The position numbers and the translations under genes are program-made. The notes under the pieces were generated by a model that saw only the letters and a list, made by a program, of their open reading frames with translations, made no database searches and was not told the origin of the DNA. This document shows positions 1 to 64,000 of a DNA stretch of 64,000 nucleotides, one piece after another (the first letter of the stretch is position 1; each line of letters opens with the position of its first letter). This DNA comes from Victivallales bacterium (lineage in GTDB: Bacteria > Verrucomicrobiota > Lentisphaeria > Victivallales > UBA1829), in contig JAZUCU010000024.1 in the NCBI GenBank assembly GCA_045639325.1, forward strand, positions 4,737-68,736. Direction: 5' to 3'.

Positions 1-2330
1 TGATTTTCCAGTTTCTTGACCAATTCTTTCAACTGACGCAGGTCAAGTTTACCACTGCCGAGCATGGGCAGAGAATCTACCTTGAAGAAGTCATCCGCCT
101 TGGGGATCCAGATATTGGGCAGACCTTTGTTTTTGAGTTCTGCAATGACGCCGGGGATATCCAGGTTTTCTGCAGAATAGAACACGGTAAGACGTTCACC
201 TTTCTGACGGTCGGTTCTGCCTGTGACGGCAATTTCCCGTTTGTCAGCAGGCGGCAGAATATTTGTGATGGCATCTTCCACACCTTCATGGGGAACCATT
301 TCACCGCCGATTTTGCTGAAGCGGCTGGCACGACCTGTAATGTAGATGTAACCGTCAATATCCATTTTTGCAATGTCGCCGGTATCATAATAATTGTTGA
401 GGATGGCGGCGGCGGTCAATTCGGGTTCATTGAGATAACCTTTCATGACAGAACCGGCCCGGACCTGCATTTTACCTTCCTGACCGGGTTCGACTTCCAC
501 ACCGGTTTCGGGGTTGACGATACGGACATGGATACCGGGCAATGCGCATCCGATACTGCCGGGATGATCCGCTTTTGTACCCAATGTATAAATGGAGTTG
601 TTCAGGTTAACTGCAACAATCGGAGACAATTCGGTACAGCCGAAGCCTTCGATAATATCTTTACCGGTAAGTTTACGGTAACGTTCTGCCAATTCGGTAC
701 GGAGTTTTTCCGCACCGGTGATGCAGAGACGCAGAGACTTGAAGTCTTCTGATTTTGCTTTCTTCATGTACATCTGAAGGAAGGTAGGTGTGGAAGCAAG
801 AATTGTGATTTTGTAATCACGGATGGAGTTCACAATCACTTCTGCATCCAGCGGATTGGCAGAGTAGGCAACCGGCATACCATTGGAAGCAGGGAGCGCA
901 AAGCAGACGGTGAACCCGAATGAATGGAACATGGGCAGGTTCCCTGCTACACGATCGCTGGATGTCCAGTCGACCACGCGGAGGAATGCCAGAATATTAC
1001 AGTTGATATTCCGCTGTGTCAACATGACAGCTTTGGGTTTTCCTGTGGAGCCGGAGGAGAATACCAATACTGCCTGATGGTGCATGTTGAAGCATGTAAG
1101 CGGTGCAATTGTGCGGACAAGGGAGCGTGTGGGGAGAATGATGTTGAGGAAAATGGCTTTAAGTTTATCCATTTTTGTAATGGTGGGAACCAGGTCTTCC
1201 AAACAAATCATTTCCGGAATTGTAAATTTGATAGAGGGATCGTTTTTCAGAGTTTCCAATCCCTGATCCCATTTCAATTTCTGGAGGAATTTACGGCTTG
1301 TCAGAACGGTTTTGACCCCAGCACGTGCAGCAGATTCCAACGCAACAACAATCCCTGCGCTGAAGTTGATCACAGCCGGTGTGCGGTCCGCGCTCATTAC
1401 AGCCAGCATAACGCCGGCTGTGACAGGCATATTGGGGAGAAGAACCCCGGTATAACCATCGGTTCCTTTATCAATGGCACGGATTTTTTTGCTGAGGATA
1501 TGTACGAGAGTCAACATTTTGAAGTTGTTGATTCCGGTATGCGTTGCCGCGTCATAGAATGAGGTTGCAAAAGGCTTGAGTTTTGCGCGATAAATAAATG
1601 AGGTATGGAGCGGACGTTCGCCGGGCTGGGGAAGACGTTCTGCAATGGCCCCCAGTTCGGAAATGGTCTGACGCCACTGGAAAGCAGTCAGGTTATCATT
1701 TACCGGTTCCCCAATGGCGATGGAGAAGTCAATCGGCCAGTTATTGAGGGGGCGGAGGCGGAGACGGTTGTTATAAATACCGGTCAGACGGCCATGGAGC
1801 ATACCGAGGCGGACGGGGATGAGTGTAACCTGAACGTCATCGGGGAGGAAGGGCTCCACACCGGACCGGAACCGCATAAGGTTACCGCTGCCGGAAACGC
1901 TTCCTTCGGGGAAGAAACAGATGGTTTCGCCGTCACGGAGTCTGTTCTTGACTTTTTCAAAGAACTCTTTCATCTTCTTTGGGTGTCTGGCATCGGGCAC
2001 GCAGAGGACGCCGAGGTAACGGAAGATGAAGCGTGTGGGGATGAAGTTGATGATGTCTGCGCGGACCATGAAGCGGACTTTCTGGCGGACGACCGCCTGA
2101 ATGACCAGCAGGTCAAGCAGAGAAACGTGGTTAGACACAAGCATGACAGGGCCGGAGCAGGGGAGATTTTCCTTCCCGATAATCCTTACGCGCAAGAGAA
2201 CAAGTCTGATGACCCAGGCTGAAATTTTCAGCATATTTTTGGGGGTACACAAGAGATAGAGCACAATGACTCCTGCGAGGATTTCGAGGCCTGTCACAAT
2301 TTGTGACTGATACTGGGAAATAAATTCCAT
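1..2330 (-). CDS. aas: Bifunctional lysophospholipid acyltransferase / acyl-ACP synthetase (Aas-like); 3' end runs off the window
   Basis: Not in the ORF track because no stop lies in the window. Manual translation of both ends: start ATG 2330 with SD AAGGAG, MEFISQYQ..., TM helix, acyltransferase motif NHVSLLD; C-terminal adenylation motif GSGKLDLRQL near base 1 is in the same frame. Interior not fully translated. Confidence 0.88.
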   Translation of the reverse strand, partial: MEFISQYQSQIVTGLEILAGVIVLYLLCTPKNMLKISAWVIRLVLLRVRIIGKENLPCSGPVMLVSNHVSLLDLLVIQAVVRQKVRFMVRADIINFIPTRFIFRYLGVLCVPDARHPKKMKEFFEKVKNRLRDGETICFFPEGSVSGSGNLMRFRSGVEPFLPDDVQVTLIPVRLGMLHGRLTGIYNNRLRLRPLNNWPIDFSIAIGEPVNDNLTAFQWRQTISELGAIAERLPQPGERPLHTSFIYRAKLKPFATSFYDAATHTGINNFKMLTLVHILSKKIRAIDKGTDGYTGVLLPNMPVTAGVMLAVMSADRTPAVINFSAGIVVALESAARAGVKTVLTSRKFLQKLKWDQGLETLKNDPSIKFTIPEMICLEDLVPTITKMDKLKAIFLNIILPTRSLVRTIAPLTCFNMHHQAVLVFSSGSTGKPKAVMLTQRNINCNILAFLRVVDWTSSDRVAGNLPMFHSFGFTVCFALPASNGMPVAYSANPLDAEVIVNSIRDYKITILASTPTFLQMYMKKAKSEDFKSLRLCITGAEKLRTELAERYRKLTGKDIIEGFGCTELSPIVAVNLNNSIYTLGTKADHPGSIGCALPGIHVRIVNPETGVEVEPGQEGKMQVRAGSVMKGYLNEPELTAAAILNNYYDTGDIAKMDIDGYIYITGRASRFSKIGGEMVPHEGVEDAITNILPPADKREIAVTGRTDRQKGERLTVFYSAENLDIPGVIAELKNKGLPNIWIPKADDFFKVDSLPMLGSGKLDLRQLKELVKKLEN

Positions 2331-2377
2331 GTTTTAGTCTCCTTAAAAAAACGTTAAAAATATCGCAAAAATAAAGT

Positions 2378-2725
2378 GGACTGCAGCTGTAAGCCGGATT
2401 CTGTGCCTCCGTGAGGAGGTGACGATCATCTGTCTAATGCGGCCAAAACCCGGGATTCGAGCGTCACGGGCAGCGACATCATCCCCTATTTGGCCTTGCT
2501 CCGGAAGGGGCTTGCCAGGCGGCTGAAATTACTTTCAACCCCGGTGGTCTCTTACACCGCCGTTTCACCCTTACCGGATTGCTCCGGCGGTATGCTTTCT
2601 GTTGCGCTTTCCTTCCCTGCACTTTTCGTGCAGGTATCCTCCGTGAGGAGGACTTCCTGCCCTATGGAGTCCGGACTTTCCTCCCCGGAATCGTGAGATT
2701 CCAAGGCGACCGTCCGCTGCAGTCC
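2378..2725 (-). ncRNA. rnpB: RNase P RNA (bacterial type A)
   Basis: Minus strand has GAGGAAAGTCCGG near the 5' end and ACAGAATCCGGCTTA near the 3' end; perfect 10-bp P1 helix GGACTGCAGC/GCTGCAGTCC closes the molecule. Confidence 0.96.
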
Positions 2726-2854
2726 GGCATATAATATACATTCTTCTGAAAAAATTTCCAGATAAGAATGAAAAAAATTTGCAAGATTCTTTGTTGTGTG
2801 CTATATTACAGGGAAATTTTTCAAGCAAAACCATAAAATATAAAGGATGCTGTC

Positions 2855-3892
2855 ATGAGCAAAGAACAAATCAGCTACAAGGATGCCGGTGTTGATATTG
2901 ACCTGGCGACCGAACTTCTTTCACGTGTTAAACCCGCACTTGCCGGTGCAAGACGCCCGGAAATGCTTGCTCCCATCGGTGGATTCGGTGGTCTTTTCCA
3001 GATGGATCTTTCCAAATATAAAGAGCCCGTGCTGGTTTCCAGTATCGACGGCGTCGGTACAAAACTGATGATCGCTGCGCTCATGCAGAAATATGATACT
3101 GTCGGTCATGACATTGTCAACCACTGTATTAACGACATTGCCGTTCAGGGTGCAGAGCCGATTTACTTCCTGGACTACCTTGGTATCGGTAAACTCCGTT
3201 CTCCGCTGTATGAACAGATTCTGATCGGTATCGCAGAAGCATGTAAAAATGCAGATTGCGCACTCCTCGGTGGTGAAACTGCTGAAATGCCCGGCATGTA
3301 CGGCAACGATTTCGACCTGGTCGGGGTCATTACCGGTGTTGTCGAAAAATCCAAACTGATCACCGGCGAAAAGATCCGCCCGGGTCATGTTGCAATCGGT
3401 CTTGCTTCCAACGGTCTGCACACCAACGGATTCAGCCTTGCCCGCCGTATTCTTCTCGACCGTTATACCGTCGACAGCACACCGGCTGAACTCGGTGGTA
3501 TGTCTGTTGGCGAAGCATTGCTCAAGCCCCACGTCTGCTACAGAAAGGCCATTGCAAAAGCGATGGCTGAAGGTCTGAGCCTGGATGGTATCGCACACAT
3601 CACTGGCGGCGGTCTCTTCGATAACGTTCCGCGTATTCTGCCGAATGATGTCAACGCTGTCTTCCGCAAAGATGATATTCCGGATGTCCCGCCGATCTTC
3701 AAGCTGTTGGTCGAAGAAGGCAATCTGCCGGTCTCTGAAGCATACCGTGTATTCAACATGGGTGTCGGTATGGTCTGGTTTGTTCCGGAAGCAGAAGTGA
3801 CACAGGCTCTCAATATCTGTAAGGAAACCGGATTCAACGCATTCGTCTTCGGTGAAATCACCGCCGGTGAACGCAAAAGTCTGGTTATCTGA
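2855..3892 (+). CDS. purM: Phosphoribosylformylglycinamidine cyclo-ligase (AIR synthetase)
   Basis: SYKDAGVDI, GGFGGLF, DGVGTK, GGETAEMP, SNGLHTNG, HITGGG, FNMGVG motifs. Confidence 0.97.
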   Translation: MSKEQISYKDAGVDIDLATELLSRVKPALAGARRPEMLAPIGGFGGLFQMDLSKYKEPVLVSSIDGVGTKLMIAALMQKYDTVGHDIVNHCINDIAVQGAEPIYFLDYLGIGKLRSPLYEQILIGIAEACKNADCALLGGETAEMPGMYGNDFDLVGVITGVVEKSKLITGEKIRPGHVAIGLASNGLHTNGFSLARRILLDRYTVDSTPAELGGMSVGEALLKPHVCYRKAIAKAMAEGLSLDGIAHITGGGLFDNVPRILPNDVNAVFRKDDIPDVPPIFKLLVEEGNLPVSEAYRVFNMGVGMVWFVPEAEVTQALNICKETGFNAFVFGEITAGERKSLVI

Positions 3893-3910
3893 TGACATCT
3901 TACAGGAAAG

Positions 3911-5218
3911 TTGAGTAAGGTCAATATGAACATTTATCAGGAATTGAAAGCGCGCGGTTTTATCTACCAGGAAACGGACAGCGCCGCCATTGAAAAGAAA
4001 CTTACAACAGAAAAAGTTGTTTTCTATTGTGGTTTCGACCCGACTGGCAACAGTCTGCATGTCGGCCATCTTCTGCCTGTCATGGCGATGCGTCTCCTGC
4101 AGAAAGCCGGTCATGTTCCGGTTGCCCTCGTTGGTGGTGCAACCGGTCAGATTGGTGACCCCTCCGGTCGCAGTACTGCGCGTAATATGTTGACGAAAGA
4201 ACTGGTCGCAGAGAATGTGAAATGTTTGCAGTCTCAGTTGGCACGTTTTATCAAAGTGGAAAACGGTGCTGCTCATTTTGCCAATAACAACGATTGGTTC
4301 GGCAATTTGATGCTTCTGGATTTTCTCCGTGATATCGGCAGTAAATTCAGTGTGAACCGTATGCTGGCACAGAAATCCGTGGAAAACCGCCTTGAAAACG
4401 GTTTGTCCTTCCTGGAATTCTCCTATTCTCTGTTGCAGGGATATGACTTCTATCATTTGAATAAAACATTGAATTGTACGCTGGAAATCGGCGGTCAGGA
4501 TCAGTGGGGCAACATGGTCGCCGGTACGGAACTCGTCCGCCGCATGTACGAAGAAGAACGCGAAGTACATTGCCTGACGATTCCGCTGCTGATGAATCCT
4601 GCCACCGGTCAGAAGTTCGGTAAATCCATCGGCGGTACCAGTGTGTGGCTGGATGTGGAACGGACAAGTGTCTTTGACTACTATCAGTTCTGGCGTAACT
4701 GCGATGACAACATGATCGAAGATCTGTTGAAGAAATTTGCCATGGAATTGCCTGTTGAAGAAGCGATTGCTCTCGTTAACAGCGGCAATATCAACCGTGC
4801 CAAAGAAATTCTCGCATACGAAGCCACCAAACTTGCCCATGGCGAAAAAGCTGCGGCAGATGCTTATCTTGCTGCCGGCTGCAAGTTCGGTTTTGCCGAC
4901 CCGGAAAAGAAGATCCCCACAACTTCCACCATTTATCAGCTTGATGAAGCTGCGGCGAAAGAAGACAGCATTCCGTCTGTCACCATCCCTGCCGCTGAAT
5001 TCGAAGGCGAAGGATTGTGGATTGCCAAGATCATGATCGATGCCGGTATCTGCAAATCTTCTTCCGATGCACGCCGTCTGATTCAGGGCGGTGCGGTTTC
5101 TATTGATGATAACAAAGTTTCCGATATTTCTCTCAAGGTTACTCTTGCCGATATCAAGAATGGTTCCTTTACGATCCGTTCCGGCAAAAAGAATTTCCGC
5201 AAGGTGATTGTTGGATAA
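3911..5218 (+). CDS. tyrS: Tyrosine--tRNA ligase (alternative start 3926)
   Basis: YCGFDPTGNSLHVGH (HIGH), GGQDQWGN, KFGKS (KMSKS), C-terminal S4-like domain. Confidence 0.97.
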   Translation: MSKVNMNIYQELKARGFIYQETDSAAIEKKLTTEKVVFYCGFDPTGNSLHVGHLLPVMAMRLLQKAGHVPVALVGGATGQIGDPSGRSTARNMLTKELVAENVKCLQSQLARFIKVENGAAHFANNNDWFGNLMLLDFLRDIGSKFSVNRMLAQKSVENRLENGLSFLEFSYSLLQGYDFYHLNKTLNCTLEIGGQDQWGNMVAGTELVRRMYEEEREVHCLTIPLLMNPATGQKFGKSIGGTSVWLDVERTSVFDYYQFWRNCDDNMIEDLLKKFAMELPVEEAIALVNSGNINRAKEILAYEATKLAHGEKAAADAYLAAGCKFGFADPEKKIPTTSTIYQLDEAAAKEDSIPSVTIPAAEFEGEGLWIAKIMIDAGICKSSSDARRLIQGGAVSIDDNKVSDISLKVTLADIKNGSFTIRSGKKNFRKVIVG

Positions 5219-5236
5219 CGAGTATTATCTGATATA

Positions 5237-5287
5237 AAAAATCAGCCGGATGACCTGTTACTAAGAGCATCCGGCTGTTTCATTTTC
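5237..5287. terminator. Probable bidirectional intrinsic terminator
   Basis: CAGCCGGATG...CATCCGGCTG stem flanked by A and T runs between convergent genes. Confidence 0.7.
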
Positions 5288-5299
5288 TGAATATTTGTT

Positions 5300-7123
5300 T
5301 TAATTTTTTACGGGGAAATAAATCTGCATGTCAGAAATTCCCCGGTTCTGCCAGAGGGCAAAGGGAATGGCACAAAGCGCAATCGGGTGATATGTCGGCG
5401 GTTCTGTGCTGTACAAATCTGTACGGGAATCTGCTTCTTCTGCGGTAAAATAAAGCGCAACCGTGGAGTCCGGCAAACCTTTTACATCACCGGTCCGGAA
5501 TTCGGTATCGGGGAGCAAACGCACCGCCGGGAGATTGACATAAGGATTATCCACGCTTTCCAGACAATATACCACAGGACCACGCTGAATGGCGGCTTTC
5601 CCGGTATCAGCATTGATCAGTGGATTTGCATAAATCAGATGAACCGTCAATTCCAGATCAAGAGTAATCTGTTCGCCCGCTTTCCAATCTTTCTGCAGCT
5701 TCCAGTAACCTTTTTCGGTGGTGACTGCCATTTTTTCGCCATTGACTTTCAATGTATAATTTTTGCACCATGCGGGAATGCGTATGGCAAGAGTGAATGA
5801 GCCGCCGCGGATGATGTCGAACGTCATATTTCCGTCGTAGGGATAGCCGCCGGAGACTTTTACTTCATAATTCTGATTGGTGATGGTTGCGGCGGCAGGG
5901 ATATCGATCCGGAGCATATCATCATTCGCAGAGTAGCAGAATAAGCCCAGCTGTGGGATGAACCGGGCGTAGTTTGTGGGACAGCAGGAGCATCCGATCC
6001 ATTTTGTGCGGTGGACGTTGCGTTCTTTGCGGACTTCCAGATAATTGTTATAGATAAAGTCATCGCCATTGATACTGATACCGCTGATACCGTTGTTGTA
6101 GAGGACCCGTTCGAGAACTTCCGCATATTTGCTGTCGTTGGTATGATCCAGCAGGCGTTTGGAGAGCATGGCGAGTGCGATTGCGGCACAGCTTTCTGTA
6201 TAGGCGGAATCGTTGGGCAAGTCGTAATCGTAAGTGAAACGTTCGCCGAACGGAGAGGTTCCCACGCCGCCGGTGATGTACATGCGTTTCTGTGTGGCGT
6301 TATCATAAATCTTCATTGCGGCATTGAGCAATTCCGGATCGTTGGTTTCGATTGCCACATCGACCATTCCGCAATAGAGATACAGCGCGCGGACAGCATG
6401 ACCTTCTGCTGTTTCCTGTTCACGGACGGGAAGATGTGCCTGAACGCCGCGCAAATGTTCAACGCTGATACCTTCGACTTTTGCAAAATAATTGGGTTCC
6501 GTGCCGCGTTCATCAATAAAGAATTTAGTCAGATCAAGATATTTCTTTTCGCCGGTTGTACGGTACAGTTTCACAAGTGCCAATTCCAACTCTTCGTGCC
6601 CGGGATAACCTGGAATCTGCCCTTCCTTTTTACCGAATACCTCGTTGATGTGGTCTGCATAACGACACATGCAATCGAGAAATTTCCGGTCTCCGGTCAA
6701 ATCATAATGCGCCACAGCGGCTTCGATAAGGTGTCCGGCGCAATATAAAACATGATTGCCTCCCAGAACTTTCCAGCGCTTATCGTGTTCGAATTGGGAG
6801 TAATAGGAATTCAGAAAGCCGTTATCCTGTTGAGAACTGATAATCAAATCCACAATTTCATCCAGACGTTTTTCCAATGCTGCATCCGGGTTGTTCATGA
6901 GATGCTGCGCCAGACCTTCCATTACTTTTGCCACATCGGAATCCCAATAAATATGGGGCTTGTTTGGATCGCCTTCTTTCCAATTGAGTTTGAATGCATC
7001 AATGCGCCCTGTGATTTCGCACTGATGAATACAGGCGGGGAGGGTGGAGGTGTGAGCGACAGCCTGACGCGGCGCAAATACCGGGTCGGCAAGTTTGATG
7101 GTTCTCAAATTTTTTGTCAACAT
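5300..7123 (-). CDS. GH127 beta-L-arabinofuranosidase-like glycoside hydrolase
   Basis: WDSDVAK, LYCAGHLIEAAVA, GHEELELAL, GHAVRALY, YTESCAA and CSCCPTN motifs; start placed at MLTKN after AAAGGA SD. Confidence 0.9.
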   Translation of the reverse strand: MLTKNLRTIKLADPVFAPRQAVAHTSTLPACIHQCEITGRIDAFKLNWKEGDPNKPHIYWDSDVAKVMEGLAQHLMNNPDAALEKRLDEIVDLIISSQQDNGFLNSYYSQFEHDKRWKVLGGNHVLYCAGHLIEAAVAHYDLTGDRKFLDCMCRYADHINEVFGKKEGQIPGYPGHEELELALVKLYRTTGEKKYLDLTKFFIDERGTEPNYFAKVEGISVEHLRGVQAHLPVREQETAEGHAVRALYLYCGMVDVAIETNDPELLNAAMKIYDNATQKRMYITGGVGTSPFGERFTYDYDLPNDSAYTESCAAIALAMLSKRLLDHTNDSKYAEVLERVLYNNGISGISINGDDFIYNNYLEVRKERNVHRTKWIGCSCCPTNYARFIPQLGLFCYSANDDMLRIDIPAAATITNQNYEVKVSGGYPYDGNMTFDIIRGGSFTLAIRIPAWCKNYTLKVNGEKMAVTTEKGYWKLQKDWKAGEQITLDLELTVHLIYANPLINADTGKAAIQRGPVVYCLESVDNPYVNLPAVRLLPDTEFRTGDVKGLPDSTVALYFTAEEADSRTDLYSTEPPTYHPIALCAIPFALWQNRGISDMQIYFPVKN

Positions 7124-7292
7124 GGAAAAGGTCCTTTCGGTTGTTGATTCATTTTCTGATATTATACACTGAAACCGGTAGAAAGGCAAGATGAGGAAAT
7201 CATAGAAAACAGAGACAATTCCGACTTTTTAATTTGATTTTTATTTTTGACAGGCTATATTTTCTCTATTGCCGGAAAGGATGAAGCATTTT

Positions 7293-8087
7293 ATGGAATA
7301 TCGTTATAACGTACAGAATGGCGGGCGGTTTATCTCCAGAGGGAAGGGGGCACATGTCTCCCGTGTGATACGCTCCTGGGAATTGATTTTTGTGCTGAAG
7401 AGCGAACTTTATATGTATGTCGGCAAGGATGATTATACCGTCTCCGCCGGCAGTTGTCTGCTGCTGCCGCCCGGAGTACAGCATGGGGGAACCCGGGATT
7501 ATCCTGCGGCATTATCTTTTTTCTGGATTCATTTTGAAGCTGCTGATCCAAAAACGGCGGAATATCTGGAGTCGTTACCACGATGTTTTTCCGTGAAAAA
7601 TCCGGTGCGGTTGAGTGAATATTTCCAATCCTTTCTCTCTTTGCAGAATGATGTGCCGGACGATGCGACAGGTTTGAATCTGCTTTTTTCTCTGATTCTG
7701 CACGAAACATATCGGAATGATCAGAAGCAGTGGGACGATGCGGCAGTGCCGGATATTCTTCTGCGATTGCGTAAAATGCTTTCTTTGCGTTTTGCGGAAG
7801 ATGTCTCTACATCTGTTTTTGCGCAGGAACTCCATTGCAATGCGGATTATCTGGGGCGGATTTATCACCGTTATTACGGGGAATCGGTAACGGAGACCTT
7901 GAACCGGATACGCCTGAATCATGCGGCACATCTGTTGTTGAATACGAGTTTGAATGTGAAAGAGATTGCTTTTCAGTGCGGCTTTAATGATCTTGCCTAT
8001 TTCCGTCGCCGATTCCTTCGGGAATATGCTATGACGCCGGGCGATTACCGGATACAGAAAACATCAGGACATATCAACACGCAATAA
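7293..8087 (+). CDS. AraC family transcriptional regulator (divergent from GH127)
   Basis: N-terminal cupin; C-terminal IAFQCGFNDLAYFRRRF...GDYR; start uncertain (7269/7281/7293). Confidence 0.9.
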   Translation: MEYRYNVQNGGRFISRGKGAHVSRVIRSWELIFVLKSELYMYVGKDDYTVSAGSCLLLPPGVQHGGTRDYPAALSFFWIHFEAADPKTAEYLESLPRCFSVKNPVRLSEYFQSFLSLQNDVPDDATGLNLLFSLILHETYRNDQKQWDDAAVPDILLRLRKMLSLRFAEDVSTSVFAQELHCNADYLGRIYHRYYGESVTETLNRIRLNHAAHLLLNTSLNVKEIAFQCGFNDLAYFRRRFLREYAMTPGDYRIQKTSGHINTQ

Positions 8088-8119
8088 AAAAACGGCAGCA
8101 TGTTAGTTGCTGCCGTTTC
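8088..8119. terminator. Probable bidirectional intrinsic terminator
   Basis: AAACGGCAGCA-loop-TGCTGCCGTTT between convergent AraC and rubredoxin genes. Confidence 0.7.
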
Positions 8120-8147
8120 TCTGCAAGATGTTTTTTTCTATCAAGAC

Positions 8148-8309
8148 TTATGCTTGTTTGGAAAATTCATCTTTGCCGACGCCGCACATGGGGCATGTCC
8201 ATGTATCGGGCAGGTCTTCAAATGCTGTGCCGGGGGCGATTCCGTTATCGGGATCGCCAACTTCGGGGTCATATTCGTACCCGCAGACGTTGCAAATGTA
8301 CTTGTCCAT
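8148..8309 (-). CDS. Rubredoxin (53 aa)
   Basis: Manual translation [53 protein letters not shown]; two CxxC motifs; SD AAGGAG; below the ORF-track cutoff. Confidence 0.97.
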
Positions 8310-8333
8310 AATGTTTACTCCTTGTTGTTGTTA

Positions 8334-9533
8334 TTATTTCTGCACTTTTTCGAGGAGTTTTTCCCCGATCAGTTTGCCTAATTCATAAGCCTGTGCCAGT
8401 TCCGCTTCCGCCGGAACATACTTGAGTTTCAAGCCATCGGATACCAGTTCCACGTTCATCGCTTTGAGATAATCGTTGATCTGTGCGACTGCTTCCCCGC
8501 TCCATCCGAATGACCCGAAAGCAGCACCGATCAGATTCTTCGGGCGCAATCCTTTGAGATAAGTCAGAACGTCAGCCGTACGCGGGAACAGACCGTTGTT
8601 GATCGTGGGTGAACCGACAACCAATGCACCGACATCCAGCATTTCTGCGGCGATATCGCTGCGGCTGTGACCATCGAGAGCCATGACTTTGACTTTTGCA
8701 CCGGTGGAACGGATGCCATCGGCAATTTCAAACGCCATTTTTTCAGTGCTGTGCCACATGGTATCATAAACGACCAATGCCTGATCGACAGGTTCCTGTT
8801 TCGCCCATTTTCCGTAAAGTTCCAACGGCTTGGTAAGCAAATCGCCGCGCCAGAGCGGGCCGTGATCGGGAGCGATCATAGCGATATCCAGATTGAGCGT
8901 GGGGAAGACTTCCAGCAATTTCAACGCCTGAGGTGCATAGGGAAGCAGAATGTTTGCGTAATAACGCTTCATTTCAGTTTCGATGACATCCCATTCGTTT
9001 TCATCCACAAACAGCTGATTTGTTGCCAGGTGCATACCAAATCCGTCCTGAGAGAACAGCAGCTTATCTTCCACCAGATGGGTGAACATACTGTCCGGCC
9101 AGTGAAGCATTTTTGTTTCCACGAAAGAAAGATTCAGATTGCCGAGGCTGATGGAATCTCCGGTTTTGACCGGAGTCAATTTATCGCCGATGCGGAAATG
9201 ATCGTGAAGAGCTTTCACGCCGGCAACGGATGCAAAAACTTTTTCCGGGTTGAGTTCGCGGATGACTTCCGGCAAAGCACCGGAGTGGTCCATTTCCGCA
9301 TGATTGGATACAATATAATCAATCTTTGCAGGGTCGACAACGGAAGCAATGCGTGCGTACATTTCGTTCTTGAACGGAGCTTTGACTGTATCGATCAAAG
9401 TAATTTTGTCCGCCATAATCAGGAACGCATTGTAGGTTGTCCCGCGATGAGTTGTGTAGCCATGAAACTCCTTCAGTGCCCAATCAATGGCACCGACCCA
9501 CCAGACATGTTCTGTGATTTTTACCGCTTTCAT
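8334..9533 (-). CDS. fprA: Flavodiiron protein (A-type flavoprotein, O2/NO reductase)
   Basis: GTTYNAFL, NHAEMDHSG, LHWPDSM, APDHG diiron ligands plus C-terminal flavodoxin domain (GSFGWSG). Confidence 0.95.
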   Translation of the reverse strand: MKAVKITEHVWWVGAIDWALKEFHGYTTHRGTTYNAFLIMADKITLIDTVKAPFKNEMYARIASVVDPAKIDYIVSNHAEMDHSGALPEVIRELNPEKVFASVAGVKALHDHFRIGDKLTPVKTGDSISLGNLNLSFVETKMLHWPDSMFTHLVEDKLLFSQDGFGMHLATNQLFVDENEWDVIETEMKRYYANILLPYAPQALKLLEVFPTLNLDIAMIAPDHGPLWRGDLLTKPLELYGKWAKQEPVDQALVVYDTMWHSTEKMAFEIADGIRSTGAKVKVMALDGHSRSDIAAEMLDVGALVVGSPTINNGLFPRTADVLTYLKGLRPKNLIGAAFGSFGWSGEAVAQINDYLKAMNVELVSDGLKLKYVPAEAELAQAYELGKLIGEKLLEKVQK

Positions 9534-9555
9534 TCGGCATAAACCTTTCGAGCTT

Positions 9556-9951
9556 TTATTGCACAGTGTACGTCCATAATCCGTGCAAGTTGCAGTACTC
9601 CCGGAGGACGGTTCCGGGTTTCAACTCCATGGGGAAGAACACTTCGGGTTCCTGCCCGGGAGTTATAAATTTACGCATGATCAAATCATCCTGCTGCATT
9701 TCGATCCATACAATGTGATGTACCATTGTTGACGGATGCAATACAGAACCGACTTTTACCCGTGTGCCATGTCCTTCGCACAAAGCAACCGGAACATGTT
9801 TTTCTTTTGCACCGTCTGTGGTGTTCCCGGTCAAACGCTGAAGCGGCTTGCCGCAGCAGACCATGGTACATGGCGGATCGCAATGGCACGGGACCATGAC
9901 TTCCGCGACCATTCCACATTCGTTGCATTTCAGAAATTCTGTCTTCATCAT
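9556..9951 (-). CDS. dfx: Desulfoferrodoxin (superoxide reductase)
   Basis: CNECG...CCG desulforedoxin centre; EKHVP, HP, HHI, YCNLHG SOR centre. Confidence 0.93.
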   Translation of the reverse strand: MMKTEFLKCNECGMVAEVMVPCHCDPPCTMVCCGKPLQRLTGNTTDGAKEKHVPVALCEGHGTRVKVGSVLHPSTMVHHIVWIEMQQDDLIMRKFITPGQEPEVFFPMELKPGTVLREYCNLHGLWTYTVQ

Positions 9952-10078
9952 ACATTTTCCTCCTTCTTTTTTTTGAGATCACACACCATATATGAACTCA
10001 TTCCCCGAGTGTGTAATTAACACTGCTTTTCGAAAAAATCAAGTCAAAAAAATGAAAAAATGGATTTTTTTGTAAAGA

Positions 10079-10244
10079 GAGGCAATTTCAAAAGTCTTCA
10101 AAAATGTCTGAAAACTCTTGTTGCGATCTGAAAACGGGGCGTTTTTGGTGGTTACCCACAGGGTAGCCACGCACAAAACTACCATTTTCATCTCATCAAC
10201 AATCTTTTTTCAGTCAAATTTTGCCGGACTTTTGAAATTACCTC
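10079..10244. mobile_element. Non-autonomous miniature inverted-repeat transposable element (MITE), 166 bp
   Basis: 18-bp terminal inverted repeats GAGGCAATTTCAAAAGTC (10079-10096) / GACTTTTGAAATTACCTC (10227-10244), 1 mismatch; AAGA duplicated immediately on both sides; no transposase inside. Confidence 0.8.
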
Positions 10245-10305
10245 AAGAATTTTTCCTGCTTCGGGCACGCTCCCTTTTTGGCTCCCCGATTCGTTTATAA
10301 GAGCA

Positions 10306-10349
10306 AAAAAAAGACGTCACAAGTTTTGAAAAACTGTGACGCCATTTTT
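10306..10349 (-). terminator. Probable intrinsic terminator of the Gfo/Idh/MocA gene
   Basis: CGTCACA...TGTGACG stem followed by T run on the minus strand. Confidence 0.55.
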
Positions 10350-10369
10350 ATTTTCAGTCAAATATCAGA

Positions 10370-11434
10370 TCAGACTTCGACTTCCTGATCCAATTCGCTG
10401 GATTTGTAAATAGCATCCAGGAGTTTCATGACAGCAAGACCCTGTTCCGCAGTTGCGGGAACTTCGCCTTTGCCTTGGATCGCAGCTGCAAACTTGCTGA
10501 CTTCCACTTCAAAGCCGCTGGTCTTATTGTTGTACTTGATATCAATATCCGTGACTTTGCCGTTGAATTCTGTGCAGAATTTGGTTACGCCGGTATTGGC
10601 TCCGACGCGGACCCCACCCTTGGTACCGAGCAATTCAACATAAGATTCATCAATGGTGTTGCAAGCCCAGGCAACGTCAAAGTCGAGTGTGCAGTTTTTG
10701 CCGAAACGGACAAAACCGGTTGCATAGTCATCGACGTCGAATGTGCCATCCATTTTCGGCGGACCAGCCCACATATCAATGAATTTGTAATCGGAGATGG
10801 GGGAACCGAATTTGGAATAAACTTTTGCGCTGACTTTTGTCGGATTCCAGTTGTTGGTTTCCCACATGACCAGGTCGAGGAAGTGAACTGCAATGTCGAT
10901 GAGACCGCCGCCGCCGGAACATGCTTTTGTTGTGAACCAGCCGCCGAGACCGGGAATACCGCGTCTGCGGATCAGACGGACGTGGATGTGATAGACATCG
11001 CCGAGGACGCCGTTTTCGATCTGTTCTTTCACGACCTGAGCTTCTGCCATCTGGCGCCAGACCATACCCATCTGAAGGAGTTTGCCGGATTTATTTTTTG
11101 CATCGATGATATCCTGAGCAAGTTTCTGGTTCAGGGTCATGGGTTTTTCCAGCAGAACGTTTTTGCCTGCATTCAATGCGTCGATTGCGATAGGAGCGTG
11201 CATGTTGTTGGGAACGCAGATGCTGACGCCTTCGATTTCCGGATCAGCGAGCAATTCTTTGTAATCAACGTATGTTTTTGCGATGTTGTGACGTTTTGCT
11301 TTTTCTGCAAGACGATCGGGGAGAATGTCGCACAATGCAACGACTTCAGCGTTGTCAACTTTTGCATAAGCATCTGCATGAACACTGCCGATGGTACCGC
11401 AACCGATGATACCGATTTTTGTTTTCTGGCACAT
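10370..11434 (-). CDS. Gfo/Idh/MocA family NAD(P)-dependent oxidoreductase
   Basis: IGIIGCGTIG Rossmann motif, LEKP, GGGLIDIAVHFLD. Confidence 0.93.
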   Translation of the reverse strand: MCQKTKIGIIGCGTIGSVHADAYAKVDNAEVVALCDILPDRLAEKAKRHNIAKTYVDYKELLADPEIEGVSICVPNNMHAPIAIDALNAGKNVLLEKPMTLNQKLAQDIIDAKNKSGKLLQMGMVWRQMAEAQVVKEQIENGVLGDVYHIHVRLIRRRGIPGLGGWFTTKACSGGGGLIDIAVHFLDLVMWETNNWNPTKVSAKVYSKFGSPISDYKFIDMWAGPPKMDGTFDVDDYATGFVRFGKNCTLDFDVAWACNTIDESYVELLGTKGGVRVGANTGVTKFCTEFNGKVTDIDIKYNNKTSGFEVEVSKFAAAIQGKGEVPATAEQGLAVMKLLDAIYKSSELDQEVEV

Positions 11435-11690
11435 TTTGAAAAATTCCTTTTAAAGTTTTTTACGTAAATAATTTTCTGTTCAGTTTTTCCGGCGAATCCG
11501 GTAAACTGTTGTTCTTAATATAACGGCTGAATATTCAATTTCAACCGAAAAAAAACTTTTTTTGAAAAAAAGTAGCTTTTTTTGATTTCTTTTTACCGGA
11601 TTCCGTTATAAACGATTGAAATCTTAATTTACGACCTCGGCCTCCGGCTTGCCCTTGTCCCGGAGCGGTAAGACAGGGCAGAGTTTTTTT

Positions 11691-11726
11691 GTCTGACCCG
11701 TCGGACTTGTCAGACTGGTCCGAAGG
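11691..11726. repeat. Four tandem 9-bp units with GTCnGAC core (REP-like)
   Basis: gtctgaccc gtcggactt gtcagactg gtccgaagg; related units at 14499-14548. Confidence 0.6.
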
Positions 11727-11753
11727 AGCGGAGCGAAAGAGAAAAACGGAATC

Positions 11754-12179
11754 TTACGCCAGCGGTTCGACCGGATCGGAAGATTCTGCGGGGCGGGATC
11801 GATGTGCCAATACATCTTCCAACCGTTTGATCAGATCATTGCCGGGTGCATCGAAATCTTCCCGTCGGTCTTCCGGGCTGGCAGAGAGAATATTTTCTGC
11901 AATGAGACGGTAAACAATGGTCCCGATGTCGGATCCGGTAAGCAATCCCCAATACTGGAAAACATGAGGTGCCATGGCTCCATATTCGTTGTATGCAAAT
12001 TCCAGGGAGCCGTCAATCAGCTCCTGCCCGGTGACGTGTCGTGACGCTGCATTATTTTTTGCGAACTTTGCGACAGTGAAAGTTACTGCGGAATTAACGA
12101 ACAGATAGGCATGATAATCGTAGTCACGGTACTGTGCAACGATGCTCATTAACTGATTTTTGAGGTTTTGATCATCCAT
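11754..12179 (-). CDS. Minf_1886/TIGR04138-like PVC-type conserved hypothetical protein
   Basis: Y..AY.FV, RHVTGQEL, YGAMAPHVFQYWG, DIG.IVY.LI, EDF pattern recalled for this family. Confidence 0.75.
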   Translation of the reverse strand: MDDQNLKNQLMSIVAQYRDYDYHAYLFVNSAVTFTVAKFAKNNAASRHVTGQELIDGSLEFAYNEYGAMAPHVFQYWGLLTGSDIGTIVYRLIAENILSASPEDRREDFDAPGNDLIKRLEDVLAHRSRPAESSDPVEPLA

Positions 12180-12316
12180 TTTCAATCTTTCTTTAATAAT
12201 TTTTCATAATATTATAATTTAAAATTTGATTTTTTCAATTCGGAATGATATAATATATAGAGTTTTTTTTGAAAAAATTAATATTTTCCTAAAAATTTAT
12301 AACAGGAGTAAGAACT

Positions 12317-13522
12317 ATGAAGAAAATCGTTGTCGCCTATTCCGGTGGTCTTGACACCTCCGTGATTGTCAAATGGGCAAAAGAAACATTCAATGCCGAA
12401 ATCGTTGCATATTGCGCAGACGTGGGTCAGGCAGAAGAAACAGACGGTCTGGAAGAAAAAGCGGTCAAAACCGGTGCTTCCAAATGTTACGTGGAAGATT
12501 TGACCGAAGAATTTGCCCGTGATTTCATCTTCCCCATGATCCAGGCAAATGCGATTTATGAAGGTAATTACCTCCTCGGTACATCCATTGCACGTCCCCT
12601 CATCGGTAAACGCCTCGTCGAAATCGCAAAACAGGAAGGCGCTGATGCTATTTGCCACGGTGCTACCGGTAAAGGTAACGACCAGGTCCGTTTCGAACTG
12701 GCAGCTTATGCTCTCGACCCCTCCATCAAAGTTATTGCCGCATGGCGCGATCCCAACTGGACTTTCAAGTCCCGTTCTGAAATGATCGAATACGCACGTG
12801 TTCACAATATCCCCGTCAGCTCCACTCTGAAGAAGCCGTACTCCATGGACCGCAACCTGTTGCACATCTCCTTCGAAGGCGGTATTCTGGAAGATCCCTG
12901 GGCAGAATGTCCGGAAGAAATTCACGTGATGACACGTCCCCTTTCCGAAGCAGAAGATACTCCCGAATATGTGGAAATCCACTTCGAAAAAGGTCTTGCA
13001 ACGCACGTCAACGGTGAAGCTCTCACTCCCTGCGGCGTCATGCGCAAACTCAATGAAATCGGTTCCAAACATGCTGTTGGCCGCGTCGACATCGTGGAAA
13101 ACCGTTTCGTCGGTATGAAATCCCGTGGCGTTTATGAAACACCTGCCGGTACCATCCTGATGGCTGCACACCGCGGTCTGGAACAGATCACAATGGACCG
13201 TGAAGTCATGTTCCTGCGTGACTCCTTCATCCCGACCTATGCCCGTTTGATCTACAATGGTTTCTGGTTTGCACCCGAACGTGAAATGCTTCAGGCTGCA
13301 ATCACAGAAAGCCAGAAGTTCGTCACCGGCGATGTCCGCGTGAAACTCTTCAAAGGCGCATGCCATGTTGTCGGCAGAAAGTCTGAATTCAGCTTGTATG
13401 ATGACAACCTCTCCACATTTGAAGAAGACAACGTTTACGATCAGACCGATGCAACCGGCTTTATCCGCCTGAACTCTCTGCGTCTGCGCACACTCGCAAA
13501 GAGCAAACAGCATCGTTATTGA
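12317..13522 (+). CDS. argG: Argininosuccinate synthase
   Basis: [41 protein letters not shown]. Confidence 0.98.
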
Positions 13523-13558
13523 TCCACGTAATTTTATCTTATTTTGAGATAAATATAA

Positions 13559-13593
13559 GAACCCTGCATCAAATTTCTGATGCAGGGTTTTTT
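13559..13593 (+). terminator. Intrinsic terminator after argG
   Basis: AACCCTGCATCA-loop-TGATGCAGGGTT followed by T run. Confidence 0.8.
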
Positions 13594-13609
13594 AACTGTT
13601 TTTTATCCT

Positions 13610-14500
13610 ATGATTGCCAAACTGCAAACCAGCCATAAGGGTGTATTTTTCGCCATGCTCGGCGCAATGACTTATGGTATGAATCCTCTTTTTGCCCTGC
13701 CGATGTATAATCAGGGTATTTTTGCGGAATCGGTATTGTTTTACCGTTATCTTTTTGCAACCTTTCTGCTTGCCGTGTGGATGCTGTATGCAAAGATCCC
13801 ATTCCGGCTTTCCCGTGAAAATTTGATTCCGGCATTATTGGGAGGTCCGCTTTGCGGGATATCCTCTCTTACTTTATATATGAGTTATAAGGAAATGGAT
13901 GCGGGGCTGGCATCCACGCTGCTCTTTGTCTGCCCTGTTATGATCGCCTTGATCATGTTCTTTGGATTCAAGGAAAAATTGAGCGGATTCACGATCTTCG
14001 GGATCATTGGCGCATTTTTCGGTGTCGGGATTTTATCTTATACCGGTAATGGGGTCATGCTGCACTGGCTTGGGCTTCTGCTGGTCATGCTTTCCGCTTT
14101 ATCCTATGCCATATATATGGTTATGGTAAAAAAGACCGGTTTGAGCCGGATGAATCCGTTTCAACTTGTATTTTACGTAATGGCGGGCGGGATCCCGGTA
14201 TTTCTGCTTTACGGTTTCTTATTCCATGACGGTATACAATGGCTGCCCACGGTATCCTTATGGAGTTGTTCCTTTGCGCTGGGGTTGATCCCGTCGATCA
14301 TTTCTTTTGTTACTACGACCTATGGAATTCAATATATCGGCCCGACCAAAACGGCGGTCCTCAGTGCATTGGAGCCGCTGACTGCGGTTCTTTTCGGAGT
14401 CATGATCTTCGGGGAAGATTTTACATTCCGTCTTTGTCTGGGAATACTTGTGATATGTACCGCTGTTACTTTTACGATTCTCGGCGGCGAAAAAAAATGA
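13610..14500 (+). CDS. EamA/DMT family transporter
   Basis: About 10 hydrophobic helices in two repeats, IGPTKTAVLSALEP; the track start 13580 lies inside the argG terminator so 13610 is preferred. Confidence 0.88.
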   Translation: MIAKLQTSHKGVFFAMLGAMTYGMNPLFALPMYNQGIFAESVLFYRYLFATFLLAVWMLYAKIPFRLSRENLIPALLGGPLCGISSLTLYMSYKEMDAGLASTLLFVCPVMIALIMFFGFKEKLSGFTIFGIIGAFFGVGILSYTGNGVMLHWLGLLLVMLSALSYAIYMVMVKKTGLSRMNPFQLVFYVMAGGIPVFLLYGFLFHDGIQWLPTVSLWSCSFALGLIPSIISFVTTTYGIQYIGPTKTAVLSALEPLTAVLFGVMIFGEDFTFRLCLGILVICTAVTFTILGGEKK

Positions 14501-14548
14501 TCGGACGGATCGGACGGAATTTTATTGTTCTGTCCGACTGGTCCGATC
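14499..14548. repeat. REP-like imperfect palindrome built from TCGGAC/GTCCGA units
   Basis: GATCGGACGGATCGGACGGAA ... TTCTGTCCGACTGGTCCGATC between convergent genes. Confidence 0.65.
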
Positions 14549-14569
14549 TTCTTTTATGACTTTTTGTAA

Positions 14570-15667
14570 TCAGTCTTTCATTGTAATGATCCGGTCGATC
14601 ACGGGTGCCATGCGTTTGGCAATCATGTAGAAACCAAGGTCCGTCGCATGGACTCCGTCAACAGTACATTCGGCGGGATCGATGCCGTAGAGAGATGTGC
14701 CATCAAGGAAGTGGATGTTTTTGTCGCCTGCATCGCGGCGTTTGCGTAATTCCTCCATGTGGATTTCCTGATAGGCATAGCGTTCTTCGGAATATTCATA
14801 TTCATCGTTTATTTCAGATGCATAAGGCAGTTTGGAAACCAGAAGGAGCGGTGTTTCCGGATGTTTTTTGCGGAGAATGTCGATAAAGTTGCTCAAGGTG
14901 GCGCGGAGTCCGTCAACATGTGCGTTGGCATCATAATCCAATACGATCATGGCAGGATTTTCGATATCTGCAATGAGTTCCGCCATGGCAGGTTCGCCTT
15001 TGCCGTTGCCGGAAAACGCAAGGTTGATGAACGGACGGTTCAGCATACGGCTCATCTGATTCGTATGGCTCATGCCCGGACGGGATGCGCAGCCGCCCTG
15101 CTGGATGGAGGTTCCGTACACAACAACGGGGCGGTCATCTTTCCACGGCGTCGGTTTTTCAATGACGGCGCCTTCTGTCAGACCGATCCGGAGATAGTCG
15201 ACGCCGGAATACAGGGGGAAATGGATGGTGACTTCCCGCATTTTACTTTCTGCTAACGGTCCCAGGACGGGGGTGATATAATCATTCTGATTCTGATTGA
15301 AGCGGGTGGATTGACGATAGAATTTTCTGTCACCGGAGCCAAGATAGACGTCGAAACCCATACTGCCGACATGCGCCATGTGGTCCATTTTGCTGTTATT
15401 GCCGGTTTTTACATCAAGGCGGATTTCTTTTGCATTTGTTTTGAAACGGAGCATTACGCCGGATGTTTCCCAGGAAAGAAAGTCAACACCGGTCGAAACG
15501 GTTGCATCCAGCGGAATACGGCGGAATGGATCACCCGGTTTGTACCAGTAAAGACCATTGAGTTCAAAATTGGGCTCATCAACGGTATACCAGTCCATAC
15601 CGTCATGATTTGCAACTTTTGCTGCCATTGCCTTATCGATTTTATCGATATTGAGTTCTTCAGCCAT
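14570..15667 (-). CDS. SGNH/GDSL hydrolase (GxDLY-type N-terminal domain), probable esterase
   Basis: GFDVY, YGTSIQQG (block I), FSGNG, DGVH. Confidence 0.85.
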   Translation of the reverse strand: MAEELNIDKIDKAMAAKVANHDGMDWYTVDEPNFELNGLYWYKPGDPFRRIPLDATVSTGVDFLSWETSGVMLRFKTNAKEIRLDVKTGNNSKMDHMAHVGSMGFDVYLGSGDRKFYRQSTRFNQNQNDYITPVLGPLAESKMREVTIHFPLYSGVDYLRIGLTEGAVIEKPTPWKDDRPVVVYGTSIQQGGCASRPGMSHTNQMSRMLNRPFINLAFSGNGKGEPAMAELIADIENPAMIVLDYDANAHVDGLRATLSNFIDILRKKHPETPLLLVSKLPYASEINDEYEYSEERYAYQEIHMEELRKRRDAGDKNIHFLDGTSLYGIDPAECTVDGVHATDLGFYMIAKRMAPVIDRIITMKD

Positions 15668-15723
15668 GATATAAAATCCTTATGTTAAAATCAGAGTTTG
15701 AAAAAATATATGGTCGTATGCGG

Positions 15724-16125
15724 TCAGTAATCTACTTTTCCTCGATTGCGTTTGACTTCGGATCGACGGGATTTTCCGGCGAGGCGGCGTTCCACGGAGG
15801 CACGGGTCGGCTTGGTTTTCTTCCGTTTTTTCGGGACGATTGCCGCAGCATCAAGAAGCGTGATCAAACGATGCTGTGCCATTTCCCGGTTACGCAAAAG
15901 AGAACGGGATTCCCGTACCTGGATCACAATTTCATCGCCTTGTATCCAAGGGGCGGCAATGGAAGACAAACGTTCTTTCATGTCATCGGGTAGAATGGCG
16001 CACTGCAGATATTTGAAATGCAAACGCACGGCACTCTCCGTCCGGTTGACATGCTGTCCGCCGGGGCCGGATGCACTGCGTACGAATTCTTCGTACAAAT
16101 CTTCCTGAGAAATATTCCAATTCAT
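15724..16125 (-). CDS. arfB: Alternative ribosome rescue factor B (peptidyl-tRNA hydrolase)
   Basis: ASGPGGQHVNRTESAV GGQ motif; basic tail KTKPTRASVERRL..K.RRSEVK..R. Confidence 0.93.
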   Translation of the reverse strand: MNWNISQEDLYEEFVRSASGPGGQHVNRTESAVRLHFKYLQCAILPDDMKERLSSIAAPWIQGDEIVIQVRESRSLLRNREMAQHRLITLLDAAAIVPKKRKKTKPTRASVERRLAGKSRRSEVKRNRGKVDY

Positions 16126-17303
16126 TATAACTGCTTGCTTTCTGCTAAATTGTGGAATCCCTGAAGGAAGCCGTCGAGGGTATAACGTTCGGTGACATAG
16201 AAACGCCCGGCTTCGCCCATTTGACGGCGGAGTCTGACATCTTTCAGCAACAATTCCAATTTTTCAATGATACCTTTTTCATCATGACAATCCAGCAGGA
16301 AACCGGTGTGCCCATCGGAAATAAATTCGGATGTTCCGCCTGCATCGGTTGCAATAACGGGCAGTCCGTATGAGGCGGCGATTGCGCCTTCCGTATTGAA
16401 TGTTTCCTGTTCCCGGTAAGGATAAAGGGCAATGTCCGACGTACGGAAAAGATCTTTGCGGTTGAGCTGCCAACCGGGGAATTCCACATTGCCGCGAATC
16501 TTGAGTTTCTTGCTCAGTTCAACAAACGCATCCCAGTCCTTGCCGTCACCAGCGAGACGGGCGCGATAAGGCTGTTTCAGTTTGGAAAGGATCCGGAGAA
16601 ATTTATCGCCGCCTTTCCCGTAAATCATGGGGCCGGAAAACAGAATCACCGGCGGGCCGCCATCAATGGAACCCGCATGTTCCACCCGGGGAATCGTGAG
16701 ATATGGCGGGAGGACGAAGATACGTTCTTCTTCAATTCCGCAACGGATGAGATCCTCTTTCATCATAGGGGAAAGAACTGCGAACCGGGGAATGGTTTTG
16801 AACAGATTGTATCGGATGGGGAAGGTCAGGAATTTTTCTTCCATCGCCCGCAGAAAACCGCCGTGCCACGCTGACGGACGGACGCATAATCCACAAAGCC
16901 CGCAGCGCAGATATTGATAGGGGCGGGTACAGTTTTTATGAGAAATCATAAAGTTCTTCAAGCGGCGCGGACAATAATAGTCGTGATCGTGTACGACAAG
17001 AGTCAATTTATCCGGGAAGCACGCCAATGCCCGTTTCAGCAGGGGCAGTTCCGGAATTTTGTTGAGCAGAACGATATCGCTTTCCGCTGCCTGACCTTCC
17101 AACGCTCCGACGGAATCGAAAATATTCAGGAATTGTTCCGAGCCGCGCACGGTCTTGCGGAATGAACCGCGTACTGTCACGCCATTCTCCCGCAAGGTTT
17201 TTGCAGAATGATAGATCCACCGTTCCACCGGACCACGGAAGCCGGCATAAAACGAGGCAAACATAACATTTAATTTTTTACCACTGGCGGCGGACGTCAA
17301 CAT
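16125..17303 (-). CDS. Glycosyltransferase family 4
   Basis: GT-B fold motifs HDHDYYCP, KGGD, AGDG, VEFPGW, GLPVIATDAGG, DGHTGFL. Confidence 0.85.
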   Translation of the reverse strand: MLTSAASGKKLNVMFASFYAGFRGPVERWIYHSAKTLRENGVTVRGSFRKTVRGSEQFLNIFDSVGALEGQAAESDIVLLNKIPELPLLKRALACFPDKLTLVVHDHDYYCPRRLKNFMISHKNCTRPYQYLRCGLCGLCVRPSAWHGGFLRAMEEKFLTFPIRYNLFKTIPRFAVLSPMMKEDLIRCGIEEERIFVLPPYLTIPRVEHAGSIDGGPPVILFSGPMIYGKGGDKFLRILSKLKQPYRARLAGDGKDWDAFVELSKKLKIRGNVEFPGWQLNRKDLFRTSDIALYPYREQETFNTEGAIAASYGLPVIATDAGGTSEFISDGHTGFLLDCHDEKGIIEKLELLLKDVRLRRQMGEAGRFYVTERYTLDGFLQGFHNLAESKQL

Positions 17304-17632
17304 TTTATTTTCTCCAAAGCTTCGGCAACTGTCCCGGTCTCAATAAAGGCATAAGCCTTGTTGATGGAAAATGCGATTCTTGCGGCAGATTGCAGACATG
17401 CCAGAATCAAAAGTCCGTTTGAACAGTAAATATCCTGCCAGACTTCCAGCAACATCTGAATTCCCTGGGAACCGATCAGATTCAGTTCGCTCAAATCCAG
17501 AATGATCTGTTTGTGTTTCCGGAAGACGGAACAAATCCGGCGTTCCAGTCGATTGATCTCGGAAGAGAGAACCACATCTCCGGAAACGGAAATGATCATA
17601 CAGTTATTTACAGATTTTTCTTTTAATTCCAT
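17297..17632 (-). CDS. STAS domain protein (anti-sigma factor antagonist-like)
   Basis: 111 aa, ISVSGDV, IILDLSELNLIGSQGI, TVAEAL. Confidence 0.75.
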   Translation of the reverse strand: MELKEKSVNNCMIISVSGDVVLSSEINRLERRICSVFRKHKQIILDLSELNLIGSQGIQMLLEVWQDIYCSNGLLILACLQSAARIAFSINKAYAFIETGTVAEALEKIKC

Positions 17633-17818
17633 TGCATTTACCACATTAATCATCTGTTCAGCAGAAATATACATCATTTCCCGACTTTCGCAAGGGATTT
17701 TTATAATTTTTTTCAAAAAAAACAGATATATTGAATAAATCACTTGATTTTTTTATCGGGGCAGGTTAAATTAAGAGTAGAGCATGTCCTATCCGCACTT
17801 TATGTTAAGGAGTTGAAA

Positions 17819-18112
17819 ATGTGCCAACTTGATCGTCTCTACTGTCTGAAAGCTCAAATCAATGAAATTGCCCGGCGACATAACGCTGAAAAAGTGTATG
17901 TCTTCGGGTCTTGTGCGCGCAAAGAGGAAACGCCTGCAAGTGATATTGATTTTCTTGCTGATTTTAACGATCGGGCATCACTTTTTGATCAAGTTGGGTT
18001 GCAGCTTGATCTCTCTGATATGTTAAAATGCAAGGTTGATGTTATACCTTTATCCGCACTGGCTGATCCTGCTTTCGGCGCAAGTGCAAAAAAAGATATG
18101 GTGGCATTATGA
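17819..18112 (+). CDS. MNT-type minimal nucleotidyltransferase (MntA-like antitoxin)
   Basis: FGSCARKEETPASDIDFL = GS-x10-DxD; 97 aa; SD AAGGAG before 17819. Confidence 0.88.
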   Translation: MCQLDRLYCLKAQINEIARRHNAEKVYVFGSCARKEETPASDIDFLADFNDRASLFDQVGLQLDLSDMLKCKVDVIPLSALADPAFGASAKKDMVAL

Positions 18113-18186
18113 TTCATGACCGTCAGCGTATTGAGCATATCTTGAATGCTATTGAAAAAATTAATAATACTGTGTCAAACGTTTAA
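18109..18186 (+). pseudogene. Truncated HEPN/DUF86 (HepT-like) toxin, first 25 codons only
   Basis: ATGA overlap with the MNT stop; MIHDRQRIEHILNAIEKINNTVSNV* matches the D..R..HIL.AI..I start of DUF86 toxins; no room for the remainder. Confidence 0.7.
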
Positions 18187-18210
18187 AATTTTTATTTTCC
18201 AATTATAAAA

Positions 18211-18264
18211 AACAACCCGGGGCAGGGTGAGAGTAAATCTCAATTCTGCACCGGGTTTGTTTTT
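18211..18264. terminator. Probable bidirectional terminator
   Basis: AACCCGG-GCAG...CTGC-CCGGGTT stem with flanking A/T runs between convergent genes. Confidence 0.6.
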
Positions 18265-18280
18265 ATGACAAAACGATTGC

Positions 18281-19486
18281 TTATGCCATCTTTGTCAAAG
18301 AATTTTCATAGATCCGTTTGACGGCTTCCGCTGTCGCTTCGGTCGGAGCCAGAGAAAGCAGGCCGCCCAGAGACGGTGTGGTGAATGTCAGATTGACCAG
18401 TTTATCCAGATCGGCTGCGGTGTAACCTTCGTCCGTCAGTTTCTGCGGGACGCCGGATGCTGCCAGCCATTCTTCCACACCTTTTGCCGCTGCCGCAGCT
18501 TCGGAAGGTTCGCCTTTCAAGCCCGGGACGAGGGGTGCCAGGATGTCGGCAAGAACAACCGGTTTTGCAGGATAGATTTCAAGGATCACAGCCGGCAGAA
18601 GCATGGAGAGACCAAGACCATGTGCCAATTCCGGTTTGACACCACTCAGCGGATGTTCCAATGCATGGGTGTAATGCAGCAAGCCGTTATCGAATGCCAC
18701 TCCGGCAAGCATAGAAGCGTAGAGCAGGTAATAACGGGCTTCCAGATCGGCGGGATCTTTTTCTGCAATCGGCAGATACTGGGCGATCAGAGACAGCACT
18801 TCGCGGGCGAGAGAGATGGAAAGCGGACTTGCGGCTTTGCTGGTTGCGGCTTCCACACAGTGGTTGATCGCGTCGATACTGACATAACGGGTCTGTTTCG
18901 GAGAAAGACCGGTCATCAATGCGGGGTCATCAATGGACCATGTGGGATAAATGCAATCGTAAGCGATGGCGGGCTTGTATTCTTTTTCAAGAATGGTTGC
19001 CACCGCAAAACGGTCCGCTTCTGTACCGGTACCATGTGTCAGATTGACAGCCACGATGGGGACGGCATTGACCGGTGTAAACTTCATTTCGTAAAGGTCC
19101 TGCGCGGTATTACCGGGATTCGCCAACAGGATTGCAGCACTCTTACCGGCATCGATGGGGCTTCCGCCGCCGATTGCGATAACGGCTTTTGCATCGGGAG
19201 CGGCTGCAACTGCGGCATCGATCTGTTCGGTTGTGGGGTTGGGTGTGACCTGATCGAAGAGAGTGAAAGCGATACCGCGGGAATCAAGAGCGGGTTTGAT
19301 CACATCCCATGCGCCGGTTGCCTTGTATGCACCGCGACCGGAGACGATGAGAACGTTTTTGATGTTGCGAGCGACGAGTTGATCAGCGATGTCATTGATT
19401 TTCTGAATGGCACCGCATCCGAAATAAACCAGAGTTCTAAGTCTGAATTCGGAAACTTCGTGAATGTTTATGCTGTTTTTGAACAT
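18281..19486 (-). CDS. Iron-containing alcohol dehydrogenase
   Basis: AIGGGSPIDAGK, THGTGTE, DAINH, HALEH, HGLG. Confidence 0.93.
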   Translation of the reverse strand: MFKNSINIHEVSEFRLRTLVYFGCGAIQKINDIADQLVARNIKNVLIVSGRGAYKATGAWDVIKPALDSRGIAFTLFDQVTPNPTTEQIDAAVAAAPDAKAVIAIGGGSPIDAGKSAAILLANPGNTAQDLYEMKFTPVNAVPIVAVNLTHGTGTEADRFAVATILEKEYKPAIAYDCIYPTWSIDDPALMTGLSPKQTRYVSIDAINHCVEAATSKAASPLSISLAREVLSLIAQYLPIAEKDPADLEARYYLLYASMLAGVAFDNGLLHYTHALEHPLSGVKPELAHGLGLSMLLPAVILEIYPAKPVVLADILAPLVPGLKGEPSEAAAAAKGVEEWLAASGVPQKLTDEGYTAADLDKLVNLTFTTPSLGGLLSLAPTEATAEAVKRIYENSLTKMA

Positions 19487-19672
19487 AATATGTCTCCTTG
19501 AGTTAAATTGATGATAGACCGGACGCTTTATCCGGCTGTTAAATTCTATGGTAATTTATCACCATTTCTCTCTGATTGCAAATGAAAAACTGATATATTC
19601 GTTATTTTTTTATCTATTTTCATTTTTTTGTGTGTAGTAGGAAAGTTTCTGAGAAATTATAACAATTTGGAT

Positions 19673-19726
19673 TTGACATTTATATTATTTGTGATAAATT
19701 AATTTAGTATTATCGGATATCCGATA
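19673..19726 (+). promoter_or_regulatory. Sigma70-like promoter followed by a perfect 16-bp palindrome
   Basis: TTGACA 19673-19678, TGnTAAATT ending 19700 (16-bp spacer), TATCGGATATCCGATA 19711-19726. Confidence 0.5.
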
Positions 19727-19746
19727 GCTCTTTTGAAACCGACATA

Positions 19747-19920
19747 TTATTCAGCAAACGAGACTGAAACCGACCAAGTAGAATTTTTTGTTTGCTATAA
19801 CCTTAGGTGGATTGTGTCTGGTGAGATTGTGTCCTTCGATCTTGCCGGGCGTTTTCATGCATGGTTATAGCGGCTCTTGGTCGGGCCTCAGTCTCGGTGT
19901 GTGATAACGCTCGCTTTTTT
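19747..19920 (+). ncRNA. Candidate rod-shaped structured RNA of unknown family
   Basis: Three nested stems: 19759-19778/19876-19896, 19794-19802/19863-19871, 19815-19828/19838-19851 (8 WC + 6 G-U); upstream promoter and downstream T run. Confidence 0.5.
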
Positions 19921-20032
19921 TTCTTTCTTTTATTCTATTTTTCCTTTTTACACACTGAAAACACTACCATCCTTTTCTTTTTTTTGTTTTTATTTGCTGA
20001 TTACGATTTTTGCTGTAAGATTTTTTTACAAG

Positions 20033-20079
20033 TCAGAAGTCAGTATTCCAGATGAAAAACAAATAAAAAAACGAAAGGA
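20033..20079 (+). repeat. Direct repeat copy 1 (47 bp)
   Basis: TCAGAAGTCAGTATTCCAGATGAAAAACAAATAAAAAAACGAAAGGA. Confidence 0.85.
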
Positions 20080-20175
20080 AATAATAACTGCAAATTTTAT
20101 TGTCTTATACTTGTTAAGCTCTCCATATCGGAGAAGAATTTGAACAAAATCTACATTATGTAAGGAGTGTACTAT

Positions 20176-20553
20176 ATGTACAAGAAATCATTAAAATTTA
20201 TTTTATGCGGACTTTGTCTTTGTTCCTGTTTTGTTTTATTTGGCAACACTAGTAATAGTTCTAAGAAGGAAAATGCATTTTGTCTAACATGTCACATGAA
20301 AGCTCAGAAACAAAAAAAACAAAGTTATTCTTGTACATGTCCCAAAAAGCCAGAAAAAGTAACTGGTAAAACTATACCTCCTCCTCTGCTTAAGCGGCTT
20401 CAAGTCGCCGCTTATACATGTAATAGTAAAATAGCTAAGGCTTTTATATTCTGTGCATATGGAATAGTCTTCATATATTACAATTATCCAATCATAGGGA
20501 TAATATGCCTTGTCGTTGGTGGCGGCTTTGCATATGCTGCGTTGAAAAAATAA
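20176..20553 (+). CDS. Hypothetical Cys/Lys-rich membrane protein with a CxxCH motif
   Basis: SD AAGGAG 8 nt upstream of ATG 20176; signal-like N-terminus, CLTCH, two C-terminal hydrophobic segments. Confidence 0.6.
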   Translation: MYKKSLKFILCGLCLCSCFVLFGNTSNSSKKENAFCLTCHMKAQKQKKQSYSCTCPKKPEKVTGKTIPPPLLKRLQVAAYTCNSKIAKAFIFCAYGIVFIYYNYPIIGIICLVVGGGFAYAALKK

Positions 20554-20710
20554 AAATTGTTTTTTTTGATTATAAAGACGATTTCATCAAAAAGGAACAA
20601 TAATATACCTTTGTTGCAATGTACAGATTGCATTGTTTTTAGTGAACGCATTAAGATTAAGAAGAGTATTCTGGAAACTTTGCGATTTCTTATGTAAGTT
20701 AAAAATACAT

Positions 20711-20758
20711 TCAGAAGTAAGTATTCCAGATGAAAAAACAAATAAAAAACTGAAAGGA
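20711..20758 (+). repeat. Direct repeat copy 2 (48 bp)
   Basis: TCAGAAGTAAGTATTCCAGATGAAAAAACAAATAAAAAACTGAAAGGA. Confidence 0.85.
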
Positions 20759-20939
20759 TAAAAGTAATATCAACAAAAGAAAGTTGAAATCTTTGTTTGG
20801 GACATTTTTTGTTAAATATCGAATGTATATTTAGTATTTAGCATAACCTGACAATTACAATTAAGTTACACTTATTTGCAGATATTGGTAAATAAGTCAG
20901 AAAGCTTTGATACTAACAAAATTTATCGTAGGAGAGAAA

Positions 20940-21746
20940 ATGAAAGATTTTGCAGCAATGATTCCTGAAATGGAACAAGAAGAATTACTGAAGGCTTGGA
21001 AAACAAACCGTATAATATGTTCCGTCAATGCAAGTTTGTTGTTTTTACTGATGATGTATGGAATAATGTTAATTGCGTATGCTCCTAAAACTGTTAATAA
21101 AACAGGGTTTCTTTGTTGGAGTATTATAGTAACCTCTGCTACTGTCCTGGCATTTATATCGACTCTTTTTTGCAAAAAAACTAAAAAGTGTTGGTATTCA
21201 GTTGTTTTTACAAGCGTCGGATTGGTGACTTTTTTGGTTGCATGGTTACATGGTGCACTATACTTGAGCGAGTACAAGATTTCAAAACTATTCGCTACTT
21301 TAAAAATGTGGGCTATGTATGAAGGTTGGTTGTTAAGCGTAATTTTGGTAATTGCAGCATATATTGTGATTATATCACTTTTTATCTGTTTTAGAAAATA
21401 TCTTTTGAACAGTATGGAACTCAAAAAAGAAATAAACAAACGGGCGGTAGATTATCTGAAAAGCCAAGATGTTGAAATTGTCAAAAATTTATATTGCACA
21501 ATGATTAAACAGATCTACTGTTTGATTGCTATGGTAATATTCGTAGCAATCATTGTAGTAGCTACAATCTTTGATGTTGCAGTCCTGGGCGTTTTTATGC
21601 TTCTTTTTACAATCGTATTATTACCGATTTTGCTGACATATTATTTCTGTAAGACGATTTATCTTCGGCACAAAGTTGCATGTCCGTTTCCGTTTTATTT
21701 CGCAACATTGAAAGCTGTCGTAAAAGACAATAATTGTACAAAATAA
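20940..21746 (+). CDS. Hypothetical polytopic membrane protein (about 6 TM)
   Basis: 268-codon ORF in AT-rich DNA, SD AGGAG, multiple hydrophobic helices; no family recognised. Confidence 0.7.
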   Translation: MKDFAAMIPEMEQEELLKAWKTNRIICSVNASLLFLLMMYGIMLIAYAPKTVNKTGFLCWSIIVTSATVLAFISTLFCKKTKKCWYSVVFTSVGLVTFLVAWLHGALYLSEYKISKLFATLKMWAMYEGWLLSVILVIAAYIVIISLFICFRKYLLNSMELKKEINKRAVDYLKSQDVEIVKNLYCTMIKQIYCLIAMVIFVAIIVVATIFDVAVLGVFMLLFTIVLLPILLTYYFCKTIYLRHKVACPFPFYFATLKAVVKDNNCTK

Positions 21747-21847
21747 CATCCATACCAATAGGGAGATCATCAATTGCTGGAACGAGTCTTAATCGCATTG
21801 GATTCTGTGAAAGCATTGAGATAAAGAAAATATTACGAGAACTATTT

Positions 21848-21897
21848 GCGGTCTCTTGTGTAAATCAACAATGCACAAGAAACCGCTATGTTTTTTT
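21848..21897 (+). terminator. Probable intrinsic terminator closing the AT-rich islet
   Basis: GCGGTCTCTTGTG...CACAAGAAACCGC followed by T run. Confidence 0.65.
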
Positions 21898-22229
21898 AGA
21901 TTAATGATGCCGGGATGCACAAAACATCTTTATTCGGCAGGGGCAATATTTCCGGACAGGAACAGACGATCGCGCCTTTTTTGACCTTTATTTTGTGATT
22001 TGCAAATCGAAAAACGATATATATTCGTTATTTTTTTATCTATTTTCAGTGTTTTGTGTATTAGAGGGAAAAAAACTGTGATGATTTCAATTTCAAATTC
22101 AAAGTACGGGAACTGCAGAAAAAAATTCTTGCGTTGCTTGCAAAAAAGCACTTTCAAGGTTATATTACTGCAAAACGTAAACGGCTGAAATGCCGATTTT
22201 ATCAGTCAAAAAAATAAAGGTTCAAAAAT

Positions 22230-23999
22230 ATGAAATCTCCGGAATTGATTGTGATTGGTTTGGATGGAGCTGTGGATTCCTATATTGCTAAAGAAATCGC
22301 AAAAGGTAATCTGCCCAATTTTGCACGTCTGCTTGAACGCGGTTGCCGTATGACCGATCTCCGTCCTGTTCATCCGACGATCACTCCTGTATGTTGGAGT
22401 GCTCTGCAAACCGGGGCAACTCCGGAAATTAACGGAATCGTGGCCGATCAGCTTTATCTGGGGGGGCATATTTCCAAGTTGGTTTCCTCTTACAACGGTA
22501 CGCATCTTTTGGCTGAACGTTTCTGGGAAGCAGCGGCACGCGCCGGAAAAACTTCGATCATTGACAGTATGCCTGTGTCCGGTCCGCGCCGTTCCGATTT
22601 GGTCTGGCAGATGGAAGGCACCAGCGGCAATCCGGGCAGAATGGTCATGCCGGATGGTTCCGTTGAATATGTCGATGTTCCACAGCAAGTCTGGTTTTTC
22701 GGCAAAGATAAAAAGCCGGTCGACACAATCGAGGGTGTTCTTATTGCTCCATCAAAAATCAAAGAGAATGGAAATGGCTCGTTTATGCTTGAAGTCGATC
22801 TGGAATCTCCGGATGCAAACCGTCACAAGCTGCTGCCATTCGTTTGGGATCTGCTGCCGACGGATGACGGTTTCATGATCAATTTCAATGACCGGAATAT
22901 TTCTCTTGCAGAAAATCAATGGTCCGAACCGGTATTCCGGCAGATGGAAACGCTGAACGGGTCATTGGAATTGGCTTTCCGTTTTTATTGCGGGGCGTAT
23001 GAGGATGGTTATATGATTTTTTCTTCCGCCGCGAGTTACATCATTGACCGGGCTTTTCCCGAGGAGTTTGCAGAAGTCTTTCATAAAATGCCCCCCACGC
23101 CGATCGAACGGGAATATGTATTTTTTGCCAATCCTAAAACGAATAATATCACGATTGATTCCTGGGATAAACATTCACAATGGCATATTGAAATGTTCCG
23201 CCGTGCATTGAAAAAGCATATTCCTGATATCATCGTCACTTATTTCGGTTCCATTGATACAGTCAATCATTTCTTCTGGCCTCAACTTGCCGGAGCAATC
23301 AAAACAACACCCGAACAATACCGTTTTGTAGAAGACTGCTATCTCAAGACTTATCAGATCGCGGATCGGTATATCGGATATTTTCTTGATGAAGTCGCGG
23401 ATGACAATACAACACTATTGATCGTTTCCGACCACGGAGCGATCGGCGTAAAGGAAGAACGCAGCATTAACGATGCTCTCGCTGCCGCCGGATTACTAGT
23501 CTGGCAGCCGGGAACAAGAACTATCTGTTGGGAAAAGACTCGCGCAGCTTACCGGGGATGCGGTCATATTTATGTCAATCTGGAAGAACGGGGCAATGGA
23601 ATCGTTCCCAGAGAAGATTACGAAAAAACGCTTGATGAAATCATCACCGCATTGCAAACCAATCTGCGGGGGCCTGATGGCGAATCCTATCTCGCTTTCG
23701 CAGTCAAAAAGCGGGAAGCCGGATTCTTTGGTCTTGGCGGTGAACGTTGCGGCGATGTGGTATTCGGTTTGACCGCCGGGTATGCCGCCATGACGGTTCA
23801 TGCAGAACAGATCCCGACTGCACTCAATGACTTCGGTGGAATGCGTGCTTTGGGTATACTTTCCGGTCCGGACGTTCCACACGGAATTTACACAAAGCCG
23901 GTCAACAGCATCGACCTTGCCCCGACACTCTGTGCACGAATGTCCGTTCCTCTGCCTGCGGAAAGTAACGGCCGGGTAATCTATGACTTTTTGAAATAA
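22230..23999 (+). CDS. Alkaline phosphatase superfamily protein (nucleotide pyrophosphatase/phosphodiesterase-like)
   Basis: IGLDGA, HPTITP (Thr nucleophile), IDTVNH, VSDHG, IDLAPT. Confidence 0.85.
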   Translation: MKSPELIVIGLDGAVDSYIAKEIAKGNLPNFARLLERGCRMTDLRPVHPTITPVCWSALQTGATPEINGIVADQLYLGGHISKLVSSYNGTHLLAERFWEAAARAGKTSIIDSMPVSGPRRSDLVWQMEGTSGNPGRMVMPDGSVEYVDVPQQVWFFGKDKKPVDTIEGVLIAPSKIKENGNGSFMLEVDLESPDANRHKLLPFVWDLLPTDDGFMINFNDRNISLAENQWSEPVFRQMETLNGSLELAFRFYCGAYEDGYMIFSSAASYIIDRAFPEEFAEVFHKMPPTPIEREYVFFANPKTNNITIDSWDKHSQWHIEMFRRALKKHIPDIIVTYFGSIDTVNHFFWPQLAGAIKTTPEQYRFVEDCYLKTYQIADRYIGYFLDEVADDNTTLLIVSDHGAIGVKEERSINDALAAAGLLVWQPGTRTICWEKTRAAYRGCGHIYVNLEERGNGIVPREDYEKTLDEIITALQTNLRGPDGESYLAFAVKKREAGFFGLGGERCGDVVFGLTAGYAAMTVHAEQIPTALNDFGGMRALGILSGPDVPHGIYTKPVNSIDLAPTLCARMSVPLPAESNGRVIYDFLK

Positions 24000-24003
24000 A
24001 AAA

Positions 24004-24780
24004 TCAAATGATCCCCATTTGATGGAGAAGGTTGAAGCCGAGAGATAAGGCGGCAATCAGCAGAATCGTATAGACGATCAGCCGGAAGGTGCGTTCGTTG
24101 ACTTTATGATGAAGATAATCACCAGTCAACAGACCGCAGATCACAAACGGGATCGCACAAAGAATCTGGCGTCCCAACCGGGGCGTCCAGACGTTACCCG
24201 CAAGAGTCCATTTGCTTAACATGATCACATTCATGGAGCACCACAACATACTCAGAGTGACACGGAAATTTGATTTGTTGGGTAATGCTTTCGAGGCATA
24301 AATGACGATCACCGGTCCGCCGGAACTGAAGGCTCCATGGATGATCCCGCCACAAATCAGGATCAGGTGCATGAAAATGTTCTTCTTTACGGGTTGGTCG
24401 GTTTTACTCTGATTTTTTAAGGTCGTATAAATTCCTTTGACGCCGACTAAAAGCATAAAACAGACCAGGATACCAGTCATGACGCTGCGTGGCAGGTAAT
24501 CCATAATGAGCAGCCCGATGGGGATACAGAGCGCAACATGGGCGGCGATAAACAGATATTCCCGCCACTGGATGTTACGCCAGGATTTGTATACGAGAAG
24601 TATCCCCAGTATCCAGCCGAGACAGGTCAGCAAGGGAATCGCTTTTTCGATACCGATCAGCATAATCACGAAAGGCAAAGCCAGAATCGTGCTGCCGAAT
24701 CCGGAAATACCTTCGATCGCCGCTGTGGAAAAAACAATGAGTCCGATCAGCAGAATAAGCAACAGTTCATTCATGCTCAA
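24004..24780 (-). CDS. Sulfite exporter TauE/SafE family membrane protein
   Basis: EGISGFGSTILALP, GAFSSGGP, about 8 TM. Confidence 0.85.
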   Translation of the reverse strand: MSMNELLLILLIGLIVFSTAAIEGISGFGSTILALPFVIMLIGIEKAIPLLTCLGWILGILLVYKSWRNIQWREYLFIAAHVALCIPIGLLIMDYLPRSVMTGILVCFMLLVGVKGIYTTLKNQSKTDQPVKKNIFMHLILICGGIIHGAFSSGGPVIVIYASKALPNKSNFRVTLSMLWCSMNVIMLSKWTLAGNVWTPRLGRQILCAIPFVICGLLTGDYLHHKVNERTFRLIVYTILLIAALSLGFNLLHQMGII

Positions 24781-26990
24781 ACACTCTTGAGAGTAAGTGT
24801 TTCACCGGCTTTCATGGAGAGGGTCAGCACATTATTTTCGACAACTGCATTTGCCGGAATCTGCCATTCGGTTACCGGAGCGGGCAGGGAAAGGCGTAAC
24901 GTGTTGTCGCGTCCTGCTGTGATCTGCAATTCGGGGCATGTACCGCGATGGAATTTACCGCTGACACAGAAGCCGCCGGGAGCCGGCATGTTTTCTACGA
25001 AAGAATTTTTCCAGCGTTGGGGGATGGTTCCGACATAGAGGATATTCCGGCGGGCGTGCACGAACATTTCCTGAATGGCTGTAACAGAGCCCATTGCGGC
25101 ATCCATCTGCATGATTTCCGGGCGCAACTGATCTGCCATGAATGAGAATCCTTTGAAGTTGGTGTCATGACGGGAGTTGCCGCCTTCGTTGGTATAGAAA
25201 CGCTTGAAGATTTCCAGTGTCAATTCCGCACTTTCCCCGCCATTGAGACGTGTATTGAGCATGGCAGCCCAAGCCATACTCCAGCCGGCCCACATGCCCA
25301 TACCTTTTCCCTGCCAGATCCGACGGGTGTGGCAGATGATGTCTTTCCATTCCGGATCGTTCTGATCGAGGGTATCGAAGGGACAGATACCGGCAAGGTG
25401 AGAGTGATGACGGTGACTTTCTTCCAATATCTGACCATCCCAGAGGGCGATTTCTTTCTCGCCGGGATAGCGGAATTCTTCCATGTGCTGGTCGCCGCGG
25501 ACAGGTGTATGAATACTTGCCAGCGGGAGTTTTTCCCGGATTTCCTGCCAGAACGGGTCGGGCGTGACATTGAGCCATTGTGCTGCAGTGAGGAGGTTTT
25601 CTGCCAGACGGTGAATTGCTGCGACCTGGAAGCTTGCATTTTTGCCCCATGCCGTCATCAGGGAACCGCCGTATTCGGGGGAGATGCTGACGGGCAGTTC
25701 AAGGGCGCCGTCGGCTGTCCGTGTGATCATCGCCTGGAAGACGCGCATGACGCCTTTCATAAAGTCGAAGACTTCCGTGCGTAAAAATTCCATATCGCTG
25801 TAATAATCGCAATAATCGAACATCATCTGTGCGACCCATGCGGCGCAGGCGTGGTCGATGGAGCCGGTCCAGAATCCGCCCATGCATGTACCGTGATCAT
25901 CGACTGCATGAGGAACCATGATGCCGTCATCAATACCGACAAAGCACTTTGCATTGTATCTGAGTTTGTCTTTCCAGTCCAGCAACATTTTAAAGACGGG
26001 CATCAGGTTGCGGGGACGGTTGGCGCGGTAGGCGGGCCAGTAACACATTTCCAGATTGATATTGAGGTGATAATCTCCGGACCAGGGCGGGAAACTGTTA
26101 TCTTCGAGCCAGGGTCCTTGCAAACCGGCGGGCCAACCGCTTTCGTCAGTCATAGCGCCGAATTTGTATAAGCCGTACCAGTAAAGTTCTTCCAATGCGG
26201 GATTGTCGATTCCGACCTTGGGAATATCTTTCCAGTATTGACTCCACCAGTTTGTATTTTCTGCTGTCAATGCATCAAAATCGACCTGTTCCGCAGCAAG
26301 GAGCGTCTGTTTCAATTCGGCAGCGTCTTTTGCACGGGCGAATTTGACGGAGAATTGAGCACCATCCTGACGGCAGAACAAACCGAAACCATCATCGACG
26401 GGGAGCATATTCGCGAAACCGTGACCATTCGCGGTGGAAAATCTTTCGGGCTCGGGAATGGAGATGGATGCCAGCGCACCGTTACTCATGGAGTAAGAGT
26501 CGCGGACGATGAACTCTTTGACATCGGGGGCGAAGAAAGAGAATCTGCCTTTTTCTTCCATATCGAGCCGGAACTCCATGACTTTTTCTGTTCCTTCGGG
26601 GGCGGTATAGAAGATTTTCAGCAAGCCGTCGGCAAGACGCAATTCGTAATGAGTGAGCTTGGATTTTTCGACGAGATGCAATTCAATTCTGCCCACCGGG
26701 ACGAGGCACGGGCATTTCGGCTGACCAGGGACATTTTCCGTTGTAGACTTGAACATGTCTCTGATCTTTTCCATATCTTTATTCTGCAGATGAGTGTAAA
26801 GATCTTTGAAATTGATTTTTTCTGTCCATTCCATGCCGCCGCGATGATCCCAGAGTGCGGAACACCCGAAGGAGATGTTCAGAAGATCATTCTGTCCCCA
26901 GAGGAGAATTCCGAGATAGCTGTTGCCGAGGACTGCACCGGTTTGGATACGGGGCAGGGGAAAGTCGCGCGTCATTATAAATTTGCACAT
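24777..26990 (-). CDS. GH95-like glycoside hydrolase (alpha-L-fucosidase-like)
   Basis: GLQGPW, YHLNINLEMCYWP, SISPEY, HRHHSHL, GWSMAW, QMDAAMG. Confidence 0.8.
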   Translation of the reverse strand: MCKFIMTRDFPLPRIQTGAVLGNSYLGILLWGQNDLLNISFGCSALWDHRGGMEWTEKINFKDLYTHLQNKDMEKIRDMFKSTTENVPGQPKCPCLVPVGRIELHLVEKSKLTHYELRLADGLLKIFYTAPEGTEKVMEFRLDMEEKGRFSFFAPDVKEFIVRDSYSMSNGALASISIPEPERFSTANGHGFANMLPVDDGFGLFCRQDGAQFSVKFARAKDAAELKQTLLAAEQVDFDALTAENTNWWSQYWKDIPKVGIDNPALEELYWYGLYKFGAMTDESGWPAGLQGPWLEDNSFPPWSGDYHLNINLEMCYWPAYRANRPRNLMPVFKMLLDWKDKLRYNAKCFVGIDDGIMVPHAVDDHGTCMGGFWTGSIDHACAAWVAQMMFDYCDYYSDMEFLRTEVFDFMKGVMRVFQAMITRTADGALELPVSISPEYGGSLMTAWGKNASFQVAAIHRLAENLLTAAQWLNVTPDPFWQEIREKLPLASIHTPVRGDQHMEEFRYPGEKEIALWDGQILEESHRHHSHLAGICPFDTLDQNDPEWKDIICHTRRIWQGKGMGMWAGWSMAWAAMLNTRLNGGESAELTLEIFKRFYTNEGGNSRHDTNFKGFSFMADQLRPEIMQMDAAMGSVTAIQEMFVHARRNILYVGTIPQRWKNSFVENMPAPGGFCVSGKFHRGTCPELQITAGRDNTLRLSLPAPVTEWQIPANAVVENNVLTLSMKAGETLTLKSV

Positions 26991-27172
26991 AGTACAAAAA
27001 TCCTTAAATAGTTATAAATTTCTTGTATAATTTACCACATTAGTATTAAAATGCAAATATGCAATTGCGTTATTGAGAAAATAAAAACAATATTTTTTTC
27101 GGGAAAGTTTGATATTTTTATATTGAAGGTGTATATTATAAGGATACATATATAATATCAAGGAAGGTCATT

Positions 27173-27934
27173 ATGGCTGAAAATAACAATATAATTCTGG
27201 AAATGCCGATCCGGATGAACGAATGTGGACCGGATGGAAAACTGCGTTCGCACATCTGGTTTGATTATCTGCAGCACATTGCCGCGATTCATGCGGAAAA
27301 ATTGGGCTTCGGGATGAGTGCAATCAAAGAAAAAAATCTGATCTGGGTGCTTTCCCGGATTAAAGTCGTTATGGAAGATGCCCCCCGCTATGATGATGTA
27401 TTGCGTGTGGAAAGTTATCATAACGGTGCGGAAAAACTTTTTGCAAAACGTCAGTTTGTTGTTTCTTCCGCATTGAGCGGCAAACGATTCGGTTATGCTT
27501 CCAGTTTCTGGCTGACTTTGGAATTGCCGACTTTCCGTCCCCGTCCGCCCGCGAATTTCCTGAAAGAAAGAGTCATGGAAAATGTGGAGAAAGAAGATTT
27601 CTTCCCCATGCTTGATAAATTATCCTGTCCGGGCGAATTGACCGGGGAATTGCATTATGACATCAATTCTTCCAACATTGACTTGAATAACCATTTGAAC
27701 AATACTTTTTACAGTGCGTATGCGCTCGACTGGATTGCCGCTGCGGTTCAGTCTCATATTCAGCTCAAAGAGATTCAGGTCAATTACAACCGTGCCATGC
27801 AGTTCGGCGAAGAAATCATTGTCAAAGGCTGTCTGCTTGGTGACGATGGATTTTATGTGGAAGGGATTGACCGGGAAAGCGGGAAAAATTCCTTCCAGGC
27901 GACAGGTAAGTACGTCCGTCAAAACGCAGAATAA
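27173..27934 (+). CDS. Acyl-ACP thioesterase (FatA/B-like)
   Basis: Double hotdog size, WVLSRI, IDLNNHLNNTFY. Confidence 0.88.
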   Translation: MAENNNIILEMPIRMNECGPDGKLRSHIWFDYLQHIAAIHAEKLGFGMSAIKEKNLIWVLSRIKVVMEDAPRYDDVLRVESYHNGAEKLFAKRQFVVSSALSGKRFGYASSFWLTLELPTFRPRPPANFLKERVMENVEKEDFFPMLDKLSCPGELTGELHYDINSSNIDLNNHLNNTFYSAYALDWIAAAVQSHIQLKEIQVNYNRAMQFGEEIIVKGCLLGDDGFYVEGIDRESGKNSFQATGKYVRQNAE

Positions 27935-27967
27935 TAAACAATAGTATATATAACAGGAGATTTTATT

Positions 27968-28714
27968 GTGAAGATGTCTTCATTCCGTAAATTTACTTTG
28001 ATTGAACTGCTTGTTGTGATTGCAATTATTGCAATCCTTGCATCCATGCTGCTGCCTGCGCTTGGACGTGTCAAGGACAGTGCAAGTTTATCTCAGTGTC
28101 TCAACAACTGCAAAAATCTTTCCCGTGCCATGTATGCGTATGAAAGTGATCATAACGGTTATTTGTGCGATGTTTATAACCGGACAAAAGATGCAAGCAA
28201 TAATCAGCTTGGCTGGACATATCGTATTTATACTTATGCTACGGGTGATAAAGTGGTATGGCACTCCAGCGGGGGAATTGACGGCACAAAGAGTGCATCT
28301 GTTTTCTTTTGTCCCTCCAGTTCCGGAAACGGAATGTCAAAAAGCTTGCGAGTTTATGATACCTCTGTCGGTTATGGCGGAAATATCCTTTTGAATTCTT
28401 CTACTGTTCTGAAAGTCAGTCAGTTGAAACAGCCGTCCCAGAAAGCCCTTGTTGCAGAAAAATGGCGTTGTGATGCCTGGTATGTGGAAGGCAGAAAGCG
28501 CAATAATGCATCCCAGTACCGTCCCGCATTACGCCATGGCACCAATATGTTCATGGATGAAAAAAGTGAATTGACAAAAGCTCAAGTGACTGCTGCGTTT
28601 GTTGCATCCAATAAAGGAACATCCAACGTGGTGTTTGCGGATGGTCACGTGGAAAGCTGCAAGTATCCCCGTTTGACAGAAAACAGTCACTTTATTTTCC
28701 ACCTTGAAAAATGA
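27968..28714 (+). CDS. Prepilin-type N-terminal cleavage/methylation domain protein (DUF1559/H-X9-DG-like)
   Basis: KFTLIELLVVIAIIAILASMLLPAL, CLNN, FFCPS, RH...NVVFADGHVE. Confidence 0.9.
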   Translation: MKMSSFRKFTLIELLVVIAIIAILASMLLPALGRVKDSASLSQCLNNCKNLSRAMYAYESDHNGYLCDVYNRTKDASNNQLGWTYRIYTYATGDKVVWHSSGGIDGTKSASVFFCPSSSGNGMSKSLRVYDTSVGYGGNILLNSSTVLKVSQLKQPSQKALVAEKWRCDAWYVEGRKRNNASQYRPALRHGTNMFMDEKSELTKAQVTAAFVASNKGTSNVVFADGHVESCKYPRLTENSHFIFHLEK

Positions 28715-31065
28715 AGTCTGTTCTCTTTCTACTCCTTCTTTTACAGAGCTTTTATATTGCCGGGGCAGGGGAATTGCTGCGGAACGGGGCATTGACTCCG
28801 GATGCGCAGGGGAATCTGCCCCATTGGAAGCCGCTTGATAAAAAAAGCCGTCTGTTTCTGGAAAACGGATATGTCGGCGGCGGTGCATTTGTACCCGGGA
28901 AAAAGGCGCCGGATTTTTCATTTTATCAGGAAATTTATTTTGAGAAACCGGATAAATCTCCTGTTGTATTTCAGGGGGAAAGTCTTGCGTATAACGCCGG
29001 TTATGGCGGCGACTATTGTATTTTTGCCGATTTACATTTTACAGACGGCACTGCCCGTTACGCCGTAAAAGCGAAATGGCGTCCGGGGACTCATGACTGG
29101 GAACGGGCTGTAATGTGTTATTATCCGGAAAAGCCGGTCCGGAAGATTGAACTTTCGGTTTTGTTGCGGAATACCAGCGGTAAGGCTTTATTCCGTAATA
29201 TCAGTCTCCGTCGTGGCAATCCGGGACCTATGATTTCTTATTATTCCTTTCTTTCCCTTGCGCCGTTCTCCCGGGAACATTACCGGCTGGATCTTGGATT
29301 TTTCGGCATAAAAACTCAATTCAGCGGAAAGTTCCTTGATAAAACAGGAAAGGTCCTTGCTGAATTCAAGGGGAAAGGTAAAATTTACCGGAAAGAATTT
29401 GCTTTTCCAACTCCGCCCCATGCTCTTGAATTGGTGATGACGGATAAAAATATCACAAAGCAGGAAAGAATCCAGTTACAGTCCGGGAATCAAAATACAG
29501 AAAAGAACAATGTATCTGCACCGGTTGTCTGGTGTGCCAATGCAATGGAAAAGGTCTCCCCTTTGACGTTGCCCGGGAAGAAACCGGCGCGTCAGATGCT
29601 TTTGGAACTTGCCGGCAATGAACGGGAAAGTATGCAGATCGTTGTTACCAACGGAAGCAAGCAGGAATTGAAGAATGTAACCTGTACGGTTTCCGGCTTT
29701 TTTAACAAAGATGGTGTCAAATTCTCCGGTAAAATCGACTTGCGGAGAATCGCATATCGTCCGCGGACGATTCCTTATGCGACGCATCCGGAACAATTGC
29801 CGGAATCGGAATACTGGCTGCCGGATCCACTTCTGCCGATGCGTGCTTTTTCTGTGCCGGGCAGGGGAAATGCGGGTATCTGGGTGACGGCATACGCACC
29901 CGCCGGGACGCCCCATGGAATTTATTCGGGAAATATCAAGGTTGCGGCTGAAGGTAAGGTATTAGGAAATATCAAAGTACAGATTCGTGTATTCGGTTTT
30001 GATTTGCCGCAGACATTCACCTATCGTTCTGCATTTTCTGTGATGGATGGATTTCTGGAGCATTATTATCCGGGGCGTTTGCAGGAATTCCGCCGCAAGG
30101 CATGGGATATCATGTTGGATCACCGGTTGAATCCGGATGATATTACGCGTACAGAAATGCCGGAGATTCCGGATTTGCTTTATGCACGGTCGCGCGGGAT
30201 GAACAGTTTCAATATTCTGCATCTGGTGCCGAAGCCGAAGAAGAAAGTGCTTTGGATGCTCTGGGCGAAACTTTCTGATTATAACGAAAAACTGTTTGCG
30301 GAATTTGCGGAGCGTCTTGACGGATACATTGCAGAATTGGAAAAACATGATCTGAAAAAATATGGCTATTTCTATGGTTTCGATGAACGGCGTAAAGATG
30401 CGTTTGATGCATTGAGCCGGACACGGGCATTTGTCAAAAAACGTTGGAATATTCCGCTCATGTCGACCTCTGTCATGTTTCAGGAATTGGTGCGTCATCC
30501 GGAAAAGAAAGAATATCAAACGACAGACTGGTATTGCCCGTTGACCAATTTTTATCATCCGGGGCATGCGGAACGTTTACGCAAAAATGGACATCAGGTG
30601 TGGACTTATACCTGTTGCGGACCGGAATATCCCTATGTCAACTTTGCGAATCTGGAATATCCTTTCCTCAATGGACGGCAGATTGCCTGGCAGGTGTATA
30701 CCCTTGGCGCAGATGGTTTTCTTTACTGGCATGTGAATAACTGGGCAAGAAAAAAGCCCATGTTCATGTATGAGAAAAACAGTTTTCAGCGTTGGTATCA
30801 GCATGATAAATTTGCTATGAATGCTACCGGCGACGGCGAATTGCTTTATCCGGGCATGAATGATATTTATCCCTCAATCCGCCTTGCAAATGTACGTGAC
30901 GGCAGCGAGGATTATGATTATCTGACCATGCTCCGGGCAAAAAATCCGGCATTGGCAGATAAATTGGCAAAAGAAGTCTGCCCGGATAGAAGAAACGGAA
31001 TCCGGGATTATAAGAAACTTTTGGAAGTCCGCCGAAAAATAGCAGAATATCTGGAAAAGAATTGA
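28711..31065 (+). CDS. Secreted DUF4091/GH123-like putative glycoside hydrolase with N-terminal CBM-like domain
   Basis: Signal peptide, NERESMQ, PDPLLP, YGFDE, WTYTCC, GFLYW, GDGELLYPG, SIRLANVRDGSEDYDYL. Confidence 0.75.
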   Translation: MKSVLFLLLLLQSFYIAGAGELLRNGALTPDAQGNLPHWKPLDKKSRLFLENGYVGGGAFVPGKKAPDFSFYQEIYFEKPDKSPVVFQGESLAYNAGYGGDYCIFADLHFTDGTARYAVKAKWRPGTHDWERAVMCYYPEKPVRKIELSVLLRNTSGKALFRNISLRRGNPGPMISYYSFLSLAPFSREHYRLDLGFFGIKTQFSGKFLDKTGKVLAEFKGKGKIYRKEFAFPTPPHALELVMTDKNITKQERIQLQSGNQNTEKNNVSAPVVWCANAMEKVSPLTLPGKKPARQMLLELAGNERESMQIVVTNGSKQELKNVTCTVSGFFNKDGVKFSGKIDLRRIAYRPRTIPYATHPEQLPESEYWLPDPLLPMRAFSVPGRGNAGIWVTAYAPAGTPHGIYSGNIKVAAEGKVLGNIKVQIRVFGFDLPQTFTYRSAFSVMDGFLEHYYPGRLQEFRRKAWDIMLDHRLNPDDITRTEMPEIPDLLYARSRGMNSFNILHLVPKPKKKVLWMLWAKLSDYNEKLFAEFAERLDGYIAELEKHDLKKYGYFYGFDERRKDAFDALSRTRAFVKKRWNIPLMSTSVMFQELVRHPEKKEYQTTDWYCPLTNFYHPGHAERLRKNGHQVWTYTCCGPEYPYVNFANLEYPFLNGRQIAWQVYTLGADGFLYWHVNNWARKKPMFMYEKNSFQRWYQHDKFAMNATGDGELLYPGMNDIYPSIRLANVRDGSEDYDYLTMLRAKNPALADKLAKEVCPDRRNGIRDYKKLLEVRRKIAEYLEKN

Positions 31066-31085
31066 TACGAGAAAGGTTTTATATT

Positions 31086-32711
31086 ATGAAAAAAATGTTG
31101 TTGCTTTTGAGTTTGATTTTGTCACTCAACCTGTTGGCAGAGGATGGTATCCTGCTGCGGTTCGGAGCGATTTCCGACAATCACTTTGACCGGAAACGTC
31201 CGGAGATGGCGGAACGTACCCGCAAGGCATTTGAGCTTTTTAAAAAGAATAAAGTTGATTTCTTTGTCGATTGCGGAGACGTGGTGGATACGTATCAGCC
31301 GGATATGTTCCAGCTGTGGCGGAAGATTTATCTGGAAGTGTTCGCCGATGAAAAGAGCCGTCCCGACTTTCTGATGATTCCGGCGGGGCATGACCGGATC
31401 GGCACCACATGGAAGCAGGGATACAGCGATTTTGTAAAATACACCGGTTCCGGCAGTGTCAATCCGGTGAAACAGGTAAAAGGTTATCACTTTGTTTCCA
31501 TTGCTCAGAAAGAAAATCCGGAAATTCTCAAAAAGAATCTGGCAGTGGCATACGCAGCATCCAATGGAAAACCTGTCTTTGTTATCACCCATTATCCGCC
31601 CAAGAATACCACCCCCGGCAGTTTCGGAACATCGGGAGATCAGCATTACCGTAATATTCTGGAAGCTTACCCGCAAGCCATCAGCATTTCCGGTCATACC
31701 CATGCAAGTTTGTATGATGAACGTTCCATCTGGCAGGGCAGATTTACAGCGGTCAATGCTGGCTCATTGGCATATCATGACGTCGGCGGAACCGCGAATC
31801 TTGCGACCCGGCATCCGTCTTACGAAGCGTCGATCTGGGATGTTTACAAAGATAAAATCGTAATCCGGCGTTTCAATGTGAAAGATGGTTCCGAAGTTGC
31901 CGCCGATTTACGTTGGGTAATCGCACTGCCGCATCGGGCGGATCATACACCTTATTCTCCGGAAAACAGAAAAAAGGCGTTCCCCGTGCCCGGATTCCGT
32001 AAAGATGATAAAGGCGTCTACATTGGTAAAAAACATACCTGGAACCGTTGGGGGACGTTGCAATTCCCCGCACCGGAACATGTCAATGCGGCAAGCCGGT
32101 ACCGTCTTGTATTGGAAAAATGCGGCGCGGATGGGAAATTTGCGCATTACGGAATTGTAGATTTCTTCAGTCCTGCGGTTGCGGGCAAGCCGGTACAGTT
32201 CGGTTTTGCGACCGGATATTTGAGTGTGGGCAAATACCGTTATACGCTGACTCCCTTCAATTGTTTCGGTGTTTCCGGCAAGACCCTGCATGGTGAATTT
32301 GCTGTTAAAAAGGTTCCGTGGAAAGAAGTAAAGACCACGCAGACCGGATTGTCCGTTTTCAAAGGGCGAACAAGCAAGGAGAAAATTGCCGCAGATGCCA
32401 ATGGTTTTTATGATGTCAAAGGTGATTTCCGTTTGGTCATTCCGGAAGATGTGATTGCCCAGACCGTAATGAAAAAGAAAAAACTGCTTGTAGCGTTGAA
32501 AGTGGAATGTATCGGCAGCGGCTCCTCATCCGCATTGCGTAATCTTGACGGTAAGGGCTCAATTGCCACATTGTCAACCGTTTGTTATCGGGCAACGGCA
32601 CAGGCGCAGCAGTATTCCTTTGTATTCACCAGGACCCATCGGGCTTTGCTGATTCGCGGCGGAGCACCGGGCAAATACCGTTTCAGCGACATCAAATATT
32701 ACCTTTATTAA
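31086..32711 (+). CDS. Secreted metallophosphoesterase (calcineurin-like)
   Basis: Signal peptide; ISDNH, CGDVVD, AGHD, ITH, SGHTH. Confidence 0.8.
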   Translation: MKKMLLLLSLILSLNLLAEDGILLRFGAISDNHFDRKRPEMAERTRKAFELFKKNKVDFFVDCGDVVDTYQPDMFQLWRKIYLEVFADEKSRPDFLMIPAGHDRIGTTWKQGYSDFVKYTGSGSVNPVKQVKGYHFVSIAQKENPEILKKNLAVAYAASNGKPVFVITHYPPKNTTPGSFGTSGDQHYRNILEAYPQAISISGHTHASLYDERSIWQGRFTAVNAGSLAYHDVGGTANLATRHPSYEASIWDVYKDKIVIRRFNVKDGSEVAADLRWVIALPHRADHTPYSPENRKKAFPVPGFRKDDKGVYIGKKHTWNRWGTLQFPAPEHVNAASRYRLVLEKCGADGKFAHYGIVDFFSPAVAGKPVQFGFATGYLSVGKYRYTLTPFNCFGVSGKTLHGEFAVKKVPWKEVKTTQTGLSVFKGRTSKEKIAADANGFYDVKGDFRLVIPEDVIAQTVMKKKKLLVALKVECIGSGSSSALRNLDGKGSIATLSTVCYRATAQAQQYSFVFTRTHRALLIRGGAPGKYRFSDIKYYLY

Positions 32712-32808
32712 CCTTTTATCGTTTAAAAGGTGTATGAAATTTTTTGAAAAAAATAATAATTCGGACTTGCAAACTATTTTGTTTTGGTGTATATTATATG
32801 GATAATGA

Positions 32809-32824
32809 TGTACACATGTAAACA
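32809..32824. promoter_or_regulatory. Candidate MarR operator
   Basis: TGTACACATGTAAACA (12 of 16 palindromic) between a TTGCAA/TATATT promoter and the marR start. Confidence 0.35.
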
Positions 32825-32841
32825 AACTGTATCAGGTGATA

Positions 32842-33321
32842 ATGATGGAAAAGACTCAATCTGTAGAAACGAAGTTCTGGCAGGATTTGATCCAGGTATC
32901 CGATATGATGCGTATTCATACGACCCCGGCTGAATTGGCAAAATGGGGTGATGTGACGATTCGTCAGATCAAAATTATGAAGACCGTATGGACATTGCAG
33001 AATGAGAATCCCGACGGAATTACACTGAAACGCTTGGCGCAGGATTTGAATCTTTCCTCTGCCACGATGTCGGAATCGGTTGAAACCCTTGTCCGGAAGA
33101 ATATGCTGCAGCGTCAGCAGAATCCCCAGGACCGCCGTGAAGTGTTGATTACATTATCCCAATACAGCGAAAGTCTTTTCAACGAAGCGGTTCGCCAGAT
33201 GGATGCTCTTTCCGCACGCATTCTGGCGGATCTGACGGAACAGGAAAAGGTGTTTTTTATTGAAACGATGAGTAAAATTTTTGATAAGTTAAAAACGACT
33301 GGAAAGGAATCAGTACAATGA
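32842..33321 (+). CDS. MarR family transcriptional regulator
   Basis: wHTH LAQDLNLSSATMSESVETLV, DRREVLITLS. Confidence 0.9.
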   Translation: MMEKTQSVETKFWQDLIQVSDMMRIHTTPAELAKWGDVTIRQIKIMKTVWTLQNENPDGITLKRLAQDLNLSSATMSESVETLVRKNMLQRQQNPQDRREVLITLSQYSESLFNEAVRQMDALSARILADLTEQEKVFFIETMSKIFDKLKTTGKESVQ

Positions 33322-34406
33322 CATCAAAATCAAAATTTATCGCCTTGATCGGCACAGTCGGTATGCTTTTGACCGGCAGTGTATTGTCCGCCCAGGGAAC
33401 ACCGGTTGTTCCCGTTGAAGAAGTGAAAGCGGTCAACAGTAAAGGCACAAAACAGTATATCGGGAAAATGGCATCTATTCATACTGTGACTCTGCGTTTG
33501 CGCGTATCCGGTGTATTGGAAAAGCTGTATTGCAAGGAAGGGGATCTGGTCAAACAGGGTGATCTTCTGATGCAGATCGAAGATACTTTGTACAAGGCAC
33601 AGCTCGATGCTGCAACAGCCAAAGTCAAACAGTGGGAAGCGGAAGTGGAACATGCAAAAACAAACTACAACCGTCAGACCGAACTGTTCGGCGTTGTTGC
33701 CAAGAGTGAAATGGATGATGCCCGCCGTGCATTGAAACTGGCAGAAGCTCAGCTGCTCCAGGCGAATGCTGCTTTGACTGAAGCGAAAACTAATTATTCT
33801 TATACCAAAATTTATTCCCCCATTACCGGGATCATCGGTAAAACAACTTATTCCCCCGGTAACTACCTGACTCCCTCCAGCGAGGCACTTGGTACGATCG
33901 TCAAACATTCCCCCATTTACCTGAAGATGGCGATCAGCGAACCGGACTTCATCAACATGTTCGGTACCCGCGAAAATCTGAAAAAGAATGCTGTGATCCG
34001 TATCCGTACCGCAGACCGCAAAATGTTCGGTGAAACCGGTTATGTCAAACTGGCAGACAACCAGATCGATACCTCCACCGGTACTTTGATGCTCTGGTGT
34101 GTGTTCGAAAATAAGAACGGCCGTTTGCTGCCCGGAAGTATCGTGGATGCATTTATCAGCCCCAAAGTGGCACAGAAATTCCCCGCAGTTCCGTCATCCG
34201 CCATCATGGTCAGCCGCAATGGTCATGGCGTTTATGTCCTTGGTAAAGATAACAAAGTGCAGTTCCGCCCTGTTGTGACCGGTGAAAATGTGGATGGTAT
34301 GCAGCTGATCCGCAGCGGTTTGAAAGTCGGGGAACGGATTATTGCCGACGGTACTCATAAAGTCCGTCCCGGTATGACTGTTTCTCCTGCACCGGTGAAA
34401 AAATAA
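33318..34406 (+). CDS. RND efflux periplasmic adaptor subunit
   Basis: RVSG, EGDLVKQGDLL, IYSPITG, DNQIDTSTGT, GLKVGERII. Confidence 0.93.
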   Translation: MTSKSKFIALIGTVGMLLTGSVLSAQGTPVVPVEEVKAVNSKGTKQYIGKMASIHTVTLRLRVSGVLEKLYCKEGDLVKQGDLLMQIEDTLYKAQLDAATAKVKQWEAEVEHAKTNYNRQTELFGVVAKSEMDDARRALKLAEAQLLQANAALTEAKTNYSYTKIYSPITGIIGKTTYSPGNYLTPSSEALGTIVKHSPIYLKMAISEPDFINMFGTRENLKKNAVIRIRTADRKMFGETGYVKLADNQIDTSTGTLMLWCVFENKNGRLLPGSIVDAFISPKVAQKFPAVPSSAIMVSRNGHGVYVLGKDNKVQFRPVVTGENVDGMQLIRSGLKVGERIIADGTHKVRPGMTVSPAPVKK

Positions 34407-34425
34407 TCATCGGGAGTAAAGATCT

Positions 34426-37400
34426 ATGTTTTCAAAAATATTTATTGAACGCCCGAAGCTGGCGATGGTTATTTCCATCTTCCTGTCTTTTGCGGGTTTG
34501 CTTTGTATCCGTTATATTCCGATCGCTGAATATCCGGAAATCGCTCCTCCGACGATCATGGTGATCGCCAACTACCCGGGTGCCAGTGCCGGTGAAATTC
34601 AGGATACCCTCGCCGCTCCGATCGAATCTGAAGTCAACGGGGTGGAAGACCTGCTGTATTTCAACTCGCAATGTAACAACGACGGTTCGTTGATGTTGAC
34701 TTTGACTTTTGCATCCGGTACGGATGACGATATCGCCATGGTCAACGTGCAGAATGCGGTACGTCGTGCGGAACCGAAATTACCTGCGGAAGCGACAGCG
34801 ATCGGGATCAAGATCCTGAAACGTTCTTCCGATATCCTCAGTGTGTATGCGTTCAAAGTGGATAACACAAAATCCAAAATGTCGACTGTTGACCTGGGGA
34901 ATTATCTGCGTATGAATATCCGCGATGAACTGGCACGTATCAACGGGATCAGTCAGGCGGAAATCATGGGGGCATCCGACTACTCCATGCGTATCTGGCT
35001 GGATCCTATGAAAATGGCATCCCTCGGTGTCACGCCGGATATTGTTGCACAAGCTCTGCGTCAGCAGAACGTGCAGGCTGCTGCCGGGTCCGTCGGGTCG
35101 GAAAACAGTAACGATAGCGTGCAGTTGAAAGTCAATGCGCTCGGACGTCTCAAAACCGTACAGGAATTTGAAAATGTCATTATCCGTACTACTGCGGAAG
35201 GACGTGTTGTTAAATTGCGTGACGTTGCTACTGTTCAGCTTGGTTCCGAAGAGTATGCCTGGGACTCCAAAGACAATGGCGAACCGGTCGTGGCTCTTTC
35301 TCTGTACCGTCAGTCCGATGCGAACGCCATCGGCGTGGTGGATGCCGCCAATGCAAAATTGAAAGAATTGTCCAAGTTCTTCCCGGAAGGGGTCTATTAT
35401 GAAATGGTATACGACCCGACGGATTACATTCGTACCAGTATGAAAGAAGTGGCGGAAACGTTGCTTCTGACTCTGATTCTGGTGGTTGCCATTACTTATC
35501 TGTTCCTCCAGAACTGGCGTGCAACATTGATCCCGACTCTGGCGATTCCGGTCTCTCTGCTTGCAACCTTTATCTTCCTGTATCCCCTTGGATTCAGTAT
35601 GAACCTGTTGACCATGTTCGGTTTGATCCTGGTGATCGGGTCTCTGGTGGACGATGCGATCGTTGTGGTGGAAAATACATTGCGAATCATTGACGATGAA
35701 GGATTGTCGCCGAAAGAAGCGGCACTCAAATCCATGAATCAGATCACGGGTGCGATTATCGCTACGACACTTGTGACCATTGCGGTTTACGTGCCGATTG
35801 CCTTCTATGGCGGTATGGTGGGTACGATTTATATTCAGTTCGCGGTGACAATGTGTATTTCACTTTCTTTCTCCACATTCAATGCCATGACACTGAGTCC
35901 GGCGTTGTGTGCTCTGTTGCTGCGCCCGACCCGCAAGCCGAAAATCGACGTGTTTGCTCCGTTCAACTGGGCATTGGATGGTTCCAGAAAGATTTATCTT
36001 ACCTGTACCTCATTCCTGATCAAATGCTGGCCGATCACGATTGTGTTGTTTGCCGGTATCTGTTATGCAAATTATCATTTCTTCTCCAACCTCAACTCAT
36101 CCTTCCTGCCTGATGAAGACAAAGGTGCATTGATGGTCGGTTTGGAACTTCCTCCCGGTGCTACACTTGCCCGTACCCGTCAGGCGACCAATGAATTTTA
36201 CGAAGCGGTCAAAAATGTCCCCGGCGTAAAAAATGTATTGTGCGTGAACGGTTTCAGCTTTATCGGCGGTAAGGGGGAAAATATGGGGTTGGCGATCGTC
36301 GGTCTGAAAGACTGGGCAGATCGTACTACGCCGGATACGACGATCACAGCAATTCGTGACGAAGTTGTCAAGCGGACTGCACACATCGGTTCCGCCCGTA
36401 TCATCGTCATGCAGCCGCCTGCCATCATGGGCTTGGGGAACAGTAATGACGTGACATTCATGTTGCAGGACCGTGAAGGCAGATCTCCGGAAGATCTGGA
36501 AAAAGCAACCTTTATGCTGATGGGATTGCTGAATGATAAAAAACTGTGTCCGGACATCAAAACAGCTTATTCTTCTTACAATGCCAGTACGCCGCAGTTG
36601 TATTTGGATATTGACCGTCAGAAAGCTGAATTGATGGGGATCCCGGTCAGCCGTGTATTCTCTACACTTCAGTCTCAGTTGGCATCTCTCTATGTGAACG
36701 ACTTCAACTTGAACGGATATTCTTTCAAGGTGAAAATGCAGTCTGACGTGTTGGATCGCGGCGGTATTTCCGACATCGAAAATGTCAGTGTGCAGAATAA
36801 TGAAGGTAAAATGGTTCCAGTTTCCTCCTTTGCTACACTCCGTTATGTGGTCGGCCCCCGTGTGATCGAACGTTTCGACCAGCGCATTTCTGCAAAATTC
36901 ATGGTTGGCGGTATGCCCGGTGTCAGTTCCGGAGAAGTCATGAACCGTATCCAGCAGGTTGTCGACAAAAACCTGAAAGGTTACCAGGTCTGCTGGGTCG
37001 ACTTGAGTTATCAGGAACGGGGCAACGAAGGTAAAATCGTTATGCTGATGGGCCTTGCGTTGATCTTTGCTTATCTGTTCCTTGTCGGTCAGTACGAAAG
37101 CTGGACCATGCCGATTTCCGTTATCCTCTCTGTTTCTCTTGCGACATTGGGGGCATTGCTCGGCTTGTATTATTGTGGTATGTCTCTCTCCATCTATGCA
37201 CAGCTTGGTTTGGTTATGCTGGTCGGGCTTGCGGGGAAAAACGCTATCCTTATGGCGGAATTCTCCAAACAGGCCCGTGAAGAAGGTCAGTCCATTTACG
37301 ATGCGGCACAGAATGGCGGTCGTGTCCGTTACCGTGCGGTGTTGATGACTGCTTACTCCTTCATCATCGGTGTGTTCCCCATGGTGATTGCAACCGGGGC

Positions 37401-37557
37401 AGGGGCGGGATCCCGTCAGGCGATCGGTATTACCACGTTCTCCGGGATGGTGCTTGCCACATTGGTTGGTATTATCTTTGTTCCGCCGCTGTACGCCATA
37501 TTCCAGCGTATGCGTGAACTTGTCAACCCGATGAAGTTTGATAAAAAGAACGATTGA
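34426..37557 (+). CDS. RND efflux permease (HAE1, AcrB/MexB-like)
   Basis: 1043 aa; FIERP, YPEIAPP, LVDDAIVVVEN, KNAIL, RYRAVLMT. Confidence 0.96.
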   Translation: MFSKIFIERPKLAMVISIFLSFAGLLCIRYIPIAEYPEIAPPTIMVIANYPGASAGEIQDTLAAPIESEVNGVEDLLYFNSQCNNDGSLMLTLTFASGTDDDIAMVNVQNAVRRAEPKLPAEATAIGIKILKRSSDILSVYAFKVDNTKSKMSTVDLGNYLRMNIRDELARINGISQAEIMGASDYSMRIWLDPMKMASLGVTPDIVAQALRQQNVQAAAGSVGSENSNDSVQLKVNALGRLKTVQEFENVIIRTTAEGRVVKLRDVATVQLGSEEYAWDSKDNGEPVVALSLYRQSDANAIGVVDAANAKLKELSKFFPEGVYYEMVYDPTDYIRTSMKEVAETLLLTLILVVAITYLFLQNWRATLIPTLAIPVSLLATFIFLYPLGFSMNLLTMFGLILVIGSLVDDAIVVVENTLRIIDDEGLSPKEAALKSMNQITGAIIATTLVTIAVYVPIAFYGGMVGTIYIQFAVTMCISLSFSTFNAMTLSPALCALLLRPTRKPKIDVFAPFNWALDGSRKIYLTCTSFLIKCWPITIVLFAGICYANYHFFSNLNSSFLPDEDKGALMVGLELPPGATLARTRQATNEFYEAVKNVPGVKNVLCVNGFSFIGGKGENMGLAIVGLKDWADRTTPDTTITAIRDEVVKRTAHIGSARIIVMQPPAIMGLGNSNDVTFMLQDREGRSPEDLEKATFMLMGLLNDKKLCPDIKTAYSSYNASTPQLYLDIDRQKAELMGIPVSRVFSTLQSQLASLYVNDFNLNGYSFKVKMQSDVLDRGGISDIENVSVQNNEGKMVPVSSFATLRYVVGPRVIERFDQRISAKFMVGGMPGVSSGEVMNRIQQVVDKNLKGYQVCWVDLSYQERGNEGKIVMLMGLALIFAYLFLVGQYESWTMPISVILSVSLATLGALLGLYYCGMSLSIYAQLGLVMLVGLAGKNAILMAEFSKQAREEGQSIYDAAQNGGRVRYRAVLMTAYSFIIGVFPMVIATGAGAGSRQAIGITTFSGMVLATLVGIIFVPPLYAIFQRMRELVNPMKFDKKND

Positions 37558-37575
37558 ATCAGAAATTGATCCATC

Positions 37576-37608
37576 CGGGATACATGTTTCAGCATGTATC
37601 CCGTTTTT
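37576..37608 (+). terminator. Intrinsic terminator of the RND operon
   Basis: Perfect 11-bp stem CGGGATACATG/CATGTATCCCG followed by TTTTT. Confidence 0.85.
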
Positions 37609-37616
37609 CCTTAATC

Positions 37617-38099
37617 ATGCGTGATTTTCAAAAAGAAGCCCTTGAACTGGCTGAAATTATCCTTGACGGTGGCAAGCCGTTGACTCGTTACCGTTTTTTG
37701 ACCAGTTCATTCAAGCGGACGTTTTTGCATTATACAAAGAAAACGCCCGGACATTGGACGGATCCTGCCGGAACATGGTGTGGTTATCCGGATTTGCCCC
37801 GTGTCGGGAGCTGTGTATGTCTGGCTTTTATGGCTGGGCATGTTTGTGGATTACCGTGTGAGGAAACAGATGAACTTGTGATGATGTATCATCAGTTTGC
37901 CGGGGCAATGTCGCCCTCTTTTGTGCCGGAAGATGTTTATTATGCCTGGCTTGCTGCAGAAACGGCACGCTGTATTTATCCTGCGGAATATCATTATGCG
38001 CTTCTTGCGGAAAACTGGAAAAAAGGCGCATTATCCTATCCCGCCCCCTCTCTGCGTTGGGCGGCAATTGTGGAAAAAGTGATCAAGCACAATGGTTGA
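37617..38099 (+). CDS. Hypothetical protein
   Basis: Fills the gap to the convergent AraC; start moved downstream of the terminator; no family recognised. Confidence 0.5.
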   Translation: MRDFQKEALELAEIILDGGKPLTRYRFLTSSFKRTFLHYTKKTPGHWTDPAGTWCGYPDLPRVGSCVCLAFMAGHVCGLPCEETDELVMMYHQFAGAMSPSFVPEDVYYAWLAAETARCIYPAEYHYALLAENWKKGALSYPAPSLRWAAIVEKVIKHNG

Positions 38100-38103
38100 T
38101 TGA

Positions 38104-38883
38104 TCAACTCTTGCGATAGGCTCCCGGCGGCATGCCGTAAAGCTGTTTGAAACGGCGTGAAAAATGGAAACGGTCTTTTACGCCGATCATTTCACAAACC
38201 TTTTCGATATCATATTCTCCGTTTTTCAGAAGATACGCCGCCATGGTGTAGCGGACGCTCAACAGATACTGGTAGGGTGTAACTTTTGTAATTTCCTGAA
38301 AACGAGCCAGAAATGCATTAACAGACATCCCGGCTTCCTGCGCCATAGATTCCAATGTGAAATCATCTCCCGGATTGTTGCTGATGTGATTCCGCACCCG
38401 TGTGATACGGTCATCGGTTTCTGATTCGCAAAGCAGTTCCGGATCCACCTGTTCCAGAACTTCCGCTGCAAGTTGGAATGCTTTCAACGTGATACGCCAT
38501 TGTGGAACTTGGGTGTCCAACATATTCTGCAACGATTCAAATTTTTCTTTGATGCTGTCCGTCATCGGCAGTTCATGATATAAAATATCGCTGCGCCCGG
38601 TGAGCCGGTCCATTTCAAAATGAATATAGAGTTGACGGGGATTTTTTTCGACCCAGGTTTTCAATTCGCAATTGGGCACCAGCAGATAAATTTTATCCGG
38701 TTGCATTTCGATCTTTTTTCCACCGGAATAAATGCCGGCACCATCGGTATCATTATGATAGAGCCGCCAGCAATAGCCGGAAAGAGTATTCTGCTGCCAT
38801 TCGGAAAGAAGTTCAGCGGAATGGACCAGCTGAATCTTCATGGTAGGGTACTGCTGAATAATGCCTTCATAAATTTTTGTCAT
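38104..38883 (-). CDS. AraC family transcriptional regulator
   Basis: MAQEAGMS...F, IGVKDRFHFSRRFKQLYGMPPGAYR; start at MTKIY after GAGG. Confidence 0.9.
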   Translation of the reverse strand: MTKIYEGIIQQYPTMKIQLVHSAELLSEWQQNTLSGYCWRLYHNDTDGAGIYSGGKKIEMQPDKIYLLVPNCELKTWVEKNPRQLYIHFEMDRLTGRSDILYHELPMTDSIKEKFESLQNMLDTQVPQWRITLKAFQLAAEVLEQVDPELLCESETDDRITRVRNHISNNPGDDFTLESMAQEAGMSVNAFLARFQEITKVTPYQYLLSVRYTMAAYLLKNGEYDIEKVCEMIGVKDRFHFSRRFKQLYGMPPGAYRKS

Positions 38884-38974
38884 AAAAATATCCTCGTTTT
38901 TGAGCTGGAATACTATATCACAAAAATGAGAATTTGCAAATTTATTCAGCAGATATCCCGGAAATATTATATTC

Positions 38975-41098
38975 TTATTTCTCAAATTCCATCAGGTATG
39001 CACCGAACATTTTTGCATCCAGAGGAATGCGGAATTTGCCATTGCCGCTGCTCTTGATGGTTTTGATGCCTTCGCCTTTCGGGAATGCATCAGAAAGGAT
39101 TTTGATGGTGCATTTCTGGTAATCGGCGGGCAGGTTGACTGTGATCTGATTTGTCGCAGAACGGAACTGGGAAACGACAAGATGCACTTTTCCATCTTTG
39201 CTAATACCGGCGAGAGGATAAATGCCTGCGCCTGCATAAGATGTGGTAATCGGCACTTTGTTGAGGTTCTTTCTTGCAAATTCAGAATAGAAGAGAAGGG
39301 CATAATAAAGTTTGTAAGGATTGTTCCAGGAGGCGAATGTACCCCAGCGTCCTGCACTGGCAAAGTGATAGAAGAATGTCATATCCGCAACTTCCTGAAG
39401 AGATACGAGGGTTGCAAGAGAGAATGCGGCGTTTGCCATGGATTTTTTCATGTGATCGTCCGCTGCAAGATTTTCCCAGTCGAGCGGGTTGAGATTCCAT
39501 TCAGCAAGGATCACTTCCGCATTGTTGAATCCGTATTTGTCTGCGATGGCACGGATGGATTTCATGGTGTTGTAGAAATTGATCGGGTCTCTGACATATC
39601 CGGTAACACTGAGGAAGTCCAACGGAATGGATTCTTTCTTGCAGAGTGCCGCCAGTGCTTCCACGGATTTGAGCTGAATCGACTGGGGACCGCCAACTTT
39701 CACGTTGGGAAATGCTTTTTTCATTTCTGTTGCGAAGTCTCTGTAAAGATCCAGATATTTTTCATAAGGACCATCAAACAATTTTTTGTTGTCCGGTTCT
39801 TCCCAAAGGGATGCGTAGCGGATGTTCCATTTTTTGCCATTTGCCCAGCCTTCGTTGTAATGACGGAGGATATTGACGCAAATTTTTGCCCATTTTTTTG
39901 TATCGGTCGGGGGATGTACTCGGAAACGTTTTCCGGAATGTTCAATTGATTCACCAAAGTGGAATTCGATTTCAATACCGCAATCTGCGACCTGCTGCAA
40001 ATAGAAGTCGGTCGGCTCGAAAATGTAATTTCTGGGATCGTCCGGATCGGCATGGAAGAGGGGGAAGATCTGGCTGACATCGATCAGTGCATACCCGGCG
40101 TTATTGTGTGTAGCATCCATGTGTCTGACGCGTGCAGGGGCGAGCTTCTTGAGCAATTCCTTTTCCTTAAGCATTCTTCCTGCATTGCTGATACGGGGAG
40201 AATTGTTCATGCCGAAAATATTTTTTTGTACGGCTCCGGGTTTGTCGGCGGCGAGAGTCAACGTTACATTTTTGGATGCGGCGAAATGTGTATTGCGTGC
40301 AGAAATGATTTTACCTTCTTTTGTATTTTCTTTGCGAATCAACTTTGCGGTGTTGTAAACGATTTTGTCGTTATCCACGCAGTTCTGAATGTCGCTGGCA
40401 ATTTCTCTGCGGAGAATATTGCCGATGTCACGGAATTCGTAAAACTTGATATCGAGAGAAGACAATGCCTTGATGTCTTTTGTCAGATGTTTCCAGGGGT
40501 AAATAATAGTGACATCGCTTTCATGTACGGATTTATTTTTCTTATCACTGGCAATGGTTTTGATTTCTGATTTTTTGACTTCCACATCGTTGATCTGATA
40601 ATGGAAATCGCCTTTTTCGTTGACTGTGACAACGATTTTATCATTAGCTGCATTTCTTGTTTCGAACCAGAAATAGGAGCTGCCCCAGATGCCGCCTTTT
40701 TCATCAAATTTATGAAGATTGTTCGGGATGACGGTTTTGACATTGACGTAAAAATTGGTATCATCGAACAGCATTTTTACCGTAATATCAGCCATGGAGC
40801 GTTCGAGAGATTCCAGATTGAACAGATCGGTAACGGCATCTGCTTTTTTCCAGACGGCAGCATTGTTTTTGCCGTCTTTTGTAATCGGAGATTCGGAAGT
40901 GTAATAAACAGAGTAGGTCTGACTGATCATTTTTGTTTTCTCCTTTGTTTTGACCGGGGCGTTTGCAGCATCTGCTTTTGCTGTGACATCTTTCAATTTA
41001 CCCTTCATGCCGTAAGCGACACCCGTCGTGATGAGTCCGCCGAGCAGGGCAATGATTGCAATTACCGCAATGAGTTCGACCATTGAAAATCTCTTCAT
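38975..41098 (-). CDS. Prepilin-type leader + CBM9-like domain + GH39-like glycoside hydrolase fusion
   Basis: MKRFSMVELIAVIAIIALLGGLI; PITKDG....W..A and KMLFDDTNFYV (CBM9-like); IFGMNN, DPDDPRNY.F..TD.Y, LWEEPD, VGGP, LDFLS, LAEWN (clan GH-A/GH39-like). Confidence 0.78.
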   Translation of the reverse strand: MKRFSMVELIAVIAIIALLGGLITTGVAYGMKGKLKDVTAKADAANAPVKTKEKTKMISQTYSVYYTSESPITKDGKNNAAVWKKADAVTDLFNLESLERSMADITVKMLFDDTNFYVNVKTVIPNNLHKFDEKGGIWGSSYFWFETRNAANDKIVVTVNEKGDFHYQINDVEVKKSEIKTIASDKKNKSVHESDVTIIYPWKHLTKDIKALSSLDIKFYEFRDIGNILRREIASDIQNCVDNDKIVYNTAKLIRKENTKEGKIISARNTHFAASKNVTLTLAADKPGAVQKNIFGMNNSPRISNAGRMLKEKELLKKLAPARVRHMDATHNNAGYALIDVSQIFPLFHADPDDPRNYIFEPTDFYLQQVADCGIEIEFHFGESIEHSGKRFRVHPPTDTKKWAKICVNILRHYNEGWANGKKWNIRYASLWEEPDNKKLFDGPYEKYLDLYRDFATEMKKAFPNVKVGGPQSIQLKSVEALAALCKKESIPLDFLSVTGYVRDPINFYNTMKSIRAIADKYGFNNAEVILAEWNLNPLDWENLAADDHMKKSMANAAFSLATLVSLQEVADMTFFYHFASAGRWGTFASWNNPYKLYYALLFYSEFARKNLNKVPITTSYAGAGIYPLAGISKDGKVHLVVSQFRSATNQITVNLPADYQKCTIKILSDAFPKGEGIKTIKSSGNGKFRIPLDAKMFGAYLMEFEK

Positions 41099-41261
41099 TT
41101 TCTTGTTGCTCCTATCCTTGTTTTGTTGTTTTTGAAACTTTTTATTCTTTTCTGATTGCAGAGAAAAAAATCTCTGCTATATTATAATGTACACAGTATC
41201 AGGAAATATTCAATCTTGATTCGGAATATAATATCGAACAATTGTGCCAAAGTATAGAACA

Positions 41262-42113
41262 ATGATGATAGAACGTAAAAGAATCCTCTATATGCCGGGG
41301 CGAACGCAGCGTTATTTGCAGCTGGGGTGTCAGATTTCGGAATTCGGATATTTGCCCGATCAGGTTCCGATGAACAGAAACCGTACTCTCAACGCCCTGT
41401 TTTTCTGCATTATTCTGTGCAGTGACGGCAAGGGGAGGGCACTGATCAATGGCATGCCTGTCAACAGTAGATTTTCTCCTCCGTTTCTCACTATTCATAC
41501 GCCGGGGACGGTTCTCCATACGGTTCAGCCGTCTCTGCACGATGAAATTTATTTCAGTTATTCCGGAGAAAATGCGGAAAATATGATGAAGATGGGCTTT
41601 CAGAGCGGACATTTTGAGGTGACTCCGGAAATCAGTGATATTATAGCCCGGATCCGGAGCAATTTGTGCTTGCCCGATTCGCCCGGTAAAGCGGATATGA
41701 TGGATCTGCTGGCATTGCAATTACTGGTTGCCATCCGGGAATCGAAAGAAATGTGTTCGGAGAAATATCGGGAAGATGGAACACGATTTCCCGAGCTGAC
41801 CAATTATCTGGAAATGCATTATCTGGAAAATCCGTCCTTATCGTTTCTGCTCCACAAATTCGGATTTTCCCGGCGGACATTTTTCCGTTTATGGAAGAAG
41901 AAATATACTTGTTCTTATACCGAATTTCTGAATGAATTGAAATTGAAGCATGGCGAGAGTCTTCTGGTAACGACTAATTTATCGGTGGAAGAAATCGCCC
42001 AGCAATGTGCATTTGCATCGGCAACTTATTTTATCCGGCGTTTCAAAAGTTATTACGGGGCGACACCGGTCGTATACAAAAAGCTCCGTCTGGCAGAAAA
42101 AATCCTGCAATAA
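41262..42113 (+). CDS. AraC family transcriptional regulator (divergent from the pilin-GH39 gene)
   Basis: IAQQCAFASATYFIRRFKSYYGATP; start uncertain. Confidence 0.88.
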   Translation: MMIERKRILYMPGRTQRYLQLGCQISEFGYLPDQVPMNRNRTLNALFFCIILCSDGKGRALINGMPVNSRFSPPFLTIHTPGTVLHTVQPSLHDEIYFSYSGENAENMMKMGFQSGHFEVTPEISDIIARIRSNLCLPDSPGKADMMDLLALQLLVAIRESKEMCSEKYREDGTRFPELTNYLEMHYLENPSLSFLLHKFGFSRRTFFRLWKKKYTCSYTEFLNELKLKHGESLLVTTNLSVEEIAQQCAFASATYFIRRFKSYYGATPVVYKKLRLAEKILQ

Positions 42114-42184
42114 TCATCTTGTATTTTTCCTTTTTACATTTATATTACAGCAAACAGCAAACAGCAAAAGAAAGGTTGATAATT

Positions 42185-43294
42185 ATGAGTAAATCCAAGG
42201 TTTATTTTACTGATTTCCGTACTGAATTTCATGGCAGAAGTTTATTGCATAAAATGCAGCGTCTTATGAAAAAAGCCGGATTTGAATCCATGGATCTGGA
42301 AGACAAATTCGTCGCCATCAAAATGCATTTCGGCGAAGTCGGTAATCTGGCATTTCTCCGTCCGAATTATGCAAAAGCGGTCGCCGATTATGTAAAAGAG
42401 CTGGGCGGCAAACCTTACCTGACCGATTGTAATACTCTCTATGTCGGCGGCAGACGCAATGCGCTGGATCATCTGGATACCGCCGCGCTGAACGGATTCT
42501 CCATGGTTTCCACCGGATGCCAGATTCTGATCGGCGATGGGTTGAAAGGGGATGATGAATTGAATGTGCCGGTCCCCAACGGAAAACATTTCAAAACGGC
42601 AAAAATCGGCAGAGCGGTTATGGATGCCGATGTGTTTATCAGTTTGACTCACTTCAAAGGTCATGAGAAAATGGGCATTGGCGGTGTCATCAAGAATATC
42701 GGTATGGGCTGCGGTTCCCGTGCCGGTAAAATGGAAATGCACAGCGATGGCAAGCCGGTTGTAGATGATGATTGCGTCGGTTGCGGCATTTGTGCAAAAC
42801 ATTGTGCTTTCCATGCGCTGAAACTGGATGCTGCGGCAAAGAAAATGACCATTGACCATAATCTTTGTGCCGGTTGCGGACGTTGTATCAATGTCTGCCC
42901 GAAAGATGCGCTGGTTGCCACCTGGGGACAGCATGATAAAATTCTGGATGAAAAGACAGCGGAATATGCAGCTGCCGTGTTGGCGGGACGTCCTCATTTC
43001 CACATCAGTCTGCTTTGTGATATTACGCCGAATTGTGACTGTCACGGAGAAAATGATGCTGCGATTCTGCCGGATATCGGTATTCTTGCCGGCTTTGACC
43101 CGGTTGCGTTGGATGTTGCGGCGTGCGACCTGTGTAATAAAGCACCGCGTCTGCACAATTCCTGGCTGGATGACTGTCCGGAAACGGATGATGTATTCAA
43201 TGATGCCCATGACAATACCCATTGGCGTGATACCATTGATTATGCGGTTTCCATCGGTCTGGGCAGTGATCAGTATGAATTGATTCCGCTTTGA
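42185..43294 (+). CDS. DUF362 domain protein with 2x[4Fe-4S] ferredoxin domain
   Basis: VAIKMHFGE, TDCNTLY, THFKGH, KNIGMGC, CVGCGICAKHC, CAGCGRCINVCP, CDC, DPVALD. Confidence 0.9.
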   Translation: MSKSKVYFTDFRTEFHGRSLLHKMQRLMKKAGFESMDLEDKFVAIKMHFGEVGNLAFLRPNYAKAVADYVKELGGKPYLTDCNTLYVGGRRNALDHLDTAALNGFSMVSTGCQILIGDGLKGDDELNVPVPNGKHFKTAKIGRAVMDADVFISLTHFKGHEKMGIGGVIKNIGMGCGSRAGKMEMHSDGKPVVDDDCVGCGICAKHCAFHALKLDAAAKKMTIDHNLCAGCGRCINVCPKDALVATWGQHDKILDEKTAEYAAAVLAGRPHFHISLLCDITPNCDCHGENDAAILPDIGILAGFDPVALDVAACDLCNKAPRLHNSWLDDCPETDDVFNDAHDNTHWRDTIDYAVSIGLGSDQYELIPL

Positions 43295-43414
43295 TTTATA
43301 GCCAAAAAGTTAAAAAAAAGTTGCTTTTATACTTGACTTTTTCCATAAACTGGTTAATAGTACTTAACTGATAAAAAACATAACAACATAAATTGCAGAG
43401 AAAGGAGAATAAAA

Positions 43415-44305
43415 ATGAAACACTTTGCAATGCTTACACTTGTTGCCGCAACCGCCCTTACCGGTGTTTATGCTGCGGATCTCGCCCCTGTCAAATCCAC
43501 AGTAAAACAGGTTTATGTTTATCAGCCGGAAAAATATTCTGTCCGTCAGGGCGGTACGATTTCCAATCAGTTCAATACCTATTTGCTTACTGTGACGGTT
43601 TCCAAACCGATGGGTAACAAACCTCCGCAGCTTCAGTTTGATATCTCCGCCGGTAATTTCGGTTTCAATCCGCTGATCAACCCCCTGCGTATCACGGTCA
43701 ACGATATTGCTCTGAGTAAACTTTCTGTTAAAGCAGAAGATTTCACTGCCTGGAAAGATGGCGATAAAGCCGGTACACAGTTGAAGCTTAACTTCGACGG
43801 TGCAAAATATACTCTGATCAGCTACATGCGCCCCGATTCTCCGGTTCTGTGGATGACTTTGAAAGCAGACCCCTCCAGCGTTGAACCCACAGAAACTTTG
43901 ACGATTCAGGTTTCCAACCTGACATCCAACCTCGTCCGCGTCAACAAAAAGATAGCCTGGATCGGTGCTTATCAGCGTGAATTCATCACTCCGACCCGTA
44001 CATTGAAACAGCAGGTAAAAGAATATGTCCTGACTCCGGCAGAAAATGAGATCACATTCACAGACAAAATCTTTGACGGCTCTGCAAAAGATAAAGGTGC
44101 AGGTCCCACCTGGTTCCAGTTCGATTCTTCTGTTGTTACAAAAGCAACGGTTACTGTCCGTAACGAATGGGTGAATGTCGTCAAAATGACCGTGAAACCG
44201 GATGCAAAGGAATTCAAGTTCGCTTACTGGCAGCAGAAGCCCGCCATTTCCAATGCTGATTTCCAGAAGAAACTCAAAGAAGAAAAGAAAGCATTCACCC
44301 GCTGA
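43415..44305 (+). CDS. Hypothetical secreted beta-rich protein
   Basis: SD AAGGAG, signal peptide; no family recognised. Confidence 0.8.
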   Translation: MKHFAMLTLVAATALTGVYAADLAPVKSTVKQVYVYQPEKYSVRQGGTISNQFNTYLLTVTVSKPMGNKPPQLQFDISAGNFGFNPLINPLRITVNDIALSKLSVKAEDFTAWKDGDKAGTQLKLNFDGAKYTLISYMRPDSPVLWMTLKADPSSVEPTETLTIQVSNLTSNLVRVNKKIAWIGAYQREFITPTRTLKQQVKEYVLTPAENEITFTDKIFDGSAKDKGAGPTWFQFDSSVVTKATVTVRNEWVNVVKMTVKPDAKEFKFAYWQQKPAISNADFQKKLKEEKKAFTR

Positions 44306-44334
44306 TTTGCTTTATCTGAAGAAAGATTTTACTG

Positions 44335-46878
44335 ATGAAAATTAAAAATTTACTTCTTGCGGCAGTCGCTCTTTCTGCCGCAACGGTGTGGTCGTATGAC
44401 CTCAAGACTGTGGAACTTGTTCCGGTCAAGTTTGAAAAAGCTCCGTCCCATGCACCCGTCAAGATGGTGGAGAATGGTAAATTGAATTTTGCCATTGTTG
44501 CCGACTTGAAGGCGGAAAAACGTATGCGTGCAGCAAAAAAATCCCGTTCGGAAGAATCCATAGCTCCCGCGATTGAGATTTTGACGGAAGCGATTGAAAA
44601 ATGTACGGGTGTCAAGCCTCAGGTGTTGGACATCAAAGATGCGGCCAAGGCGAAATATATGATCGTTCTTGGTGACAACGCAATCACCCGTGCAAATGGC
44701 ATTGACGTCAAGAAGCTGCCCACACAGGGATTTGCCATCAAGACCTTTAATAAAGGTATTATCATTGCCGGTTATGATACGGCTCTGATCAATGGCTGGA
44801 ACACCAAGCCGTTGGAACACAAAGGTTCCAGCACCGGTACAAAGTATGGTGCTTATGACTTTGTGGAACGTTTTCTGGAAGTCCGTTACTTCTTCCCGGG
44901 GCAATACGGAACCATCTGGCCGAAAGTCAAAAATCTGACGTTGAAGCCGGTTTATTACACGGATGCGCCGTACTTCGATCAGCGTAACGGTATTTTCTAT
45001 CTCGGTTTGGGATTTGCGAAAGCCGCCGGTAAAAAATTCTGGCAGGAATATCTGGGCGAAATTACCAAAAAAGATGCGATCTTCTGGGATCGTTGGCGTA
45101 TGGGCGGCACATCATCCGCAGGCGGTTCCCATTCTCCGCGTCCGGAAATGATTGCAAAAGCCTATCCGGACAAACTGGAAAAGATTTTCTATAAATCCCC
45201 TGCCGGCAATTTCTGGTATAACCCCAAAGCTCACATCGGTAATTATTATGACGTCGTGAACCTGGATTTTGCAGACATCCTGATTGATGGTGCGAAGAAA
45301 TATTATGCATCCAATGGTAAGGATAACAAGTACGGTTTCTCCGGCTGCAATCTCAGCTATTTCTCCTTCGGTATGTGCGATACGCTTCTGCCCGATACCG
45401 ATGTGATCAATCATCCGGTCGTCAAAAAACTCGGTCTGATGACACAGAAAGATTTGGACCGTAATAAATTTTATGCAGGCACAACGGGTGACAATGCCGG
45501 TATGGCAAATATCTATGCCCGTTTCCACCAGTATCTGGCAAAACGTCTGCAGAAAGAACTCCCGGGTGTCAAACTGTATATTATGGCATATTACAATGCC
45601 CAGTTTGCAGGTACCGATCCCCGTTGGATTCTGCCTCCGAATACAGAAGTCAACCTCTGTCTCGGTTCCATGCCCAACAATACACGCAATAAAGTGATTG
45701 CAGAGAAAGCGGTTCAGGTTGCCAAAGAATGGTATGAATCTCTCGGTAACCGCCCGGTTCAGAAAATGTGGCTTTATGCGGGAACGGATCCGTTTGTTCA
45801 GGCCGTGAACGGGGAATTTGTCGGCGACATTCCCAAACTGTTCGGCAAATATATGGGTACGACCTCTCTGTTCTTTGACCATTGTACAGGTTCTCCGGGT
45901 AACTACTGGTTCTTCTATTATTCCTATTATGCCGCCTATCGCTCCATGTGGAATCCGAATTGGAATGCAGCTGCCGCGATTGATGCACACTGGGCAAAAT
46001 TCTATGGCAAGGAAGCGGGTAAATATCTGCTCCAGTTCCACAAACATTTGCGCTATTGCTTCGAAAAATATGCCACAACCGGTACCGAAACGGTTAAATC
46101 AATTGTTTATCCGGCACCGGAAATTCACAAATTGAAAGACCTGCTGGCGAAAGCAGAGAAAGCGATCAACCCCGGTTCTGTTGAAGCAAAACGTTTCAAA
46201 CTCTTTGCTGCTCCCTGGGAAAAAGCATTTGATAAAGTATTGAATCAGCTTTCCTATGAACGCCCGATTCATAACGTTTATCAGTTGCTCCGTAATGAAA
46301 AAGTTACAATCGACGGTAAAGGCACTGAAAAATTCTGGGCAAAAGCTCAGAACATGAAACTGATGGATCCCAAGGGAACCACAACCCCGGTCAAATATCC
46401 TGCCGATATCAAACTCGCATGGGATAAACAAGGGATCTACGGTTTGTTTACTATGAAACACAGCCCGATTATGGCGGATCCCAAGAAAGATTTGTTTGTC
46501 AATGACAACTTTGAATTCTTCCTTTCTCCCGGCATGAAGCTGGAAGTGGAATACCAGTTTGTCTTCGACGCATTGAAACAGACCTTCTTTGGCACCAAAC
46601 GTCATCTGCCGATTCCACAGCCATTTGACAGTTATTGGAAAGTCAAAGGCTTCAAGCTGGAATGTACACATGGCAAGGACTTCTTCACTGCAGAATTCTT
46701 TGTCCCGTATTCTGCACTGAATGAAAAAGCCCCGAACGTGTACGATACCTGGCATTGTAACGTTGTCCGCAACAAATTCTCCGTGCCCCGCGAATACAGC
46801 GGTACTTCCATGACTCTTGGCAACAACCACAATATGAGCATGTACGGTATCATCAAGTTCGCCGGTAAAGGGGAATAA
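44335..46878 (+). CDS. Secreted DUF4838-like protein with C-terminal CBM9-like domain
   Basis: Signal peptide, GTKYGAYDFVERFLEVRYFFPG, DAPYF..R, IMAYY; C-terminal VTIDG...W, KLAWD, DNFEFFL, TAEFFVPY. Confidence 0.72.
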   Translation: MKIKNLLLAAVALSAATVWSYDLKTVELVPVKFEKAPSHAPVKMVENGKLNFAIVADLKAEKRMRAAKKSRSEESIAPAIEILTEAIEKCTGVKPQVLDIKDAAKAKYMIVLGDNAITRANGIDVKKLPTQGFAIKTFNKGIIIAGYDTALINGWNTKPLEHKGSSTGTKYGAYDFVERFLEVRYFFPGQYGTIWPKVKNLTLKPVYYTDAPYFDQRNGIFYLGLGFAKAAGKKFWQEYLGEITKKDAIFWDRWRMGGTSSAGGSHSPRPEMIAKAYPDKLEKIFYKSPAGNFWYNPKAHIGNYYDVVNLDFADILIDGAKKYYASNGKDNKYGFSGCNLSYFSFGMCDTLLPDTDVINHPVVKKLGLMTQKDLDRNKFYAGTTGDNAGMANIYARFHQYLAKRLQKELPGVKLYIMAYYNAQFAGTDPRWILPPNTEVNLCLGSMPNNTRNKVIAEKAVQVAKEWYESLGNRPVQKMWLYAGTDPFVQAVNGEFVGDIPKLFGKYMGTTSLFFDHCTGSPGNYWFFYYSYYAAYRSMWNPNWNAAAAIDAHWAKFYGKEAGKYLLQFHKHLRYCFEKYATTGTETVKSIVYPAPEIHKLKDLLAKAEKAINPGSVEAKRFKLFAAPWEKAFDKVLNQLSYERPIHNVYQLLRNEKVTIDGKGTEKFWAKAQNMKLMDPKGTTTPVKYPADIKLAWDKQGIYGLFTMKHSPIMADPKKDLFVNDNFEFFLSPGMKLEVEYQFVFDALKQTFFGTKRHLPIPQPFDSYWKVKGFKLECTHGKDFFTAEFFVPYSALNEKAPNVYDTWHCNVVRNKFSVPREYSGTSMTLGNNHNMSMYGIIKFAGKGE

Positions 46879-46902
46879 ATATCACTTTTAATTGTTAAAG
46901 TG

Positions 46903-46936
46903 GAAAACTCTCTGTGTTTTTGCAGAGAGTTTTTTT
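46903..46936 (+). terminator. Intrinsic terminator
   Basis: AAAACTCTCTG...CAGAGAGTTTT with long T run. Confidence 0.8.
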
Positions 46937-47022
46937 ATTTTTACTTGCTTTTTCCAAAAGAGCTGTTACATTAGCAACAATCACAATATTGTAGAATCAT
47001 TTAAAATAGAAAGGCTCAAAAG

Positions 47023-49197
47023 ATGACCCTTCCTGATATTCCTGATAAAACTTGTACGCCGATTGCATTGAATCATTTTCCTACACGCTGGCAGGCGGTG
47101 TTGTGGCGGAATTATTCCTATTTTACATTGGAAAAACTGGCAGCGTTGCTGAAATGTCAGGTGAATGACCTGAAAGATGCCGCAGTCAAAATGGGACTTC
47201 CTGCCGTTCAGCCGCCGATTGGTACCTGGCAGAAAGATGGATATATCACGATCCTGCGCGACAACTGGCATTTGCTTCCTTATGAACAAATCATGGAATT
47301 GCTGGAATGGTCACAGGATCGTTTTGTCTATGCGTTGCGGGAAGAAGACTTCCTCTGGGGTAAACTCGGCGGCATGAAGCCGGAATGTGAAATGGTCCAA
47401 TACGCCCCGCTGACTCCGGAACAGGAAGCCGCGACCGAAGTTTTCCGTAACAGCTGGCAGAAATATGTCAAGGCGGAGGATTACGGTTATCAGGAACAGC
47501 CCTTTGCATTCCGGGATCAATACCGTACCTTCTTCCCCATTGCAGGCAAGAAAAGCCCCTTTGATCTCTGTTTTGTTCATTCTTACGCTGCAACTTGCGG
47601 TGACGTTCTTCTGGATATTGAATCCCGTGACCCGGTTCCGGAAAATCTGTTGAAAGAATATGCCGCCCAGGGGGTGAATGGTATCTGGTTCCACGCCTTG
47701 CTGTATCGTCTGCATCCAGTTGCCGGTTCCGAAGAATTTTCGGAAGGTTATGAGATCCGCCTTGCCAATTTGCAGAAGATCGTAGCCCGTTGTAAAAAAT
47801 ATGGCATCGGTTTGTATCTGTATCTGAATGAACCCCGTGGTATGACGGATGGATTTTATCAGAAGAATCCGGATTGGCGCGGTATCACGGCGAATGCGGA
47901 AAGACTCATTTATGCCAACTGCGTCAGTAAAGGTGCGGTTTTGACATGGATGGAAGATGCGTTGTATAACATCTTCAAAAAAGTGCCTGATCTTGCCGGT
48001 ACATTCCTGATTACCATGTCGGAAAATCAGACTCATTGCAATTCCGGTCATAAGATCGATCTTTGTCCTCTGTGCAGCAAACGTCATGGCTCCGAATTGA
48101 TTGCAGATATTGCGGTTGCAGCGGAGCGCGGGATTCACCGGGCCTCTCCCGATGCTGTCCTGATGATGTCCGACTGGGCATGGGCGGAAAAGAATTTTGA
48201 CCATGAATGTATCTTCCGCAAAAAAGTGATTGACCGTCTCCCGAAAGATGCCTGGTATTTGTGCATCAGCGAATGGGGTAAGGAAATTCATGTCGGCGGC
48301 GTCCGCAACGATGTGTTTGACTATTCCATTTCCCAGGTCGGCCCCTCCGATGAAGTGCGGGAAGCTATCCGTTACGCAAAAGAAAAAGGCTTGAAAGTTG
48401 CGGCAAAGATTCAGGCAAACAATTCCTGGGAACTTTCCGGTGTGCCTTATATTCCAGTGCCTCATCTGGTGGAAGAACACATCAATAACCTGAAAGAATT
48501 GGGCGTTGACGGCTTGATGATGAGCTGGACTCATGGCGGTTATCCGGGGGGCAATCTGGCATTGATCCACAGCACTGCAGATCAATTGGTGCAGGAAAAC
48601 TTCCATCCGGAAGCGGCGCAGATCATTACAAAATGCCTGAAAGATTTTTCCGCAGCATTCCGCCATTTTCCGTTCGACGTCGGAACCATGTACCGGAGTC
48701 CGGTGAATGCCGGGGCGAGAAATCTGCTTCATCTGCAGGATACCGGTTTCAAATCGACCATGGTCGGTTATCCCTACGATGACTTGAAGGGATGGCGTTC
48801 CGTCTATCCGGAAGATATTTTTGAAGATCATTTCCGGATGGTGACGGAAGGCTGGTCTGGGGCGTTGAAGGAATTGGAAGCGGCATCAAGCTGTATTCAG
48901 GAAACGGAACGGGAGCTGTATGTTGAGATCCTCTCCATGGCACAGGGCTCCTTTGCGCATTTGCAGAGTACCTATCTGCAAACATGCTTTATCCGCCGCC
49001 GCAATGCCGGTGACGTGGAAGGTATGAAGAAGTATGCCCGTGAGGAATTGGAAAATACACTTGCGTTGTATTCTCTGATGCGGCGGGATTCCCGTGTTGG
49101 CTTTGAATCCAGCAACCATTATTACTATTCTCTCCAGTCCATTCTGGAAAAGATCGTGAATTGCGAAACGATCCTTGCCGAATTGGATAAAAACTGA
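47023..49197 (+). CDS. Hypothetical protein (724 aa), possible TIM-barrel glycoside hydrolase-like
   Basis: Long ORF with normal composition; GVNGIWFH, GIGLYLYLNEP, ITMSEN, Cys cluster; no signal peptide. Confidence 0.7.
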   Translation: MTLPDIPDKTCTPIALNHFPTRWQAVLWRNYSYFTLEKLAALLKCQVNDLKDAAVKMGLPAVQPPIGTWQKDGYITILRDNWHLLPYEQIMELLEWSQDRFVYALREEDFLWGKLGGMKPECEMVQYAPLTPEQEAATEVFRNSWQKYVKAEDYGYQEQPFAFRDQYRTFFPIAGKKSPFDLCFVHSYAATCGDVLLDIESRDPVPENLLKEYAAQGVNGIWFHALLYRLHPVAGSEEFSEGYEIRLANLQKIVARCKKYGIGLYLYLNEPRGMTDGFYQKNPDWRGITANAERLIYANCVSKGAVLTWMEDALYNIFKKVPDLAGTFLITMSENQTHCNSGHKIDLCPLCSKRHGSELIADIAVAAERGIHRASPDAVLMMSDWAWAEKNFDHECIFRKKVIDRLPKDAWYLCISEWGKEIHVGGVRNDVFDYSISQVGPSDEVREAIRYAKEKGLKVAAKIQANNSWELSGVPYIPVPHLVEEHINNLKELGVDGLMMSWTHGGYPGGNLALIHSTADQLVQENFHPEAAQIITKCLKDFSAAFRHFPFDVGTMYRSPVNAGARNLLHLQDTGFKSTMVGYPYDDLKGWRSVYPEDIFEDHFRMVTEGWSGALKELEAASSCIQETERELYVEILSMAQGSFAHLQSTYLQTCFIRRRNAGDVEGMKKYAREELENTLALYSLMRRDSRVGFESSNHYYYSLQSILEKIVNCETILAELDKN

Positions 49198-49207
49198 GAA
49201 TGAGTGT

Positions 49208-49248
49208 TTTCCGGCGGTCTCATTTATGGTCCGGGCCGCCGGAAAAGC
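49208..49248 (+). terminator. Probable terminator hairpin
   Basis: TTTTCCGGCGG...CCGCCGGAAAA directly after the stop codon. Confidence 0.55.
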
Positions 49249-49464
49249 CCTGATAAACGTTTGATTTTTGCTTTTAAGGACTGCAAAACGAAAAATAACT
49301 GCGAAAAAATACATAAATAATAATAAAAAATCTTGAAAAAAACGATTTTTGATGTATCTTACCTGAGTAATAAAATAATTTTGCGGAAATTAGTGATATC
49401 TTTAGCCGTTTAAAAAGATGGAAAATGGTTTCCGTGACGAACAAAAACTCAAGGATTCGAACGT

Positions 49465-51195
49465 ATGAAAATGTCGCAGATGGCCGGTCGCCGGCTAAAA
49501 GAAGATCCGAAAGATGCAAAGACGGTAAGTCACAAATTTCTGATCCGCGGGGGGTACATCCGCCCTGTATCCGCAGGTATTTATTCTCTTTTACCGATTG
49601 CAAAAAGAATCACCACAAAAATCGAATCCATTATCCGGGAAGAAATGAACGCTATTGATGGACAGGAAGTTATGATGCCTGTCGTTCTCCCCGGTGAACT
49701 CTGGGAAGAATCCGGACGTTATGACTCTGTCGGTCAGGAATTGCTCCGTTTCAAAGACCGCAACAATAAATCCATGTTGCTGGGGATGACACACGAAGAA
49801 GCAGCCGTTGCTTTGGTTCGTACCGAAGTCAACAGCTATAAACAGCTTCCGATGATGATCTATCAGATCCAGACCAAGTACCGCGACGAAGCCCGTCCGC
49901 GTGCCGGTCTGATCCGTGTCCGTGAATTCACCATGAAAGATGCTTACAGTTTTCATGCAGATCAGGCATCTTTGGATGAATATTACGAAAAAGCGCACAA
50001 AGCTTACGAACGTATTTATAAACGTGTTGGTTTGAAAAATGTTGTATCCATTCTCTCCAACTCCGGCATGATGGGCGGCAGCATTTCTCACGAATTCATG
50101 CTGCTGGCTGATTGCGGGGAAGACAGCATCTTCCTTTCTCCGGACGGCGTCAGCTACAAAGCCAACCGCGAAGTTGCGGTTTCCGGTTTGAAATTTGAAA
50201 AATCCGGCGAAGAAGGCGCACTGGAAAAAGTGCATACTCCCGGACATAAGACCATTGAAGAAGTTGCCACATTCCTGAACGTGAAAGCTGAAAATACTGG
50301 TAAAGCAGTCTTTTATTCCGATGCAGAAGGCAATCTGATTTTTGCATTGATCCGTGGTGACTTTGAAGTGAACGAAAGCAAACTCAAGAGCATCCTCGGT
50401 ATTTCCGAATTGAATTTTGCCAATGACGAACAGATCCGTGCAGCAGGCGCCGTCCCCGGCTATGCTTCCCCTGTTGGTTTGGATCAGAAGAAGATCCGTC
50501 TGGTGATCGACCCCTCCGCTGCCAACACATCCAACCTGGTTGTTGGTGCGAACGAAGCGGATTATCACTACATCAACTTCAATTACGGCAGAGATTTGGA
50601 AGGCGGCATTGTCGCTGACATTGCCTGTGTCCGCGAAGGTGACCCGTGCCCTGTAACGGGTGAACCCCTTGTGTTCAAGCATGGTATCGAAATCGGTAAT
50701 ATCTTCCAACTCGGTACGAAATACTCTGAACCGATGAATTGCTGCTTCCTGGACAAGGACGGCAAGAATCAGGTTATGATCATGGGCTGCTATGGTATCG
50801 GTGTCGGCAGAACAATGGCATCTGTCATTGAAGATTCTCACGACGAATACGGCCCGATCTGGCCGGTCAGCATTGCACCGTGGCAGGTACAGGTCTGTGC
50901 ATTACTGCCGAATAAAGAAGGTGTCGGGGAAGCTTCTGAAAAACTTGTTAAGGAATTGGAAGATAAAGGTATTGAAGTATTGTATGATGATCGCGGTGAA
51001 AAAGCCGGGTTCATGTTCAGCGATGCCGACCTTATCGGTATTCCGTTCCGTGCAGTCGTTTCACCGAAGAGCCTTGCGGAAGGAAAAGTTGAATTCCGCC
51101 TGCGCGGCAGCCGTGACATGGAAATGCTGCCCATCGAAACTGCTGCAGAAGAAATTGCAGCCCGCGTGAAAAAAGCGCTTGAAGAAATGAAATAA
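49465..51195 (+). CDS. proS: Proline--tRNA ligase (bacterial type with INS editing domain)
   Basis: GMTHEE, KYRDEARPRAGLIRVREFTMKDAYSF, GIEIGNIFQLGTKYS, MGCYGIGVGR. Confidence 0.98.
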   Translation: MKMSQMAGRRLKEDPKDAKTVSHKFLIRGGYIRPVSAGIYSLLPIAKRITTKIESIIREEMNAIDGQEVMMPVVLPGELWEESGRYDSVGQELLRFKDRNNKSMLLGMTHEEAAVALVRTEVNSYKQLPMMIYQIQTKYRDEARPRAGLIRVREFTMKDAYSFHADQASLDEYYEKAHKAYERIYKRVGLKNVVSILSNSGMMGGSISHEFMLLADCGEDSIFLSPDGVSYKANREVAVSGLKFEKSGEEGALEKVHTPGHKTIEEVATFLNVKAENTGKAVFYSDAEGNLIFALIRGDFEVNESKLKSILGISELNFANDEQIRAAGAVPGYASPVGLDQKKIRLVIDPSAANTSNLVVGANEADYHYINFNYGRDLEGGIVADIACVREGDPCPVTGEPLVFKHGIEIGNIFQLGTKYSEPMNCCFLDKDGKNQVMIMGCYGIGVGRTMASVIEDSHDEYGPIWPVSIAPWQVQVCALLPNKEGVGEASEKLVKELEDKGIEVLYDDRGEKAGFMFSDADLIGIPFRAVVSPKSLAEGKVEFRLRGSRDMEMLPIETAAEEIAARVKKALEEMK

Positions 51196-51217
51196 TTAGA
51201 CCGGGATTTGATGTATT

Positions 51218-53512
51218 ATGGAAAACCAGCTTCAACAAATCGGACGTCGTATTAAAGAAGCACGTACTGTGCTCGATATTACAGTCGAAGAAATGGCAAA
51301 GCTTCATAATCTTACTGAAGCAGAATATTTGAAACATGAAAATGGCGAAGTGGACTCCACTTACATGTTCTTCAACCGTTGTGCAAAACGGTTCAACATG
51401 GATTTGGGTGCCCTGATTACCGGGCAGTCTCCCCATCTTTCGTTTTATACGGTAACACGCAAAGGCAATGGTATGCCCATTTGCCGCCGTGAAGGATTCG
51501 ATTATTTGCACAAAGCGGTGCAGATGAAAAACCGTCAGGCAGAACCGTTCCTTATGAATGCGCGCCGTCAGGATGAAAATGCCCCGATTCCGCTGACAAC
51601 TCATGCCGGACAGGAATTTGACTACATTCTCAAAGGAACATTGAAATGTCAATTTGAAGATAAAGTGGAAATTCTGCAGCCGGGTGACAGCGTGTATTAT
51701 GATTCCGGACATCCTCATGGAATGATTGCAATCGGCGATGAAGATTGTGAATTTATTGCGGTTGTCATCAAGAATCAGGATGGTGAAATTCTGGATTGGA
51801 CACCCCACACCATTGATCAGACAGAAGTCTCTTCTTCTGTAGATCAGTCTCCTGCAACGGAACGTCTGTATAAGAAATATCTCCATGAAACAGTGGAAAA
51901 CGGTTTGATCAAAGATGTATCCTTTACGGTTCCGGAAAACTTCAACTTTGCTTATGACGTGATCGATGCGATTGCGCAGAAGAATCCGTTGAAACGTGCT
52001 ATGCGTTGGATTTCCGACAAACACGAAGTGCGTGACTTTACATTTACCGACATTTCCCGTCTTTCCCAGAAAGCTGCCAACTATTTTACAGCTCTCGGCG
52101 TGAAAAAAGGCGATCGCGTCATGTTGATCCTGAAACGTCATTATCAGTTCTGGATTGCATTGCCCGCATTGCATCGTATCGGTGCTGTTGCTGTTACTGC
52201 CACATCTCAGCTGTTGACCAAAGACATTGTTTACCGTTTCCAAAGTGCCGGTGTGAAATACATCATTGCAACTCCGGATGATGATATTCCGCAGTGTGTG
52301 GAAGAAGCGGCTGCGCAGTGCCCGGAATTGGAATGTAAGATCATTGTCAACGGCGATCGGGAAGGGTGGCACAGTTTCGACCGGGATATTGAATTGTACA
52401 GCGATGTATACAAACGTCCGGAAGATCACAAAGTGACAGACCCGATGCTGTTGTACTTCAGCTCCGGCACAAGCGGATATCCGAAAATGGTTCTCCATAA
52501 TTATTCTTATCCGATCGGGCATATCATGACCGCCCGTTGGTGGCAGAATACCCATTGTGACGATGAAGGATTGCATTTCACCATTTCCGATACCGGTTGG
52601 GCAAAAGCTGCATGGGGTAAAATTTACGGTCAGTGGCTTTGTGAAAGCGCAATTCTGGTATATGACTTCCGCCGGTTCCAGCCTGCGGATATCCTGCCCA
52701 TGTTCAAGGAACACAATATTACCACATTCTGTGCTCCGCCGACCATGTATCGTTTCTTTATCAAAGAAGACTTGAGCAAATATGATTTCTCAAGTGTGAA
52801 ATATGCGGCAACTGCCGGGGAAGCTTTGAATGCAGAAGTGTATCAGCAGTTCTATAATGCGACCGGCTTGAGTATTATGGAAGGTTTCGGTCAGACGGAA
52901 TCCACTCTGCTGCTTGGTAACTTTATCGGTACTACACCGAGACCCGGTTCTATGGGTAAACCCTCTCCCCAGTTCAAAATTGCTTTGATGGATGCAGACG
53001 GCAACTTGGTTCCTGCCGGTGAAGTCGGCGAAATCGTAATCAAGGCGGAACGGAATGAAGTTCCCGGTCTCTTCCAGGGATATTTCAGAGCCGAAGATAA
53101 AACCGCAGAAGTCTGGCATGATGGCTATTATCACACCGGCGATACTGCATGGAGCGATGAAGACGGTTATTACTGGTATGTCGGCCGTGTGGACGACGTG
53201 ATCAAATCTTCCGGTTATCGTATCGGACCGTTTGAAATCGAAAGCGTGCTGATGGAACTGCCTTATGTTCTGGAATGTGCTGTAACCGGCGCACCGGACC
53301 CCGTCCGCGGACAGGTTGTCAAGGCATCTATCGTTCTCACAAAGAACACGGTCGGTACCGAAGAGTTGAAGAAAGAAATTCAGGAATACGTCAAGACCCA
53401 TACTGCGCCTTACAAATATCCGCGTATTGTTGACTTCCTGGATGAATTGCCGAAAACAGCCAGCGGCAAGATCCGCCGTGTTGCGATTCGTGAACAGAGT
53501 CAGAAGAAATAA
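51218..53512 (+). CDS. XRE-HTH/cupin regulator fused to an acyl-CoA synthetase (AMP-binding)
   Basis: N-terminal IGRRIKEAR...ENG HTH and HAGQEFDY...YYDSGHPHGM cupin; then NFNFAYDV, YFSSGTSGYPK, EGFGQTE, YHTGD, LPKTASGKI. Confidence 0.92.
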   Translation: MENQLQQIGRRIKEARTVLDITVEEMAKLHNLTEAEYLKHENGEVDSTYMFFNRCAKRFNMDLGALITGQSPHLSFYTVTRKGNGMPICRREGFDYLHKAVQMKNRQAEPFLMNARRQDENAPIPLTTHAGQEFDYILKGTLKCQFEDKVEILQPGDSVYYDSGHPHGMIAIGDEDCEFIAVVIKNQDGEILDWTPHTIDQTEVSSSVDQSPATERLYKKYLHETVENGLIKDVSFTVPENFNFAYDVIDAIAQKNPLKRAMRWISDKHEVRDFTFTDISRLSQKAANYFTALGVKKGDRVMLILKRHYQFWIALPALHRIGAVAVTATSQLLTKDIVYRFQSAGVKYIIATPDDDIPQCVEEAAAQCPELECKIIVNGDREGWHSFDRDIELYSDVYKRPEDHKVTDPMLLYFSSGTSGYPKMVLHNYSYPIGHIMTARWWQNTHCDDEGLHFTISDTGWAKAAWGKIYGQWLCESAILVYDFRRFQPADILPMFKEHNITTFCAPPTMYRFFIKEDLSKYDFSSVKYAATAGEALNAEVYQQFYNATGLSIMEGFGQTESTLLLGNFIGTTPRPGSMGKPSPQFKIALMDADGNLVPAGEVGEIVIKAERNEVPGLFQGYFRAEDKTAEVWHDGYYHTGDTAWSDEDGYYWYVGRVDDVIKSSGYRIGPFEIESVLMELPYVLECAVTGAPDPVRGQVVKASIVLTKNTVGTEELKKEIQEYVKTHTAPYKYPRIVDFLDELPKTASGKIRRVAIREQSQKK

Positions 53513-53533
53513 TTTGATCAGATAAAGGAACGC

Positions 53534-54346
53534 GTGGAGATGTCAGACGTTACATATACATTTATCGGTGCCGGGAAGATGGCAACCGCAATAGCAATGG
53601 GTATGGTGAAAAGCGGGATCAATCCTGCCTCCATCCGTGCGTATGATGTATCGGATGCGGCATCCGGCGCGTTCCGTACCGCAACCGGTGCATGTGTGTG
53701 TGCCAGTATGGAAGAAGCACTTGCCGGTGCGGATACTGTAATTCTTGCAGTTAAACCCCAATATGCATCGGAAGCGTTGTCCGAAGCCAAACCGTTTCTC
53801 AATGGCAAATTATTGATTTCCATTGCTGCCGGTTTGACCATCTCTTTTCTCCAGACTGCATCCGGACTTGACCGCGTGATCCGTGTCATGCCCAACACGC
53901 CCGCCCTTGCTTTGGCAGGGATGAGCTGTTATGCCGGAGCAAAGGGAATTTCCGGCGATGATCTTGCGATTGCAGAAAAAATTCTTTCATCCGTTGGCGT
54001 TGCCCGTAAAGTGACGGAAAGTCAACTGGATGCCGTGACCGGTTTGAGCGGCAGCGGGCCTGCCTTTGTAATGGAATTCATCATGGCGTTGGCAGATGGC
54101 GGTGTTTACAGCGGTCTGCCCCGTGATGTTGCATTGCAGATGGCATTGCAGACGGTCTATGGTACCGCCAAGATGTGTCAGGAAAGTTCCTTGAGCATCG
54201 GTGAATTACGCGATGCTGTGATTTCTCCTGCCGGTACTACCGCGGAAGGCATTCTTGTATTGCAGAAAGGTTCCTTCAAAGGAACGGCTGCTGCTGCAGT
54301 GATCGCCGCTGCAGAACGTTCCCGCGAGTTGGGCAAGGGAAAATAA
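53534..54346 (+). CDS. proC: Pyrroline-5-carboxylate reductase
   Basis: FIGAGKMA, LAVKPQ, ISIAAG, RVMPNTP, TGLSGSGPA, SPAGTT. Confidence 0.97.
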   Translation: MEMSDVTYTFIGAGKMATAIAMGMVKSGINPASIRAYDVSDAASGAFRTATGACVCASMEEALAGADTVILAVKPQYASEALSEAKPFLNGKLLISIAAGLTISFLQTASGLDRVIRVMPNTPALALAGMSCYAGAKGISGDDLAIAEKILSSVGVARKVTESQLDAVTGLSGSGPAFVMEFIMALADGGVYSGLPRDVALQMALQTVYGTAKMCQESSLSIGELRDAVISPAGTTAEGILVLQKGSFKGTAAAAVIAAAERSRELGKGK

Positions 54347-54350
54347 AATT

Positions 54351-55151
54351 ATGACACCGTATTTTCGCGGACTTCAGTTTGTGACATACGGCAATGTGCC
54401 TGATTACAGCGGAAAATGTGCAAAATATTTTGCCGGATATTATGGCATACAATATTCCCACAGCGGCAGTTTTTATCTGGCATTAGACCATAAAGAACCG
54501 GTGTTTTATCGTGGTCCTCACGCTTTCTTTACGTATCCCGGACCTTATTTTGAATATGGAAGTACGGAAAGCCGTCATCATGTTTTCTGTTGTTTTCAGG
54601 GAGAACGTGTTGAGCGTTTTCTGAAAGAAAAGTTATTGATTCCCGATCCGGGAAATCCGGTGATTCCCATTACCCGTCCAGAACATTTCTATGCCACTAT
54701 GCAGGCATTGCAATCTGTGCTGCGACATTCTTTTTCCAATGAGACACCCGCCCGTGCGGTTCTGCTTCTGGAAGATTTGCTTTTGCAGATGCAGGAACAA
54801 CCCGTATTCCCGGATACGGAACAGCATTTATATCATCCTTTGCAAAAACTGGCGGAAGAAATCCGGCGTAATCCCCAGCTGGATTGGGATATGGAAAAAG
54901 AAGCGCAGAATATTGGTATTTCTGTGGCATATCTGCGGAAACTCTTTACCGTGTATTTTAATTGTGCGCCGCATAATTATATTCTGGAATGTCGTATCCA
55001 ACGGGCAACTGACCTGCTGTTATATCAAAAAATCTCCATTGTAAATGTGGCGGAGCAGGCGGGATTTCAGGATCCTTATTATTTCTCCCGCATATTCAAG
55101 AAACGCAAAGGTCTTTCACCCTTGCGTTTCCGGGCTGTATTTGCGCCCTGA
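54351..55151 (+). CDS. AraC family transcriptional regulator
   Basis: VAEQAGFQDPYYFSRIFKKRKGLSPLRFR. Confidence 0.92.
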   Translation: MTPYFRGLQFVTYGNVPDYSGKCAKYFAGYYGIQYSHSGSFYLALDHKEPVFYRGPHAFFTYPGPYFEYGSTESRHHVFCCFQGERVERFLKEKLLIPDPGNPVIPITRPEHFYATMQALQSVLRHSFSNETPARAVLLLEDLLLQMQEQPVFPDTEQHLYHPLQKLAEEIRRNPQLDWDMEKEAQNIGISVAYLRKLFTVYFNCAPHNYILECRIQRATDLLLYQKISIVNVAEQAGFQDPYYFSRIFKKRKGLSPLRFRAVFAP

Positions 55152-57140
55152 TTATCGATTCATCAATTCCAGAATTTTTGCTTTGAACGGACTGGTATAA
55201 AAATTCCCCAGATGTCCGCCGTTACTGAACCAGGTGATCCGGTTACCGAGGGTGTCAGTCAGGAATTGTTTATCCGCATCATTGATCAGAAAATCATCCC
55301 AGGTGTGAATGACCTGAATCTTTTTATTGGTGCGTAACGTATTCTCGATACTGCGGAGGGATGCCTTTTTGACCAATGATTCATACGGGGCAGGGAAGAA
55401 AGTGGCATATTGCCGGAATTTGAGATTGTCGAGTTCTTCCAACAGTGCGATCCTATTTTCCGGTTTTGTATTGTTTTGAATGCCGGGGAGAGGTTTTTGC
55501 AAATGTTTGTGCAGAAGCAAATCCCGGATTGTCAACCGGAATATGGCGGCGATCATGTACTTCGCCTGATCTTCAGTGATGTCGATACGTCGGAACACAG
55601 AGCCTTCCGCAGGCAAGTGTTTTGCATTGTTAATGCCGAGTAGGGAAGTGATGGTGTTGAGGGCATTTTTCTTTGCTTCATCCTTATTCCATTTAAGGGA
55701 AACCTGAGCAAAGGAATCGACCTGTTGAATGGCGTATCCCAAGTCAACGGGCGGAGCAATTGCCAGGTATTGTGTTGCATTGAGTTTCGGCTCTTTCTGT
55801 TCCAAATCTGCCAGGAATAAGGTATGAAGTGCGCCAAAGGACCAACCGGTGAAGGCAATTTCTGATTCGTCGGGAATCAGAAAGGATTGTTTCAGATTTT
55901 TTACAATGGAATGAAAAAGATTCTGCATGTACTTTACATCATCCGGTGCGCAGCCGGGGAGGGCGTTATTGCATACCCGTTCCGAAAATTCGGGTACGAA
56001 TGCGCTGTCCGTAATGACCACATGGCACCCCTGTTTCCAGTACATTTCAGCGAGAGCCATCGGGGTACTGCCTTCTTTTCTTGTCCCGATACCGGGAAGA
56101 ATGAAGACGAGGCGGGGCTTTTTGAGTTTGATTCCATCGGGATCCGGTGCGCGGAAAAAGTAATTATAAGGCTTTTTGTCATGAATTTGAATCTGAAGTT
56201 TTTCACAGTTTTTATCAAAGTCACGATTGAAACAGGAAAGACGCATCCACCAGAAATCATCCCGTTGCTCGGGACGGAAATAAAGAACTCGGAAAGTATC
56301 AATCAGGGATCCCTGCGGATAATAATTTTTCAGCTGAATTGCATTTTTCGGCAATGATTGATCGGGTTTTTGCTGCGGAACAACCGGAGGTGGTGATTTG
56401 AACTTCTCAAGCAAAGCATTGGCTGCTTTGTATGCCATAAGGTCATTGATCATTTTTCTCCGTGCAATCATGATCGCGCGGTAAATGTGATAACGGTCGG
56501 ATGCATTTGACATGGCAGCAGCGTATTGATCTTCCGCAACAATAATCCGGTTGAGGACGGTCCAGGAGGAATAGGGGATGTAAGTCCGTCCGTCAAACGC
56601 ATAATCGAAAATTGCACCTGCGCCATCGCGGACATTGACAAAGGAACAGAACGGGAACATGAATGTACATCCGGGATCAATGCCCCAAACAGCGAACATG
56701 CGCCCGAAATCGGAATCGGTACTGTAAATATGGAACCAGTGTTTTGCGGGATCGAACATGCCGCCGATCCCGATGGTTGAGTTGATCAGAAAACGGAGTG
56801 TTTCATCCAACGCTCCGCCCCATTCGGCTGTCCCGAGGCAGGTAATTGCTTTGCGCGGAAATTCCAGATTGCAGCACATGTTTTCAATAATCTCAATCAA
56901 AGGGCGGGGAATGATGGTGGTATATCCGATCCCGATCGGGCGGACGACATACCGCATCACGCCGTCATTGAATGTAAAAATGGCTCTGTTCCAGCCGCTG
57001 ATGGGATCTGCTCCGCCGAATTCCCTTTCGAAACGGGTAATGGACCATACTTTATCCGGTTGAGTTTGATTGTGATCGGAATCTGCAAATGCGAAACAGT
57101 TGCATAGAAACAGAAAAGAAAGCAAAACGATTTTTTTCAT
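55152..57140 (-). CDS. MlaA/VacJ-like domain fused to an alpha/beta hydrolase
   Basis: DP..GWNRAIF.FND, RFLINSTIGIGGMFDPA, DFG..FAVWG, NVRD (MlaA); C-terminal LPGIG, GWSFGA, DDFL, GGHLG. Confidence 0.85.
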   Translation of the reverse strand: MKKIVLLSFLFLCNCFAFADSDHNQTQPDKVWSITRFEREFGGADPISGWNRAIFTFNDGVMRYVVRPIGIGYTTIIPRPLIEIIENMCCNLEFPRKAITCLGTAEWGGALDETLRFLINSTIGIGGMFDPAKHWFHIYSTDSDFGRMFAVWGIDPGCTFMFPFCSFVNVRDGAGAIFDYAFDGRTYIPYSSWTVLNRIIVAEDQYAAAMSNASDRYHIYRAIMIARRKMINDLMAYKAANALLEKFKSPPPVVPQQKPDQSLPKNAIQLKNYYPQGSLIDTFRVLYFRPEQRDDFWWMRLSCFNRDFDKNCEKLQIQIHDKKPYNYFFRAPDPDGIKLKKPRLVFILPGIGTRKEGSTPMALAEMYWKQGCHVVITDSAFVPEFSERVCNNALPGCAPDDVKYMQNLFHSIVKNLKQSFLIPDESEIAFTGWSFGALHTLFLADLEQKEPKLNATQYLAIAPPVDLGYAIQQVDSFAQVSLKWNKDEAKKNALNTITSLLGINNAKHLPAEGSVFRRIDITEDQAKYMIAAIFRLTIRDLLLHKHLQKPLPGIQNNTKPENRIALLEELDNLKFRQYATFFPAPYESLVKKASLRSIENTLRTNKKIQVIHTWDDFLINDADKQFLTDTLGNRITWFSNGGHLGNFYTSPFKAKILELMNR

Positions 57141-57286
57141 GGTATGACTCCTTTAACTCATATTCAATTGGTTGAATATACACCTCAGCAGGAAAAAATC
57201 AAGATTTTTTTTATAACGGGATTGCATTTTTTGAAAAAAGAAGTCATATTACAGATAACGATCAACGTAAAAGGAGGAGGAGTATT

Positions 57287-58033
57287 ATGAAAAGTCATCG
57301 TTTTACAGATTTGCCGGGGGAAGAAGAAAGCAGTTCCGAAAATCAGGTTCGTATTCCGGAAGATGCCGACCGTGTTTTTATGGGACGCATTTATAACTGG
57401 ATGGCAGGCGGTCTGGTAATAACCGGGTTGACTGCATGGAAAATTTCCGCAATGATGCTTGATCCGGCATCCATATTCAACCGTTTACCGGGGATATTTC
57501 TGATTTTATTGATTCTGGAAATTATCCTTGTCGGAGCCCTGAGTGCGTTGATTCAGAAAATTTCACCGTTGCTTGCGGCATTGCTGTTCTGTTTCTTTGC
57601 TGTAATGAATGGAATGAGCTTGGCACCCCTGTTTCTGTTTTACACCTCAGCCAGCATAGCGTCCGCATTTTTTGCCTGCGCCGGAATGTTTTTTGTGACG
57701 AGTCTGTTTGGATATATGACAAAAATCGATCTTGGGCGTGCCGGTGCATTTTGTGTGATGGGCGTCTTCGGGTTGATCATCGCCACGTTAATCAATCTGT
57801 TCCTGAATAATTCTCTGATGGAAACAATCATCTGTTATGTGGGGATCATCCTGTTTCTGGGGTTGACTGCGTGGGATACGCAACGGCTGCGCTTGATGAT
57901 GGAAAATCTCGCTTCTGATGGTGTAAGTGAAGAAGAGACGAAGAAATATGCCATAGTCGGTGCGTTGGCTTTGTACCTTGACTTTATCAATATTTTTCTT
58001 TTTCTTCTGCGATTGACCGGAAAAAGGGATTAA
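57287..58033 (+). CDS. Bax inhibitor-1/YccA family membrane protein
   Basis: FMGRIYNWM, YTSASI, LTAWDTQRL, GALALYLDFINIF. Confidence 0.92.
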   Translation: MKSHRFTDLPGEEESSSENQVRIPEDADRVFMGRIYNWMAGGLVITGLTAWKISAMMLDPASIFNRLPGIFLILLILEIILVGALSALIQKISPLLAALLFCFFAVMNGMSLAPLFLFYTSASIASAFFACAGMFFVTSLFGYMTKIDLGRAGAFCVMGVFGLIIATLINLFLNNSLMETIICYVGIILFLGLTAWDTQRLRLMMENLASDGVSEEETKKYAIVGALALYLDFINIFLFLLRLTGKRD

Positions 58034-58180
58034 TAATGAAAAAAAAGGACGTTTTTCTGTAAAAAAAACTTGAAATTCTGCATAAATGGAGTATTGTATC
58101 CGCCAGAGAGTTAAAATAAACATAAACACGGACAGGTGCATATTTGTACCTGACTGAAAGACAGGATAGGTTTTTTTGTT

Positions 58181-59422
58181 ATGGCAAAACGCAAAGTAGT
58201 GATTACCGGTCGTGGTCTGATCTCTCCTTTAGGGAATGGTTTGGCCGCTAATCTTGAAAGCTTGAAAAACGGAAAAAGCGGTATTTCCTTTATGCCGGAA
58301 TGGCAGGAGCTGGGATTGGACAGCCTGGTTGCCGGATGCGTGCAAATGCCCGAAGAATGTCCTGCGTTCGACCGTAAACAGTTGCGCTTCATGCCCCGTA
58401 ATGCTCAGATGGCTGTTGCCGCTGCTTACGAAGCAATTACGGAAGCCGGTTATACAATGGAAACCTTGCCCGGCGATCGAATGGCCGTTGTCAACGGTTG
58501 TGCAGGCAGTACTTATAAAGAAGTATGCAATACGACTGCACAGTATTTTGAAACGCGCAATCTCCGCAGAGTTTCCGCTTTCAGTGTTCCCCGCGTTATG
58601 CCTTCTTCTGCGGTATCCAGTCTCTCTCTTGTTTACAAAATCTTAGGTGAAAGTTATGATATCAGCTGTGCCTGTACCAGCAGTGCTCTCTCTCTGATTT
58701 CCGCAGCCCGTCTGATCCAGTCCGGTGAATATGATATTGTAATGGCAGGTGGCTCGGAAGAAGTCTCCTGGCAGCAGTCCCTCGGCTTTAATGCAATGAA
58801 AGCGTTGTCTCATTCCTACAATGATGCACCGGAAACCGCATGTCGTCCGTTCGATGTTACCCGTGATGGTTTTGTGATTGCTGAAGCAGCAGCAATCCTG
58901 ATACTTGAAAGCGAAGAACATGCCAAAGCCCGCGGTGCCCGGATCATCTGTGACTTCTCCGGTTTTGCATGCAACAGTAACGGTGTTGATATGGTTGCTC
59001 CCAATGTGGAATCCAGCACAGCCGTGATTGGCGCAGCAATCCGCAATGCAGGTTTGACACCTGCTGATATCGGTTACATCAATACACACGGAACCAGTAC
59101 CGGTATTGGTGACCCGGTTGAAATTCAGGCTATCCAGCGTTTGTTTGGCGAAGCAAATCCGTCTGTCGCCATCAACAGTACAAAATCACAGACCGGTCAT
59201 ACCATCGGTGCAGCCGGTGCATTGGAAGCCATCTTTACAACGATGATGATGGAACATTCTTTTGTTTCCGGTACACTGAACTTGAATACACCGGATGAAG
59301 CCGCTGCCTGGGCAAATCTGATCCGCAAGACGCAGGATTATTCTTTTGATCATGCTTTGAGCAACAGTTTCGGCTTCGGCGGTGCCAATGCATCTCTGAT
59401 CCTTTCACGGCATAAAGACTGA
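58181..59422 (+). CDS. Beta-ketoacyl-ACP synthase (FabB/FabF family)
   Basis: VVITG, SCACTSS (catalytic Cys), RPFD..RDGFV, INTHGTST, KSQTGH, SNSFGFGG. Confidence 0.95.
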   Translation: MAKRKVVITGRGLISPLGNGLAANLESLKNGKSGISFMPEWQELGLDSLVAGCVQMPEECPAFDRKQLRFMPRNAQMAVAAAYEAITEAGYTMETLPGDRMAVVNGCAGSTYKEVCNTTAQYFETRNLRRVSAFSVPRVMPSSAVSSLSLVYKILGESYDISCACTSSALSLISAARLIQSGEYDIVMAGGSEEVSWQQSLGFNAMKALSHSYNDAPETACRPFDVTRDGFVIAEAAAILILESEEHAKARGARIICDFSGFACNSNGVDMVAPNVESSTAVIGAAIRNAGLTPADIGYINTHGTSTGIGDPVEIQAIQRLFGEANPSVAINSTKSQTGHTIGAAGALEAIFTTMMMEHSFVSGTLNLNTPDEAAAWANLIRKTQDYSFDHALSNSFGFGGANASLILSRHKD

Positions 59423-60423
59423 TGACGTGTATTTATCCTGATGGAGCAGCTCTGCTGGCACCCATCGCCGGACTTTCTGATCTTCCGATGCGTATGGCGT
59501 GCCGGAAATTCGGCTGCAAATATGCTTTCACCGAGATGATCGATGCCGGATCCCTTGTGTTCGGCAATCCGAAAACCATGTATCTTGCAAAACGTGGAGA
59601 ACAGGAAGATTTTCTCGGTGTGCAGCTTGTCGGTTCCGATCCGGAAACATTGAAAAAAGCCGTTGAGATTGTCAATCATCTCCATTTTGATGTTCTTGAC
59701 TTCAATTTAGGCTGTCCGGCTCCCAAAGTTGCGAAAAAAGATGAAGGCATAGCCTTTGCTTTACGCCGCCCGGATGAAGCAGTTAAAGCCGTTGAATTAC
59801 TGGTCAAACACGCAAAAATTCCCGTGACCGTCAAAACCCGGATTCATTCTGAAACGGACCCGGAATTGACCGTTGCATTCTGCAAACGGCTGGAAGAAAC
59901 GGGGATTCATGCATTGACGCTTCACGGCAGAATTATGAAAACATTCTATTCCGGTCCGGTATTTTATGATGTCATCCGTGCCGTCCGTGAAACTCTCCAT
60001 ATTCCTGTGATTGCCAACGGCGGCGGTTTGACGCCGGAAACTTGCACCCCGCTTCTGACGGAAACCGGTTGTACCCGGCTCATGATAGCCCGTGGTGCAT
60101 TAGGAAATCCGTGGATTTTCCGGGAATTGGCAGGTGGTGACCCGCCCACATTGAAAGAGTTTGCCGTGCAGCTGGAAAGTCATATCCGTGATATGATTGA
60201 TTATTATGGATATGATCTTGGTTTCCGTGTTGCACGCAAGACGGTACTTGAATATTTACGCGGCAGAGGATTCCCTGCGCCATTGCGTGCATCGGTATCG
60301 ACTTTGGCCGGATGGAATACATTTGAAACATTTATGATCGGAGTCCGCCAGGGACCGACGGATCGTTATTGGGAATTTCTGGAAAAATATCCGGAGCAAT
60401 TGGAACGCAAATTAAAAGCCTGA
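59422..60423 (+). CDS. dusB: tRNA-dihydrouridine synthase (DusB-like)
   Basis: LAPIAG, FTEM, DFNLGCP, TVKTR, TLHGR, VIANG, MIARGALGNPWIF. Confidence 0.88.
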   Translation: MTCIYPDGAALLAPIAGLSDLPMRMACRKFGCKYAFTEMIDAGSLVFGNPKTMYLAKRGEQEDFLGVQLVGSDPETLKKAVEIVNHLHFDVLDFNLGCPAPKVAKKDEGIAFALRRPDEAVKAVELLVKHAKIPVTVKTRIHSETDPELTVAFCKRLEETGIHALTLHGRIMKTFYSGPVFYDVIRAVRETLHIPVIANGGGLTPETCTPLLTETGCTRLMIARGALGNPWIFRELAGGDPPTLKEFAVQLESHIRDMIDYYGYDLGFRVARKTVLEYLRGRGFPAPLRASVSTLAGWNTFETFMIGVRQGPTDRYWEFLEKYPEQLERKLKA

Positions 60424-60431
60424 GGTGTGCC

Positions 60432-61505
60432 ATGAATATGGAGTTACAGAAAGAAGCACAGCGGATTGTTGACGAAGCAGTATCAAGCGGACGTGAACAC
60501 AGTGTTCAATTCTGTGCGTATCGTGATGGCGAATGTATCATTGATGTGTTTGCCGGCAGAAAAGATTTTACAACTTCAGATAAAGTGGATAATCACACCC
60601 TGTTCCCCGTTTATTCCACAAGTAAAACGGTTCCGGCAACCGCAATATGCCGTTTGATTGCTCAGGGAAAAATCAGCGCAGAAACACCGGTCCGGGATTA
60701 TTGGAAAGAATTTGCCGTCAACGGTAAAGAAAATACATTGTTGCTGCATCTGCTCAATCATTCCTCCGGACTCCCGCAGCGTTTCCCGGAACAGAAGACA
60801 TACGAGTTTGTCGCAGACTGGCAATCCATGATCCATGTGATCGAAAACTGCAAGCCGGATTGGGAACCGGGTACCAAGACCCGTTATCAATCCCTTACTT
60901 ACGGCTGGGTGACGGCAGAGACCATTCAGCGTGTTACCGGTATGTCATTCCGGGACTATGCGCTGAAAGAATTGTTTGAGCCTGCGGGTATCAAAGATTT
61001 TATTTTCGGTCTTACGGAAGAAGAGGAAAAGCGGACCGCAGAATTTCAGGTGGAACCGGGTAAAAAGCCGGGTGTACACCCGGAAATCCCCACAATTTGT
61101 GATACGCTGGAAGATTTGATGCATGCTCCTCAGATTCGAAAAGCAGCCTTGCCCGGATTCAATGGTTTTGCATCTGCCCGCGGACTTGCAGAATTCTATA
61201 ATGCAATATTAAGTAATCTGTATTTTGACCGTGCCATGTTGCAGGATGCAACCACAAGCCGGTGTCCGGAACAATATGAAGAAAATGCACTCAGCATGTT
61301 CGGTCACGGCTATCAGCTGTTGAATCAGGATAAGACTGACCGTGGTCAGATTTTCGGACATCACGGTTATGGCGGTGCCGGTGGTGCTGCTGACCGGAAA
61401 CGTAATATAGCTGTCGGTTTTACTACTTCCTACATGGGGTATCACCCGTGTAAATTACAGTTGTTCGAACTTGCCGGATTGACCGGTCACCCGGCCGGGA
61501 TTTAA
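60432..61505 (+). CDS. Serine hydrolase, beta-lactamase/esterase family
   Basis: YSTSK (SxxK), LLNHSSGL, PG...YQS, FGHHGYGG; SD GAGGTG before 60432. Confidence 0.88.
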   Translation: MNMELQKEAQRIVDEAVSSGREHSVQFCAYRDGECIIDVFAGRKDFTTSDKVDNHTLFPVYSTSKTVPATAICRLIAQGKISAETPVRDYWKEFAVNGKENTLLLHLLNHSSGLPQRFPEQKTYEFVADWQSMIHVIENCKPDWEPGTKTRYQSLTYGWVTAETIQRVTGMSFRDYALKELFEPAGIKDFIFGLTEEEEKRTAEFQVEPGKKPGVHPEIPTICDTLEDLMHAPQIRKAALPGFNGFASARGLAEFYNAILSNLYFDRAMLQDATTSRCPEQYEENALSMFGHGYQLLNQDKTDRGQIFGHHGYGGAGGAADRKRNIAVGFTTSYMGYHPCKLQLFELAGLTGHPAGI

Positions 61506-61532
61506 TGGTTTCAGATGCAGGAGGAGTGCAAA

Positions 61533-62969
61533 ATGGTCAATCTTTATCAGCGTATTCTGGAAGAAAATGCGGGCTATGAAGGCGTTGCCGTGTGTGATCG
61601 CGGCCGCATGATTACTTATCCTGAATTATTCAAAACGGTTGACTTTATTATTGGTCGTCTGAAAAAGAATGGCGTCGATGCCGGTTCCCGTGTCGCAATT
61701 CTGGCCGATGACTCCATGGAATACATTGCAGTTTCTCTTGCGGTGCTGGCATTGGAATGTGTGATCGTTCCCTTTTCCTCCCGTGCGCCGGAAAATGAAG
61801 TGCGGAATATGCTTTCTGAAATGGGCGTCAATGTCATGCTTTGTTCAGAAAAATATCATCGGGAAGAAGATTCCACTATGACAGTGCCGGAATCTTTCCT
61901 GGATAATTTTTATCTCCGTTTTCTCACCGGAAAGATTCAGCCGATTGCACTGCCGGAAAATAAACAGGCGGCATTCATCCGTTTTTCCTCCGGAACGACC
62001 GGCAATAATAAAGGCGTGGTATTGTCTCATGACAGCGTGATTGAGCGTACTGATGCCTGTCTGGAACTGGGTGTCACCCGTGGAGAAAAAGTTTTCTGGG
62101 TGCTGGATATGGCATTCCATTTTGTCGTGACAATTTTGTTATTCCTGCGGAAAGGTGCCTGTATTGTGATCTGCCCGCCGCCGGTTGAGGCAAATATGGC
62201 ACAGGTGATGAAAGAGCATGAAGTCAGTTTGCTGTATGCAACGCCGTATCATTACCGCCTGATGACCTCATCGGAAGAAATCACGCCGGATATGTTAAAG
62301 GGTGTCAGACGCGCTTTTTCGACAGCGATGAAGCTGGAATCTTCCGACGCCATTGCTTTCCGTGAGAAATTTGCTTTGCCTTTGACTCAGGCGTATGGAA
62401 TTATTGAGGTCGGTCTGCCTTGTATCAATGTATCGGATCGACCGGATAAAGTCAACAGTGTGGGGCGTTTGCAATCTGCTTATCAGCTCCGTCTTGCGGA
62501 TGCGGATGAATCCGGGGCAGGGCGTGTGTTGTTGAAGGGACCGGGCTTTTTCGATGCGTATCTGACCCCGTTCAAACTGCGTTCCGAGATTTGTGAAGAC
62601 GGCTGTTATTTCAATACCGGCGATATCGGACGTATGGATGATGACGGGTATTTATATCTGATCGGCAGAGCAAAGAACGTAATCAACTTTGCAGGAATGA
62701 AAGTATTTCCGTCGGAAATCGAAACGGTTCTGCTGGATCATCCGTGGGTGCGTGAGTGTCGTGTTTCCGGTCAGGTTGCCGGAGCATTCGGAGAAGTACC
62801 TGTAGCTGAGATCGTTGTAGCTGCAGATACGGTATTGATCGAAGGGTGGGAAGATGCATTGCGTGAATTCTGTTATCGCCGACTTGCACCCTACAAAGTG
62901 CCGAAACTGTTCCGTCAGGTGGAGTCATTGCCCCGTACAGCGAGTGGCAAGATCATCCGCCGTTCATAA
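61533..62969 (+). CDS. Class I adenylate-forming enzyme (acyl-CoA/acyl-carrier ligase-like)
   Basis: FSSGTTGNNKG, QAYGIIE, NTGDIG, IGRAK, LPRTASGKI. Confidence 0.88.
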   Translation: MVNLYQRILEENAGYEGVAVCDRGRMITYPELFKTVDFIIGRLKKNGVDAGSRVAILADDSMEYIAVSLAVLALECVIVPFSSRAPENEVRNMLSEMGVNVMLCSEKYHREEDSTMTVPESFLDNFYLRFLTGKIQPIALPENKQAAFIRFSSGTTGNNKGVVLSHDSVIERTDACLELGVTRGEKVFWVLDMAFHFVVTILLFLRKGACIVICPPPVEANMAQVMKEHEVSLLYATPYHYRLMTSSEEITPDMLKGVRRAFSTAMKLESSDAIAFREKFALPLTQAYGIIEVGLPCINVSDRPDKVNSVGRLQSAYQLRLADADESGAGRVLLKGPGFFDAYLTPFKLRSEICEDGCYFNTGDIGRMDDDGYLYLIGRAKNVINFAGMKVFPSEIETVLLDHPWVRECRVSGQVAGAFGEVPVAEIVVAADTVLIEGWEDALREFCYRRLAPYKVPKLFRQVESLPRTASGKIIRRS

Positions 62970-63067
62970 AAAAAATCAAAAAAAATAAACGGTGAGACTT
63001 GTAAAAAAACAATTTCAGGTTTAAATTACCGGATAAATAAAAACTGAAATATAGGAAGTGCAGAACT

Positions 63068-63832
63068 ATGTCTAAAATCGTAGAAATCATGCCGTGCCTT
63101 GATATGCAGGCAGGCCGCGTTGTAAAAGGTGTACACTTTGTTGATATTGCTGATGCCGGTGACCCTGTAGAATGTGCAAAAGCATATTGCGCAGCCGGTG
63201 CCGACCAGCTTGCATTGCTCGATATTACAGCGACCGTTGAAAATCGCGGCACATTGGTTAATGTTGTCCGCAATGTTGCAGCCGCTGCAACTGTTCCGTT
63301 TACTGTGGGCGGCGGTATCTCTGATTTGAAATCTGCAGAAGCCGTTCTCTCTGCCGGTGCCGACAAAATCTCCACCAGCAGTGCCGCATTCCGCAAGCCG
63401 GATCTGATTCCCGCATTGATTAAAGAATTCGGCGCGGATAAAATCACTGTTGCAATCGACGTTGACCGTAACGATGCGCTCCCCTCCGGATACGAAGTTT
63501 ACATTGATGGCGGCCGTACTGCCACCGGCGTGGATGCTGTGGAATGGGGTAAACGTGTGGATGGTTACGGCGTGCAGGTGATTCTGCCCACAAGTAAAGC
63601 CGGTGACGGTGCAAAGACCGGATACGATCTGCCGTTGATCCGTTGTCTTGCAGAAAGCTGCAATGCCCGCATTGTTGCATCCGGCGGAGCAGGTACAATG
63701 GAACATTTTCTTGATGCTGTGAATGCAGGCGCAACCATTCTGCTTGCCGCATCTGTTTTCCACTTTAACATGATTTCCATTCCTGAGCTGAAAAAATATC
63801 TGCGTGCAAACAACGTAAAACTCAAGGATTGA
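63068..63832 (+). CDS. hisF: Imidazole glycerol phosphate synthase cyclase subunit
   Basis: MPCLD, VVKG, GDPVE, LDITA, PFTVGGGI, ASGGAG, LAASVFH. Confidence 0.95.
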   Translation: MSKIVEIMPCLDMQAGRVVKGVHFVDIADAGDPVECAKAYCAAGADQLALLDITATVENRGTLVNVVRNVAAAATVPFTVGGGISDLKSAEAVLSAGADKISTSSAAFRKPDLIPALIKEFGADKITVAIDVDRNDALPSGYEVYIDGGRTATGVDAVEWGKRVDGYGVQVILPTSKAGDGAKTGYDLPLIRCLAESCNARIVASGGAGTMEHFLDAVNAGATILLAASVFHFNMISIPELKKYLRANNVKLKD

Positions 63833-63860
63833 TCAATCAACTTTATCAAATAAGGAGAGT

Positions 63861-64000
63861 ATGATGTCAGCCCGCATTTTATCCGTGTTGATTATTCTGT
63901 CTTTTGCAGTGACCCTTTATGGTCAAACTGCAAAGCAGATAGAATTATTGAAACAATATGCAAATAAAGGCAGTGCAGCTTGCAGTTACCGTCTGGCTGA
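63861..64000 (+). CDS. Secreted protein, 5' part only (possibly Sel1-repeat)
   Basis: SD AAGGAG, signal peptide MMSARILSVLIILSFAVTLYG, then ANKGSAACSYRLA resembling a Sel1 repeat start; runs off the window. Confidence 0.55.
   Translation, partial: MMSARILSVLIILSFAVTLYGQTAKQIELLKQYANKGSAACSYRLA

Follow-up and report, generated by a model that had tools for sequence, protein, structure and literature searches.

A rod-like RNA that is GC-richer than its flanks and stands ahead of AT-rich genes raises the question of what such an element does there. The one studied here lies in a 64,000-nt stretch of DNA (the window, meaning the whole of the stretch analysed) from a Victivallales bacterium (assembly GCA_045639325.1, contig JAZUCU010000024.1, positions 4,737-68,736, forward strand; GTDB lineage Bacteria; Verrucomicrobiota; Lentisphaeria; Victivallales; UBA1829). 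An earlier note had reported a rod at 19747-19920 and offered a 6S RNA, an attenuator or switch leader, an antitoxin RNA, or a new class as its identity. The rod is a real structured element, and the interpretation placed on it was partly borne out; of the four options, the attenuator or switch leader is the one that fits. Structured RNA is present within the claimed limits, but its extent is wider, about 19707-19922 on the plus strand, and the earlier delineation left out the 5' hairpin with the boxA-like motif (19710-19738) and the terminator helix (19844-19862/19897-19914). All of the quoted helix strings were found in place. The pairing between 19759-19778 and 19876-19896 exists, but as two 9-bp stems with a small internal loop between them rather than as a continuous helix; the strings at 19794-19802/19863-19871 form part of the longer P4, and the 14-bp stem 19815-19828/19838-19851 contains six G-U pairs, as read off the sequence. 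The element is 46% GC against 26-27% in its flanks and ends in eight T (19915-19922). The plus strand of 19740-19930 folded at -74.7 kcal/mol (z -6.11), a value equalled by 0 of 200 shuffles. Strand specificity held in that this strand folded much better, but the minus strand (-50.3 kcal/mol, z -4.79) also beat its shuffles. A 6S match in Rfam would, according to the earlier note, have explained the rod; there was none, and the RNA is uncatalogued. The Rfam search of the window, at gathering and E-value thresholds, returned only RNase P elsewhere (class A, 2374-2725, minus strand) and five sub-threshold matches, none of them for the rod. The same search of 11 homologous loci gave one tRNA and nothing else, with no riboswitch or T-box model. 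As for a leader peptide, inspection by eye showed the ATG inside the rod to be unconserved and the frame to be broken by loop indels. The features of the locus are listed in Table 1.

Table 1. Features of the leader and of its surroundings in the window.
Feature	Position	Strand	Basis or remark
Iron-containing alcohol dehydrogenase gene	18281..19486	-	Divergent neighbour outside the element
Direct repeat, ~70 bp	19575..19644 (left copy); 21999-22070 (right copy)	.	Brackets promoter, leader and both ORFs
Sigma70-like promoter	19673..19700	+	TTGACA-16 nt-TG-TAAATT; predicted start near 19707; family-wide score
5' hairpin, variable sequence	19710..19727	+	boxB-like by position; fold in the window, hairpins in homologues by eye
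boxA-like 12-mer	19727..19738	+	Predicted NusB:S10 site; 8.0 bits on the Victivallales rRNA-site profile
5' domain of the terminating fold	19741..19818	+	P1 19741-19752/19809-19818; helix A 19753-19763/19786-19796
Rod, predicted antiterminator	19759..19896	+	Folding, covariation
P2 of rod	19759-19767/19888-19896	+	
P3 of rod	19770-19778/19876-19884	+	
P4 of rod	19792-19802/19863-19873	+	
Apical stem of rod	19815-19829/19837-19851	+	
AAA linker, conserved	19767..19769	+	Between P2 and P3; alignment of homologues
Hairpin C, 5 bp	19872..19887	+	Loop TTGGTC 19877-19882, within terminator; covariation
Predicted intrinsic terminator	19844..19922	+	Arms 19844-19862 and 19897-19914, then 8 T
First downstream ORF, 128 aa	20167..20553 (or from ATG 20176)	+	34% GC, hydrophobic C-terminus, no family
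Second downstream ORF, 279 aa	20907..21746	+	Hydrophobic, 33% GC, no family; missing in related strain

The element belongs to an RNA family that is multi-copy in gut Lentisphaeria. A pattern scan returned at least 117 stretches; among the 80 titled records listed, 69 were from Lentisphaeria/Victivallales (including Victivallis vadensis), 8 were entitled 'uncultured bacterium', and the others were one Bacilli bin with a true copy and two chance matches. The source genome held seven matches: five copies were full, one was a 3' half, and one carried an insertion. With a covariance model, at least 29 of the 36 genomes of the bacterial family carried the leader, at 1-8 copies each, and it was not found in 7; in the phylum sample it was present in at least 36 of 151 genomes, mainly in two Victivallales families (11/14 and 18/24). 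Scoring was confined to the best candidates, which makes these genome counts lower bounds. Weak matches in other families, inspected by hand, had the same layout and a different sequence. Pattern matches in viral contigs (1 and 10) were all judged to be chance, and plasmids and phages gave no match to the leader. Full-score copies in the Bacilli bin (L101) and in another class of the phylum (G176:C72) reflect either transfer or bin contamination. Copies were divergent, with a mean column identity of 49%, and large insertions were tolerated within the rod. Our literature search found no description of this leader RNA. Short (33-55 nt) candidates from Lentisphaerae, one of them near Sel1 genes, appear in a supplement table of PMC8040213, and they may include a short piece of this leader. 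We conclude that the leader represents an uncatalogued cis-regulatory RNA family, which belongs neither to the 6S or T-box RNAs nor to any family in Rfam.

From 130 full-length copies, 100 were retained at 90% identity and aligned. Their covariation supported the earlier proposal of a structure selected as single-stranded RNA on the plus strand, and it did so for two folds. In the rod, 88.2% of cells were paired, compared with 73.2% in shuffled and 31-45% in slid controls, and there were 609 double-change cells versus 182. The second, terminating fold is composed of P1 and helix A, a terminator helix abutting the T run, and hairpin C inside the terminator. In this fold 95.4% of cells were paired (91.6% shuffled, 32-52% slid), with 164 double-change cells versus 52, and 113 of the 164 fell in pairs exclusive to the terminating fold. 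RNAalifold recovered the terminator and hairpin C from the alignment unaided; run on the gapped alignment, it did not return the rod. One hairpin C pair was U-A in 56 and C-G in 42 of the 100 copies. On a tree built without the columns under test, where counts are minima, double changes numbered 22 for the hairpin C pair, 10-13 for each of four terminator pairs, and 21-27 for three P2 pairs. P1 had the weakest covariation, its best pair showing only 3 double changes on the tree, and the 5' domain of the window copy alone folded no better than shuffles (z -1.2). The terminator domain of the window reached -31.9 kcal/mol (z -4.35, unconstrained domain fold). At least five T of eight followed the helix in 84/94 copies, the run being poor in the other 10; a conserved terminator helix and U run is what an attenuator should possess.

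The rod and the terminating fold exclude each other because two sequences needed by the terminating fold, the P1 3' strand and the terminator 5' arm, are taken up by the apical stem. By comparison of sequences, then, the leader is an RNA with two mutually exclusive covarying folds, in which the rod is predicted to sequester the terminator 5' arm. Taking both folds into account, the apical-stem G-U pairs appear to fall largely on letters obliged to pair with two different partners. The earlier note had caught one piece of the second fold, the helix AGCAAAC/GTTTGCT, which we found to extend to the full helix A, but had missed the rod-sequestered terminator and the boxB/boxA-like signal. The 6-nt loop of hairpin C is complementary to the P3 strand located in the 5'-domain loop (19772-19777 in the window). 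Both duplexes reach into divergent homologues: in the 13 of 17 loci that were parsed (4 had a wrong anchor), the terminator duplex was kept in 12 and the P1 duplex, with changed sequence, in 7. The AAA linker, hairpin C, and the loop complementarity were retained as well; conservation of the linker was partly forced by the search pattern, and the linker was also retained in homologues found without that pattern.

A promoter-like site is present upstream, in line with the promoter proposed previously; taken alone it is weak (6 sites in the region versus 3.8 expected), but it is enriched family-wide, where the upstream promoter score exceeded shuffles in 84/94 copies. The promoter was followed by a hairpin whose sequence varied freely and then by a 12-mer, G(C/T)T-N-(A/T)TT-N-A-N-AA. 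In four Victivallales genomes, the 16S leaders and the 16S-23S spacers contained the same type of motif, likewise after a hairpin. Such rRNA leaders and spacers are where boxA is expected (PMC13753749, PMC8632103), and the E. coli and B. subtilis consensus is given in PMC13753749. Using a boxA profile built from nine Victivallales rRNA leader/spacer sites, 94/100 homologues scored above shuffles, the site lying 18-23 nt before the anchor in 94, and 55/100 copies were two or fewer mismatches from a Victivallales rRNA site. In the source genome, 5/6 copies reached 8 bits, the background rate being 0.6% per scanning window. Beyond the 12-mer, no homology was found between the leaders and the rRNA leaders. 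The arrangement of a nut site, with the lineage's rRNA boxA following a hairpin, was found in the close subfamily only. Divergent homologues had no clear boxA (at least 3 mismatches, at scattered distances), and therefore the switch is independent of boxA, which is a feature of the main subfamily. Among these boxA-less loci, L221, L224, L225, L228, L231, L244, and L259 often had an SD-like AGGA/GGAG together with an AT-rich stretch located 55-75 nt ahead of the switch; no peptide was conserved. The source genome encodes Rho, NusA, NusB, NusG, and two SuhB-family genes (SuhB assigned as PF00459 family only). Four DNA sequencing runs were compared with the locus, and in two runs from related strains the promoter and 5' hairpin stretch corresponding to 19630-19720 was replaced by 92 other letters with the flanks kept; promoter swapping between paralogues is possible.

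The leader sits between a promoter and a co-directional gene, as an attenuator should. The nearest long ORF downstream was co-directional in 56/62 loci, while the upstream ORF was on the same strand in 41/72. Promoters were not enriched between the terminator and the start codon (32/66 loci; median gap 221 nt in 67 loci). Downstream DNA was AT-richer than upstream DNA in 50/59 loci (45% vs 54% GC). The first downstream ORFs (n=83) included 8 with AIDA adhesin repeats, 7 glycosyltransferases, 5 Sel1, and 3 NusG-type proteins, with single cases of GmrSD, caspase, dynamin, WYL, PIN, radical SAM, and LRR; 35 had no Pfam family, and some of these may not be genes. No common metabolic theme, replication gene, or transposase family was found among the 83. 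At four loci (L079, L083, L181, and G017:C229) the leader stood directly before NusG paralogue genes, and at three others (L010, L032, and L055) simple sequence repeats lay shortly downstream, where phase variation is possible.

In the window, a similarity search with the first downstream ORF gave no usable match. The promoter-leader-ORF block is absent from the same site in a congener. A 40-bp direct repeat (20033-20072 and 20711-20750) stands once ahead of each downstream ORF, and a related strain is without 20632-21796, so that the ORFs look like cassettes. A long form of the leader, seen for example in L003, L021, L027, L044, L057, and L103, carries extra elements 100-450 nt past the terminator: an arm complementary to the terminator 3' strand and a conserved 12-nt motif after the T run (32/73 loci). 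The hairpin of this motif folded in 41/46 cases, often with a GAAA-type loop, and 15/32 long-form loci, versus 3/41 others, had a further terminator-like hairpin together with a complementary 5' arm. The long form, which the window copy does not have, may contain a second, tandem switch.

Together, these comparisons of promoter-like site, hairpin, boxA-like 12-mer, both folds, T run, and downstream orientation point to a multi-copy 5' leader that is probably a transcription attenuator, with the rod as antiterminator and an rrn-type Nus loading site, acting as a kinetic gate with read-through as its default and with a bias from Nus. Such a leader likely switches AT-rich surface and defence genes on and off. 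The 5' domain (P1 and helix A) would fold first. If it persisted, the terminator 5' arm would stay free and RNA polymerase would stop at 19915-19922; if instead it were displaced, first by the apical stem and later by P4, P3, and P2, the rod would hide the terminator arm and polymerase would enter the AT-rich cargo. The boxA-like motif likely loads the rRNA-type Nus antitermination complex, which would shield the reading-through polymerase from Rho and might, through its hold on the P1 strand that begins 2 nt past boxA, tip the fold in favour of the rod. The E. coli rrn complex is described as binding boxA and the linker that follows and as chaperoning nascent RNA (PMC8632103). Because P1 starts 2 nt past boxA and that linker is gripped in E. 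coli, a loaded Nus complex would be expected to promote the rod, and the polymerase reaching the cargo would be resistant to Rho. This bias is the weakest step of the mechanism and, judged on its own, is somewhat doubtful.

Stepwise folding of the window copy gave the 5' domain first, with the rod taking over from about 19856. At equilibrium, the rod was the best fold in 91/93 copies, and the mean disadvantage of the terminating fold was 18.6 kcal/mol, pseudoknots being left out of the calculation. P1 was favoured in 56/94 copies before the terminator arm emerged and in 2/94 once hairpin C was reached, and blocking the P2/P3 strands restored the terminator in only 11/94. Given the stability of the rod and the early loss of P1, read-through is the predicted default of a gate that would be under kinetic control. 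The early loss of P1 and the poor rescue by blocking P2/P3 further imply that termination needs a stabiliser or a kinetic trap and that help from Nus would be unnecessary for read-through. The 5' domain would have to outlast the polymerase, whether through kinetics, the hairpin C pseudoknot, or a bound factor. Nus as the sole trigger is weakened both by this default and by the boxA-less homologues. The terminator loop, which is unusually long and branched, counts against the attenuator reading.

An equilibrium default of read-through calls for an OFF signal, and the main rival explanation, a variant of the above that differs in its trigger, supplies one. A small molecule or an RNA-binding protein would stabilise the 5' domain and a pseudoknot of hairpin C with the AAA linker and P2, causing termination, and boxA would be a separate anti-Rho add-on. 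The survival of the linker, hairpin C, and the loop complementarity in boxA-less divergent homologues favours such a switch, as do the many unrelated surface genes behind one leader, an arrangement reminiscent of second-messenger riboswitch regulons. However, nearly all conserved letters are explained by double pairing, which leaves few conserved unpaired letters for a binding pocket, no Rfam riboswitch matched, and the 83 downstream ORFs share no metabolic theme. We regard this OFF switch as possible but rather unlikely. T-box leaders combine a terminator/antiterminator switch with UGGN in a loop, and both are shared here, but there was no Rfam match, in divergent homologues the UGG of the leader changes together with its cis partner, and the downstream genes are not amino-acid related.

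A trans-acting small RNA, 6S-like or a sponge, is very unlikely. In that case the transient fold would only terminate transcription, and the released RNA of ~215 nt would refold into a working rod. The rod is indeed the stable fold, has about the length of 6S RNA, and contains a central bubble; moreover, RF00013 was matched in 0/6 Victivallales genomes (G000, G006, G037, G043, G049, and G056), with the cut-off passed in 4/14 control genomes, so that the 6S RNA of the source genome and its five relatives is unaccounted for. Yet 6S RNA has a central bubble open on both strands, occurs in one or two copies, and is independent of the downstream gene. The leader showed none of these features: its bubble is strongly asymmetric, its copy number is variable with some family genomes yielding none, and it lies in cis before oriented genes that have no promoter signal of their own. 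It also matched neither RF00013 nor 6S-flavo, tolerates large insertions in its rod, and has a built-in alternative terminator, and a short RNA would have no use for a boxA. The 6S option of the earlier note is therefore not supported.

The leader also resembles the antisense-controlled attenuators of pT181 and pIP501, which are long, have an antiterminated default fold, and place a terminator before the gene (PMC5703833). Its hairpin C loop reads TTGGCG in 19/94 copies, the antisense-target loop motif of ColIb-P9, whose repZ shares with the leader a UUGGCG-type loop with a cis partner. By analogy, this loop suggests fast loop-loop pairing. A U-turn has a role in such pairing. Control by an antisense RNA, or a type I toxin-antitoxin locus, is nevertheless highly improbable. 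One weak minus-strand promoter-like site was present in the window (19961-19932), but antisense promoters were not enriched in the 3' flank (36/94) or inside the leader (52/94). The leader is chromosomal and multi-copy, no replication gene occurred among the 83 downstream ORFs, and no plasmid or phage matched. No conserved small ORF was seen either, the systematic screen having covered ORFs of 80 aa and above, and with no antisense promoter signal the antitoxin-RNA option of the earlier note is not supported. Least probable of all is a mobile-element remnant or end (MITE-like, or an IS-derived 'mobile attenuator' as described in PMC2965389) with no regulatory role, in that the copies, although dispersed, patchy, placed before unrelated genes, and in the window flanked by a direct repeat around a block missing from the congener, are divergent with compensatory changes in two folds, have no terminal inverted repeats, carry a promoter and hairpin sequence of their own, and precede no transposase family in the 83 first ORFs.

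Under the attenuator reading with a Nus loading site, the closest relative of the 5' end is the rrn antitermination signal (boxB-boxA-boxC; NusA/B/E/G, SuhB, S4), with which it shares the order of promoter, hairpin, and boxA-like 12-mer as well as the sequence type. Unlike that signal, the leader is in mRNA, has many copies, and is followed by a two-state switch and terminator instead of rRNA. The boxA elements of the suhB leader, hisG, and CRISPR leaders likewise lie outside rRNA operons (PMC12360218, PMC13753749); in the accounts given of them there, they act through Rho, promoting or blocking it, and no coupled terminator/antiterminator switch is described. LoaP, RfaH, and UpxY act at a leader hairpin and terminator before long, costly, or foreign operons (PMC12691694), as here, and the 3/83 NusG-type first ORFs add to the likeness. 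In contrast, the source genome has one NusG-family match for 7 leader copies, the leader has no UNCG hairpin, and its gating appears to work by RNA refolding.

The evidence for two complete alternative folds in one uncatalogued RNA is unusually clean, and the leader is spread through Lentisphaeria. It offers an orphan switch, and one that is testable because it is present in the cultured species Victivallis vadensis. An rRNA-type boxB/boxA signal combined with a terminator/antiterminator switch was not found in the literature searched. Tentatively, the leader could be an antitermination checkpoint at which only boxA/Nus-loaded polymerases fold the rod and pass the terminator. Access to foreign AT-rich operons would then be reserved for polymerases that resist Rho, and the expression of these operons would be tied to the supply of free Nus factors, S10, and SuhB. 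An entire order of bacteria would be relying on an RNA switch and the rRNA machinery for what RfaH does in enterobacteria. The leader may show how gut bacteria of the PVC group manage, in the presence of Rho, to express adhesin, polysaccharide, and defence genes that they have acquired.

Follow-up and report, generated by a model that had tools for sequence, protein, structure and literature searches.

The closest described proteins in which a functional module lies behind a pilin-type N-terminus are the modular type IV pilins, exemplified by PilB and PilC of S. sanguinis. In the available part of an InterPro survey (Raynaud et al. 2021; PMC8179133), more than 1,200 such proteins fall into 264 architectures, and the modules include lectins and predicted peptidases. 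The window analyzed here is a 64,000-nucleotide stretch of DNA from a Victivallales bacterium (GenBank assembly GCA_045639325.1, contig JAZUCU010000024.1, positions 4,737 to 68,736), and one protein that it encodes shares with the modular pilins the idea of a functional module placed behind a pilin-type N-terminus. As far as the available part of the survey goes, modular pilins combine the IPR012902 motif with a complete pilin module, whereas the window protein falls below the motif thresholds and has no pilin module, and its Glu at position +5 is not conserved among its orthologues. In the accessible literature on prepilin-type N-terminal cleavage and glycoside hydrolases, no protein that fuses the two was found, and the precedents offered by the accessible bindosome and class III signal literature are archaeal.

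The PVC family that joins a prepilin-type N-terminus to DUF1559 (H-X9-DG), represented in the window by the gene at 27968-28714, shares a VIAIIA core and an MKR-F start with the leader of the window protein. DUF1559-type paralogues have 132 to 268 residues after Phe+1, an almost invariant leader motif running to LLPAL, and a DUF1559 body, whereas the window protein diverges past the core, lacks both LLPAL and the DUF1559 part, and continues into 650 residues of enzyme. A literature search for DUF1559 together with prepilin found nothing.

For the enzyme itself, the nearest solved structures are CmGH1 of Croceicoccus marinus (5Z3K) and the XynB/XynB1 beta-xylosidases (1PX8 and 2BS9), which have the same barrel and beta-sandwich. 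In the available text on CmGH1, Gln157 is equated with Glu160 of XynB and Tyr264 with Glu277 of XynB (PMC6933502); where CmGH1 has Gln and Tyr at the catalytic positions, the window protein has Glu at both. Sequence identity is about 20% to 5Z3K over the fold alignment and about 14 to 20% to the nearest characterized GH39 enzymes, the Asn that usually precedes the acid/base Glu is replaced by Glu (WEEPD), and an N-terminal CBM9-fold domain and a leader are added relative to the solved enzymes. That domain resembles the CBM9 modules of Thermotoga maritima Xyn10A (CBM9-2, 1I82) and Caldicellulosiruptor kristjanssonii (7NWN) in fold (TM about 0.5) at about 11 to 12% identity, lies N-terminal to GH39, and in relatives of the window protein sits in proteins without a signal peptide. 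Lipoprotein and signal-anchored glycosidases are a further comparison, as a sister allele of the window gene fits the lipobox rule and a flexible linker separates the putative anchor of the window protein from its enzyme. Unlike bacterial lipoproteins, however, the window allele has Gly in place of the Cys, and anchoring would depend on the helix itself.

The gene and its predicted enzyme

The gene is a single open reading frame on the reverse strand (38975..41098) that encodes 707 amino acids plus a stop codon, begins with MKRFSMVELIAVIAIIALLGGLITTGVAYG when the window is translated, and runs from leader through linker and CBM9-like region to GH39. Both the frame and the AraC genes on its flanks were as the first-pass annotation had described them. 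The divergent upstream neighbor (41244..42113, forward strand) and the codirectional downstream neighbor (38104..38985, reverse strand) are AraC-family regulators with HTH_18 domains; the downstream frame starts at a TTG and overlaps the GH39 stop codon, its first in-frame ATG being at 38883. An AraC-family regulator is also found upstream of the orthologue in genome G010, and an AraC-like frame lies upstream of the leaderless homologue in genome G009.

A GH39-like clan GH-A domain with LWEEPD and LAEWN motifs had been claimed for the C-terminal part, and profile, fold, and alignment evidence agreed. Residues 273 to 707 (38978..40282, reverse strand) form a (beta/alpha)8 barrel followed by a C-terminal beta-sandwich in the AlphaFold2 model, and Pfam profile PF01229 (GH39) matched residues 348 to 511 (E value, 2.5e-15; 56.7 bits; cut-off, 26). 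By sequence, 5z3k was the nearest solved chain (E value, 1.4e-27), and it was also the best match by fold in Foldseek (E value, 3.9e-32; target-normalized TM, 0.73), with GH39 xylosidases next and GH39 chains at ranks 1 to 14 for a query model of pLDDT 88.6. In an alignment of 60 homologues, Glu434 of LWEEPD (39797..39799, reverse strand), the predicted acid/base and the counterpart of Gln157 of CmGH1, was invariant, and Glu533 of LAEWN (39500..39502, reverse strand), the predicted nucleophile and the counterpart of Tyr264, was at least 90% conserved.

The region between linker and barrel had been called CBM9-like, and the call held at the level of fold. Residues 57 to 272 (40283..40930, reverse strand) were modeled separately as a CBM9/DOMON-like beta-sandwich with moderate confidence (pLDDT 72), and CBM9 modules were their top fold matches in Foldseek (7nwn, E value 5e-6; 1i82, 7.3e-6; 7nwo, 1.3e-5; TM, 0.48 to 0.58), although the Pfam CBM9_1 profile (PF06452) gave the window protein 15.6 bits, below its cut-off of 23.4. 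CBM9_1 matched four of six aligned N-terminal domains (best E value, 2.1e-5), and a profile of the domain had no match among PDB sequences. Of the N_methyl, CBM9-like, and GH39 profiles that the first-pass annotation had proposed to look for in one chain, GH39 exceeded its cut-off, and PF07963 and CBM9 stayed below theirs. We conclude that the protein is a predicted GH39 glycosidase (clan GH-A, retaining) whose N-terminal domain has the CBM9 fold and putatively binds sugar.

The leader and its variants

The N-terminus had been described as a pilin-like leader with Phe+1, Glu+5, and a hydrophobic helix followed by a Lys/Ala linker, and each of these elements was present. A positively charged n-region, Met1-Lys2-Arg3 (41090..41098, reverse strand), identical to the MKR that precedes a canonical pilin-like leader on contig C42, leads into a hydrophobic helix spanning Phe4 to Gly30 (41009..41089, reverse strand), in which Phe4 is +1, Glu8 (41075-41077) is +5, and about 22 uncharged residues follow (Leu9 to Gly30). 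The disordered linker, residues 31 to 56 (40931..41008, reverse strand), is rich in Lys and Ala and fast evolving, and every indel in it is in frame. AlphaFold2 modeled a helix at residues 6 to 21, gave residues 18 to 53 a pLDDT below 50, and placed the CBM9 fold next; no pilin globular module (alpha1-C plus beta-sheet) followed the helix in the model.

Curated profiles scored the leader beneath their thresholds. TIGR02532 gave 10.8 bits by hmmscan and 15.7 bits in a six-frame search of the genome against a cut-off of 16.3, and PF07963 gave 12.1 bits against a cut-off of 21.2 for the first 60 residues and no match at an E value of 1 or less for the whole protein. When a genome-specific profile was built from the 102 other pilin-like leaders of this genome, the window leader scored 19.5 bits, canonical leaders scored above 30, and some 4,900 other N-termini scored about 8 or less. 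The last figure leaves out another pilin-like leader, at 29.9 bits, and two N-termini that scored 19.9 and 13.0 bits. The N-terminus at 19.9 bits is long, with a leader-like stretch inside it. The leader is also identical at 14 of 23 positions to a pilin-like leader of the same genome. Gly(-1) is absent, Arg3 being in its place, but only 6 of the 103 pilin-like leaders of the genome have that Gly, and its absence is therefore not discriminating. The leader is clearly nearer to the pilin-like leaders of its genome than any ordinary signal peptide is. Among the 103, it is the only one to head a long frame (more than 270 residues after Phe+1), and in a genus-level search for longer pilin-leader frames, all open frames among the 150 matches listed were of 384 amino acids or fewer, with 227 weaker matches besides.

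Homologues of the enzyme generally begin without this segment. Of 192 examined, 191 lacked the leader, the sole carrier being P0002, which is 97% identical, and a search of 60 family genomes gave a match reaching the N-terminus in only two, G000 and G010, of the same genus. A search of a set of 5.8 billion proteins with residues 1 to 130 returned only the protein's own 90% cluster. All 11 members of the CBM9-like plus GH39 subfamily begin at the position of Met57 (40928..40930, reverse strand) and have no hydrophobic N-terminus, but hydrophobic N-termini occur in 67 of the 192 GH39 homologues, which indicates that exported forms of the family are common and have arisen repeatedly.

The leader exists in more than one form within its own clade. 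The G010 orthologue has the leader MKKRFSLVKNIAVIATIALLGGLITAC, in which Lys replaces Glu+5 and a lipobox Cys is present. The cluster has 25 members, of which 15 are listed: 7 have the Lys and the lipobox ITA-C, as in G010, 3 have the Glu and no Cys, 2 are called from Met57, and 3 are fragments; mature parts are 93.8 to 98.3% identical across the clade. Glu+5 is thus found in both Glu-type variants, A and A', and type B is the form with Lys and lipobox. Bacterial lipoproteins are commonly recognized by a PROSITE PS51257-like rule, and a lipobox expression of this kind matched P0195, P0197, and P0206 but not P0001 or P0200. At the aligned site the window allele has Gly26 (GGT) and the sister allele Cys27 (TGT), and the genome encodes signal peptidase II. 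In the tree only the type A pair formed a supported clade (100/99), with A' and B in a polytomy, and parsimony mildly favors the Glu-type leader as the older.

A deletion that fused the gene to an upstream pilin-like gene was considered as the source of the leader and was not supported, as no pilin-like motif was present in the 1.5-kb flanks upstream of the leaderless full-length homologues at L003, L004, L005, and L018. At the GH39-only loci L007, L017, and L019 a pilin-like gene lies downstream. No DNA match longer than 21 nucleotides was found between the leader and any paralogue.

Anchor, signal peptide, or pilin

On balance, the leader is probably a recent acquisition that serves for export and anchoring and places an enzyme that is normally cytoplasmic on the membrane's outer face. 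The close relatives, being leaderless, are presumably cytoplasmic. One Lentisphaeria genus, to which the gut Lentisphaeria bacterium that is the host belongs, would have gained 56 codons at the 5′ end of the gene: a new start codon preceded by a ribosome site of its own, then a helix of the pilin-like kind, then a linker that runs on through the former 5′ UTR. We infer that the helix is exported through Sec/SRP and stays uncleaved as a signal-anchor, such that the enzyme would sit outside the cytoplasmic membrane, held to it by a flexible Lys/Ala tether of about 26 residues. In sister strains the same segment appears to have turned into a lipoprotein signal, with a lipid anchor instead of a helix; in either form the exported enzyme would be tethered. 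Some cytoplasmic short form may still arise from the internal ribosome site at Met57.

Plain export and tethering is the most likely reading because the corresponding segment in near-identical strains is an ordinary lipoprotein signal, and the Glu+5 that defines pilins seems dispensable, as 7 of 15 listed sequences from the near-identical clade have Lys there, along with a lipobox. The earlier suggestion that the enzyme is anchored via its pilin helix is probably right and fits the evidence; its companion, an enzyme built into a pilus, was not supported. Against the anchor are the 19.5-bit match to the genome's pilin-like profile and the retention of Glu+5 in both A and A'. Because the linker that follows the helix is rich in Lys, the positive-inside rule gives no clear topology. 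The enzyme might also be released instead of tethered, by cleavage at a possible signal peptidase I site formed by residues 28 to 30 (Ala-Tyr-Gly).

Release of this kind would make the leader a cleavable Sec signal peptide, cut by signal peptidase I after residue 30, and the enzyme a soluble periplasmic or T2SS-secreted protein. Small residues at -3 and -1 (Ala28 and Gly30) directly past the hydrophobic stretch are consistent with cleavage, as are the hydrophobic N-termini of homologues noted above and a hydrophobicity test in this genome, by which 52 of 75 large enzymes adjoining pilin-like genes have classical Sec-type N-termini. We nevertheless regard cleavage as unlikely, since the uncharged stretch is long for an h-region and sufficient to span the membrane, and the lipobox anchor of the sister allele suggests that selection keeps the enzyme tethered.

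The headline claim of the first-pass annotation was a possible pilus-displayed glycosidase. The leader would then be a class III signal, cut before Phe4 by a prepilin peptidase, and a T2SS/T4P-like machine would display the enzyme on, or at the tip of, a pilus or pseudopilus; read in this way, the protein would be a "modular pilin" without a head that carries a glycosidase. Phe+1, Glu+5, and the hydrophobic helix are all there, the n-region is that of a canonical paralogue, and the leader is the best noncanonical match to the genome's profile once the long 19.9-bit N-terminus is set aside. The missing Gly(-1) does not argue against processing, as 97 of the 103 leaders also lack it. The genome moreover encodes one Peptidase_A24, three sets of T2SS-F platform domains, and 10 secretin matches over cut-off, and modular pilins with grafted modules, predicted peptidases included, have been published, as far as the available part of the survey goes (PMC8179133).

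Several observations nevertheless make display on a pilus improbable. Both curated thresholds were missed, the AlphaFold2 model contains no pilin globular module, and the fusion of leader to enzyme is unique in the genome. Matches to PF00482, PF00263, and PF01478 were located on contigs C2, C22, C26, C29, C39, C43, C48, and C58, the single Peptidase_A24 match being on C2, and none was on C24, the contig of the window. Whereas pilins are best conserved in their N-terminal helix, the window protein is least conserved there, with 8 nonsynonymous differences from the G010 orthologue in 28 aligned codons compared with 36 in the other 651. Moreover, Glu+5 gives way to Lys and a lipobox in at least seven near-identical sequences, a change that one would not expect a filament subunit to withstand. 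The pilus claim is not supported by a subthreshold leader without a pilin head, and two of the three observations that the first-pass annotation had named as refuting it were made: homologues are leaderless, P0002 being the only one of 192 with the leader, and the N-terminus behaves like an ordinary Sec-type signal, with Lys for Glu+5 and a lipobox, in the sister allele (G010 and 7 of the 15 listed members).

A scheme that joins these elements is also quite unlikely to be correct. The leader would have been copied from one of more than 100 pilin-like proteins onto a cytoplasmic CBM9-GH39 enzyme, Glu-type strains would process it with a prepilin peptidase that does not depend on Gly(-1) and pass it to a T2SS/T4P-like machine, and sister strains would have switched to a lipoprotein anchor. 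If true, the protein would be the first glycosidase to be borne by a pilin helix itself, and the clade would be a natural experiment in exchange between class III and lipoprotein signals.

Translation of the extension and its significance

An anchor presupposes that the leader is translated, and it is very unlikely that it is not, that is, that synthesis starts at Met57 to give a cytoplasmic enzyme behind an upstream frame that is decaying or is a regulatory leader. A strong AAGGAG (40940..40945, reverse strand), which we read as the kept ribosome-binding site of the ancestral leaderless gene, does precede the Met57 ATG by 9 nucleotides, and the leaderless paralogue at L018 has an AAGGAG 9 nucleotides before its own start. 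No part of the linker is better conserved across the three variants than the K-x-K-E-K-x-K-M codons just upstream, the 3′ end of the linker was once the enzyme gene's 5′ UTR, gene callers chose Met57 as the start in 2 of 15 listed cluster members, and all 11 subfamily relatives are leaderless. Against a start at Met57 alone, the frame has stayed open: codons 1 to 56 differ from those of the G010 orthologue by three indels of 1, 7, and 2 codons, all in frame, and the 15-codon hydrophobic core shows six synonymous changes and one nonsynonymous change. The three leader variants, though diverged, are moreover all open and hydrophobic, and one has gained a complete lipobox, which is meaningful only if it is translated. 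An AGGAG, resembling a Shine-Dalgarno sequence, lies 10 nucleotides 5′ of the Met1 ATG (41109..41113, reverse strand), and together with the in-frame indels and the 6:1 ratio in the core, it argues that the extension is translated.

Physical continuity of the locus was also seen in other contigs. DNA contigs from two studies (record 2 of X1 and record 6 of X2) extend from Met57 past Met1, although one of the runs may be the window's own source, and in contigs from metatranscriptomic library X20 the leader and linker of type B run on into the enzyme part; the X20 contigs are without transcript ends and may stem from DNA carryover. An assembly chimera is ruled out, as the fusion occurs in G000 and G010, in many contigs assembled independently of one another, and in 10 or more cluster members with a complete N-terminus, drawn from several archives. 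From these comparisons of sequence, we conclude that the extension is real, coding, under selection, and confined to one clade.

The locus thus appears to be a small case of protein relocalization, in which translation through the former 5′ UTR gives a cytoplasmic glycosidase an anchor at its N-terminus. The anchor would come in two interchangeable forms within a near-identical clade, a pilin-like helix and a lipobox, and because the same enzyme body comes with both, each form of the signal controls for the other. The clade therefore offers a cheap test of whether the leaders without Gly(-1) in the very large PVC pilin-like family are substrates of prepilin peptidase. It had further been proposed that the fusion is Rosetta-stone evidence that the PVC prepilin expansion serves glycan foraging. 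A single, lineage-restricted fusion without a pilin head domain cannot play that part, and the fusion does not explain the expansion. In this genome, 75 of the 102 pilin-like genes are each followed by a gene for one exported enzyme; the link between pilin-like genes and glycan enzymes is at the level of the operon and is better sought in those gene pairs.

Architecture and translation of the GH39 gene

The GH39 gene occupies positions 38975 to 41098 of the minus strand as an uninterrupted frame of 707 codons, and inspection of the sequence located AGGAG 10 nt 5′ of its ATG. When the whole 707-residue protein was searched against Pfam, PF01229 (GH39) scored 56.7 bits against a cut-off of 26 (E = 2.5e-15), and no other family was significant. 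An AlphaFold2 model, for which 60 homologues formed the input alignment, was confident from residue 57 on (mean pLDDT, 88.6; pTM, 0.87), and the N terminus appeared as a helix (residues 6 to 21) followed by disorder, with pLDDT below 50 for residues 18 to 53. Solved GH39 enzymes took Foldseek ranks 1 to 14, headed by 5z3k (Croceicoccus marinus CmGH1; E = 3.9e-32) and then XynB-type xylosidases, and 5z3k was also the nearest solved chain by sequence (E = 1.4e-27). Across the 60-sequence alignment, Glu434 (LWEEPD) was invariant and Glu533 (LAEWN) was at least 90% conserved. A HMMER alignment placed them opposite Gln157 and Tyr264 of CmGH1, for which PMC6933502 gives Glu160 (acid/base) and Glu277 (nucleophile) as the XynB counterparts.

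Residues 57 to 272, modeled separately from six sequences (pLDDT, 72; pTM, 0.75), were closest in fold to CBM9 modules (7nwn, E = 5e-6; 1i82, E = 7.3e-6; TM score about 0.5). Pfam CBM9_1 stayed below its cut-off on the window protein (15.6 versus 23.4 bits) and matched four of the six aligned N domains (best E = 2.1e-5). AraC-type regulators lie on both sides of the gene. The first-pass annotation thus had the anatomy right, from leader-like N terminus through CBM9-like and GH39 domains with catalytic Glu residues to the AraC flanks. Elsewhere in the window, the 2-kb bin at 20001 to 22000 has a G+C content of 0.32, versus 0.43 to 0.51 in the remainder; the ORFs at 43415 to 44305 (296 residues) and 47023 to 49197 (724 residues) gave no Pfam family at an E value of ≤0.001, and an 847-residue ORF between them gave only a subthreshold DUF4838 match.

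Codons 1 to 56 of the window's genome (G000) and of a same-genus genome (G010) differ by three indels, of 1, 7, and 2 codons. Between the two genomes, the 15-codon hydrophobic core carries six synonymous changes and one nonsynonymous change, the linker is fast evolving (10 nonsynonymous, 4 synonymous, and 7 of 26 columns gapped), and the 651 codons of the enzyme part, free of gaps, show 111 synonymous and 36 nonsynonymous changes. We conclude that the hydrophobic core is under selection, and sequence comparison indicates that the 5′ extension is translated. Assembly artefact as the source of the fusion is ruled out, as DNA contigs from two studies span the leader-enzyme junction.

Resemblance of the leader to pilin-like leaders

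Phe occupies position +1 and Glu position +5 of the leader, which also includes a long run of uncharged residues. TIGR02532 scored 10.8 bits on the leader and 15.7 bits in a six-frame genome search, both under the cut-off of 16.3; the N_methyl model named in the first-pass annotation (PF07963) likewise fell under its curated threshold, with 12.1 versus 21.2 bits when the first 60 residues were taken alone. The six-frame search of the G000 assembly (3.45 Mb, 60 contigs, 94% complete) gave 111 TIGR02532 matches at an E value of ≤10, 106 of them over the cut-off and every one of those on an open frame of 152 to 359 residues. The GH39 locus was the top of the five sub-cut-off matches and the sole match among the 111 on a long frame (733 residues).

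A pattern search of G000 found 103 pilin-like leaders, that of the GH39 ORF included. The other 102 are followed by 132 to 268 residues after Phe+1, and nearly all share one leader sequence with LLPAL farther along. Gly(−1) occurs in only 6 of the 103, the commonest residues being Arg (23), Lys (17), and Ser (12), and because Gly(−1) is so rare in this genome, its absence from the GH39 leader is uninformative. Either Gly(−1) is dispensable for the single Peptidase_A24 of G000, or the majority of these pilin-like proteins are uncleaved.

A leader HMM trained on the remaining 102 sequences was run over about 4,900 N termini. The GH39 N terminus scored 19.5 bits, with canonical leaders above 30, putative minor pseudopilins adjoining a platform gene on contig C39 at 4 to 8, and ordinary signal peptides at about 4 or less; above the G010 allele stood another pilin-like leader (29.9), a long N terminus with a leader-like stretch (19.9), and one other (13.0). 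The best non-self protein match to the GH39 leader was a canonical G000 leader (14 of 23 identical; E of about 1e-4), and DNA comparison with the G000 paralogues gave no match longer than 21 nt. The scores argue that the resemblance to G000 pilin-like leaders is not due to chance. A short frame that surfaced in tblastn with the leader (G000 contig C58, 52716 to 52883; ...AIVEYIIIIAIIAVAALTILGIF...) looks like a candidate Flp-type pilin.

Proposed gain of the leader and its lipobox variant

N termini were inspected in 192 homologues: a word-indexed search supplied 48 of its 49, and the remainder came from the top 150 of the 1,737 proteins found by an exhaustive search. Only P0002, which is 97% identical, carried the leader; a hydrophobic, Sec-like N terminus was present in 67 of the 192 and none in 125. 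All 11 members of the CBM9-like plus GH39 subfamily (38 to 58% identical) start at the Met57 position and lack a hydrophobic N terminus. Met57 itself retains AAGGAG with a 9-nt spacer, the arrangement also found at a leaderless paralogue in G010 (L018), and thus the end of the linker is a former 5′ untranslated region that is now read through. Met57 may also be used, giving a cytoplasmic short form.

Among 60 family genomes, 17 have a match at an E value of ≤1e-60, and the match extends to the N terminus only in G000 and G010 (92% identical). In G010, the leaderless paralogue (57% identical) lies directly downstream of the leader-bearing gene (contig C102, 7947 to 12011), and the two are predicted to be an exported/cytoplasmic tandem pair; a second GH39 copy was not found in G000 at an E value of ≤1e-60. 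Near-identical sequence occurs mainly in bovine-gut metagenome runs, and close homologues are assigned to Lentisphaeria in their source records.

The N terminus of the G010 orthologue reads MKKRFSLVKNIAVIATIALLGGLITAC. Relative to the window, Glu+5 is Lys (GAA to AAA), Leu+6 is Asn, and a Cys codon (TGT) occupies the position of Gly26 (GGT), an arrangement that we take to satisfy the lipobox rule; signal peptidase II is encoded in the genome. Leader types were scored in the 90% cluster, for the 15 of its 25 members that were listed: seven had the lipobox, one had the window's leader, two had a diverged Glu-type leader with no Cys, two were called from the Met57 position, and three were fragments. 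Mature parts were 93.8 to 98.3% identical across leader types, and their tree gave support only for the pair with the window's leader type. We conclude that the pilin-defining Glu is dispensable and that a lipobox can replace the segment.

Probable membrane tethering and the link between pilin-like genes and glycan degradation

The selected core, the dispensable Glu, and the takeover by a lipobox lead to a signal-anchored reading of the window allele, and we lean modestly toward a GH39 glycosidase that faces outward, binds glycans through its CBM9-fold domain, and is controlled by AraC. Common to both leader forms would be Sec-dependent export and membrane tethering of the enzyme via a flexible linker; the Lys-rich linker leaves the positive-inside rule ambiguous for topology, and signal peptidase I may instead cut after residue 30. 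Entry of the GH39 leader into the pilin route is improbable. In its favor, the leader is truly leader-like and G000 encodes a single Peptidase_A24 along with platform proteins and numerous secretins, although none of these genes is on the contig of the GH39 gene. The pilus-displayed glycosidase of the first-pass annotation keeps its leader and domains, which are observed, and loses ground on filament display, against which stand the lack of a pilin head, the poorly conserved helix, and the lipobox allele. The GH39 protein is thus probably a glycosidase that is exported and then tethered by an unusual anchor, either derived from a pilin or merely similar to one, with a lipobox as the alternating form.

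Lipid or helix tethering of exported glycosidases is commonplace. For modular pilins with grafted functional modules, a survey (PMC8179133) reports more than 1,200 proteins in 264 architectures, lectin and predicted peptidase modules included. They carry a recognized motif and a full pilin module, whereas the GH39 protein has neither. The bindosome, in which archaeal sugar-binding proteins are reported to bear class III signals, is a further precedent.

Pilin-like (DUF1559-type) genes of G000 were paired with downstream ORFs of at least 300 residues on the same strand, −40 to +200 nt after the gene. Such an ORF follows 75 of the 102 genes, and 52 of the 75 have a Sec-like hydrophobic N terminus; 51 of the 102 precede an ORF of at least 700 residues, of which the six frames of G000 hold 343. 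The window has one such pair, spanning 27968 to 31065, in which the pilin-like gene (27968 to 28714) runs into the beginning of a gene for a GH123 protein. At three of 19 homologue loci outside G000 (L007, L017, and L019), a canonical pilin-like gene lies just 3′ of a GH39-only homologue.

A random 30 of the 75 paired ORFs (L021 to L050) were searched against Pfam at an E value of ≤1e-5 and sorted by first applicable family. DUF4838 accounted for eight (one additionally with GH67-N and CBM9); a GH78, GH42, GH10, GH123-N, BNR sialidase-like, or pectate-lyase-like domain for six; and CBM9, a concanavalin-like lectin domain (one slightly below the cut-off), and DUF6259 for two each. Four were other proteins (kinase, FAD oxidoreductase, metallophosphatase, and M20 peptidase), and six had no Pfam match. 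In this uncontrolled sample, at least 19 of the 30 thus carry a GH, CBM, lectin, DUF4838, or DUF6259 domain over Pfam cut-offs. Because glycan-related families recur in the ORFs 3′ of pilin-like genes, we conclude that the pilin-like expansion is tied to glycan degradation at the operon level, a link to which the leader-GH39 fusion adds little.
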